From the NCBI GenBank assembly GCA_934090795.1, contig CAKOJQ010000001.1, positions 90,842-122,841 of the forward strand: a stretch of DNA of 32,000 bases, given 5' to 3'. Of this stretch, positions 1 to 32,000 are shown one piece after another. The stretch comes from an uncultured Bacilli bacterium (lineage in GTDB: Bacteria > Bacillota_I > Bacilli_A > RF39 > UBA660). Every line of letters starts with the position of its first letter. Positions within the stretch are counted from its first letter, which is position 1. The position numbers and the translations under genes were made by a program. The notes under the pieces are model-generated. The model saw only the letters and a list, made by a program, of their open reading frames with translations, ran no database searches and was not told the DNA's origin.

Positions 1-838
1 TTAATGAAGATTTTGGATTATGTTTTTTAAAATTAGCATTTACTAACTTTTCATCAAAATTAGCATAACAGTACTTACAAAAATGTTTACAAGAGTTATA
101 AACTCCTATATCAACCATTTGGACACAGTTACATTTTCGTTCTTTGCGAGCTACCCAATTTTTATATTTTTTACCTGTTAATTTATAGGCAAGTTCATGG
201 GATAAACAATCTGCTTTTTTAAATCCATATTCAGTTAAATTGCGTTCTTCAAAGCAGGTTTGGACTGTCATGCTATTATTTCTAGCAATCTTGCTAAAAC
301 TTGTACCTATTTCTTTATAATCATTTTCTGTAAATTCTTTATATTTTAAAATATTATAATTTTTTCGAACATTTTTATAATCATCTATAAACGATACGAT
401 AATTTGCTTAACATATCCATTTAATAAAGAACACATCTTAGCAAAAGCTTTTTTATGATAATCAAGATTATATTTATCACTAATAAAAATAGGATCATAT
501 CTTACATATAGATTATCTATTCCTACTAAACTTGATAACTTTTTGATTGCGTTAATTATTTTATTTTTATCTATAACATTTGGTTCAATATCATTTTTAT
601 ATGGAGTTAAAGTAACTTGAAAAATAATTGGTTTATCTATTTCTTTTAAATGATTTAACATTGGCAATGGATTTTTAGTGCAAAAAAGAATTAAATCAAC
701 ATCTTTAAAATTTATTCTACTTACTAATTTAGGATTGAACGGATTTCTAACATCGACAAATCCAGCTTTATATCTATTCATAAACCACTCGGAATAAAAA
801 GCAACTATATCAGTTCTTCCACTAACATTTAAAATCAT
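1..838 (-). CDS. DUF1848-like protein, 3' end cut by the window edge
   Basis: My own minus-strand translation from the ATG at 838-836 gives MILNVSGRTDIVAFYSEWFMNRYKAGFVDVRNPFNP... and runs to ...CNCVQMVDIGVYNSCKHFCKYCYANFDEK. The frame is still open at position 1. The N-terminal RTDIxAFYSEWF block and the C-terminal Cys cluster match my memory of DUF1848. The start overlaps the stop of the upstream ORF (ATGA). The ORF is absent from the supplied track because it is open-ended. Confidence 0.6.
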   Translation of the reverse strand, partial: MILNVSGRTDIVAFYSEWFMNRYKAGFVDVRNPFNPKLVSRINFKDVDLILFCTKNPLPMLNHLKEIDKPIIFQVTLTPYKNDIEPNVIDKNKIINAIKKLSSLVGIDNLYVRYDPIFISDKYNLDYHKKAFAKMCSLLNGYVKQIIVSFIDDYKNVRKNYNILKYKEFTENDYKEIGTSFSKIARNNSMTVQTCFEERNLTEYGFKKADCLSHELAYKLTGKKYKNWVARKERKCNCVQMVDIGVYNSCKHFCKYCYANFDEKLVNANFKKHNPKSSL

Positions 839-1146
839 TTCATATCTTCTTTCATGTAATCGGTATAAAAAGCTATTTTTTTATTTAATTTATTAGCATA
901 ATCTATTTCTAATTTAGTACTATCTCCAATATAATTATTAACATTAACTACCATTATTTCATCAGATAATTCAATTTTTTTAAAATGTTCTTCTTTTAAT
1001 AACCTTAATAGATTTTCAGTTCTTTCATTATTGCTTACTGGATATACTGGTGTTAAAACACAATTACCTTTTAAAGCAAGTTTTTCAGCTACATCCATCA
1101 TTTCTTTTGGATATTTTAAGCTTCCACATATTGTGATTATTTTCAT
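835..1146 (-). CDS. Small conserved hypothetical protein, possibly nucleoside 2-deoxyribosyltransferase-like
   Basis: 103-aa ORF starting MKIITICGSLKY, with a later SDEIMVVNVNNYIGDSTKLEIDYA block. It is translationally coupled to the downstream DUF1848-like gene. The family assignment is from memory only. Confidence 0.45.
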   Translation of the reverse strand: MKIITICGSLKYPKEMMDVAEKLALKGNCVLTPVYPVSNNERTENLLRLLKEEHFKKIELSDEIMVVNVNNYIGDSTKLEIDYANKLNKKIAFYTDYMKEDMK

Positions 1147-1242
1147 AGATATCCTCCTAATAAGTTTTATGTTTTAATTATATAGTATCAAACAAATATT
1201 CGTCAATATAATTTTAAAAAATATTAAGATTTTTTCTTAATA

Positions 1243-1821
1243 TCATTTATCCTTTACAACATTACACTTTCCACCATGATCATTAAAATAATCTTCTATA
1301 TGAGCAATTATTTTATTAACATCTTCATAACTATCAATGTCAGTATGATTCATAATATAAGCGTCTCCACCACTATTTATTACCTGATAATTTTTATTGT
1401 ATTCTGCTTCATAAACATATTCCTCATTATTTAACTGGCAACTAATTTTAGTCCTGCCTACTATATCATAATCTTTTCTAGGATTATCAACCATAAAAAA
1501 TATAACAAATAAGAATATCAAAGCAATAAAAACAATAATCATTACACCTAAAACTTTTAATATTTTGATTGTAATTCCTGCTAACTTTTCCGTGTTACTT
1601 ATTTTCTCAACTATAACATTATTAATATCGTTATCTACTAGTTCATCAATACTTATATTAAATATTTTAGATATAATCTTTACTTGATTAATATCAGGAG
1701 TTGTATCACCTGTTTCCCATTTGGAAATTGTTTGTCTAGCAACACCTACTTTTTCAGCTAATTCTTCTTGTGATAAATTATTCTTTTTTCTTAATTCAGC
1801 TATTTTTTTACCTAAATTCAT
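1243..1821 (-). CDS. XRE-family HTH transcriptional regulator with a central transmembrane segment
   Basis: The N-terminus LSQEELAEKVGVARQTISKWETGDTTPDINQVKIISKIFNISIDEL is a classic Cro/C1 HTH_3 domain. It is followed by a hydrophobic stretch, ITIKILKVLGVMIIVFIALIFLFVIFFMV. Confidence 0.8.
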   Translation of the reverse strand: MNLGKKIAELRKKNNLSQEELAEKVGVARQTISKWETGDTTPDINQVKIISKIFNISIDELVDNDINNVIVEKISNTEKLAGITIKILKVLGVMIIVFIALIFLFVIFFMVDNPRKDYDIVGRTKISCQLNNEEYVYEAEYNKNYQVINSGGDAYIMNHTDIDSYEDVNKIIAHIEDYFNDHGGKCNVVKDK

Positions 1822-1914
1822 CTTTTTCTTCTCCTTTTCTTAAATCAAAGATAACATTTTATTAATTAAAACACTACCAGTTATAAGTGGAATATACGCA
1901 CTAATTATTAACAT

Positions 1915-2121
1915 TTAAGATAATTTATCAAAAATAACATATTTTTCTTTTAAACTTATATTACTTACTTTATATCCATATAATTCTAATTCTTTCTTAT
2001 AATTTAAAAAAGAATGATCTAATTTAAAATCTAAAATATCATTAATATCATCAAATGCTAAAGTATATTTATCTTTGTTATTCTCTTTTATATAATTCCA
2101 TAACTTATCATATTTACTCAT
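1915..2121 (-). CDS. Small hypothetical protein
   Basis: 68-aa ORF (MSKYDKLWNYIKENNKDKYTLAFDDINDIL...). I cannot assign a function. Confidence 0.5.
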   Translation of the reverse strand: MSKYDKLWNYIKENNKDKYTLAFDDINDILDFKLDHSFLNYKKELELYGYKVSNISLKEKYVIFDKLS

Positions 2122-2181
2122 TTTAGACTCCTATTATTATAAATAAAAATTCACAAATTTATGTGAACTATTTTTTATTAA

Positions 2182-2255
2182 TGGTGCTGGTTAACAGAAT
2201 TGAACTGTTCGCTGAAGCTTACCATGCTTCTGTATTGCCACTATACTAAACCAGC
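2182..2255 (-). tRNA. tRNA-Thr (anticodon GGT)
   Basis: The minus-strand sequence GCTGGTTTAGTATAGTGGCAATACAGAAGCATGGTAAGCTTCAGCGAACAGTTCAATTCTGTTAACCAGCACCA (74 nt) folds by hand as a cloverleaf. Acceptor stem GCTGGTT/AACCAGC, D stem GTAT/ATAC, anticodon stem GAAGC/GCTTC with loop ATGGTAA, T stem AACAG/CTGTT with loop TTCAATT, and an encoded CCA end. Confidence 0.85.
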
Positions 2256-2307
2256 AACTCCAAATATATTATAGAAAATATTTTAATTATCTACAACATA
2301 TTTAATT

Positions 2308-3339
2308 CTATTTTTTTATTTTATGTTTTTGAGCATAGTTAGAAAGATTTCTAAAGTTATCATCATAAGGATAACTATTTAAAGAATTTTGCATCCATAT
2401 TTGTGACCAAGGTATACCTTGACTATGCAATTTTGCTACTCTTTGAGGATTCCTAAAATATTTTCCTTCTAAGTCACTTAAGTCTACACATCCTTCTTCA
2501 TCGTATAACTTGCATTGTAAATCTCCTTCTAATTTATCACACATATAAGCAAACATAGATTCTTTTGTTAAATGTGAATCAAATTCTATAAATAATTTTT
2601 CGATTATTTCACCATCTAATATATCTTTTAATATAATATGTACTGCTTCATGCTCTTTTCTTTCTTTTTCTTTTTTTGAAATATCATTTTCATCATAATC
2701 ACCAATAACTGTTTCACCTAATTCATGGATTGCAAGCATAAAAATAACTTTCATTATATCTATATCGTACCCGTATTCACTTTTCATAGCGATAGCTAAC
2801 ATTTGAACACCATAAATATGTTCAGCAACACTTTCTAGTCTTTCTCTTTTAACACCACATTTTTTCCAACCGGTTCTAATAATATTTTTTAATTTATTAC
2901 ACAAGATATAATATTTTAAAACTTTTTCTTCTTTTAAATTATTATTTTTAGAATTAATATCACCAATTATTTTAGTAAAATCCTCTTGTAAACTTTTAGT
3001 CGTCTCATATAGTACGAAGTAATTATAATCGCAAACATCTTCAAATTCATCACCTGAACAAATACATACAGGGATTTCTTTACTTACTTTATTTCTAAAA
3101 GTACTAATTATATAGCTAGCGTATGGTGATAAATCAAATGTATCACTACGAAGTGGCATATAATTATCTGTAATTAATAAATCATATTTTTTATCACTAT
3201 TTTTTAATGTTCTAAAATATGCTAGTGCATCCATACAATTATTTAATCTAAATATATCCAAATCTTCAACTACTGCTTTTAAATCTCTAACTATATTTTT
3301 ATATTTATAATCATCATCTTCTACTATTAAAATATTCAT
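2308..3339 (-). CDS. Response-regulator receiver domain fused to an HD-domain (YfbR-like, HD_3) phosphohydrolase
   Basis: The N-terminus MNILIVEDDDYKY...YDLLITDNYMP looks like a receiver domain (REC). The C-terminal 200 aa carry ESVAEHIYGVQMLAIAM and HELGETVIGD blocks. A strong SD (AGGAGG) precedes the ATG. Confidence 0.7.
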   Translation of the reverse strand: MNILIVEDDDYKYKNIVRDLKAVVEDLDIFRLNNCMDALAYFRTLKNSDKKYDLLITDNYMPLRSDTFDLSPYASYIISTFRNKVSKEIPVCICSGDEFEDVCDYNYFVLYETTKSLQEDFTKIIGDINSKNNNLKEEKVLKYYILCNKLKNIIRTGWKKCGVKRERLESVAEHIYGVQMLAIAMKSEYGYDIDIMKVIFMLAIHELGETVIGDYDENDISKKEKERKEHEAVHIILKDILDGEIIEKLFIEFDSHLTKESMFAYMCDKLEGDLQCKLYDEEGCVDLSDLEGKYFRNPQRVAKLHSQGIPWSQIWMQNSLNSYPYDDNFRNLSNYAQKHKIKK

Positions 3340-3367
3340 AATAAATACCTCCTATTTTAATAAATTT

Positions 3368-3388
3368 GTGGTTCCAAATTGGAACCGC
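3368..3388. repeat. Palindromic intergenic hairpin, copy 1
   Basis: GTGGTTCCAAATTGGAACCGC contains the perfect palindrome GGTTCCAA-A-TTGGAACC. It is 17/21 identical to the element at 5379-5399. Confidence 0.5.
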
Positions 3389-3391
3389 ATT

Positions 3392-4030
3392 TTATTTTCT
3401 TAATTTATGAGTTATTGCATAATTAGAAATACTTCTAAAATTATCATCGTATGGATAGATCTGTTGCCCAAATTTTAACCACATTTCTGACCAAGATGCA
3501 CCTGATGCAAGTAAATCATGAACTATTTTATTATTTAATGTGTTATTACCATCTTGCTTATTTAAATCTACACATCCTTCTTCGTCGTATAATTTACATT
3601 GTAAATCACATTCTAATTTATCACACATATAAGCAAACATAGCTTCTTTTGTTCTATGTGAATCAAATTCTAGAAATAAATTTTCAATTTCTTTTCCATC
3701 AAGTATTCCATCTAATATTTTAGAAACGGCTTCATGCTCTATTATTTCTTTTTCTTCTTTAGATATATCAAACTGAGTTAAATCACCTATAACTGTTTCG
3801 CCTAATTCATGAACAGCTAACATTAAAATAACTTTCATTATATCAATATCATAACTATATTCACTTTTGATGGCAATCGCTAACATTTGAACGCCATATA
3901 CATGTTCAGCAACACTTTCTAGTCTTTCTCTTTTAACATTCCATGTTTTCCAACCAGTTCTAATAACATCTTTTAATTTATTACATATAACATAGTAATT
4001 TAGAACTCTTTCTTCTTTATTTGTTTGCAT
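3392..4030 (-). CDS. HD-domain (YfbR-like, HD_3) phosphohydrolase, stand-alone paralog
   Basis: 212 aa, roughly three-quarters identical by eye to the C-terminal part of the 2308-3339 product. Both share RTGWK, ESVAEH.YGVQMLAIA, HELGETVIGD and FAYMCDKLE.DLQCKLYDEEGCVDL. Confidence 0.75.
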   Translation of the reverse strand: MQTNKEERVLNYYVICNKLKDVIRTGWKTWNVKRERLESVAEHVYGVQMLAIAIKSEYSYDIDIMKVILMLAVHELGETVIGDLTQFDISKEEKEIIEHEAVSKILDGILDGKEIENLFLEFDSHRTKEAMFAYMCDKLECDLQCKLYDEEGCVDLNKQDGNNTLNNKIVHDLLASGASWSEMWLKFGQQIYPYDDNFRSISNYAITHKLRK

Positions 4031-4090
4031 TAAATATTCTCCTTCTAAATCTTATGTATTATATTACTATAAATAGTTAATTTATTCAAT

Positions 4091-5254
4091 TTATTTATTA
4101 ATTGTTTTTAATTTCAAATTTTTTGCCATTTCAGGGTTAATTTCATATATTTTAAGTAAATCATTTATATTATTTTTACCTTTATATAATAATTCATAAT
4201 TTCTATCAAAAATTATTGTAAACTCTTCAGTAGCAGTAACAAAAAAATCTGAAAAAACTTTTACAGGATAAATTCCATTATCAACATAAACATATTTTGT
4301 TAAATCATCAGTAAAAACATATAATTTATTACGTAAATTTTCATCACAATCATTAATCTTTAAATAGTTATATTCAATTTTATCATCTAAATCATAATAT
4401 CCCAAATATATTTTTTCACTTTCATCATAAATCTCAATTTTATTATTATCATATATACAAAATATATTTTCTTTTAAATAACCATTTGACGAATCAAAAA
4501 TAGCTCTATGATTAATCAAAAAAACATCATTATGTTGTTCTATACCTTTGCAATAATTTTTTTGTTCTAACTTATATCGATATTTATTTAGAACATATTC
4601 TTCAACATCTTTATCATAATAATTATCACAGGAAATATATTTCCCACTTAAAGAATCATATAAAGATATATACGTTTTTTGTATATATAACTTATGATTT
4701 ACTCTATCCCTATTTACAAAAGGAGGTGATTCAAAATTCGATTTTTCTTTTAATACCAAAACATTTTTTATTATTTCATAATCAGTAAAATTACGTTTAA
4801 TAAATATATTTTTATTTTTATCATAAAAACCTATTATATTTGATGGCTTTTCATAACTATATAAAATAAACACATTTGGCATTACTTCTTTATAAATAGG
4901 CATTATTTCTCTATTATTATCTATAATTACTGTTTCTATTTTCATATTTTGACTAACCCAAGGATCATAAACAAGAGATGAAGTTCCATTTAGTTTAATC
5001 ATATTATCTTTTATTTCAATACTATCATAATTTAAATCAATAAAATCATTAGTTAATGAATTATATATTCCGTAAACTTCTTTATTATTTTTATTACCTT
5101 TTAATAAGTAGACTCCTTCTAAAATCTCGCTAATTTCAGCAATCGGTAATAATTGTCTACTTTCATACATACATGGAATAATAACTTTATTAGTTATCAA
5201 ATCTTTTATTCCGTACCCTTTGTCTAAATTTCTTATTAATTCTAATTTTTTCAT
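4091..5254 (-). CDS. Hypothetical protein with WG-repeat-like beta-repeats
   Basis: Long ORF. I prefer the ATG at 5254 (MKKLELIRNLDKGYG...) because AAGGAAA lies 7 nt upstream, while the track start at 5323 has no SD. It has repeated xYGhxD-type segments such as GYGIKDLITNKVIIPCMYE and IIGFYDKNKNIFI. Confidence 0.55.
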   Translation of the reverse strand: MKKLELIRNLDKGYGIKDLITNKVIIPCMYESRQLLPIAEISEILEGVYLLKGNKNNKEVYGIYNSLTNDFIDLNYDSIEIKDNMIKLNGTSSLVYDPWVSQNMKIETVIIDNNREIMPIYKEVMPNVFILYSYEKPSNIIGFYDKNKNIFIKRNFTDYEIIKNVLVLKEKSNFESPPFVNRDRVNHKLYIQKTYISLYDSLSGKYISCDNYYDKDVEEYVLNKYRYKLEQKNYCKGIEQHNDVFLINHRAIFDSSNGYLKENIFCIYDNNKIEIYDESEKIYLGYYDLDDKIEYNYLKINDCDENLRNKLYVFTDDLTKYVYVDNGIYPVKVFSDFFVTATEEFTIIFDRNYELLYKGKNNINDLLKIYEINPEMAKNLKLKTINK

Positions 5255-5378
5255 ATTATTTTCCTTGTTAAAAAGTATTATAAAATTTAAATATTTAATT
5301 GTCAACATAATCAATTTTATCATTTATAATTGTATTATTTGTTCAGTAAAAACATATGGTAAAAATCTTTTTTATTTT

Positions 5379-5399
5379 GCGGTCTCAAATTGGGACCGC
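5379..5399. repeat. Palindromic intergenic hairpin, copy 2
   Basis: GCGGTCTCAAATTGGGACCGC forms a 9-bp stem including one G-U pair. It is 17/21 identical to 3368-3388. Confidence 0.5.
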
Positions 5400-5423
5400 A
5401 GATTTTAATTAATCTAATAAATT

Positions 5424-5449
5424 TAAAAAAACTCATGGTTAACCCATGA
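5424..5449 (-). terminator. Rho-independent terminator of the rimP-truB operon
   Basis: In minus sense the hairpin TCATGG-GTTAA-CCATGA is followed by GTTTTTTTAAATTT, a few nt after the truB stop. Confidence 0.6.
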
Positions 5450-5454
5450 ATCTT

Positions 5455-6294
5455 TTAAAACATTATTAATGGTTTAATTTTATCATCAAATGGTTCATAT
5501 AATGCGATATCTTCATCTTCATAAGTAAACAAAATATATTTGTTTGTTTTCATATTCATCACATTGCCATTTTTAATATGCTTATAATCTTCCTCATTAT
5601 CAATTTTCTTAGTAACAACATCTAAAAAATCAGTTAATTTTAATAATTTATAATTATCATTTTCAATATCATCCAAAGTATATACTTCATCGATATTAAA
5701 ATTACCAAGTGTTGTTCTAACTAAACTAGTCATTGTAGCATATGTTCCTAAAAATGCACCTATATCTCTAATTAGAGACCTAATATAAGTTCCTTTTGAT
5801 ACCTTACATTTAATAGTAATAATATCATCTTTAATATTTATAAGTTCAATATCATAAATATTTACTATTTTACTAGGTAGCTTAACATCAATATTGTTTC
5901 TTGCATATTCATATAACTTTTTACCATTAACCTTTACAGCGCTATAAATAGGAACTTCTTGATTATACGTTCCTTTAAAATGATTTAAAGCATTAATTAT
6001 TTCATCTTTACTAAAGTCTTTTTTGCCTTCTTTTAAAGCATTTCCTGTAATATCAAAAGTATCAGTTAAAATACCTAATTTAAAAGATGCAATATATTCT
6101 TTGTTATGCTCTACTAAAACATTAGCAAGCTTAGTGTATTTTCCTATTAAACAAACAAGTACTCCCTCCGCTAAGGGATCGAGAGTACCTATATGTCCAA
6201 CACTTTTAGTATTAAATTTACGACAAACCTTATTTACAACATCTCTTGATGTCATACCTTTTGGTTTATTTACAACTAGCAAACCATTATTCAT
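5455..6294 (-). CDS. truB: tRNA pseudouridine(55) synthase
   Basis: Contains LVVNKPKGMTSRDVV and GHIGTLDPLAEGVL motifs. I prefer the ATG at 6294 (MNNGLLVV...) over the TTG at 6318. It is the last gene of the rimP-nusA-infB-rbfA-truB order. Confidence 0.9.
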   Translation of the reverse strand: MNNGLLVVNKPKGMTSRDVVNKVCRKFNTKSVGHIGTLDPLAEGVLVCLIGKYTKLANVLVEHNKEYIASFKLGILTDTFDITGNALKEGKKDFSKDEIINALNHFKGTYNQEVPIYSAVKVNGKKLYEYARNNIDVKLPSKIVNIYDIELINIKDDIITIKCKVSKGTYIRSLIRDIGAFLGTYATMTSLVRTTLGNFNIDEVYTLDDIENDNYKLLKLTDFLDVVTKKIDNEEDYKHIKNGNVMNMKTNKYILFTYEDEDIALYEPFDDKIKPLIMF

Positions 6295-6637
6295 TTGCTT
6301 CAGCGTGAATCTCCTCAATTATTTCATCAATATGTTCTCCATACTCAGTAGATTCATCATAAACAAATCTAATTTCAGGAGTATTTCTTATATCAATTCT
6401 TTTAGCAAGTTCAGTTCTTAAAAATGAAGATGCATTGGTTAATTCTGCTTGAACTTCTTGTTTTTCATAATCTCCATAAAAAGTATAGAAAACTTTACAC
6501 ATTGATAAATCATTAGTAACTCTAACTTCAGTAATAGTTACACTTTTAATTATCTCATTATGAACTTCTTCATAAATTATACTTGATAATTCTCTTAAAA
6601 TTGAAGATGCAATTCTTTCTAATTTAATTTTACTCAT
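6287..6637 (-). CDS. rbfA: Ribosome-binding factor A
   Basis: 116 aa with an RbfA-like N-terminus ([14 protein letters not shown]) and the conserved position between infB and truB. Its start overlaps the infB stop (ATGA). Confidence 0.85.
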
Positions 6638-8736
6638 TTTCTTTTTACCTCAATCATTTCATATGTTTCAAAACAATCTCCTTCTTTTAAATCATTAAAG
6701 TTTTCGATTGTAATACCACATTCATAACCACTTTTAACTTCTTTAACAGTATCTTTTTCTCTTTGAACTGATGAAATTGTGCCATCATAAATTATTACAC
6801 CATCACGAATAACTCTTACTTTAGATTTATTCTTAATAACACCATTAGTTACAATACATCCCGCAATTGTACCAACTTTACTAAATTTAAATAATTTTTT
6901 GATTTCAGCGTTGCCAATAGTTTTTTCTTCGTATTCAGGCTCTAACATACCTTTCATGGCTGATTCCATTTCTTCAACTAATTTATAGATAATTTGATAT
7001 AATCTTATTTCAACATCATATCTCTTAGCAACTTCTTTAGTAATAGCAGATGGAACTACGTTAAAACCTATAACAATAGCATTAGATGCATTAGCAAGAA
7101 CTATATCACTTTCAGTAATTGTTCCTATTCCACTTCTAATTACTTTAATTTTAACGCCTTCAACATCAATTTTTTCTAAAGAGTTTTTAACTGCTTCTTC
7201 AGAACCTCTTACATCGCATTTTAAGACAACATTAATTTCTTTAACACCTGATTTAATCTTATTAAATAAATCATCAAAGCTAATTACTTCTTTTTTATTA
7301 TTTTTATTTTTAAAGGCAATTTCTCTTGCTTCAGCAATTTCCCTTGCTTGTTTTTCTGATTCAAAAGCCATGAATTTATCACCAGCTGATGGATTGCTTG
7401 CAAGACCAGTTATTTCAACAGGAGTACTTGGTCCAGCAGTTAAAATATTTTCACCCTTGTCATTACGAAGAGTTCTTACACGTCCATGAGTAGTACCTAC
7501 AACAATTGGATCACCTAGTCTTAAAGTACCATTTTGGATTAATAGGCTAGCAACTCCACCCATGTTTTTATCAATTCTTGATTCAATAACAGTACCAATT
7601 GCATATCTATTTGGATTTGCTTTAAGTTCACTTACCTCAGCAATAGCAATAACTGTTTCAAGTAGTTTATCAACACCCATACCAGTTTTAGCAGAAATAT
7701 TTACAAAAGGAACAGTTCCACCCCATGCTTCAGGAGTAATATTTAAAGCAGCCATTTCTTCCATAATTCTTTCTGGGTTAGCATCTGGTTTATCCATTTT
7801 ATTAACAGCAACTACAATAGGTACATTTGCAGATAAAGCATGATCTACTGCTTCTTTAGTTTGAGGCATAACCCCATCATCAGCAGCAACAACAATAATT
7901 ACGATATCAGTAATACTTGCTCCTCTTGCTCTCATTTCAGTAAATGCGGCATGTCCTGGAGTATCAATAAATGTTATTTTACTTCCGTTATAATCAATTT
8001 GATAAGCACCAATAGCTTGAGTTATACCACCTGCTTCTCCTTCAGCAACATTACTTGATCTAATGTAGTCTAAAAGAGTTGTTTTACCATGGTCAACATG
8101 TCCCATAACAGTTATTACAGGAGGTCTATTAATTAAATCATCCGGATTATCAATAATTTCATATTCTTCAAAGTTAGTAATATCTCTTGTTTCTTCTCTT
8201 TTTAATGTCATTCCATAGTCAAGAGCTAAAATTTCAGCTGTTTCAAAATCAATACTTTGATTTAAATTAAGCATTGTTCCTAAACTCATTAATTTCATAA
8301 TAATTTCATTATTACTCTTACCTAATTTAGCAGCAATATCTGCAACTGTATCTCCTTCTTTATAAAGAATAATATTCTCATCTTTCTTATTACTTTCTAA
8401 TTTAGATTTATTTTTATACATATCTTTCTTTTTATTTAAATATTCTAAATTATCTTTATTAACTTTATTATTCTTTTTCTTTAATTTTTGATTTTTTTCA
8501 CTATATTCATGATTATCTCCAAGTAATTCATCAACCGCATCATCTAAAGCATCAATTTCTTCAAATGAAGCATCACTGTCAGTACTAATTAAATTCATTG
8601 AGTTATCAAGCATAATAATTGCATCATCATCTAACATAAAGTTTCCATCTGTTGCTTTATAGCCTAAATCACGACATTTATTAAGTACTTCTTGGACTGT
8701 AAATCCCATTTCACTAGCATATTCTTTTATAGTCAT
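6634..8736 (-). CDS. infB: Translation initiation factor IF-2
   Basis: 700 aa with GTPase motifs [19 protein letters not shown] and NKMD, plus the IF-2 C-terminal domains. Confidence 0.97.
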
Positions 8737-8754
8737 ATAAGTATCATTCCTTTC

Positions 8755-9009
8755 TTATACTAATTCTTTTAAATTCTCGTATACATCATCACTTACATCC
8801 ATATTAAAAATATGGTTTAAAACTTTTTTCTTTCTTGCTTCTTCAATAATTTCTTTATCTTTTTTTAAATAGCATCCTTTACCATTTAATTTACCAGTTA
8901 AATCACCAACTATCTTATTATCACTTATAACAATTCTAAGTAGTTCTTTCTTAGGTAATTTCTCATGAGTAAGAACACACATACGCATTGGTACTTTCTT
9001 AGTTTTCAT
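8755..9009 (-). CDS. ylxR: YlxR/RnpM family (DUF448) RNA-binding protein
   Basis: KKVPMRMCVLTHEKLPKKELLRIV is the DUF448 signature. It sits between nusA and infB. I prefer the ATG at 9009. Confidence 0.8.
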   Translation of the reverse strand: MKTKKVPMRMCVLTHEKLPKKELLRIVISDNKIVGDLTGKLNGKGCYLKKDKEIIEEARKKKVLNHIFNMDVSDDVYENLKELV

Positions 9010-10117
9010 TTCCCTCAGCATTAACTTGGTCTAATGTTTTAACATTTATACGATATTTTGTTAATCTACTAGCAAGTTTAATATTTATACCTTTCTTACC
9101 AATAGCAAGAGATAAGTTTTCATTATTAACAATGGCAAGTGCTTCTCTATTTTTAGTGTTGTCTATAATGTTTACGATCACATCTTTAGCTGGACTAAGT
9201 GCATTAGCAATAAATGTTGCATCATCTTCATCATATTTAATTAAATCTACTTTTTCACCATTTAATTCTTTTAAGATATTAGCAATACGAGTTCCTTTTT
9301 CACCAATACATGTTCCAATAGCATCGATATTATTAACGGTACTATAAACAGCAACTTTACTTCTAACACCAGCTTCTCTAGCAACATTATATAAAACCAA
9401 AGTTCCATCAGCAAATTCTGGAATTTCCACCTCAAATAATCTTTTAACAAAATTAGTATTTTTTCTTGAACAAAGGATAAGTGGTCCTTTAGTACTTTCT
9501 TCTACTTTTGTTAAATATACTCTAATTGAAGAACCCATCTTAACTGTTTCTCCAGGAATCATTTCACTTTTTGGTAACACTCCTCTAGCACGTCCTAAAT
9601 CAATATAATAGTTTTTATTATCTTCCATAGCAAGCATACCAACCATTATTTCATCTTGTTTTCCAATGTATTCATTAACAATTGAAGTACGTTCTGCTTC
9701 TCTAATTTTTTGAGTTAACACTTGTTTAGCCGTAGAAACTGCAACCCTTCCAAAATCTTTAGGAGTAACTTCTTGTTTAATTGTTTCTCCAACTTGTGCA
9801 TCTGGATCAATTTTCTTAGCATCTTCTAGAAGCATTTGAGCATCTTCAGGAATTTCAGGTTCTCCATAAGTAATATTTCCTTCTTCATCAACAATTTCTG
9901 GTCCATCAATATAATCATCTACTACTACATAATATGTATAAACTTTAATATCACCGGTTTCTTTATTGATTTCTACTTTAACATTACTTTTAGAATGAAA
10001 ATTCTTTTTATAAGCTGTAATTAATGCTTGTTCCATACTTGCAAAAATATAATCTTCATCAATAACTAAATCTTTTGCCATATTTTTTAAGGCTTTAATA
10101 AATTCTTTTCCGTCCAT
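8999..10117 (-). CDS. nusA: Transcription termination/antitermination factor NusA
   Basis: 372 aa with NusA N-terminal, S1 and two KH regions (IGTCIGEKGTRI, LAIGKKGINIKLASRLT). Confidence 0.95.
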   Translation of the reverse strand: MDGKEFIKALKNMAKDLVIDEDYIFASMEQALITAYKKNFHSKSNVKVEINKETGDIKVYTYYVVVDDYIDGPEIVDEEGNITYGEPEIPEDAQMLLEDAKKIDPDAQVGETIKQEVTPKDFGRVAVSTAKQVLTQKIREAERTSIVNEYIGKQDEIMVGMLAMEDNKNYYIDLGRARGVLPKSEMIPGETVKMGSSIRVYLTKVEESTKGPLILCSRKNTNFVKRLFEVEIPEFADGTLVLYNVAREAGVRSKVAVYSTVNNIDAIGTCIGEKGTRIANILKELNGEKVDLIKYDEDDATFIANALSPAKDVIVNIIDNTKNREALAIVNNENLSLAIGKKGINIKLASRLTKYRINVKTLDQVNAEGNEN

Positions 10118-10119
10118 AA

Positions 10120-10371
10120 CTATCCTCTTTCTTTACTTGATATATCAAGTACATATTCTTCTTCTATTAAATCCAACTTATCAATTATCGGATTTATAAT
10201 GTTTGTTGCTTCAACTATTGTATCCAAATCAATTCCATTAACTTTATCTAACACTATTTTTAAGAAATAGTAATTATTTTCATTAACAAAATCAACTGAA
10301 TCAACAATAATATCCATCTTATTCATTGGCTCTGTAATCTCTTTTTTAATAATATCTAACTTTTCTTTCAT
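10120..10371 (-). CDS. rimP: Ribosome maturation factor RimP, N-terminal domain only (short form)
   Basis: 83 aa directly upstream of nusA, ending ...YVLDISSKERG. The stop falls right at the place where RimP proteins carry the LEVSSPGxxRPL motif. The C-terminal Sm-like domain is absent. Confidence 0.6.
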   Translation of the reverse strand: MKEKLDIIKKEITEPMNKMDIIVDSVDFVNENNYYFLKIVLDKVNGIDLDTIVEATNIINPIIDKLDLIEEEYVLDISSKERG

Positions 10372-10392
10372 ATGCCTCCTAAATATTAATAA

Positions 10393-10414
10393 AAGTGGGA
10401 TATAAAGCCCACTT
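10393..10414 (-). terminator. Rho-independent terminator downstream of yafQ and upstream of rimP
   Basis: In minus sense AAGTGGG-CTTTATAT-CCCACTT is followed by TTATTAATATTT. The rimP SD (AGGAGG) comes next. Confidence 0.5.
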
Positions 10415-10520
10415 AAATCTGTAACAACTATATTTTAACACTTATTTACTTATATTGTAAAGGAAAAGTTTTTTACAACATCTATCTCAATTCTCAAAAA
10501 TAAGGTTTTATATTTCCTTA

Positions 10521-10814
10521 TCATTTGAAAATCTCACTATGACTACCCGTTGCTACTAACAAAAGGTTAAGTCTATTATCTTCATATTGATAAACTAATA
10601 GCCAATCTGGTTCTATATGACACTCTCTACAATTCATATAATATTTATCGTTTATTAATTTATGGTCTTTATATTTCGGCTCTAATTCTTCCCGTTTTGC
10701 CAATTTATCAATTACATAATCTATTTTATCTAAGTCTTTTCCTTGTTTTGATACCTTTTTATATTGCTTTTTAAAGTTGCTTGATAAAACTAAAATGCAT
10801 TTTTCGCTAGTCAT
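10521..10814 (-). CDS. yafQ: Type II toxin, YafQ/RelE family mRNA interferase
   Basis: KYKDHKLINDKYYMNCRECHIEPDWLLVYQYEDNRLNLLLVATGSHSEIF matches the YafQ pattern (KDH.L......R.CH..PDWLL.Y......L...RTGSHS.LF). It overlaps the antitoxin gene by 8 nt. Confidence 0.85.
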   Translation of the reverse strand: MTSEKCILVLSSNFKKQYKKVSKQGKDLDKIDYVIDKLAKREELEPKYKDHKLINDKYYMNCRECHIEPDWLLVYQYEDNRLNLLLVATGSHSEIFK

Positions 10815-11091
10815 TTATTAGAGCCTTTCTTAACGCTTTAACGTCTTTGTAACTTTCTAGTTCTACTTTACCATTTTTATAATCTTCTATTTCTTGTAAA
10901 GCTTCTAATAATTCTTTACTTGGTCTAGGATTAACCACCTCAAAAGGTACACCATCTTTATTAATTAATTGTTTTATTGCCATATTAACGTATGTACTCA
11001 TATTTAACCCTAAATTACTTAAAATACCAGTTGCTAGTTCTTTGTCTTTTCTATCTACTTGTACGCTTATAGCCGTTGTTAAACTTTCCAT
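10807..11091 (-). CDS. dinJ: Type II antitoxin, RelB/DinJ family
   Basis: ISVQVDRKDKELATGILSNLGLNMSTYVNMAIKQLINKDGVPFEV has a DinJ-like ribbon-helix-helix N-terminus. It lies immediately upstream of the toxin and overlaps it. Confidence 0.8.
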   Translation of the reverse strand: MESLTTAISVQVDRKDKELATGILSNLGLNMSTYVNMAIKQLINKDGVPFEVVNPRPSKELLEALQEIEDYKNGKVELESYKDVKALRKALIND

Positions 11092-11466
11092 AATAACACC
11101 TCTTTCATAATTAAAATAATATCATAGTTTATATAAAATATCAAGTTATTATATGTGTAATATATTATATTTTATATAAATCTAATATATATTATGTTTT
11201 GATAGCAAAAAAATATACATAAAAAGATAAGTAGTTAAATTATTTTGCTTGTCTTTATCTATATAAACACATTATATGGTGGTCTTATGTTTGTATCTTG
11301 GTATAAAGTTGTTAATATCTATATCTTATCTAATAAACTAAGAATCAAAAAATTAAAATATTAACGTAACATTAATATTAGAAAAAAATATTTATCAGAA
11401 CAAGACATAAAATATGGATAATATAAAAATCATAAAATAGTATTAAAAAATACGTTTTTAATTTGA

Positions 11467-12555
11467 CTAGTCGCAAGCGACAAATCTAAATTTTTCTAAA
11501 TATTTTATATTATTATAACAATTGCCTAAACTTAAATAAGCCTTAAAACATGTAATAGAACAATTTATATCATTAATGTTAATATTTTTATTAATCATTT
11601 TTCTTAACTTTCTTCTTTGTCTATATATAGTTTTTCTACTTGATATTAAATATATTTTTCCATTATTAAGTAATTTATAGTTCCATTTACAAAACATAAA
11701 TGAATTAGTAATAGAAATTATTTTAGTTTTATTTAAATTAATTTTTATATGTAATTTATCAGCAATAATTTTATAATTATTCAAAACATTTAAAGCCTCA
11801 TCATAAGTTATACAAAATAAGATACTATCATCCATGTAACGAATTATGGGAACATTTTTATTAATAATAAATTTATCTAGTTCATTAGGATACATTAATG
11901 CTTCTCTTTGAGCTATTTCAATACCAAGTCCTAAACCATCACCTATAAATAAATAATCTTCAATAATTTTTATTGTATTTTGATTTTTGATATATTTATT
12001 GTGAATCTCATGAATTACATCATGATTACAACTTTCAAAAAATTTACTATAATCTATTATCACTACATAACCATTTAAACCATATTTATTAAACCATTTT
12101 CTTAATATGGTTTTAACTCTTTTTATACTAAAACTAAATCCTTTATTTATTGTACTTGCACCATTATCATAAATTAATTTACTATCATATAACGGTATTA
12201 ATATCTCATTTGATATAACTTTATGTATTAATCGATCTTTAATATGTGGTGCATCAATGTTTCTTTCTTTTCCTCTTTCATTAATTTTAAACTTATATGT
12301 TTTATTAACAGTATAAGTATTATTTTTTATATTAGTACAAGTACTACCAACAATTGAAAACATATGTAATTTAAAATTTATAGTAGACTTTTTATATCCT
12401 ACATTTCTAGTACATTTTTTAGCATAATTATATACCTTATTAAAGGTAAAACATTTATTAACATCATCATAATTATTACTATTGATAATTAATTTATCTT
12501 CTCTTTTCTCTTTTCTTCTTTGATATCTTAATTCTTTTCTTTCTAAACTATTCAT
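11467..12555 (-). CDS. DGR-type reverse transcriptase
   Basis: 362 aa with RT motifs in order: IDAPHIKDRLIHKVI, VVIIDYSKFFESCNHD, GLGLGIEIAQREALMYPNELD, IIRYMDDSILFC (YMDD catalytic box) and LHIKINLNKTKI. It sits 257 nt downstream of the TR on the same strand. SD AAAGGA lies 5 nt before the ATG. Confidence 0.9.
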   Translation of the reverse strand: MNSLERKELRYQRRKEKREDKLIINSNNYDDVNKCFTFNKVYNYAKKCTRNVGYKKSTINFKLHMFSIVGSTCTNIKNNTYTVNKTYKFKINERGKERNIDAPHIKDRLIHKVISNEILIPLYDSKLIYDNGASTINKGFSFSIKRVKTILRKWFNKYGLNGYVVIIDYSKFFESCNHDVIHEIHNKYIKNQNTIKIIEDYLFIGDGLGLGIEIAQREALMYPNELDKFIINKNVPIIRYMDDSILFCITYDEALNVLNNYKIIADKLHIKINLNKTKIISITNSFMFCKWNYKLLNNGKIYLISSRKTIYRQRRKLRKMINKNININDINCSITCFKAYLSLGNCYNNIKYLEKFRFVACD

Positions 12556-12567
12556 TTAATTCCTTTC

Positions 12568-12593
12568 AAAAAAAATCTGATGTACTACATCAG
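12568..12593 (-). terminator. Terminator-like hairpin plus U8 tract just upstream of the RT start
   Basis: In minus sense CTGATGTAGTACATCAG (arms CTGATGT/ACATCAG) is followed by A then TTTTTTTT, then GAAAGGAATTAA-ATG of the RT. Confidence 0.45.
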
Positions 12594-12743
12594 GTAAATA
12601 TTTACAATAGATGAAAAATAAGTAGTCATATATACATCCATGTAATTTATTAAATATTTAAATATAAACCATGCAAGAAGCGTCCGGATGCTATAACCAT
12701 CAGATAAATTTAGAAGTATGATACTTCAAGGATAAACTAATCC

Positions 12744-12760
12744 TTTCCTATTTCAAAAGT
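12744..12760 (-). repeat. 17-nt direct repeat flanking the TR, RT-proximal copy
   Basis: TTTCCTATTTCAAAAGT on the plus strand, identical to 12983-12999. It lies 52 nt from the TR edge. Confidence 0.7.
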
Positions 12761-12812
12761 AGCACTAAAGAGTTAATTAAAACATCTTCCCATCACTTGT
12801 TCCACTAAAAGA

Positions 12813-12928
12813 GGAAATCTGGCGCGAAACCATTGTTGTTATTAGCATTATTATTGTTGACGTTACCGTTGTTATTCACATTTAAGAAATTATTGTTATT
12901 ATTGGAATTAGCCGCGCGAAGCCACCAC
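12813..12928 (-). repeat. DGR template repeat (TR)
   Basis: In sense (minus) orientation: TGGTGGCTTCGCGCGGCT AAT TCC AAT AAT AAC AAT AAT TTC TTA AAT GTG AAT AAC AAC GGT AAC GTC AAC AAT AAT AAT GCT AAT AAC AAC AAT GGTTTCGCGCCAGATTTCC. It has 19 AAY codons, is non-coding, and aligns without gaps to 14286-14401 (offset 1473). Confidence 0.93.
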
Positions 12929-12982
12929 GAAAATAAAAACATTAATAACTAAAACTAAGGCTTACTCGTAATATACATTAGT

Positions 12983-12999
12983 TTTCCTATTTCAAAAGT
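12983..12999 (-). repeat. 17-nt direct repeat flanking the TR, accessory-gene-proximal copy
   Basis: TTTCCTATTTCAAAAGT on the plus strand, identical to 12744-12760. It lies 54 nt from the TR edge and covers the last codons and the TGA stop of the 12992-13540 ORF. Confidence 0.7.
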
Positions 13000-13540
13000 T
13001 TTCAAAAATTATTTTTTTGACAAACTTAGAAACCAATAAATCAATTATTTGATCATCATCTATATCTTTATCATTTATTTTCTTTAATTTTTTATTATCA
13101 CTTTCTAAAACCCCTTTTAATAATTTATATTGTTTATCATAAAGACTACCCAATATTTCTAATCTCTTATCAAGCATTTCTCTAGCTTCTGTTGTTGTAT
13201 ATGATTTACCATTTTTTCTCCCAAAACAATTTTTAGGATTGGTATATAACACCTCTACCATATCAGTTAATTTTTTATTTAATATATCTAAACAACTTTT
13301 AGATAGTAAAATAAACACTCTTCTAAGTAATATATCTTCATATCTTGTTGGATTAATACTATTAGCCATAGATACTAACTCAGCTTGTTTACACACATAC
13401 TTTTCGATCGGTATTATATAAATATTAGTCCATTTTTTATTTAGTTTAGAAGATAATCTTAATGTTTCAACTTGAATTACATAAGCATTATCCACATATT
13501 CTAAACCATTTGGCTTTCTTTTGAATTTGGGAATTGACAT
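12992..13540 (-). CDS. DGR accessory protein 1 (occupies the Avd position; basic, probably helical; family unverified)
   Basis: 182-aa ORF between the target gene and the TR, Lys-rich. It aligns without gaps over at least 56 aa to the adjacent ORF (NIYxIP...Y..K...YEDI...LS..CL..L..K..DM). Confidence 0.6.
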   Translation of the reverse strand: MSIPKFKRKPNGLEYVDNAYVIQVETLRLSSKLNKKWTNIYIIPIEKYVCKQAELVSMANSINPTRYEDILLRRVFILLSKSCLDILNKKLTDMVEVLYTNPKNCFGRKNGKSYTTTEAREMLDKRLEILGSLYDKQYKLLKGVLESDNKKLKKINDKDIDDDQIIDLLVSKFVKKIIFENF

Positions 13541-13555
13541 AAAACTTACTCTTTT

Positions 13556-14098
13556 CTAAAACAAAATTTTGATTACTTCTTCACTATAAATATTTAATAT
13601 ATTAGTAATATTAATTTTTTTATTTTTATATCTTAATAATATAAGTTCATTAATTCTTATTAATATATTAATATTTTTAAATATTCTTTTATATAAAGAA
13701 TTAACATAATTATATTTATCTATTAATTCTTTATTATATTTTTTAATATAATTTATTTTTTTATATTTTCTTTTACGACTTATACTTTCATAGTTATCAT
13801 ATATTCTATTAAATTGTAAATCGTACATATCTAAAAATTTATAATATAAAACTTTTAGATAACATCTTGATAGTTTTATCAAAAAATTACAAAATATTAT
13901 ATCTTCATAATTTTTTATTTTATAATTAATTAAATATTTAAATATATTATATTCTTTTACTAAATAATTACTTACAGGTATTTGATAAATGTTTGATTTA
14001 TTTATTTTTAATTTAGATACCAAAAATAACATTTCGCATTTTATATTAAAACTATCTTTATAAACATTTTTTATTAATTTATTATATTTATCTTTCAT
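13556..14098 (-). CDS. DGR accessory protein 2 (divergent tandem paralog of accessory protein 1)
   Basis: 180-aa ORF that stays open through extremely AT-rich DNA, where stops should be frequent. It shares the NIYQIP, YEDI, LSRCYL and FLDM blocks with the 12992-13540 product. I see no obvious SD. Confidence 0.5.
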   Translation of the reverse strand: MKDKYNKLIKNVYKDSFNIKCEMLFLVSKLKINKSNIYQIPVSNYLVKEYNIFKYLINYKIKNYEDIIFCNFLIKLSRCYLKVLYYKFLDMYDLQFNRIYDNYESISRKRKYKKINYIKKYNKELIDKYNYVNSLYKRIFKNINILIRINELILLRYKNKKINITNILNIYSEEVIKILF

Positions 14099-14111
14099 AA
14101 TATTTTATGCA

Positions 14112-14143
14112 CCCATCTGATTTCCTTACGTCAATCAGATGGG
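14112..14143 (-). other. Perfect 11-bp stem-loop just upstream of accessory ORF 2
   Basis: CCCATCTGATT-(10 nt)-AATCAGATGGG. On the plus strand it is followed by a T-rich run. In minus sense it ends 13 nt before the ATG at 14098. Confidence 0.5.
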
Positions 14144-14168
14144 ATTTTATTTTTTTAGTTTATTTTAC

Positions 14169-14209
14169 GGGCCACCTTTTTTACTCACTGTCGTTCGCGG
14201 AGGTGGCCC
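14169..14209 (-). other. GC-rich stem-loop downstream of the VR and target-gene stop
   Basis: GGGCCACCT-(23 nt)-AGGTGGCCC, a 9-bp stem with 7 G-C pairs in otherwise AT-rich DNA. It lies 66 nt past the stop codon and 77 nt past the VR edge. Confidence 0.5.
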
Positions 14210-14274
14210 TTAGGAACCGATATTCCTATCTTTATTTTTATCTATATATTATGCTTTACATATAATTTACATTT

Positions 14275-15681
14275 TTATCCGATGCGGAAAGCTGGCGCGA
14301 AACCAATGTTGCTATAAGCAGAACGATGGGTGACGTTACCGGCGTCACTCACACTAAAGAAAGTAGAGCCACTAGTGGAATAAGCCGCGCGAAGCCACCA
14401 CCAACTGCCGGAACTTGATGTTAGTGTTTTCTTTATGGCTGCAGTATAACTATTTGTTGTTACTTCTTGGTCTTTATAATAATCTAATTGTCTTGTATTA
14501 TTATAAGCTGTATCTCTTGCAGATAATGATGTCGTTGATGGTGATGCATCTTCCCATACTTCATGTCCACTTAATAAATATATTTTATCGGTTGATGTGA
14601 AGTTTGTTTCTCCACTGGTACTTCCATGGCCTGATACTACATTTGTTTTTATTATTACATCTTGTAAATCACTTGGTAATTTCTTTAAGAAATCACCATT
14701 GGCATAAGTTCTCATTGCACTTGCTGGCCATCCATCTACATTCCATCCGTAATTATATTGTGTTCCTTTATACTCTCCTGATGGATTCATGTTTCTATTT
14801 TCTACTATATCTACAAACTCAACAACAAATCCACAAGCCGTCTGGGAAAAGTTTAAGTCATTACATTCTTTTGGTGTTGTGTTATTGGCAACGCGCACTG
14901 TATAATTTTTTCCACCTATTTCTACTTCTTTTTCTGACCCTACTGGATATGCTTCAAGTTGTCCATCTTGTACTACTGCTGCTATTGTTTCCCATGAATC
15001 TGCTGCAAATGTTGTTGGTGTTGGTGGTTCATAATTTACAACTATCTTTCCATTTATAGTAGCACCTTTTTCACTATCTTGATTTAATCCTGTATCAGGA
15101 AATTGAATTATTAAATTAAATTCAATACTTTGTTCATTTTGATTTGCTTTAAATTCTCCAGTAACCATTTCTGTATATTTATTTCCTTTTTTTAATGTTC
15201 CATGAGTATATCCTGTATAAGTATCATTTCCTGGTATTGTTTGATTTAAATAATCTTTTTTTGTTTTACCATCTTCTGGTGTTACTACATAGTTTGCCGT
15301 TACATTTTCATTTGTTGTTGTTCTTTTTATATAGTAATGTATTTGTCCATCACTAAATGTTGATTTATATTTTAGTCCTACTTTATACGGCATCACTAAT
15401 CCATCGCCTGCAGCCATTCCTGTTGCTGTGTTTGTTCCTGTTAATGAGAATGTTTTATTAACAAGAATTTTATCACTTGGTTGAATATTTGTTACAGGTA
15501 ATATATTATCTGTTCCATCATTATAAGTTATTAACATCTTTCCTGTATCAATTGTTGCTTGGGCTGTTGATCCTTGATTGTTAAATGCACTAAAGTATGC
15601 AAATGTGATGCCACCAAAAACAAGTAATATACTTACAATTGTAATAATTATAACCATCGTGACTAATTTGTTTTCTTTCAT
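14275..15681 (-). CDS. DGR target: secreted or surface protein with a SipW/TasA-type signal peptide and a C-terminal WWLR...GFxPxF variable ligand-binding domain (DUF6273-like / C-type-lectin-like)
   Basis: I prefer the ATG at 15681 (MKENKLVTMVIIITIVSILLVFGGITFAYFSA...) because GAGGAAGG lies 9 nt upstream. The track start at 15747 is a TTG that reads through the promoter poly-G. The C-terminus is ...KIYLLSGHEVW...SWWWLRAAYSTSGSTFFSVSDAGNVTHRSAYSNIGFAPAFRIG. The VR covers the last 39 or so codons. Confidence 0.85.
   Translation of the reverse strand: MKENKLVTMVIIITIVSILLVFGGITFAYFSAFNNQGSTAQATIDTGKMLITYNDGTDNILPVTNIQPSDKILVNKTFSLTGTNTATGMAAGDGLVMPYKVGLKYKSTFSDGQIHYYIKRTTTNENVTANYVVTPEDGKTKKDYLNQTIPGNDTYTGYTHGTLKKGNKYTEMVTGEFKANQNEQSIEFNLIIQFPDTGLNQDSEKGATINGKIVVNYEPPTPTTFAADSWETIAAVVQDGQLEAYPVGSEKEVEIGGKNYTVRVANNTTPKECNDLNFSQTACGFVVEFVDIVENRNMNPSGEYKGTQYNYGWNVDGWPASAMRTYANGDFLKKLPSDLQDVIIKTNVVSGHGSTSGETNFTSTDKIYLLSGHEVWEDASPSTTSLSARDTAYNNTRQLDYYKDQEVTTNSYTAAIKKTLTSSSGSWWWLRAAYSTSGSTFFSVSDAGNVTHRSAYSNIGFAPAFRIG
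14286..14401 (-). repeat. DGR variable repeat (VR)
   Basis: Gapless 116-nt alignment to the TR gives 92 identities and 24 mismatches. All mismatches are at plus-strand T in the TR, which is A in the sense strand. 24 of 41 TR adenines are substituted and 0 of 75 other positions. Both ends are identical GC-rich anchors (TGGTGGCTTCGCGCGGCT and GGTTTCGCGCCAG). Confidence 0.93.
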
Positions 15682-15709
15682 ATTTTTCATCCTTCCTCTA
15701 CTATAGAAA

Positions 15710-15740
15710 ATTATACTATTAAAACACCCCCCCCAGTCAA
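15710..15740 (-). promoter_or_regulatory. Sigma-A-type promoter of the DGR target gene with a G8 tract in the spacer
   Basis: In minus sense: TTGACT-GGGGGGGGTGTTTTAATAG-TATAAT, a 19-nt spacer. The -35 is at 15735-15740, the G8 tract at 15727-15734, and the -10 at 15710-15715. Confidence 0.65.
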
Positions 15741-15952
15741 TATTCAATTTTTTTGAATTTATATTTATCTTTGATAATTATAAATTCAAAAAATAAAATA
15801 TATAAAAAATAGAAAGTTTGTGCAAAATGATTTGCATAACTTTTTTTAATTGTGTAAAATAATTTGCAAATTATCGAAAGAATATTAAGACAAAATAAAA
15901 GAAGAGATCCATCATTTGCAAAGCCTTTTCTCTTCCTTCAAAATATTAATAT

Positions 15953-15977
15953 AAAAAAAGGCACATAAGTACCTTTT
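15953..15977 (-). terminator. Probable rho-independent terminator after the acyltransferase pseudogene
   Basis: In minus sense AAAAGGTAC-TTAT-GTGCCTTTT (one mismatch in the stem) is followed by a T run. Confidence 0.45.
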
Positions 15978-16010
15978 AATAAATCAATTAATAATATAAA
16001 ATTAAATTAA

Positions 16011-17173
16011 CTATTTTTCTTTTTTAAAATTAAGTTTTGGAGTAATGTAGTTATCCATAATAAGCATTAATAAAATAGATAATAGAATTGTAATTACATA
16101 TGTTAATATATAAATTGTATGTAATCCTTTTACTGTTGTATTGTTAATATTACAAACTTTTTGAAGAACACCAATTATTGGATAATGTAACATATAAATA
16201 TAAAGTGCTAACTTACCAGGATATTTCCAAATAGGTTTATTTAATAAAGATGTTAAATAATCTTTGTTTAATAAAACTAAGAAAACAATAATTAAACATA
16301 AACCATTAATAGTTGCAAATGTGAATGTTGCACCCCAAATCATATGATAAATAACAATACATGTACATACAGCATTTACAATAGTTAAAAGAATTTTACC
16401 TAATTTACTAAACTCTTTATTACTAATTTTTTCAATAAGTTCATAAAGAACACATCCTAAACCAATTGTAAAGAATGCTTGAATAGCAGCTTCGCTAATA
16501 CCGGTAATGGGAAATTATACCACATTGGACTAATACCGTTAACATGGAAATATCCATATACAATTATAAATCCAACTGGGAATATTAAACCTACTATTAA
16601 ATCTTCACATTTTTCTAATAAATAGTAAATTACATAACTAACTACTAATAAGCTTGAGATAAACCAAAGAGGTCCATTCATTAACATGTGTCTTCCTGCT
16701 GACATTAAACCATAAGTATTATTACCAATACCTAAGCCAGTAACAACACATCCTAGCCATTCCCATAAACAATCAATAGCAATTCTTGGCCATTCATTAA
16801 TTGGAAATCCATTATAAATGTTAGTTAGTACAAAACCAAATAATAGACAAATTAAGAATGCAGGATATAAACCTTTTAATCTTCTTAAAAGATATTTTCC
16901 AGCTCCTTCTCTAGGTGCTAATTCAGATTTACTTTCTTTCCTTTCTAATTTACTCTTTTTAAATTTTATCATTAAGAAATATCCTGTAATTAAATAGAAA
17001 ATAATAATTACATCAAGACTTCCTTTGAACATTACACCACCAGTAGGCACTCCATTTTTTGTAATTAACCATGGACTAGTATGTCAATACATCATTGGAT
17101 AAATGATATAAACATGAACTAGAATGAAGATCATACAAGAAACAAAACGCCAAAATTCAACAGCATAATTCAT
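16011..17173 (-). pseudogene. Acyltransferase family 3 (O-acyltransferase) gene disrupted by one in-frame TGA and one frameshift
   Basis: From the ATG at 17173 the frame reads MNYAVEFWRFVSCMIFILVHVYIIYPMMY-TGA-HTSPWLITKNGVPTGGVMFKG... The frame is lost near 16505-16515 and continues in another frame as ITGISEAAIQAFFTIGLGCVLYELIEK...YHMIWGATFTF... to the stop at 16011. The product is hydrophobic and multi-pass throughout. Confidence 0.7.
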
Positions 17174-17190
17174 TTGTTTTATGTTTTAGG

Positions 17191-17916
17191 TTAGTTCAAT
17201 GTTTTGGTTTTACCTTTTTTATACTCTAAATATTCTGATAATTTCATTTCTTGATATTTAAAATTATATGGATTATAAAATAGTATTAAATCTTGTCTTT
17301 CAATATATAATTTTTTTACGGTTTCTAAACTTAGAGTATTATAAATATTTCTAGTAAAACGATATATAGGAACTATACTTAAAAAGTAATTTAATATTTT
17401 TTCTCTATCATCAATTATTTCACCAGTACTTTTATTTACAAGTACTAATATATTTATTTTTTCTGGTGGTATTATATCGTATGTGTAGCAATCTTCGGGA
17501 TATAAATCAATAACGTTAGGAATATCTTTAAACATTAAGTATACTCCATCTCCTAAATATTCATTAAAACTTTCATATTGCATAGTGTTTTTAGTCGCTT
17601 CTAGCGTTTCAATCATTGATTCTATTTCTTTTAACTTTTTTATATTGGGTTTGGCTTCATTTATATTTTTGCGACATGCTTTTATTTCCTTTTCATAATA
17701 CTCTATAAGTTCTTTTCCAGATTCTCCAGTATGAGTATTATAATAATATAAAAGATTTGTATATAATAATATGGCGTTATTAATTCCAGATGAAAAGAAT
17801 ATAGCACACTTTTTATCACCTATACTTTGACATCTAGTCCCATTTTGAGGAACTAATCCATTTTTACTTATGTTATCTAAATTACTGTAATTGGTAAAAT
17901 GATAATATTTATTCAT
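17191..17916 (-). CDS. Hypothetical protein (N-terminus faintly resembles Tpt1/DarT-type ADP-ribosyltransferase-fold proteins)
   Basis: I prefer the ATG at 17916 with SD GAGGTG. The N-terminus is MNKYYHFTNYSNLDNISKNGLVPQNGTRCQSIGDKKCAIFFSSG. Function is not established. Confidence 0.55.
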   Translation of the reverse strand: MNKYYHFTNYSNLDNISKNGLVPQNGTRCQSIGDKKCAIFFSSGINNAILLYTNLLYYYNTHTGESGKELIEYYEKEIKACRKNINEAKPNIKKLKEIESMIETLEATKNTMQYESFNEYLGDGVYLMFKDIPNVIDLYPEDCYTYDIIPPEKINILVLVNKSTGEIIDDREKILNYFLSIVPIYRFTRNIYNTLSLETVKKLYIERQDLILFYNPYNFKYQEMKLSEYLEYKKGKTKTLN

Positions 17917-18051
17917 AATACACCTCAAATATATAAATTTGTTCGATTATTATACCATAAAATCAATTTAATTTCAATTAGCCAAAATAGGATATTATTT
18001 TTAGGTATATAATTATTAAAAATTATTAAGATATTATTAGGAGAAAAAATT

Positions 18052-18618
18052 ATGTTAATACCAAATATTATTGAAAAGAATTACAATGGAGAAAGAATTT
18101 ATGATATATATTCCAAATTACTTAATAATCGTATTATTTTTTTAAATGGAGAAATTAATGATGATGTATCTAGTTTAATAGTTAGTGAGCTATTATATTT
18201 AGATTCTTTAAATCATGAAGATATAGAGCTTTATATTAATTCACCAGGAGGATCTGTTACTAGTGGATTATCTATTATTGATACTATGAACTTAATTAAA
18301 AGTGATGTATCTACTCTAGCTGTTGGTTTATGTGCATCAATGGCAGCAGTTATTTTAGCAGCCGGAACTAAGAATAAAAGATGTTCACTTCCAAACTCAG
18401 AAATCATGATTCATCAAGTCTTAGGTGGCGTAGAAGGTAAAGCATCAGATGTTCAAGTACAAGCTGAGCGAATATTAAAGATGAAAAAGAAAATAAATAT
18501 GATGCTTGCAGATATAACTGGTAAATCAGTAAAAAAAATTAATAAAGATACGGAAAAGGATTATTATTTAAATCCAAAAGAAGCTATAAAATATGGCCTT
18601 ATTGATAAAGTAATTTAA
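18052..18618 (+). CDS. clpP: ATP-dependent Clp protease proteolytic subunit
   Basis: RIIFLNGEINDD, INSPGGSVTSGLSIIDTM, GLCASMAAVILAAG and MIHQ blocks. SD AGGAG lies upstream. Confidence 0.95.
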   Translation: MLIPNIIEKNYNGERIYDIYSKLLNNRIIFLNGEINDDVSSLIVSELLYLDSLNHEDIELYINSPGGSVTSGLSIIDTMNLIKSDVSTLAVGLCASMAAVILAAGTKNKRCSLPNSEIMIHQVLGGVEGKASDVQVQAERILKMKKKINMMLADITGKSVKKINKDTEKDYYLNPKEAIKYGLIDKVI

Positions 18619-18650
18619 AAAGATGCTATTCATTTGAAATAACATCTTTT
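18618..18650 (+). terminator. Possible clpP terminator overlapping the 3' end of the convergent LCP gene
   Basis: AAAAGATG-(17 nt)-CATCTTTT followed by ATTTTAG. The stem is weak and AT-rich. Confidence 0.3.
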
Positions 18651-20134
18651 ATTTTAGCTTTAATACTATTAATTGATTCTTCATCTGGTTCCATAACATA
18701 CACTTTTGTTTTACCTGTTGAATATGCATAATTATATGAATCAGTACCTGTTGCTACTACTGATTCAATACTCCAAGATGTATTATCTTTTAATTGTTTA
18801 GTTACTAATTTAGAAATTGAATCTTTATCCATATTAGTTTTAATACCACTTGATAGAGATTTTAAAATTTGATTATATTTGGTTAATATACTTTTTGACA
18901 TTAATTTTTCAGTGATACCTTCTAAAACTTGTCCTTGATGAACTTGTCTTGCGTTATCACCGCCAGCATATTGATGACGATTTCTAGCATAAGCTAAGGC
19001 TTGTTCTCCATTTAAAACTTGATTTCCATATTTAAATTTAACTAATTTATCACCAAATTCACGTTTAGAGTCTTGTTCACAAACATATCCTGAGCCACAA
19101 TCAATATCTAAATTATAACGATAATCTGGTTTTTCAACGTTAACGTTTATTCCTCCTAAGGTATCAATTAGGCTTACAAATGAGGTAAAGTTAATTCTGG
19201 CATAATAGTTTACATCTACATCATATAACTTTCCTAAAGTTAAAGCACTTTCATCAATACCATATATTCCAGCATGAGTTAATTTATCTTTGGCATTTTT
19301 ACTAGCTAAGGTAACATAGTAATCTCTTGGAGTACTAACAATTAAAACCTTTCCTTTTTTAGGATTTACTACAGCTAAAATGTTAACATCACTTCTAGCA
19401 GAAGATACGACTTTACCACTTGTATCAATCCCACTTAAATAGACAGTAAAAGCTTCTTTTTTAACATTTACTTCTTTATAGGCACTATCTTTTTTAATAT
19501 TTAATTTAATTTCGGATAGTCTATATAAATTAAAATCTTTTTCTTCTTTATATAGTTCTACTAATGATTCATTTATAACTAAAGCATCTATTTTATCATC
19601 ATATATATCAGCAATAGCATCATCTATATAATCATATTTATTTGTTTTATATTTAATTTTATTACTTAAACTATCTAAAGCATTATCTATATATTCATCT
19701 TTATTATAAATACCAATTGTTTTATTATTTAAAGCATCAATCTTTTTATATTTATCTTTAACTATATAGACACCATATATTTCTGAATATTTGTTATTAT
19801 CAAATATGTTATTTATAAAATCTAAAGAAAATATTAAATATATAGAAATAAATACTTCTACTATAATCATTAGGATACTTAAAAATGATGTAAATAATTT
19901 AGTTATTACTAAAGACCTATGATTTAATTTATAGATTAGAAATCCTCCTAAACCAATTACACCAACAAAGATACTTATTAAGTAAGTTATTGGTAACATA
20001 TTTAAATATATTAGGGTACTACATAGAAATACAGTAGTAAGCACTAGTATAAATGATAATATTTTATAAAATAATTTATTTTTTGTGTGTTTATTACTAT
20101 TATTATTTTTTTGGGTTGTTTTTTCTTTTTTCAT
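18626..20134 (-). CDS. LytR-CpsA-Psr (LCP) family cell-wall polymer ligase
   Basis: N-terminal transmembrane helices, an LCP core (YLSGIDTSG...RSDVNILAVVNPKKGKVLIVSTPRDYYV...INYYARINFTSFVSLIDTLGGI) and the RNRH..AGGDNARQ motif. Confidence 0.85.
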   Translation of the reverse strand: MKKEKTTQKNNNSNKHTKNKLFYKILSFILVLTTVFLCSTLIYLNMLPITYLISIFVGVIGLGGFLIYKLNHRSLVITKLFTSFLSILMIIVEVFISIYLIFSLDFINNIFDNNKYSEIYGVYIVKDKYKKIDALNNKTIGIYNKDEYIDNALDSLSNKIKYKTNKYDYIDDAIADIYDDKIDALVINESLVELYKEEKDFNLYRLSEIKLNIKKDSAYKEVNVKKEAFTVYLSGIDTSGKVVSSARSDVNILAVVNPKKGKVLIVSTPRDYYVTLASKNAKDKLTHAGIYGIDESALTLGKLYDVDVNYYARINFTSFVSLIDTLGGINVNVEKPDYRYNLDIDCGSGYVCEQDSKREFGDKLVKFKYGNQVLNGEQALAYARNRHQYAGGDNARQVHQGQVLEGITEKLMSKSILTKYNQILKSLSSGIKTNMDKDSISKLVTKQLKDNTSWSIESVVATGTDSYNYAYSTGKTKVYVMEPDEESINSIKAKIKDVISNE

Positions 20135-20214
20135 CTCACACCTCTTACATTAATAATATCATATTCTATTAAAATAAATTAAAAAAACGTAATTAGATAC
20201 GTCTATTTACACTT

Positions 20215-20823
20215 TTATTGTGATAATCTATCATCAGATGATACCGTAATATGTCCAGCAAACGTAAGTAAATTGCCATCTGTTCCATATTGAGATTGAA
20301 TATTATTTACATCGTTTGGATAACTGATTGTTAATGAGTAGTATTTAGTTCCGGCAGTTGATGATGATATTGCTTCACTATACATTGCTATTTCATAAAA
20401 TTCACGATTAATTATACCACTACCTAAACTTGTCGTACAGCCACTTCCTGAAGAAGTACATTTTGCTAAGGAGTAGGCTAAATAACTATTTCCTGCATCA
20501 TTTGTTAAATCAAAGTTGTTATTATCAACATATAAATTAATTGTGTAATTGTATGTCTTGTTTGTTTTGTTAGTTGATGAAATTGTAAAGTATTTGTTGA
20601 CACTCCAACCAGGATCTACATTTGAGGCATTAATATTGTTAGTTCCATTTGTATATGTAACTGCAATAGATCCTGATTCTACATTAATTGTACTAGATGA
20701 TTCTAAATTAACATAGGAAGCTGCAAAATAAGCATATGCTATTCCAATTCCCAATATTGTTATTGTTAAGATTAAACCAATAGATAAAAATATTAATTTT
20801 TTATTATGATTATTATTTTCCAT
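20215..20823 (-). CDS. Small secreted protein with a SipW/TasA-type signal peptide; paralog of the DGR target N-terminal domain
   Basis: I prefer the ATG at 20823 with AGGAAG 8 nt upstream. LILTITILGIGIAYAYFAAS resembles the FAYFS signal motif. GSIAVTYTNGTNNINASNVDPGWSVNKYFTISSTN aligns with GKMLITYNDGTDNILPVTNIQPSDKILVNKTFSLTGTN of the target. Confidence 0.65.
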   Translation of the reverse strand: MENNNHNKKLIFLSIGLILTITILGIGIAYAYFAASYVNLESSSTINVESGSIAVTYTNGTNNINASNVDPGWSVNKYFTISSTNKTNKTYNYTINLYVDNNNFDLTNDAGNSYLAYSLAKCTSSGSGCTTSLGSGIINREFYEIAMYSEAISSSTAGTKYYSLTISYPNDVNNIQSQYGTDGNLLTFAGHITVSSDDRLSQ

Positions 20824-20857
20824 GAATTTCACTTCCTAATTTTATTCTATTTATATT

Positions 20858-22216
20858 TTACCAAAAATTTTGATAATTACCATCTTTTTTATAAAATTTA
20901 TCCATTAAAACTACATATTCAAAGGTATTTAATAATTCTTTCTTAGAGTAAATCATAGTTCTTACGCCACCGATATATGATAAGCTTTCGGCAACATAGT
21001 AGGTATCATCATCAATTCCAATTAACATGGCAATATGTCCCCACCAATTAAGAAGGTCTCCTACTTTAACATTATCAATTTCGTTAGCTAGATATCTAAA
21101 TTCACCTAAATCAGTACATTGATTGTCAATATCGGGACTTTCACCTGCTCCAACATCACCGGGATCGAAACCAGCATTTTTCAAACTCCAAGTAACAAAT
21201 CCAGAACAATCTAAACCATTTGGCATCTTTTTACCAACGATATAACCCCAGCGTGGTTCATCTTCTAAGTTAGTTAGTCCACAACCCCAAATTGAAGGAC
21301 CTTTCCAAGAAGCAATAATGCCTTCTTTTTTACTATCTGATAGATATAATCCTTTTTTATAGTATCTTCCTTCGCCATCGGCAATATGAGTATTAACATT
21401 TGATTTATTTGTTTCACTTAAAGGAACTCTTCCATTTTCATAAAAATAAGGAATGCGATAATTAAACTCTAAAGTTAGGAATCTAGCAGCAGCTACTGCT
21501 CCAGCACGGGTTTGATAACCTGCCTCATTTATTTTGTATTCCAAAATTTTATCTAATGTATTTGCATCTTCCTTACTATACGCATTACATGGTAGTAATG
21601 TTTTTTTATCTTTGGTTGCATATGGTTTAGTTATTAAATTTGTAACTTCAACATTTAATTTATCACTTACTTTATCAGAATATATATAAGCATTACCAAC
21701 ATTCTTAGCAATTATCTTATTATCTTTTATTTCTATAATATCAGTATTACTACTTTTAAAGTTATAATCTACTTTTTTATCTAAAAGGACTTCAAAATAA
21801 GTTATTTCTTTTTCTTCTTCTGGTATCATGTAAATAGTTTCATTTAAGAATTTAAACGATAATACACCATTAAATACATCGTTTAAATTAATAATGTTAC
21901 TTTTATCTTCTTTGTCATTGGTTAAATATAATATATATGTATCATTTAAATCTAGGACTAACGCGCACTTGTTATTTTCTCCTGTAACGTTATATTTATT
22001 CTTATTTCCATCAGCATGACAATAAAATTCACTATTAAATGTATTAATTTTTCTTTCTAAAAGTACACTAACTGTTTTATTTATATCATCATAATTATCT
22101 ACTTTAACGTTTACTAATTCTATTTTACGATAATTTTTATAATTAAATATAATAAAATATGAGCATATTCCTAGAACTAAAATACCAATAATATATAAAG
22201 ATAATTTCTTTTTCAC
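20858..22216 (-). CDS. Membrane-anchored NlpC/P60-family cell-wall hydrolase
   Basis: N-terminal transmembrane segment and a C-terminal GLDCSGFVTWSLKNAGF...GDLLNWWGHIAMLIG with the Cys/His catalytic pattern. GTG start preceded by AGGTG. Confidence 0.8.
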   Translation of the reverse strand: MKKKLSLYIIGILVLGICSYFIIFNYKNYRKIELVNVKVDNYDDINKTVSVLLERKINTFNSEFYCHADGNKNKYNVTGENNKCALVLDLNDTYILYLTNDKEDKSNIINLNDVFNGVLSFKFLNETIYMIPEEEKEITYFEVLLDKKVDYNFKSSNTDIIEIKDNKIIAKNVGNAYIYSDKVSDKLNVEVTNLITKPYATKDKKTLLPCNAYSKEDANTLDKILEYKINEAGYQTRAGAVAAARFLTLEFNYRIPYFYENGRVPLSETNKSNVNTHIADGEGRYYKKGLYLSDSKKEGIIASWKGPSIWGCGLTNLEDEPRWGYIVGKKMPNGLDCSGFVTWSLKNAGFDPGDVGAGESPDIDNQCTDLGEFRYLANEIDNVKVGDLLNWWGHIAMLIGIDDDTYYVAESLSYIGGVRTMIYSKKELLNTFEYVVLMDKFYKKDGNYQNFW

Positions 22217-22273
22217 ACTAACACCTACTTTTAAAATATATCATAAAAAAAGAGAAAAAACATTATATTTCTT

Positions 22274-22921
22274 CTACTTTTTTAATCTTTTAAAATATTT
22301 TATATCTTTTAATAATTTGATTCTTTCAATTATTTTATATTTTGGAATATTTTCATATATTTGTTTATTTTTATTATATAGATATTCATAGTAATCTTTA
22401 TTACCATTTATTAATAAGGGACCATATTTTAGTTCTTTAGGAGAATATTTTTTATTACCTCTTAAAAATACGATATTAATATAATACTTACCATTATCAT
22501 ATATAGTGCTTTCATGACTTATAAAGAATCCGTGATTGACTAAATAAGTTCTTAAAAGAAAGTGATTATTATTTGATTCTATAATTAATTTATTAATTTG
22601 ATTTATATTTTTATTACTAAGTATTTTAATAATGGTAGATGTTCCCATGCCACTGATGATTAGGGTATTTATATCTTCATTTAAAAATTCAATGCCATCA
22701 CTAAGCCTAGTTGTAATTTTATCTTCTAAGCCGTATTTTTTGATATTATTTATACCATTATTTAAAGCTTTTTCATTTATATCACAAGCTAGTGTTTTAA
22801 GTACTATATTATTTTGGACTAAATAAATATCCAAATATGCATGATCACAACCAATATCAGCAACTATATCTTCAGGACTTACTAAAGCTGCAAGTGATTT
22901 TAGTCTTTTAGACAATTTCAT
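22274..22921 (-). CDS. trmK: tRNA (adenine(22)-N(1))-methyltransferase
   Basis: RLKSLAALVSPEDIVADIGCDHAYLDIYLV is the TrmK signature. It occupies the conserved position after rpoD. Confidence 0.8.
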   Translation of the reverse strand: MKLSKRLKSLAALVSPEDIVADIGCDHAYLDIYLVQNNIVLKTLACDINEKALNNGINNIKKYGLEDKITTRLSDGIEFLNEDINTLIISGMGTSTIIKILSNKNINQINKLIIESNNNHFLLRTYLVNHGFFISHESTIYDNGKYYINIVFLRGNKKYSPKELKYGPLLINGNKDYYEYLYNKNKQIYENIPKYKIIERIKLLKDIKYFKRLKK

Positions 22922-24042
22922 TAATCCACCAAGAAATCTTTTAATTTTTTAGCACGAGATGGATGTCTTAATTTTCTTAGAGCTTTTGCTTCGATTTGTC
23001 TAATTCTTTCTCTTGTTACGTTAAACTTCTTTCCTACTTCTTCTAGGGTATAACTTGTTCCATCAATTAAACCAAAACGAAGTTCTAATACTTGTTGTTC
23101 TCTTGGTTGCAATGTTTCTAATACTGATTTAATTTCTTCTTTAAGGATTTCATTTGTTGTAAAGTCTTCTGGTGACATATTTCTTTCATCAGGAACAAAA
23201 TCACCTAAATGTGAATCTTCTTCTTCACCAATTGGAGTTTCTAAACTTACTGGGTCTTGACTAATTTTAATTACTTCTCTTACCTTTTCAACACCAACAC
23301 CCATTTTTTTAGCTATTTCTTCTTCACTTGGTTCTCTATTAAGTTCTAGGGTTAATTGTCTTTGTATGCGAGCCATCTTATTAATTGTTTCAACCATATG
23401 AACTGGAACTCTGATTGTTCTTGCTTGATCTGCTAGGGCTCTTGTTATTGCTTGTCTAATCCACCATGTTGCATATGTTGAAAATTTATATCCCTTATCA
23501 TAATCAAATTTTTCAACTGCTTTCATTAAACCAATATTACCTTCTTGAATTAAGTCTAAGAAAAGTAATCCACGTCCAACATATCTTTTAGCAATTGATA
23601 CAACTAAACGTAAATTTGACTCAGCAAGTAAACGAGCAGCTTCTTGATCCCCGTTAGCAACTCTTATAGATAAATCCATTTCTTCTTCAGGAGATAGCAA
23701 ACTAATTTTACCTATTTCTTTTAAATACATTCTAACAGGATCATTAATATTAATATCTTTAGTTAAATCTTCATCAGTTAAAATTTCTACTTCTTCTTCT
23801 TTGATTTTACCAGGACCAGGACCAGCTTCACTAGATGATGATTCTTCTTCACTAGAAACTACTGTAATTCCATTTTCTAAGAAAGCATTATAAAGTTCAT
23901 CTAAAGCATCACTATCAATATCTAATCCTTTTAAACTACTAGCAAGTTCTTCAAAAGTAATAAATCCTTCTTTTTTACCCTTTTCAATTAACTCTAATTT
24001 TCTTTCTTCAAATGTTTTAATTTCTTTAACAGCTTTTGCCAT
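22921..24042 (-). CDS. rpoD: Primary RNA polymerase sigma factor (sigma-70/SigA)
   Basis: Regions 1.2 to 4 are present, including [23 protein letters not shown] and [29 protein letters not shown]. Confidence 0.97.
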
Positions 24043-25766
24043 TAATCTTCACTTCCTTTTTTTATTTTAATTATTAAATCATTTAGTTCTTCTTGTTTTT
24101 TTATATCAGTTTCGATTTTTAATTGTTCTTTTAATTTTTCTATTTTATTTTCTTTTATCCATTTATTTATAATATTAATAAAGTTATCAAATTCTTCAGG
24201 TAATATTTTATCTTGATAATCATTTAGAATACGATAAATATCTTCTTTATAGTCTAAATCTTTAATGTATGTCATAAAATCGGCAATCTCAAATTCACCA
24301 TTAATTTCTTTATAAGCTAAAATGTCATTAGCAATAAGTTTATATTTTTCTTCAGGAAAGTAATTTAATTCTATTTTATATTTTCTTATAAACTTTGGAT
24401 CACTCATCATTAAATAAAGAATTGCTTCAGCGGCTTGATGATATTGATTTAATTTAGGTTTTACTCTTTTAAACTCTGTTTGTTTAATAACTGGTATTGT
24501 TTTAATTAGTTTTCCTTCTAATATTTTTTTGTCAATATGATATTCTTCTGATAGTTTATTAATTGTAATTGACTTTAGGATTTCATCATTTGATTTATTA
24601 AGTTCATCTATTATTTTATTAATATATTCAGCTAGTTCATCAGCTTTATTTAAGTTTTTATCCTTTTTTAGATATCTTAATTTAAAATCAAAGAATGATA
24701 TTTCTCCTTTTAAGGCATCTTTAAAGGCATCTACTCCATATTTTAATATATAACTATCAGGATCTTTTTCACCTGTTAATCTGACGACGCTTACTTCAAT
24801 CTCATTTTTAACTAGTTCTTCACCATTTAAAATAGTACTTTTTTCACCAGCATTATCGTTATCCATCATAAGTATTACTTTGGCATTTAGTTTTTTTAAT
24901 AAACTAATATGATTACTTGTTAGGGCCGTTCCCATTGATGCAATAACATTTTTAATTCCCGATGAATATACTCTTATGGCATCCATTTGGCCTTCGACTA
25001 AGATTACTGATTTGGTTTTTAAAGCTTCTAATCTGCATTTGTCATAATTATAAAATGTATAGCCTTTTCTAAAAATAACGCTTTCTCTACTATTAATATA
25101 TTTGCTTGTATCTTCATTTTGGTAAATACGAGCTGAATAAGCAATTACTTTTCCTTCACTATTACATATTGGAAATGTGATTCGATTTCTAAATAGATCT
25201 AATAAACCATATTCATTGCTATTTGCTAATGACATATCAATTATATCTTTATTACTATATCCTTTACTAGTTAATATTTTATTCAAATTATTATCTGAAA
25301 GCGCTAAACCTATATTAAATTCTTTAATTGTTTCTTCACTTAAATGACGGTCATTTATTAAATAATTTTTAGCTTTTACTCCTAGACTACTATTTAAATT
25401 ATTAACAAATATTTTATTAGATAAATCCATAAGTTCATAGTATTTACTATTTTTGTTAACTACTTTATCTTTAATATCTAGTTGATATCCGATTTTATCG
25501 GCAACTTTTTTTACAGCCTCAACAAATGAGATATTTTCATAATTTTGAACGAATGTGAACACATTACCGCTGGCCAAACAGGTAAAGCATTTGTAAATTT
25601 GTTTTTCTCTTGATACGCTTAAACTTGGGGAGTGGTCATTGTGAAAAGGACAAATTCCAAAATAATTTTTTCCCTGTGGTGCCAGATTTATATAAGAACC
25701 TATAATTTCAACTATATCCGCTTTTTTTCTAATTTCAGCAATTACATCATTTGGTATTCCGGCCAT
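24042..25766 (-). CDS. dnaG: DNA primase
   Basis: Zinc finger [13 protein letters not shown]...YKCFTC and TOPRIM blocks ([16 protein letters not shown]). It is directly upstream of rpoD. Confidence 0.95.
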
Positions 25767-26028
25767 AAAATCACCCTACATATATTATTCCCCATATCCC
25801 CTCTATTTCTTTTATTTTTTTTGCAAAAAATATAAATTTCTCCAATATTCTATCACGTTTTGATATTTTTTCAAGTGGTTATGAGAAAAAAACAAGTCTT
25901 ATTCAAACTTTGTAATAGAAAAAGAAATACTAGTTATCTTTTAATTTTAGTATTTCTTTATTTGCTAGACTAACTATTTTTGATATTTATAAAGTTTGTA
26001 TTAATTATCTTTGTACTCTTCTCTGGGA

Positions 26029-27048
26029 TTATCTATCTTTTGATTTATATAAAACTTTTACATTTATTAAAATTAATACAAATGAGATTAACAATGGTAA
26101 GTAAAAGATAAATAAACGGTTTAAAATCATTCCATGAATCGCTAATGTATCAAAGATAGTTAAATATAATATGCTAGTAATATATTCGCTTATTCCTGTT
26201 TGACCGGGAAGTATACATAATTCTAAAGATATTTGAACAAATAATTGAAGTAATAAAATATCAAAATAATTAAGAACTATATTTGTATTTAAACTTCTAT
26301 AAATAAAATATATTATCGAAAACAATATTGTTCTTTGAATAAATACCAAGATAGTTGTTAGAAATAATATACCAACATTTTCTTTTAAATAGCTTGCTTC
26401 ATCTATGTATGATTTTGTTATTTCATCTATTTTAGTATTATAATCTATATTTTTATTTGTAAATTTATTATATATTTTATAAATAATTGTAAGTATTTTA
26501 CTAATTAATTTTTGATTATACATTAGAAGTAAACAAATAACTACTATAAAAATATCGTAAATAAATCCAAGAAAGAATAATATCTTAACTAAAGAACCAT
26601 TAGTAAAAACATAATCTGGTTTGAAAATTAAAATTAATATTCCTCCAACAATTAAAAATAATTTAAATAATATTGTATTAAGTATTAATGAAATCATACT
26701 CTTTTTATTTGATAATTTATCTTGATTCATGTAATAAAGTTGAAGAGGTTGACCACCAGTAGAACCAGGTGTTATACCACTAAAGAAAAACTCAACTAAA
26801 GAATAATGAAAACATCTTATTAATGATATTTTTTCATTCATTGAATTAAACATTACTTTAAAATATAATCCTTCCAAGAAGAAATATAAAAATACTCCTA
26901 AAATTATTATTATATAGTAACTTATATTTATCATTTTTAAACACAGTAGTATATCAGATACTTTATAAGTTAAAAAAAGAATCGTAAAAGTAACTGTAAA
27001 TAATAAGATGAAAATAATTGATGATATTATAATTTTTTTATCTTTCAT
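26029..27048 (-). CDS. Flippase-like membrane protein (lysylphosphatidylglycerol-synthase TM-region family, UPF0104)
   Basis: Multi-pass membrane protein with FFSGITPGSTGGQPLQLYYM, typical of the LPG_synthase_TM family. Confidence 0.6.
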   Translation of the reverse strand: MKDKKIIISSIIFILLFTVTFTILFLTYKVSDILLCLKMINISYYIIIILGVFLYFFLEGLYFKVMFNSMNEKISLIRCFHYSLVEFFFSGITPGSTGGQPLQLYYMNQDKLSNKKSMISLILNTILFKLFLIVGGILILIFKPDYVFTNGSLVKILFFLGFIYDIFIVVICLLLMYNQKLISKILTIIYKIYNKFTNKNIDYNTKIDEITKSYIDEASYLKENVGILFLTTILVFIQRTILFSIIYFIYRSLNTNIVLNYFDILLLQLFVQISLELCILPGQTGISEYITSILYLTIFDTLAIHGMILNRLFIFYLPLLISFVLILINVKVLYKSKDR

Positions 27049-27106
27049 ACTAATCTATCCTCACTAATGTTAAGTATAGCATCTTAATTTAAGAAGATAA
27101 ATAGAA

Positions 27107-28828
27107 TTAACCTATTTTATAGGGATTTGTTTTTTCACCAGTTCCACTAGCTATCAAGATATCAGATTTCAAGAAAACGGTCGGCAGAACCACGGTGGAG
27201 TTACACGCGAAGTTACTATCAACAGCACCGTCCCAACGCACAACGAACACAATATTCGAGCGTCCAGAGAAAGTCGACAATGTCCAGTACCAGCTAGACT
27301 TTTGTAACCAATTGTCTAATTTACATTTTGTATTAGTATAATCATATTGTTCTTTTGCTTTATCATACACTACTCCAGCTCTTAAATTTTCTCTACATTC
27401 ACTATTTGTTGATGCATATCCATAATCACTGGCATATATTAGTCCAACCTTACCTGTCCAATCAGTAGGGCGGCTATTTTGATAGGTGATTATTCCTCTT
27501 TCTTTATTATATTGATCTAATAGAGGCAATCCATATGGTGGAGTAGTTGGGTTACTATAACTATTTCCGCCAATGTTCCATACACTTTCACTTATCATAT
27601 TTTGATAATTACTTTTTATAACGTTTGTATAATCAAATACTCCAGTTTGACGAAATACTGGTTTCGTAGTTGTTGAATCATAATATGAATTATACCAATT
27701 ATTCTTATTTGCAGTTAAAGCTGTATTTAAATAATCTCCGTTTAATTCCTTCATTAAATCTGCTTCTGTCCAATTATTAAATCCATAATTATCATTTCCT
27801 GTTGCATCCAATGAATAATTGCCTAAAGATTCATTTCTAACTAATTTAATCTTTCTTTCAATTTTACCAGTTGAATCTTTTACATTAAAAATTCCAACTA
27901 TTCTCCATAGTTCTCCTATGTTACCAAACTCAACGTAATTTCTAGGCTCAGCACCTGTATATCTTACATTCTTATCTACAGTTGGATCTATAAACATTCC
28001 GTGTATATTGTTATTATCTAACTCCTGCACTTTACTTACATATTCTACCGCATTTATTCCTTTACTTTCAAAATTAACAATTAACTTATTTGGAATATTA
28101 TCTAAATTTGATACATTAATATCCCATTTTCCAGTTGCATAATTGCAAGTAAAACTGACATTACTATCTTTTAACTCAGTATTATTTTTATAAGCTGTTG
28201 ATGTTGCTCGGTAAAAGCAAATTGATGGTAAGTCCTGCTTTTCTACTCCATCTACATATGCTACTATATCTATATCTTTATCTAAACTTACTACATCATT
28301 TATTTGATTTACTAGTTCTAAATCATTCCATATATATCCTGCATTTAAATTAAGTTTTATATAATAATCATTATTACTTTTATTATTTGTTAATATAGTT
28401 AAAGACTTAGTCTTGTTTGTATTAATAGTTCTACTTACTTCACTAGATTCATCTTCTTTAGTTACACTTATATCACTTGGTATATTATTACTTGTCTCTG
28501 TACAATTTTGATTATTACATAATTCATATGTAAATTCATATTTAACATCTATTTTATTTAAATTAGTTAATATTATATTAAATTGTTCTATCTTACCTGC
28601 TTGTAAATGTAATATTCTATCATTTGACGTGCCACTATTTGTTGTTATATTAAATGATAAATCATTAACCTTTATATTAGCTATCTTTTTATTTTGACTT
28701 GATGTAAACATCGATAATGAATAACCTAAAGTAAATATAAATAACATTAACACTCCAATTATAGTTAATATCTTTGCTTGTTTATCTTTTTTTATTAAAT
28801 TAAAAAAATTGATAAGTTTAGTTTTCAT
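27107..28828 (-). CDS. Secreted or surface protein, paralogous in architecture to the DGR target (N-terminal anchor/signal, C-terminal WxW...LPxVFL domain)
   Basis: 573 aa with SD AGGAG 9 nt before the ATG. It has an N-terminal hydrophobic segment, and the C-terminus is ...GLIYASDYGYAS...SSWYWTLSTFSGRSNIVFVVRWDGAVDSNFACNSTVVLPTVFLKSDILIASGTGEKTNPYKIG. Confidence 0.75.
   Translation of the reverse strand: MKTKLINFFNLIKKDKQAKILTIIGVLMLFIFTLGYSLSMFTSSQNKKIANIKVNDLSFNITTNSGTSNDRILHLQAGKIEQFNIILTNLNKIDVKYEFTYELCNNQNCTETSNNIPSDISVTKEDESSEVSRTINTNKTKSLTILTNNKSNNDYYIKLNLNAGYIWNDLELVNQINDVVSLDKDIDIVAYVDGVEKQDLPSICFYRATSTAYKNNTELKDSNVSFTCNYATGKWDINVSNLDNIPNKLIVNFESKGINAVEYVSKVQELDNNNIHGMFIDPTVDKNVRYTGAEPRNYVEFGNIGELWRIVGIFNVKDSTGKIERKIKLVRNESLGNYSLDATGNDNYGFNNWTEADLMKELNGDYLNTALTANKNNWYNSYYDSTTTKPVFRQTGVFDYTNVIKSNYQNMISESVWNIGGNSYSNPTTPPYGLPLLDQYNKERGIITYQNSRPTDWTGKVGLIYASDYGYASTNSECRENLRAGVVYDKAKEQYDYTNTKCKLDNWLQKSSWYWTLSTFSGRSNIVFVVRWDGAVDSNFACNSTVVLPTVFLKSDILIASGTGEKTNPYKIG
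27173..27292 (-). other. VR-like, GC-rich patch with no cognate TR in this window
   Basis: About 51% GC by hand count, against about 25% in the surroundings. It aligns residue-for-residue in length and scaffold positions with the TR-encoded peptide (S7, V16, G20, V22, A27, P35). 16 of 19 codons at the TR Asn positions are NNY. Confidence 0.4.
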
Positions 28829-28853
28829 ATTTTTGAACTCCTATTCTTATCAA

Positions 28854-28881
28854 ATTATATTACTAAATACCCCCCCGTCAA
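28854..28881 (-). promoter_or_regulatory. Sigma-A-type promoter of the 27107-28828 gene with a G7 tract in the spacer
   Basis: In minus sense: TTGACG-GGGGGGTATTTAGTAA-TATAAT, a 16-nt spacer. The C7 run on the plus strand is at 28870-28876. The layout is homologous to the promoter at 15710-15740. Confidence 0.65.
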
Positions 28882-28917
28882 GCGAAAAAACGTTTGTTTT
28901 AAATTTTCATATACTAT

Positions 28918-30843
28918 TTATCTTTTTGTTTCAATTATATAGTCATCTTCAAGAGAAAACTCTACATTTTCGTTAATCCAGTCTTTTCTTGGTTCTACTA
29001 CATCTCCCATTAAAACAGATACTCTCTTTTCAGCAAGTAAGGCATCAGTTATATTTACTTTAATTAAGTTTCTGTTTTCAGGATCCATTGTAGTTGTCCA
29101 AAGTGGTTCAGGGTTCATTTCACCTAAACCTTTATATCTTTGAACTTTATAATTTTGTTTTCCTTTAGTTGCTTCTTTTAATTCTTCATTTGTCCAACAA
29201 TAGACATGATTTTTACCATAATCAACCTTATAAAGAGGCGGCATAGCAATATATAAATGTCCTTCTTCAATAAGTGGTTTCATAAATCTATAGAAGAAAG
29301 TTAAAAGTAAACACTGAATATGAGCACCATCATCATCGGCATCGGTCATAATTATTACTTTATCATAATTAATATCTTTAACGTCAAAATCTTGTCCGTA
29401 ACCAGCACCAATACAGTTTATCATGGTACTTATTTCTTCATTTTTAAATATTTCAGGGCCACTTGTTTTTTCAGTATTAAGTATTTTTCCTCTTAATGGT
29501 AATATTGCTTGAAATTTACGATCTCTACTTTTTTTAGCAGTACCTCCGGCTGAATTTCCCTCTACAATAAATAATTCGTTTTTCTTAGGATTTCTTGTTT
29601 GAGCGGGAGTAAGTTTACCGGATAATCTTTGAGCTTCACTCTTTTTAGTTTTGCCATTTCTTGCTTCTTCTCTTGCTTTACGAGCTGCTTCTCTAGCAAC
29701 TTTACTTTTGCTCATTTTTTCAATTATTTTTAAAGCATTTTCTTTGTTCTCTTCTAAATAATATTTAATACTTTCATAAACAATTGATTCAACTACTGGT
29801 CTTGCTTCTGGAGTTCCTAGTTTTCCTTTAGTTTGTCCTTCAAATTGAAGAAGATTTTCTGGTATTTTTAAATTAATAACGGCAGTTAATCCTTCTCTAA
29901 CATCGCTTCCTTCAAAGTTAGCTGATTTGGCTTTTAATATACCATTTGATTTAGCATAATCATTAAAGGCTTTGGTAATACCAGTTTTAAAACCTACTTC
30001 ATGAGTTCCACCATCACTTGTTTTAACATTATTAACAAATGAGATAATATTTTCATTATAAGAATCAGTATATTGCATAGCGATATCTACTTCAATAGTA
30101 TTTTTAACACCATGAATAGGAATTACTTTATGTAATACTTCTTTATCTTCATTAATATAGTCTACAAATGAGATTAAACCATTATCATAATGGTATGTTA
30201 CTCTCTTATCATCTGGAATATCTTCGATATCAATAGTTAGTTCTTTAAGTAAGAAAGCACTTTCTTGCATTCTTTCACAAATAGTTGTGTAACTAAATGT
30301 TAAATTTTTAAAGATACTTTCCATTGGTTTAAATGTTACAATTGTTCCTGTTGCTTTTGTTGTACCAATTTTCTTTAAGGGACTTGCTACTTCACCACCA
30401 TTTTTAAATTTAATTTGATTTATTTCACCATCTCTTAAAATAGTTACTTCCATATAGTCAGACAAAGCATTAACAACAGATGCACCTACTCCATGTAAAC
30501 CACCAGATACCTTATATCCATCAGTTTCAAATTTACCACCAGCATGTAAAATAGTATAAATAACTTCAGGGGTTGATTTTCCACTTGAATGCATACCAGT
30601 TGGGACACCTCTACCATTATCAGCGATAGTTATAGAATTATCTTTATTGATCTTAATACTTATTTTGTTACCATAACCATTTATTATTTCATCAATTGAG
30701 TTATCTACTATTTCCCATACCAAATGATGAAGACCTCTTTTATCAGTAGATCCTATATACATACCTGGTCTTTTTCTTACAGCTTCTAATCCTTCTAATA
30801 TTTTAATTGAATGTTCATCGTATTTATGAGCCATCATATTCAC
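28918..30843 (-). CDS. parE: DNA topoisomerase IV subunit B (type IIA topoisomerase ATPase subunit)
   Basis: GHKL ATPase and TOPRIM motifs (LEGLEAVRKRPGMYIGST, EGNSAGG, IMTDADDDGAHI, YKGLGEMN). The C-terminal LAEKRVSVLMGDVVEPRKDWINENVEF resembles B. subtilis ParE (AERRV..LMGDKVEPRRKWIEENVAF) more than GyrB. The N-terminus does not discriminate between them. Confidence 0.75.
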   Translation of the reverse strand: MNMMAHKYDEHSIKILEGLEAVRKRPGMYIGSTDKRGLHHLVWEIVDNSIDEIINGYGNKISIKINKDNSITIADNGRGVPTGMHSSGKSTPEVIYTILHAGGKFETDGYKVSGGLHGVGASVVNALSDYMEVTILRDGEINQIKFKNGGEVASPLKKIGTTKATGTIVTFKPMESIFKNLTFSYTTICERMQESAFLLKELTIDIEDIPDDKRVTYHYDNGLISFVDYINEDKEVLHKVIPIHGVKNTIEVDIAMQYTDSYNENIISFVNNVKTSDGGTHEVGFKTGITKAFNDYAKSNGILKAKSANFEGSDVREGLTAVINLKIPENLLQFEGQTKGKLGTPEARPVVESIVYESIKYYLEENKENALKIIEKMSKSKVAREAARKAREEARNGKTKKSEAQRLSGKLTPAQTRNPKKNELFIVEGNSAGGTAKKSRDRKFQAILPLRGKILNTEKTSGPEIFKNEEISTMINCIGAGYGQDFDVKDINYDKVIIMTDADDDGAHIQCLLLTFFYRFMKPLIEEGHLYIAMPPLYKVDYGKNHVYCWTNEELKEATKGKQNYKVQRYKGLGEMNPEPLWTTTMDPENRNLIKVNITDALLAEKRVSVLMGDVVEPRKDWINENVEFSLEDDYIIETKR

Positions 30844-30948
30844 ATCCTTAACAAATAGAGTATAACAAACTACTTAAAAAAAAACAAATTTTAGTGTAAG
30901 ATATTTGTCAATAATTAATAATATGATAAAATTAGTTATGGTGATCGT

Positions 30949-32000
30949 ATGAAAAATTTTATAAAAAAGAAGAAAAATTATATTTTAGCAGTTATATTAC
31001 CAATAGTTATTATGCTTATAGTTTATATTTTTAATCATATTTATCCTTTTGGAGATAATATTGTTGCTATGGGAGATGGATATAATCAGTATCCAGGAAT
31101 GCTTAATAATTTTTTAAATATTATTAAAGGAAAAGAAAACTTATTTTATTCTTTTAAAGGATTACTTGGCTTTAATACTTATGCCTCTTTAGTTTATTAT
31201 ACTTTTAATATAACTAATATATTTGGTTTGTTATTTAGTAATGTAATAAAGTTTTACAATTTTATTGTTATATTTAAAATAATGCTATGTAGTTTAACTA
31301 TGTTTATTTATTTAAATTATGTTAGAAAAAGAAAGATAAATTATTTATTTAGTATTTGTTATGCTTTATCTACTTATAATCTTTTATATTATTTTAATTA
31401 TATGTGGTTTGATAGTGTTATTATGTTTCCAATAGTTATGATAGGAATTGAAAAGATATTTAAAGAGGATTGTTATTTACTTTATGTTGTAAGTTTATCA
31501 TGCACAATTATTTTTAATTTCTATATTGGATATATGATATGTATATTTAGTGTTATGTATTTTATTTATAAAAGTATTATTAAAGGATTTAATAAATCTA
31601 GAATATTTAAATATTTATTTTATTCTTTGTTATCAGGACTTATTAGTGCGTTTGCGCTAGTTCCAGTGATGTTAGAGCTTTTAAATGGTAAAGCTGAATT
31701 AATCAGTGAATTTGCTAAAGATTATTTTAAATTTGATTTAGATGGAATAAGTACTTTTTATAAACTTTCTTTTGCTTCTTTTTCTAATGGTGATTTAGAA
31801 TATGGTACTCCAAATGTTTATGTTAGTATGTTTATTTACATTAATGCATTATTATATTTCTTTAATTCAAGAATTAAATTAAAGGAAAGATTAGCATCAC
31901 TTGGTGTTTGTTTATTCTTTTTACTATCAGTTAGTTTTAATTTACTTGATTATTTTTGGCATATGATGTCAATGCCAATATTCTACCCTGTTAGATATTC
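30949..32000 (+). CDS. YfhO-family membrane protein, 3' end cut by the window edge
   Basis: My translation from the ATG at 30949 gives MKNFIKKKKNYILAVILPIVIMLIVYIFNHIYPFGDNIVAMGDGYNQYPGMLNNF... The product is multi-pass and hydrophobic, and the frame is open to the window end. The YPFGDN...D...QY start is typical of YfhO. Confidence 0.7.
   Translation, partial: MKNFIKKKKNYILAVILPIVIMLIVYIFNHIYPFGDNIVAMGDGYNQYPGMLNNFLNIIKGKENLFYSFKGLLGFNTYASLVYYTFNITNIFGLLFSNVIKFYNFIVIFKIMLCSLTMFIYLNYVRKRKINYLFSICYALSTYNLLYYFNYMWFDSVIMFPIVMIGIEKIFKEDCYLLYVVSLSCTIIFNFYIGYMICIFSVMYFIYKSIIKGFNKSRIFKYLFYSLLSGLISAFALVPVMLELLNGKAELISEFAKDYFKFDLDGISTFYKLSFASFSNGDLEYGTPNVYVSMFIYINALLYFFNSRIKLKERLASLGVCLFFLLSVSFNLLDYFWHMMSMPIFYPVRY

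Follow-up and report, generated by a model that had tools for sequence, protein, structure and literature searches.

The window analysed here, a stretch of 32,000 nucleotides, carries on its minus strand a cassette consisting, in this order, of a target gene with a variable repeat (VR), two hairpins, two accessory genes termed acc1 and acc2, a template repeat (TR), an RT-2 RNA and a reverse transcriptase (RT) gene (Table 1). The surrounding genes are of the housekeeping type, encoding RpoD, DnaG, ClpP and RimP-NusA-IF2 plus an LCP-family protein, and the flanking synteny is conserved in many strains. No structural or lysis PHROG match was obtained for the three neighbouring genes tested (16011-17928). 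The cassette is chromosomal, embedded among housekeeping genes and not part of a phage, in line with a preliminary description of this DNA, which had seen no phage genes around it.

Table 1. Features of the cassette (positions in the window).
Feature	Position	Strand	Details
Reverse transcriptase	11467..12555	-	362 aa, YMDD box; RVT_1, E 3.5e-10
Rfam RT-2 RNA (RF03077)	12555..12755	-	TR-RT spacer; 52 bits vs gathering score 40, E 2e-9
Terminator-like hairpin, then T8	12568..12593	-	CTGATGT-AGT-ACATCAG; terminator scan
17-nt direct repeat	12744..12760	-	sense ACTTTTGAAATAGGAAA; copy 2 at 12983-12999
Template repeat (TR)	12813..12928	-	non-coding, intergenic; 41 adenines and 19 AAY codons in VR frame
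acc2, TR-proximal accessory gene	12992..13540	-	182 aa, basic; orthologue of relatives' single accessory gene
acc1, VR-proximal accessory gene	13556..14098	-	180 aa, basic; divergent acc2 paralogue
Hairpin 2	14112..14143	-	directly 5' of acc1 start codon; 11-bp stem (CCCATCTGATT/AATCAGATGGG)
Hairpin 1	14169..14209	-	3' of VR and stop codon; 9-bp GC-rich stem (GGGCCACCT/AGGTGGCCC), 23-nt loop
Target gene	14275..15681	-	468 aa, predicted secreted or surface protein; ORF and Pfam
VR 3' boundary, candidate IMH	14286..14304	-	sense GGTTTCGCGCCAG(C)TTTCC
Variable repeat (VR)	14286..14401	-	residues 427-465, extreme C-terminus of target; 24/24 TR mismatches at TR adenines

TR and VR align without gaps over 116 nt at an offset of 1473 and differ at 24 positions, every one of which is a T on the plus strand of the TR and hence an A on its sense (minus) strand. 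Substitutions affect 24 of the 41 sense adenines and none of the 75 other bases (hypergeometric P = 3.4e-14 for confinement of all mismatches to adenines) and comprise nine changes to C, nine to G and six to T. The alignment reproduces exactly the adenine-only pair reported in the preliminary description, no other mismatch appearing inside the 116 nt on careful alignment; its 19 AAY codons in the TR were confirmed by translation in the target frame, and its placement of the VR at the extreme C-terminus of a secreted protein and of a YMDD-box RT downstream of the TR on the same strand likewise stands. A repeat search stretches the pair to 119 nt (12813-12931 and 14286-14404) at the cost of one non-adenine mismatch at position 12929, which on the sense strand is the 5' edge; diversity-generating retroelements (DGRs) usually have a variable 5' boundary. 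At the opposite end the candidate IMH, assigned by analogy to BPP-1, has its TR counterpart at 12813-12831, with A instead of C, and just past it TR and VR diverge completely.

Read in the frame of the target gene, the TR encodes SWWLRAANSNNNNNFLNVNNNGNVNNNNANNNNGFAPDF and the single VR of the window WWWLRAAYSTSGSTFFSVSDAGNVTHRSAYSNIGFAPAF. The 21 variable codons, 19 of them AAY, cannot be converted into stop codons by adenine substitution and define a theoretical repertoire of 10^23.2 peptides; an earlier figure of 15^19 covers the AAY codons alone. The GC content of the VR is 52%, compared to 25.5% for the window. The TR sequence is the same in loci L001, L002 and L087. It is bracketed by the two copies of a 17-nt direct repeat, the second of which (12983-12999) extends over the stop codon of acc2; this repeat is kept in L004 and, over 11 nt, in L016, and is absent from the more distant relatives compared.

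The target, whose exact sequence is already included in a public protein collection, has a pI of 5.2 and is predicted to be a secreted or surface protein with a C-terminal C-type-lectin-like domain. Its N-terminus (residues 5-83) forms a hydrophobic signal or anchor with weak camelysin-type similarity (Pfam Peptidase_M73, E 8e-5), and its C-terminus (residues 308-467), which includes the VR, belongs to DUF6273 (E 4.9e-19), a published DGR target domain modelled as C-type-lectin-like (PMC10743442, PMC11792537).

The RT matches the phrog_1423 RT (E 8e-53), has 160 homologues and retains every residue invariant across the aligned family. Its motif 4 reads LGIEIAQ, the terminal AQ being shared by its clade and differing from the SQ of distant members; AQ also sets it apart from the BPP-1 enzyme. 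Profile searches against PDB sequences retrieved group II and retron-type RTs, with the group II intron RT 7uim (1e-20) scoring about as well as 8ub7 (7e-20), a 328-residue chain which we take to be the BPP-1 RT. In 52 of 82 RT-homologue loci, an adenine-only scan located a TR immediately 5' of the RT gene, and in 51 of these also a VR, another 0.5-1.5 kb upstream; no homologue in the 82 loci was found in a group II intron or retron context. The RT is therefore a member of a DGR clade. Relatives are publicly labelled as 'Bacilli', 'Bacillales', 'Firmicutes CAG:582' and 'Tenericutes/Mycoplasmatota' MAGs. Moreover, wherever the TR of L217, L004 or L302 carries a non-adenine difference from that of the window, the VR of the same locus shows it too (16/16, 15/15 and 19/19 differences, respectively). 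As each VR thus follows its own TR, the data indicate lineage-specific TR-to-VR copying across relatives. Between two strains of 97.6% identity (L302 and L304), the target gene differs at 27 of the 116 VR positions, against 11 of 1291 in the rest of the gene; 20 of the 27 lie at TR adenines, and five of the remaining seven correspond to TR-TR differences.

Twelve of the 14 related DGR loci that were tested also have an RT-2 RNA separating TR from RT; the window copy possesses the conserved core and lacks the first hairpin of the model. Within its 3' end, 13 nt ahead of the RT start codon, sits the terminator-like hairpin, whose 3' arm doubles as the 3' strand of the long-range closing helix of RT-2. 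The minimum free energy fold favours the local hairpin, the centroid fold the long-range helix. The region between target and acc1 is also structured (14100-14290, z = -6.7). The stem of hairpin 1 is maintained in L083 by compensatory changes (ACC/GGT to GTC/GAC), and a hairpin of unrelated sequence occupies the position of hairpin 2 in that locus. Whereas BPP-1 forms a short-loop cruciform, the loops here measure 10 and 23 nt, and the first stem begins 66 nt beyond the target stop codon, further from the VR.

The two accessory proteins share 29% identity (E 1e-10). Acc2 is closely related to the single accessory proteins of relatives (phmmer, E about 1e-55 to 1e-63), and acc1 lacks the conserved N-terminal MS(V/I)PKFKR motif of the family. 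Both are under purifying selection (dN/dS 0.30-0.46 for acc1, about 0.15 for acc2). The AF2 model of acc2 (pLDDT 82.6) displays an Avd-like four-helix bundle and that of acc1 (pLDDT 83.5) four long helices plus one. Foldseek matches of the acc2 model are weak (top PDB matches 2gsc and 2rld, E 0.018, TM 0.66-0.77 to smaller targets) and in BFVD include proteins labelled 'Avd-like'; in both databases the best matches belong to Avd-family or Avd-like proteins. No sequence similarity to Avd was detected for either protein in Pfam or PDB, and acc2 matches no Pfam family, which fits the very poor conservation reported for avd genes (PMC5758913). Their pI values of 9.74 (acc1) and 9.39 (acc2) compare well with the catalogued Avd average of 9.5 (PMC5758913). 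Both proteins are Avd-like by predicted fold and charge only. Among the loci whose accessory genes were examined, the second paralogue is restricted to the closest relatives. Tandem pairs of this kind are rare, although not unprecedented: among the 372 DGRs in the catalogue of Wu et al. 2018 (PMC5758913), one has two avd genes. In contrast to that single entry, the pair described here is kept in several related strains with both members under selection.

Taken together, we interpret the cassette as a chromosomal DGR of the common avd-TR-RT layout, with a probability of roughly 93%. Against this reading count the AQ ending of motif 4, the near-equal PDB score of a group II intron RT, the departure of the hairpins from the BPP-1 cruciform, and accessory proteins linked to Avd by weak fold matches and not by sequence. 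It shares this core and the upstream target with the cellular DGRs of architecture B1 and CLec-type targets (Wu et al. 2018, PMC5758913). The adenine-only pairs at homologous loci, the RT-2 spacer and the DUF6273 target all support the DGR reading of the preliminary description. Its comparison with the mtd-avd-TR-brt prototype of BPP-1 is apt for the layout, as in both systems a target whose VR is at its 3' end is followed by a gene for a small, basic, helical accessory protein, then by a TR that is not translated, a structured RNA as spacer and an RT. Both also share adenine-only mismatches, an AAY-rich TR, a GC-rich 3' repeat boundary and variable residues on a C-terminal C-type-lectin-type domain. 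It is less apt for the accessory part: BPP-1 encodes one Avd of 128 aa, the present locus two tandem paralogues of ~180 aa without a match to the Pfam Avd family. Furthermore, the BPP-1 element is phage-borne and its spacer RNA is RT-10 instead of RT-2 (Weinberg et al. 2017, PMC5737381). In that study RT-10 was the sole motif linked to a DGR, with speculation about the remaining RT motifs; here, an adenine-only TR is followed directly on its 3' side by RT-2, both in the window and in 12 of the 14 relatives tested.

In analogy to BPP-1, the reaction might proceed as follows. The RT and one or both basic four-helix-bundle proteins would bind a transcript running from the acc2 3' end through the TR into the RT-2 spacer, and cDNA synthesis would be primed in cis from inside the spacer RNA. 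Copying of the TR would be faithful at all bases other than adenine, opposite which any nucleotide may be incorporated, and the cDNA would take the place of the VR at the 3' end of the target gene, with the GC-rich boundary GGTTTCGCGCCAG presumably setting the 3' limit of replacement and the hairpins perhaps contributing as in BPP-1. Up to 21 codons, presumably on the ligand-binding face of the DUF6273 domain, would thereby be re-randomised, giving about 10^23 peptides.

By the same analogy we expect the element to be active in the strain of the window. Alternatively, a DGR complete in sequence could now be silent, i.e. recently active with a currently fixed VR and heading towards the decay of its sister strains, which we consider unlikely. 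Three independent inactivations have struck the same locus in sister strains, namely an accessory deletion, an RT nonsense mutation and a 2.1-kb acc1-RT fusion deletion. The unchanging VR of these natural knock-outs in turn supports the DGR reading itself: it is the same in seven contigs where the accessory genes are deleted (L003, L208-L214), in four samples lacking acc2-TR-RT (L083-L086) and in 5/5 loci with a nonsense RT (L004, L218-L221), although this uniformity could partly reflect one clone sampled repeatedly. Further points for silence are that P0005, which represents an RT cluster of 441 members, has a YMDD box without DD, the window shares its VR with L087, the only other assembly yielding target DNA, and the terminator-like hairpin with T8 directly precedes the RT start. 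Against silence, every ORF of the window is intact, the RT keeps all family-invariant residues, and both accessory genes are under purifying selection. The accessory-deleted allele, moreover, has just 14 of 34 TR/VR mismatches at adenines, leaving 20 non-adenine ones in L003, compared to none over the 116 nt of the window.

Far less probable is a phage- or prophage-borne DGR diversifying a receptor-binding instead of a cellular protein. Gut phages commonly have DUF6273 targets, among them Faecalibacterium prophages, where the VR likewise maps to the DUF6273 C-terminus (PMC11792537), and the 'tentaclin' phages nd4 and nd12 (PMC10743442), which share the domain family and the gut environment with the present system. 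In PHROGs, the DUF6273 region has a match with the annotation Hoc-like (E 1.5e-9) and acc2 matches phrog_30516 (E 3e-21), and IMG/VR contigs often encode distant RT relatives (27-37% identity). However, IMG/VR contains no member of the close RT clade (at least 55% identity), the neighbouring genes and their synteny are those of a chromosome, and those phages diversify tail or decoration proteins, whereas the target here bears the signal or anchor expected for a cell-surface or secreted protein. Ordinary duplication or gene conversion with compositional drift next to an RT from an unrelated group II intron, retron or defence element, for which only the PDB matches and a top NCBIfam match to a group II intron RT/maturase model (72.8 bits, far under the 300-bit cut-off) speak, is effectively refuted by the adenine-only pair and its recurrence at homologous loci, the VR tracking its own TR, the change from an A-rich TR to a VR far above the 25.5% genome GC, which is opposite to AT drift, and an Rfam scan of the whole window at gathering threshold that found RT-2, the companion of DGR TRs in relatives, and no group II intron or retron RNA.

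DGRs are a well-known system catalogued in very large numbers, and the locus described here adds a new example, unusual mainly for its two copies of the helper gene. The chromosomal DGR is apparently intact and would rewrite the tip of a protein secreted by an uncultured bacterium of the gut.

The ungapped comparison of the template repeat (TR) and the variable repeat (VR) over 116 nt revealed 24 mismatches, all of which reside at plus-strand T residues of the TR corresponding to A on the coding minus strand. Twenty-four of the 41 TR adenines are substituted versus none of the 75 remaining bases, and the probability that 24 randomly placed mismatches would all land on TR adenines is 3.4e-14. 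The repeat positions of the preliminary description (12813–12928 and 14286–14401) and its statement that every mismatch falls on a template adenine are hereby borne out. The replacements found in the VR comprise nine A→C, nine A→G and six A→T exchanges; the pair can be extended by 3 bases, as far as 12931/14404, which includes a single non-adenine mismatch at the 5′ edge (sense direction). Read in the frame of the target gene, the TR contains the 19 AAY codons counted previously as well as one TTA and one GAT codon, and these 21 variable codons correspond to a theoretical repertoire of ~10^23.2 peptides with no stop codon reachable. Since the VR has a GC content of 52% in a window of 25.5% GC, the TR/VR differences oppose the compositional drift of the genome. 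A second VR was detected in the window neither by a whole-window scan for adenine-only repeats nor by a search for the shared anchor. The adenine-only pair, the reverse transcriptase (RT) gene beside the TR, the non-coding TR in the intergenic region that separates acc2 from the RT, and the VR at the 3′ end of the target gene together support the earlier interpretation as a diversity-generating retroelement (DGR).

All parts of the cassette are encoded on the minus strand in the sense order target gene, hairpins, the accessory genes acc1 and acc2, TR, RT-2 RNA and RT. TR and VR share the GC-rich 3′ end GGTTTCGCGCCAG, past which the sequences diverge and which is a candidate for the IMH/IMH* boundary element. 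The TR is flanked on both sides by a perfect 17-nt direct repeat (sense ACTTTTGAAATAGGAAA): the copy at 12983–12999 overlaps the stop codon of acc2, and that at 12744–12760 overlaps the RT-2 match at its 5′ end. The repeat is conserved in the related locus L004 and in part in L016; more distant loci lack it.

Features of the DGR cassette and its immediate surroundings (window coordinates)
Feature	Position	Strand	Description
RelB/YafQ pair	10521–11091	minus	RelB antitoxin and YafQ (ParE-type) toxin; directly downstream of RT, between RT and rimP
RT	12555..11467	minus	362 aa; RVT_1 domain, YMDD box
Terminator-like hairpin	12593..12568	minus	followed by T8; inside the RT-2 3′ end, just before the RT start
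RT-2 RNA	12755..12555	minus	Rfam RF03077; 52 bits versus gathering score 40, E 2e-9
TR	12928..12813	minus	template repeat
acc2	13540..12992	minus	182 aa
acc1	14098..13556	minus	180 aa
Hairpin 2	14143..14112	minus	11-bp stem
Hairpin 1	14209..14169	minus	9-bp GC-rich stem
VR	14401..14286	minus	target residues 427–465 of 468, within DUF6273
Target gene	15681..14275	minus	468 aa; N-terminal hydrophobic signal/anchor, weak camelysin-type similarity; C-terminal DUF6273 (E 4.9e-19)
Acyl_transf_3 O-acyltransferase	16011–16343, 16457–17050	minus	two ORFs, split gene
245-aa ORF	17191–17928		no family matches; adjoins the split acyltransferase

The sequence scores of the RT are not decisive for its classification. 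[quoted passage not shown] The clade was therefore judged by the genomic context of the homologues, i.e. by scanning 80 loci with RT homologues from species-representative genomes plus two more for repeats with mismatches strictly at the adenines of one copy. Such an adenine-only pair is present in 52 of the 82 loci; the A-rich copy is always located directly upstream of the RT, and in 51 of these loci the diversified copy forms the end of an ORF, 0.5–1.5 kb further upstream. On the basis of this context, the window's RT is assigned to the DGR clade. The readings as a group II intron, retron or defence RT are rejected in view of the low score of the NCBIfam group II model, of a whole-window Rfam scan at gathering thresholds, which matches just one tRNA and RT-2, and of the 52 loci with an adenine-only pair. 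The fourth motif of DGR-type RTs has the consensus [I/L/V]GxxxSQ. It appears as LG(I/V)EIAQ in the window and the whole close clade, with the glutamine invariant and the serine replaced by alanine, and as LGVE(T/P)SQ in distant members of the same alignment; every residue invariant across the aligned family is retained in the window's RT. The protein P0005, representative of a 441-member RT cluster, is devoid of the DD of the YMDD box.

Directional transfer of information from TR to VR is reflected in the related loci. Lineage-specific non-adenine differences between the TR of the window and that of a relative are mirrored in the cognate VR at 16 of 16 positions in L217, 15 of 15 in L004 and 19 of 19 in L302. 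The loci L302 and L304, which are 97.6% identical over 3.9 kb, show 11 differences over the 1291 target-gene positions outside the VR and 27 over the 116 within it; 20 of these 27 differences lie at TR adenines and five of the seven others exactly where the two TRs differ. Moreover, the AAY codons of the TR are kept in all lineages examined. These comparisons argue for mutagenic retrohoming on evolutionary timescales among the relatives. At least three TR types occur among the close relatives; they are distinguished by the central part of the repeat (GGTAACGTCAAC, GGCAACTGGAAC and AATAGTTTTTGGAAT) and set L302/L304 apart from the window and L004/L217. In L303, a TR of one type is combined with a VR apparently derived from another, which suggests a recombinational exchange of the TR–RT module between strains. 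The only other assembly yielding DNA of this target gene has the same VR as the window, and look-ups of the exact RT and target proteins returned just short contigs or the same VR. Metagenomes were scanned with an exact pattern spanning the 3′ end of the VR and the stop codon, which gave no match, and with a 17-mer common to TR and VR, which yielded 120 GC-rich loci, all unrelated and devoid of the window's repeat.

Several relatives carry decayed alleles at the same chromosomal site between clpP and rimP-nusA. In L003 and L208–L216, both accessory genes are deleted (window 14073 to 13080) and RT and TR remain; all seven contigs covering the VR share one VR sequence. TR and VR of this allele differ by 34 mismatches, 14 at adenines and 20 at non-adenines, and the VR no longer tracks the TR. 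In L004 and L218–L220, an in-frame stop replaces the codon of the invariant residue G139 and splits the RT into ORFs of 138 and 199 aa. The five loci of this lineage whose sequence covers the VR, including L221, share a single VR. L083–L086 are characterized by a 2.1-kb deletion between A-rich microhomologies (corresponding to window 13732 and 11618) which takes out acc2, TR, RT-2 and most of the RT and joins the N-terminal ~108 residues of acc1 to the last ~50 residues of the RT, forming a chimeric ORF of 113–168 aa. This acc1–RT deletion occurs in many strains (proteins P0189, P0193, P0194, P0199, P0201 and P0204–P0206); the target gene of L083–L086 is intact except for L084, where it is split, and the VR is identical in the four samples. 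The window allele, in turn, has all ORFs intact and no non-adenine mismatch in 116 nt. The identical VRs of the decayed alleles may partly reflect one clone sampled repeatedly; notwithstanding such sampling, the decay pattern is what a requirement for both the RT and an accessory protein predicts.

With respect to a possible prophage origin, the gene context was inspected on both sides. RelB/YafQ, RimP, NusA, YlxR, IF2 and RbfA are encoded on one flank, and the split acyltransferase, ClpP, an LCP-family protein, TrmK, RpoD and DnaG on the other; the previous statement that no phage genes surround the cassette agrees with these housekeeping flanks. Matches to PHROG families are limited to the RT, acc2 (phrog_30516, of unknown function), DUF6273 and weak matches to O-acetyltransferase and tail-protein families, and the best RT relative in IMG/VR is 37% identical versus 55–84% for those in cellular MAGs. 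On these grounds a prophage origin is rejected. The relatives are recorded as uncultured gut MAGs labelled Bacilli, Bacillales, Firmicutes CAG:582 or Tenericutes/Mycoplasmatota. The RelB/YafQ pair is found in intact and RT-deleted alleles and is missing from the accessory-deleted lineage. The split acyltransferase, probably a pseudogene, and the 245-aa ORF are inserted between the target gene and clpP; as clpP directly neighbours the target gene in L083, L302 and L304, they represent a strain-specific insertion.

The spacer between TR and RT is occupied by RT-2, which 12 of 14 relatives have at the corresponding place. In a previous survey, RT-10 was the sole RT-associated RNA motif tied to DGRs, and a role of the remaining RT motifs in further DGRs was put forward as speculation (Weinberg et al., PMC5737381). 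RT-2 is the TR–RT spacer of a whole DGR clade. As a structured RNA located 3′ of the TR it corresponds to the Sp region of BPP-1, which supports priming, and by analogy it would take part in priming as well. Its structure is supported by the Rfam covariance model, as the thermodynamic stability of the spacer alone is unremarkable (z = −0.85). The long-range closing helix of RT-2 (about 12577–12585 with about 12708–12716) and the terminator-like hairpin have a 3′ arm in common: the strand ACAUCAGAU may pair either with AUCUGAUG 130 nt upstream or with a local CUGAUGU, the latter pairing gives the hairpin that, with U8 at its 3′ side, lies just ahead of the RT start codon. In the calculated folds of the spacer, the local hairpin is found in the minimum free energy structure and the long-range helix in the centroid. 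This alternative may couple RNA folding to RT expression. The motif AUCUGAU/AUCAGAU recurs in hairpin 2 upstream of acc1 (14112–14143). When the sequences on either side of the TR were examined for a duplex comparable to the "cPRT stop" of BPP-1, the RNAduplex energies were no better than those of shuffled sequences in 14 loci.

Related DGRs have a single accessory gene of 134–195 aa between VR and TR; the window has two, as do its closest relatives L004, L087, L217–L220 and L302–L304. Acc2 is the orthologue of the single accessory protein of the relatives (E about 1e-55 to 1e-63), and acc1 is a lineage-specific, divergent acc2 paralogue (29% identity, E 1e-10) without the N-terminal MS(V/I)PKFKR motif otherwise kept by the family. 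Both copies are under purifying selection, with dN/dS values of about 0.15 for acc2 and 0.30–0.46 for acc1. Proteins of the Avd family, to which the accessory protein of BPP-1 belongs, are basic four-helix bundles which form pentamers and bind the RT. The Avd model PF05635 matched none of acc1, acc2, nine single accessory genes of the loci and 51 family members, the latter taken from the 221 hits of an exhaustive profile search, and phmmer and profile searches against the PDB gave no match for the family. The AlphaFold (AF2) models of acc1 and acc2 (pLDDT 83.5 and 82.6) consist of four long helices and a C-terminal helix. The best structural matches of acc2 in the PDB are 2gsc and 2rld, the latter deposited as an "S23 ribosomal protein family" protein, and both are presumably members of the family that includes Avd; structural matches in BFVD include several phage proteins named "Avd-like" or "bAvd-like". 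The calculated pI values of 9.74 (acc1) and 9.39 (acc2) are basic, comparable to the 9.5 ± 0.7 reported for Avd, whose genes are described as "very poorly conserved" and occur twice in one of 372 DGRs (Wu et al., PMC5758913). Predicted fold and charge of the accessory proteins fit Avd, with a weak link from the fold comparison. As the family is unrecognised by Pfam, annotation pipelines are likely to miss its members. Acc2-like genes of 176–182 aa (89–92% identical) were also found at other chromosomal positions in L305–L310 without an adjacent RT, e.g. next to an LPG_synthase gene or yqfD; they may be remnants of further DGR copies.

The 176-nt intergenic stretch between the target gene and acc1 folds far better than shuffled sequences (z = −6.7). 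Both of its hairpins are kept in one diverged relative via compensatory or wholesale changes of the arms, and the hairpin geometry downstream of the VR differs from that of BPP-1. In DGRs, the VR lies on a C-type-lectin or Ig fold. DUF6273 domains of published DGR targets were modelled as C-type-lectin-like (PMC10743442), and by analogy the target domain of the window would be C-type-lectin-like as well. Outside the VR, the target DNA (14275–15606) is ~75% identical to that of L083–L086, compared with 94–97% for the flanking genes from RelB to RimP; the entire surface protein, beyond the VR alone, is fast-evolving or being exchanged. The Hadza-derived relative L218 (positions 1–2837) contains two tandem DUF6273 genes (>706 and 430 aa) upstream of the accessory genes, and a VR was detected in the proximal one only.

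Adopting the steps described for BPP-1 (Handa et al., bioRxiv 10.1101/2023.10.23.563531; Wu et al., PMC5758913), we propose the following scenario: The RT and the Avd-like protein(s) would bind an RNA that runs from the 3′ end of acc2 through the TR into the RT-2 spacer. The cDNA would be primed inside the spacer and copied with misincorporation opposite adenines, and would finally take the place of the VR as far as the GC-rich 3′ boundary. The outcome, an adenine-only, TR-directed rewriting of the VR, is visible in the sequences. A standard DGR is the best-supported reading of the cassette. In a more elaborate and, in our opinion, rather improbable scenario, the tandem paralogues would show a division of labour that is absent from DGRs with a single Avd, either as a hetero-oligomeric barrel or with acc1 as a regulatory or target-site-specific subunit, and the RT-2 helix/terminator would act as a built-in switch coupling folding of the DGR RNA to RT expression.

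In prokaryotes, no natural system of targeted protein hypermutation is known besides DGRs, whose highest known density is found in the gut. As a standard DGR, the cassette belongs to a known type of system and adds little conceptually; the conserved tandem Avd-like pair, RT-2 as a DGR spacer and the allelic decay series are of moderate specialist interest. The series of intact, accessory-deleted, RT-nonsense and acc2-TR-RT-deleted alleles at one site, with an adenine-diversified VR only where all parts are intact, amounts to a natural field genetics experiment on the need for RT and accessory protein, and the orphan Rfam family RT-2 is now tied to DGRs. The cassette constitutes a DGR of cellular rather than phage type in an uncultured gut lineage of Bacilli with a reduced genome, labelled in part "Tenericutes", and in this almost wholly uncharacterised organism the secreted, putatively lectin-like target points to variable adhesion or ligand binding.

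Follow-up and report, generated by a model that had tools for sequence, protein, structure and literature searches.

Whether a homopolymer lodged inside a promoter acts as a switch of expression, as a fixed element or as a relic is the question raised by a run of eight G residues upstream of a DGR target gene in an uncultured Bacilli bacterium. The run lies in the 32,000-nt stretch of DNA analyzed here (the window, to which all coordinates refer unless another contig is named), and a sequence-only reading had proposed that it is a slipped-strand phase switch stacked on DGR diversification. Positions 15740-15710 of the minus strand read TTGACT-GGGGGGGG-TGTTTTAATAG-TATAAT, exactly as described there. 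The -35 hexamer TTGACT (15735..15740, minus strand) matches TTGACA at five of six positions and the -10 hexamer TATAAT (15710..15715, minus strand) is perfect, so the description of both as near-consensus also stands. The spacer between them is 19 nt long. Its 5' part is the G8 homopolymer (15727..15734, minus strand; C8 on the plus strand), followed by the remaining 11 nt, TGTTTTAATAG (15716..15726, minus strand). This arrangement, TTGACT-G8-N11-TATAAT, is that of a promoter in which a homopolymer between -35 and -10 contributes to spacer length. The GC content of the window is ~25%, only two G/C runs of at least 7 nt occur in its 32 kb, and a first-order Markov model predicts ~0.017 runs of at least 8 nt per window. 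The promoter scan also returned a weaker -10 candidate that the sequence-only reading did not mention, TAGTAT (15713..15718, minus strand), spaced 16 nt from the -35 hexamer (TTGACT-16-TAGTAT, 9/12 matches); its use could keep the G8 state active.

Downstream of the hexamers, a ribosome-binding site, GAGGAAGG (15691..15698, minus strand), is conserved in paralogues and is followed by two ATG codons, at 15690 and 15681. The gene starts at 15681 (MKENK), because database gene calls (P0001, 468 aa) use this codon and because the close homologue L017 lacks the first ATG, which is replaced there by AAG. The start at 15690 was rejected, as the resulting 471-aa form has no exact-protein match and the 468-aa form matches P0001; a 490-aa open reading frame with a TTG start is an artefact that begins near the -35 hexamer, 5' of the ribosome-binding site. 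A terminator-like hairpin of the upstream gene, found by a terminator scan at 15956..15977 (minus strand), indicates that the target gene is its own transcription unit. Comparison of paralogues at different loci shows a conserved block, containing the predicted promoter, from about -50 to the ATG, with divergent sequence further upstream; paralogues at unrelated loci have the -35, the -10, the 5'UTR and the ribosome-binding site in common, nearly base for base. The TTGACT hexamer is unchanged across the paralogous promoters L015, L016, L017, L086, L087 and L004, and TATAAT is unchanged in all 19 G-tract promoters found. When four promoters were compared from the -35 to the start codon, seven of the nine variable positions fell in the tract or in the 3 nt that follow it. 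Conservation therefore lends strong comparative support to the TTGACT/TATAAT pair as a real promoter.

The attribution of this promoter to a DGR target, made in the sequence-only reading, is confirmed. The reverse transcriptase (RT; 11467..12555, minus strand) matches Pfam RVT_1 (E=3.5e-10). The template repeat (TR; 12813-12931, minus strand) is located 258 nt 5' of the start of the RT gene and forms a 119-nt repeat pair with the variable repeat (VR; 14286-14404, minus strand), in which all 24 mismatches fall at TR adenines. The target gene (14275..15681, minus strand) encodes the 468-aa protein 100% identical to P0001. Its C-terminal domain is DUF6273 (Pfam, E=5e-19), and the VR spans the last ~40 codons of this domain. 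A DGR-type RT adjoining the TR, differences between TR and VR restricted to adenines and a VR at the C-terminus of the target are thus found together, and the DGR in the window is genuine. The N-terminus of the target carries a SipW/TasA (camelysin)-type signal-anchor (Peptidase_M73 match at residues 8-86, 8e-5) and the middle region is beta-rich. A structure model of the protein, built with 36 homologues, reached a pLDDT of 84, and its sole significant PDB match was the Thomasclavelia ramosa IgA peptidase; DUF6273 is named in a paper on gut-bacterial IgA-cleaving metallopeptidases (PMC12402451).

Two open reading frames on the minus strand occupy the usual position of Avd: one of 182 aa (12992-13540), which matches phrog_30516 (unknown function), and one of 180 aa (13556-14098). 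A Pfam search of both gave no match. Beside the RT of the sister species, the 182-aa frame is 88-90% conserved and the 180-aa frame only ~50%. Strains ~96% identical to the window (L055, L059) run directly from a 241-aa gene to rimP, and window positions ~10471-17208 therefore constitute a 6.7-kb accessory island, containing a RelB/YafQ pair, the RT, the TR, the two 180-aa-class frames, the target and acyltransferase fragments. A RelB/YafQ pair is also found after the RT in L067, a contig of the sister species. The acyltransferase fragments are an Acyl_transf_3 gene split into two minus-strand frames of 197 and 110 aa (16457-17050 and 16011-16343), just upstream of the target promoter, possibly a pseudogene carried by the island. 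Identical or near-identical sequences are present in human-gut metagenome assemblies (Hadza and others), and the relatives are labelled as uncultured Bacilli, Tenericutes or Mycoplasmatota MAGs. The VR and the entire target protein are identical in the window and in L060, genomes that differ at 50 positions over 15.8 kb; with the VR unchanged, the comparison gives no indication that DGR diversification is under way between the two samples.

The tract is not a peculiarity of one promoter. Relatives of the target were drawn from species-representative genomes, metagenomes and assemblies, and ~588 kb of lineage DNA was searched for G/C runs of at least 6 nt. Of the 20 runs found, 19 are immediately preceded by TTGAC(N) and followed by TATAAT at a distance of 10-11 nt, and the remaining one is located inside a tRNA; a further 127 kb of lineage DNA contained no G/C run of at least 6 nt. 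The pentamer TTGAC occurs in this DNA at a frequency of 3.9e-4 per position. The 19 promoters are not all independent, as many are orthologues or paralogues, and even with this non-independence the association between G runs and promoters is far beyond chance. The claim that a G8 run at this GC content is very unlikely to arise by chance is thus upheld, both by the Markov expectation and by the promoter position of 19 of the 20 runs. All 19 copies have TTGAC before the run, TATAAT 10-11 nt after it and a constant distance to the ribosome-binding site, and the sense strand always carries G, never C. Every gene inspected 3' of a G-tract promoter belongs to a family of signal-anchored, SipW/TasA-type mosaic surface proteins. 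Protein identity between the species that retain the tract is only 52-62%, and the GC content of the DNA is 25.6%; such retention implies selection in favour of the tract. Scans of viral contigs for both promoter types gave no match, and therefore no sign of a phage-borne cassette. Most of the 37 metagenome matches to a degenerate pattern of the promoter were discarded as chance occurrences in unrelated organisms. One metagenomic contig with a GC content of 0.38 (L047, 98-139) has TTGAC followed by G11 upstream of TATAAT.

Differences between homologous promoters are almost confined to the tract, which is G6, G7, G8 or interrupted, with spacers of 15-19 nt. The close subfamily has the form TTGACT-tract-YRTTTTAATWG-TATAAT-TTTTCTATAGTAGAGGA, a pattern to which the 11 nt after the tract in the window conform. 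Within it, G8 with a 19-nt spacer is found in the window and at two other loci (L015, L086), and G7 with an 18-nt spacer at one locus represented by two samples (L087/L088). The syntenic orthologue of the sister species (L004) has G7 with a 17-nt spacer. Two further copies are interrupted, reading GGGATGA (L016, which by its neighbouring genes is the same locus as L087) and GGGGAGA (L017); both tracts have a length of 7, a spacer of 18 nt and intact genes on their 3' side. As such interrupted tracts are non-slippable and stand at 18 nt before intact genes, the G8 state with its 19 nt is one step beyond a working spacing and on that account probably low or OFF. Three loci at G8 and 19 nt imply either that the OFF state is favoured or that 19 nt works in this organism. 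The expectation that the loss of one or two G residues would restore the spacing holds in part: one G lost reaches the 18 nt of the locked homologues, and a second loss is not needed. The CGCTTGAC subfamily shows the same kind of variation, with G7+10 and a spacer of 16 nt in most copies, G6+10 and 15 nt in L033 and L020, G7+11 and 17 nt in L027, and G6+11 and 17 nt in a TTGACA copy in L032. Here, the G6 of L033 and the G7 of L003/L011/L032/L040 are set in an identical TAAACCGAGA remainder.

A comparable promoter occurs outside the lineage. In an unrelated lineage (GC 0.32), TTGACT-Gn-ACAAGAGC-TATAAT is present upstream of a 571-aa zinc-ribbon, PAPS-reductase-like protein with G8 in one assembly and G9 in the other (L019 6445-6481 and L051 12951-12988), and the two contigs are 99.55% identical. 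G runs in promoter spacers therefore change length in nature, and this promoter is likely, judging from the two assemblies, to be genuinely phase-variable.

The other long G/C run of the window has the same design. Between gyrB and the gene of a 573-aa protein lies a promoter on the minus strand, TTGAC-G7(28876-28870)-TATTTAGTAA-TATAAT (28854..28881). The gene that it precedes (27107..28828, minus strand) encodes a surface protein with a signal-anchor like that of the DGR target and a lectin-like C-terminus; a Pfam search and an exact-protein look-up of the 573-aa translation both gave no match. In L032 (~8900) and L040 (~4800), a G7 promoter drives only an 87-aa remnant of a homologue of this protein, followed by unrelated sequence, and a homopolymer frameshift was rejected as the origin of this remnant in favour of a rearrangement. 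One subfamily of G-run promoters also has highly conserved flanks, AATGTTCGCTTGAC-G7-TAAACCGAGATATAATTTCACTATA. The CGCTTGAC subfamily contains an 18-bp inverted repeat, CCGTCAAGCGAACATTCG...CGAATGTTCGCTTGACGG, placed around ~46 nt of AT-rich DNA (L003 9868-9950; also L005, L006, L011 and L032), the right arm of which overlaps the -35 and the first two G's. Folded as a DNA hairpin, it gives -24.5 kcal/mol (z = -8.9). An operator pair, a cassette boundary and a hairpin are the candidate roles; a promoter flip by an inverton was rejected, because inverting the ~46-nt segment leaves the -35 and the -10 unchanged. The G8 promoter of the window does not have this inverted repeat.

At the locus itself the tract is constant. 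It reads G8 in five of five samples (ERZ28615947, ERZ27287033, ERR7745438, ERR7738222 and ERR7746739; carriers L001/L082, L060, L083, L084 and L085), all of them consensus assemblies, in which minority length variants stay hidden. ERZ28615947 is identical to the window and ERZ27287033 is 99.67% identical with an identical VR; the other three are Logan assemblies. The gyrB-adjacent promoter is likewise G7 in four of four genomes (the window, L058, the 96% identical L055 and the sister species L004). Length polymorphism at one and the same locus is therefore not observed at consensus level, and single-G differences in this lineage are seen only between paralogues or species; the heterogeneity across samples to which the sequence-only reading had looked for confirmation did not appear in these consensus assemblies. 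The three Logan contigs run through the tract and break 32 nt past it. These ends were considered as marks of heterogeneity and rejected, since the 31-mers become common to paralogous promoters there, and the break is therefore repeat-induced, with no major branch at the tract. As an internal control, indels between near-identical strains were scored, and none lies in an A/T or G homopolymer, a result that is uninformative on slippage. The constancy of G8 is absence of evidence at consensus level and not proof of stability.

The second half of the earlier proposal, the stacking of a switch on a DGR, depends on whether the tract and the retroelement belong together. They co-occur in this strain, and the co-occurrence is real, but it is not a general design. 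The sister species carries a DGR (RT 83-87% identical) and a DUF6273 target directly after clpP; the promoter of that target is TTGTTT-17-TGTTATAAT, with no G run, and the sequence at the position homologous to G8 reads GATGATTAT. Conversely, no RT was present in the DNA retrieved around the G-tract genes of L003-L006, L011, L015-L017 and L086-L088. A general coupling was accordingly rejected, as sister-species DGR targets do without the tract and an RT is lacking in the vicinity of most G-tract promoters. In the window, two separate systems seem to have met on one gene by chance. One paralogue, L015, located at another locus (by T2SSE ATPase, RecD2 and L19 genes) and 91% identical to the target, likewise has a promoter with G8 and an end that resembles a VR. 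It was considered as a trans-target of the window TR and rejected, because its VR-like end has 10 non-adenine mismatches to that TR.

How might these observations be explained? It is proposed that the G8 run sets the length of the spacer in a sigma-A-type promoter driving the DGR target, and that a cassette, TTGAC(N)-G6-8-N10-11-TATAAT, has been placed before members of the SipW/TasA-signal surface-protein family. By their nature, G/C homopolymers of 7-8 nt are liable to gain or lose one base by strand slippage, and promoter strength depends steeply on the spacing between -35 and -10. A change in tract length would thus amount to a heritable and reversible setting of the expression of each paralogue, a phase or "volume" dial, with the sequenced G8, 19-nt state probably low or OFF and the loss of one G turning the gene ON. 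Signal-anchored variable surface proteins are the usual cargo of contingency loci. The proposal supposes that slippage would occur at a useful rate, that a change in length would alter transcription, that 19 nt would be weaker than 18 or 17 and that G8 would be the low state. We hold such a spacer-length dial, acting across the multigene family, to be about evenly balanced between right and wrong. The G8 tract is real and non-random; as a phase switch it is plausible and unproven. Of the original claim of a slipped-strand switch, the conserved promoter, the non-random run and the single-G differences between homologues speak in its favour, and the constant length at the locus, at consensus level, speaks against it. 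So does the strong predominance of G7 as the modal length, and among repeats with proven phase variation, tracts of 7-8 nt count as short.

The same constancy fits a tract that does not switch to any meaningful extent. The run could be a fixed cis element, part of the operator of a regulator or a structural element of the spacer, the length of which is under selection. G7 is modal in ~10 promoters of several species and G8 is constant in the five samples, the flanks of one subfamily are conserved, the 18-bp inverted repeat described above resembles a pair of operator sites, and the sense strand carries G in every copy. However, the GGGATGA and GGGGAGA versions stand in otherwise intact promoters before intact genes, so that an unbroken stretch of 7-8 G's is dispensable; among the copies, the tract measures 6, 7 or 8 nt and the spacer 15-19 nt; the inverted repeat is absent from the promoter in question; and the constant strand may be simple inheritance from a common ancestral cassette. 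We consider such a fixed element, the main rival of the dial, possible, with the chances leaning clearly against it. Common ancestry is also the starting point for regarding the tract as a passive relic of an ancestral promoter cassette, spread with the gene family by duplication and recombination and having no function of its own. All of the promoters are plausibly homologous, and decayed copies (GGGATGA, GGGGAGA and, in the sister species, GATGATTAT) occur with no loss of the gene. An unselected G7-8 at 25.6% GC should nevertheless decay fast, and the tract is intact in most copies, in species with proteins only 52-62% identical; moreover, long G runs outside these tracts are almost absent from the genomes concerned. 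A functionless relic is therefore unlikely.

Two further explanations concern the reading of the sequence itself. Reiterative transcription is known to take place at G runs located at +1, for example in B. subtilis pyrG, and the run could be such a start region, or a leader served by a promoter further upstream. A weak -10-like sequence, GAATAT, is indeed found just upstream of TTGACT in the window, but no -10-like sequence precedes the run in the CGCTTGAC subfamily, and in all 19 copies TTGAC directly adjoins the run, TATAAT follows it by 10-11 nt and the distance to the ribosome-binding site is constant; a start region or leader of this kind is highly improbable. Finally, homopolymers are error-prone on some sequencing platforms, and the tract might have been a sequencing or assembly artefact. 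The same G8 was obtained in independent SPAdes, MEGAHIT and Logan assemblies of five samples, and the design recurs in many assemblies, by which an artefact is effectively refuted.

A spacer-length dial of the kind proposed would belong to a well-known class of mechanisms. The porA promoter of Neisseria meningitidis has a poly-G tract in its -35/-10 spacer, and the related opc promoter a poly-C tract. The likeness is close: the promoter of a surface-protein gene has a G/C homopolymer in its spacer, and one-base changes shift the spacer and with it the expression ("volume control"). The Neisseria tracts, however, are ~9-14 nt long and their variation has been shown experimentally, whereas the tracts described here have 6-8 nt, follow the -35 directly and belong to a Gram-positive-type low-GC lineage, in which their variation within a strain is a prediction. 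In Mycoplasma hyorhinis, a poly-A tract is located in the promoter spacer of each member of the vlp family of surface lipoproteins. There, too, the organism is Mollicutes-related, with a reduced genome of low GC, the variable surface proteins are encoded by a multigene family, and each paralogue has a homopolymer of its own, allowing independent ON/OFF states. It differs in having poly-A tracts of ~17-20 nt rather than G6-8, and Vlp proteins vary by the number of internal repeats and not by a retroelement. Promoter variation of the vlp type in mycoplasmas has been reviewed (PMC10502178). The Helicobacter pylori sabA gene has a poly-T tract beside the -35 (PMC11162790). As in fim2/fim3 and hifA/B, a simple repeat in or beside the core promoter of an adhesin or fimbrial gene tunes transcription there via spacing or phasing; the three differ from the present case in repeat type, position and taxa, and all of them are experimentally verified. 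The Bordetella pertussis fim2/fim3 promoters contain poly-C, and the Haemophilus influenzae hifA/B spacer a TA repeat.

Among retroelements, Mtd of the Bordetella phage BPP-1 is the archetype of a DGR with a C-type-lectin-like target. The system in the window resembles it in the RT, in the adenine-specific TR/VR pair and in the location of the VR at the C-terminus of a binding domain. It is different in its location, a 6.7-kb chromosomal island of accessory DNA that also contains a RelB/YafQ toxin-antitoxin pair, in having two unannotated 180-aa-class frames in place of Avd, and in the SipW/TasA-type signal and the homopolymer promoter of its target. Phage DGR targets with DUF6273 have been described (PMC10743442, PMC11792537). 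Our literature search found no report of a repeat-containing promoter of a DGR target and no report of phase variation in RF39-like bacteria. The class of mechanism is an established one; the novelty lies in the lineage, in a tight -35-G-run cassette common to a gene family and in the occurrence of this cassette on a DGR target.

Switching of the tract would, if real, give the first hint of repeat-based promoter phase variation in an abundant uncultured gut Bacilli/"Tenericutes" lineage; a strategy known from Neisseria, Haemophilus, Bordetella and Mycoplasma would be at work here across a whole family of secreted binding proteins, and a DGR-diversified protein would be gated ON/OFF at a second level. 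A wider picture, which we offer as speculative and rather doubtful, is that of a genome-wide contingency system. Each paralogue with a SipW/TasA signal and a DUF6273 tip would have its own -35-linked poly-G rheostat, so that shifting subsets of the family would be displayed, and a mobile DGR island would have captured one of the genes, producing a hypermutated tip that is gated ON/OFF, possibly with gated read-through into the DGR accessory genes and the TR. If true, this would amount to a hitherto undescribed system with two layers of variation. The G-run promoter motif is in any case a practical marker, as nearly every long G run in these genomes flags the promoter of a surface protein. Phase variation of these promoters, if true, would bear on the evasion of IgA or phage by commensals and on the way in which metagenomic consensus sequences are read.

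Follow-up and report, generated by a model that had tools for sequence, protein, structure and literature searches.

Repeat-driven promoter switching of surface-protein families is textbook knowledge for small-genome pathogens such as Mycoplasma, Treponema, Neisseria and Campylobacter. In walled, spore-forming gut commensals, the phase variation that is known mostly relies on invertible promoters, and to our knowledge promoter switching driven by repeats is hardly documented there. Among the described systems, insertions and deletions in the promoter spacer switch the Mycoplasma genes vlp, maa2 and vmm (PMC2268961), and a poly-G tract between the -35 and -10 boxes controls tp0126 of T. pallidum and porA of N. 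meningitidis, 17 nt being the optimal spacing (PMC7864442). A homopolymer beside a promoter can also be functionally silent, as is the case for the T-tract of M. agalactiae vpma (PMC2268961).

In architecture, vlp of Mycoplasma hyorhinis (with M. arthritidis maa2 and M. mycoides vmm) comes closest to the locus analyzed here. It is a surface multigene family in which the divergent or mosaic mature regions are each preceded by the gene's own copy of a highly conserved promoter and signal-sequence cassette. Similarly, a simple repeat is located in the -35/-10 spacer, where slippage switches the genes independently (PMC2268961), a switching that is only proposed for the present family. With vlp, a poly(A) tract of about 17-20 nt serves the lipoprotein genes of a wall-less, MMR-poor mollicute, whereas the present family combines a short, strongly modal G7 tract with signal-anchored proteins in walled, spore-forming Bacilli. 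The tp0126/tpr genes of T. pallidum likewise encode paralogous surface proteins and have poly-G promoter tracts, of about 7-12 nt; in tp0126 the tract lies between -35 and -10, as here, and tract lengths in T. pallidum vary within and between isolates (PMC7864442). This organism, however, is a high-GC spirochaete, and the tract of tprE/G/J/L is situated just upstream of the transcription start. In addition, tract variability and reporter effects have been measured in T. pallidum. The present family is far larger and has a far more uniform cassette. In N. meningitidis, porA (poly-G in the spacer) and opc (poly-C at the -35 box) exemplify a spacing-based 'volume control' by G/C homopolymers (PMC7864442), but both are single genes outside any cassette-bearing family, with tracts of 9-14 nt that are highly variable among strains.

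The window, i.e., the whole 32-kb stretch of DNA that was analyzed (25.5% G+C), provides the coordinates used throughout. Upstream of gene 27107-28828 the minus strand reads TTGACGGGGGGGTATTTAGTAATATAAT from 28881 to 28854, bearing out the TTGACG hexamer, G7 tract, 16-nt spacer and TATAAT hexamer of the preliminary description. The site is composed of the following elements:

28882-28905 (bounds approximate), minus strand: conserved upstream part of the cassette, with consensus AAAATAGAACAnnTTTTCGC and window copy AAAACAAACGTTTTTTCGC
28881-28876, minus strand: -35 hexamer TTGACG, its last base being the first G of the tract
28876-28870, minus strand: G7 homopolymer (C7 on the plus strand), upstream part of the 16-nt spacer
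28875-28860, minus strand: 16-nt spacer
28859-28854, minus strand: -10 hexamer TATAAT
28829-28853, minus strand: conserved 5' leader TTGATAAGAATAGGAGTTCAAAAAT, containing the RBS AGGAG (28842-28838)
28828, minus strand: ATG of the 573-aa ORF
27107-28828, minus strand: 573-aa family protein, with a helical membrane anchor at the N-terminus, followed by two predicted beta-sandwich domains and a C-terminal domain of ~330 aa

A consensus promoter scan of 26900-29100 ranked 28881-28854 as the top sigma-70-like site with 11 of 12 matches. RBS and start codon follow at appropriate positions, and the uninterrupted simple-sequence repeat at 28876-28870 is thus placed within the predicted core promoter, between -35 and -10. 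Other devices were considered for this position. A riboswitch or leader structure over the tract was rejected, as no Rfam match lies there and the fold z-score is -0.5. The terminator-like hairpin at 28879-28896 is present on the plus strand only and its inverted repeat is not kept across the family, for which it is treated as incidental. No recombinase adjoining the 27107-28828 locus was found in the window, and phase variation by an invertible promoter or a recombinase was set aside, given that each family gene has a complete promoter cassette of its own, oriented toward the gene.

The G tract stands out against its sequence context. The preliminary description had counted only two G/C runs of 7 nt or longer in the 32-kb window, which is correct and even an understatement, since only two exist at 5 nt or longer: the C7 of this site and a C8 at 15727-15734. 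Mononucleotide shuffles gave a mean of 0.06 runs of at least 7 nt per window and a probability of 0.001 for two or more. In 616 kb of clade DNA (67 sequences, namely 66 loci and the window, at about 25% GC), 51 of the 53 G runs of at least 6 nt occur in the promoter context TTGAC-Gn-...-TATAAT upstream of family genes, and the remaining two both belong to the same tRNA gene. The wider scan for such promoters that had been proposed beforehand thus turned up no multitude of long G tracts unlinked to promoters. TTGAC is invariant in all 51 cassette copies; their tract is strongly modal, with 40 copies of G7 beside six of G8, four of G6 and one of G9.

This promoter is not confined to a single gene. 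When GTDB species representatives were scanned for relatives of the 573-aa protein, 22 loci were retrieved, nearly all from the Hadza-gut MAG CAKOIE01 ('uncultured Bacilli bacterium') and the remainder from two related MAGs. CAKOIE01 contains at least 18 paralogues. We put the family size at more than 20 paralogues per genome, with one promoter cassette common to all. All G runs of at least 6 nt in those loci sit in this one cassette, AAAATAGAACAnnTTTTCGC-TTGAC-G7-CTTTTAGTAA-TATAAT-TT, and the leaders and N-terminal coding sequences downstream of it fall into a small number of conserved types, e.g., MKTKLIKFFNLIKK... or M..K..GITYAFFT.... According to an alignment of 36 non-redundant cassettes, conservation begins about 25-28 nt upstream of TTGAC. 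Intermediate copies (L007 1858, L017 1871) join the family upstream box to a leader like that of the DGR target described below, which identifies the DGR-target promoter as a divergent copy of this cassette. The claim of a homologous promoter is thereby supported, as both sites in the window belong to one cassette family. The framing in terms of two genes holds insofar as the DGR-target gene has the same layout, but has to be widened to more than 20 paralogues per genome.

Orthologous loci were reached via homologues, ClpP and RpoD. Neither the 573-aa protein nor the GyrB/ParE-like protein encoded at window 28918-30843 had a match in exact-protein look-ups, and a scan of JGI metagenomes with the cassette pattern produced a single match (L027), the lineage being essentially absent from that collection. 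Literature searches on the family, on DUF6273 with phase variation and on DGR with homopolymer yielded no prior description of the family or the cassette. The genes neighboring the family in related contigs encode SpoIIP, SpoVIF, sortases, LytR-CpsA-Psr and PBPs, pointing to a walled spore-former.

Two further properties of the cassette were observed. Just upstream of the -35 box, the family consensus (L001-L022) contains a highly conserved box AATAGAAC-N4-TTTCG (AGAAC-N4-TTTCG), which is one mismatch away from the Firmicute LexA (Cheo) box GAAC-N4-GTTC and is degenerate in the window copy (AAAC-N4-TTTCG, in 28882-28905 of the minus strand); it may be a regulator site common to the whole family. 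In addition, family genes are often arranged in head-to-tail tandem arrays of two to three, each with its own cassette (L007 138-4941; L011 1867-5320; L004, L009, L015, L016), and tract states differ inside one array: L011 has two G7 tracts and one G5, and in L007 there are tracts that have decayed.

The encoded proteins form a mosaic family. The 573-aa protein has 752 homologues, and its conserved C-terminal domain of ~330 aa is weakly DUF6273-like: the protein itself has no Pfam match, and Pfam DUF6273 is matched by 11 of 31 aligned family members. In its AlphaFold model (pLDDT 70), the helical anchor at the N-terminus is followed by two beta-sandwich domains, and the C-terminal domain is of mixed type. 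A fold search of the PDB with this model returned weak matches only, to Ig/PapD-like domains and to the IgA peptidase of Thomasclavelia ramosa (TM 0.24), and a functional assignment on these grounds was dropped. The preliminary description had called the 573-aa gene a paralogue of the DGR target. Direct BLASTP between both proteins is not significant (E 0.05), but a modular link does exist: a family profile of residues 1-260 aligns with residues 4-223 of the DGR target at an hhalign probability of 99.8%, the profile having been built by region and without P0039 because the latter carries an extra DUF6273 domain. A bridging paralogue (L017 1919-3496) shares 54% identity with the DGR target in its first 214 residues (E 2e-73) and 71% with the 573-aa protein in its C-terminal 330 residues. 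The relationship thus stands at the level of modules, the two proteins of the window sharing only the N-terminal one. Based on the N-terminal hydrophobic anchor or SipW/camelysin-like signal, the modelled beta-sandwich stalks (pLDDT 70) and the kinship with the DUF6273-containing DGR target, the family members are predicted to be membrane-anchored and are probably surface-exposed, which makes 'surface protein' a reasonable, though putative, designation.

The genomic surroundings of family members vary. In some strains with identical RpoD, this position lacks both the 573-aa gene and its neighbor, the LPG_synthase_TM gene, and is occupied by a resolvase/Mob_Pre element or by HD-domain genes (compared: L061, L062, L066, L064 and L065). 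Two contigs of considerable length (79 and 88 kb) break off within the conserved 5' end of the 573-aa gene, indicating that the multi-copy cassette breaks assemblies. P0039 (L033-L035) is a family member of 790 aa with the extra DUF6273 domain at its C-terminus; its gene has sortase genes upstream and is followed downstream by a T2SSE-type ATPase and several small unannotated genes, the latter group being a candidate pilus or secretion cluster.

The second G tract of the window belongs to a DGR, with the following elements:

15740-15710, minus strand: diverged cassette copy, the DGR-target promoter, TTGACT-G8 (15734-15727)-TGTTTTAATAG-TATAAT with a 19-nt spacer
14275-15681, minus strand: DGR target gene, with a SipW/camelysin-like signal, the shared N-terminal module and a DUF6273 C-terminus (Pfam 5e-19) with the VR
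14286-14404, in the DGR target gene: variable repeat VR, matching the TR
12813-12931: template repeat TR, with mismatches to the VR almost only at TR adenines
12555-12755, minus strand: Rfam RT-2 RNA (RF03077, 52 bits), a DGR-associated non-coding RNA motif between the TR and the RT gene
11467-12555: reverse transcriptase, RVT_1 (Pfam)

The DGR is real and gene 14275-15681 is its bona fide target. This gene resembles DGR-diversified targets of the DUF6273/C-type-lectin-fold type in its DUF6273 domain and its adenine-specific TR/VR differences, whereas the 573-aa gene has no VR matching the TR. Indeed, a BLAST search of the window with the TR matches only the VR at 14286-14404 and nothing in 27107-28828, so that the 573-aa gene was rejected as a second DGR target. 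In the literature searched, no DGR target was described as having a homopolymer in its promoter, and a look-up of the RT gave short contigs only, none of which reaches the target promoter.

Between the DGR target and the TR lie two tandem ORFs of ~180 aa (12992-13540 and 13556-14098, minus strand) with no Pfam match. They sit where an Avd-type accessory protein is expected, and the accessory gene may be duplicated. Comparison with L045, L047, L060 and L064 places the DGR on a strain-variable island (~10400-17100) that contains a RelB/YafQ-like toxin-antitoxin pair (10521-11091), the RT, the Avd-like ORFs (12992-14098), the target and acyltransferase fragments (16011-17050). In several strains a 241-aa gene is directly followed by rimP with no island between, and other strains have a different upstream flank at the DGR-target promoter. 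Two in-frame ATG codons, at 15690 and 15681 of the minus strand, are available to the DGR target. There is no gap between the RBS GGAAGG and the first of them, so that translation more probably begins at the second (MKENKL...). On other contigs, the DGR target is called with a length of 468 aa.

The tract sets the spacing of the promoter boxes. In the common cassette the spacer measures 14 nt at G5, 15 at G6, 16 at G7, 17 at G8 and 18 at G9, while it amounts to 18 nt at G7 and 19 nt at G8 in the DGR-type cassette, resulting in a range of 14-19 nt across the family. From TTGAC to the end of the -10 box the distance is 28 nt here and 31 nt at the DGR target, in agreement with the 3 nt difference initially noted. 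Copies with a decayed tract (TAGGGAGGA, GGGGAAGAA, TCAGAAGG) have spacers of 17-18 nt, and tract-less homologues in another lineage carry TTGAAA-17-TGTATAAT. Relative to this non-repeat family spacing, G7 at the present site would be 1-2 nt short and G8 at the DGR target 1-2 nt long. With spacings off 17-18 nt, both window genes may be in a reduced state in the consensus. At the same time, promoter boxes this close to consensus may be fully active at a spacing of 16 nt, and a change of one nucleotide in either direction might only modulate expression.

Length variation was followed by comparing the same allele across samples via proteins that are identical in several samples, using consensus assemblies. 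The P0039 locus has G7 in three samples, G8 in L035 and G9 in L037; L033 and L037 show 0 mismatches over 2554 bp, two additional G residues being the sole difference. The P0106 locus has G7 in four samples and G6 in L029, and the P0109 locus has G6 in three samples. At the DGR-target promoter, G8 (window, L046, L065) coexists with G7 (L041, L043, L044). The site under study itself has G7 in all four independent assemblies (window, L023 = L060, L024 and L063), and no switching was seen there. Between strains that are otherwise nearly identical, tract length differs at three family loci, where G6, G8 and G9 occur against G7.

As a control, every homopolymer was scored in 208 kb of pairwise strain alignments. 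The G7 tracts underwent a pure length change in 3 of 13 cases and a substitution in none of the 13. Runs of A/T of 7-9 nt showed no pure length change (0/213) and were substituted in 47 of 213 cases (22%), and the shorter G/C runs of 5-6 nt likewise had no pure length change (0/22) with 5 of 22 substituted. The excess of length changes at G7 tracts is significant (Fisher p = 1.5e-4), so length polymorphism between strains exceeds that of comparable repeats for the family (range G5-G9), the present site excepted. A tract that is a length-mutation hotspot and at the same time protected from substitution has the signature expected of a selected mutable repeat. The tract also stays pure in a species at 63% protein identity with diverged flanks and TATGAT as -10 box (L025/L026). 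Against a mutable repeat speak the sharp G7 mode, which extends to that species, and the uniform G7 at the site under study. The G9 variant, covered about 5x, lies 9 nt inside a contig end, and the G6 variant has about 9x coverage; given low coverage in two of the three variants and the contig end in one, sequencing or assembly errors at G homopolymers are possible for individual cases. Classical contingency tracts are usually longer and more variable between strains.

In this study, we propose that the cassette functions as a contingency promoter, in which slippage of the G-run alters the -35/-10 spacing and hence promoter strength, independently for each paralogue; we assign this reading a probability of about 0.58. 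The predicted sigma-A (sigma-70-type) promoter is embedded in a conserved cassette in which an upstream box, TTGAC, the G-run, about 10 nt and TATAAT are followed by the leader and the signal-anchor codons, a cassette that precedes each member of a large mosaic family of predicted membrane-anchored proteins in an uncultured lineage of spore-forming gut Bacilli. The uninterrupted G-run, abutting the -35 box, sets the distance between both boxes, and G residues gained or lost by slipped-strand mispairing at replication would change promoter strength gene by gene. The outcome would be a stochastic, heritable and reversible variation in the set of expressed paralogues. The activity of the promoter, the effect of tract length on its output, a frequent and reversible switching and the identity of the ON length are inferred from sequence. 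The tract-less 17-18-nt spacers hint that G7 (16 nt) would be a low state here and G8 (19 nt) a low state at the DGR target. The switch would probably be of the on/off or volume-control kind.

The main rival to the contingency promoter considers the G-run to be a fixed cis-regulatory element of a paralogous surface-protein regulon, either an operator or activator site or a structural spacer by the -35 box, with its length under purifying selection and with G6, G8 and G9 as slightly deleterious polymorphisms or assembly errors. The exact G7 in 40 of 51 copies and across species with diverged flanks fits such an element, as does the lack of variation at the present site in four assemblies, and the conserved box AATAGAAC-N4-TTTCG upstream of -35 suggests a protein-binding site within the cassette. 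Yet, A/T runs as long as the G tract have far fewer length variants in these assemblies, and the spacing is not conserved (14-19 nt), DGR-type copies holding G7 in an 18-nt spacer. In addition, copies with decayed or absent tracts keep their promoter boxes at 17-18 nt, and these intact boxes imply that the tract is dispensable for promoter architecture. Overall, a fixed element is possible but rather unlikely.

A further explanation regards the tract as a functionless passenger, spread with the cassette by recent duplication and homogenized by gene conversion among paralogues. The cassette, including leader and signal-peptide codons, is indeed nearly identical among the paralogues of one genome, and contigs break inside it, as is typical of a multi-copy repeat. 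A neutral G7 should, however, decay at 25% GC, whereas the tract is free of substitutions, next to variable positions (C/T, T/G/A) and in contrast to A/T runs, 22% of which are interrupted; the retention of G7 at 63% protein identity between different flanks equally speaks against a passenger, and we deem it quite improbable. Chance or a poly-G sequencing artefact, conceivable as two-colour Illumina chemistry can yield spurious G runs, is effectively refuted by the shuffling statistics (P = 0.001 for two or more runs of at least 7 nt) and by the recurrence of the tract at the same position across independent projects and assemblers (Hadza metaSPAdes, MEGAHIT k141, MERR22, Logan, JGI).

With a contingency promoter as the preferred reading, the presence of the same device on the DGR target means that this gene could vary in both expression and sequence. 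A more far-reaching scenario is a Mycoplasma-like combinatorial surface variation, in which more than 20 mosaic genes would each be gated by poly-G and one would in addition be hypermutated by the DGR, giving three levels of diversification (module shuffling, promoter switching and retroelement mutagenesis); this scenario is tentative, and we lean slightly against it. The switch as such, a poly-repeat contingency promoter, would be of a known type, and its novelty would reside in the unusual host lineage and the link with a DGR; we know of no other DGR target with a putative slippage switch in its promoter. The TTGAC-G7 cassette offers a simple genome-wide marker for the family and, simultaneously, is a predictable source of contig breaks in these MAGs. 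If confirmed, the system would represent a clear case of a slippage switch in a non-industrial (Hadza) gut lineage, and two independent diversification mechanisms would be linked on one gene family.
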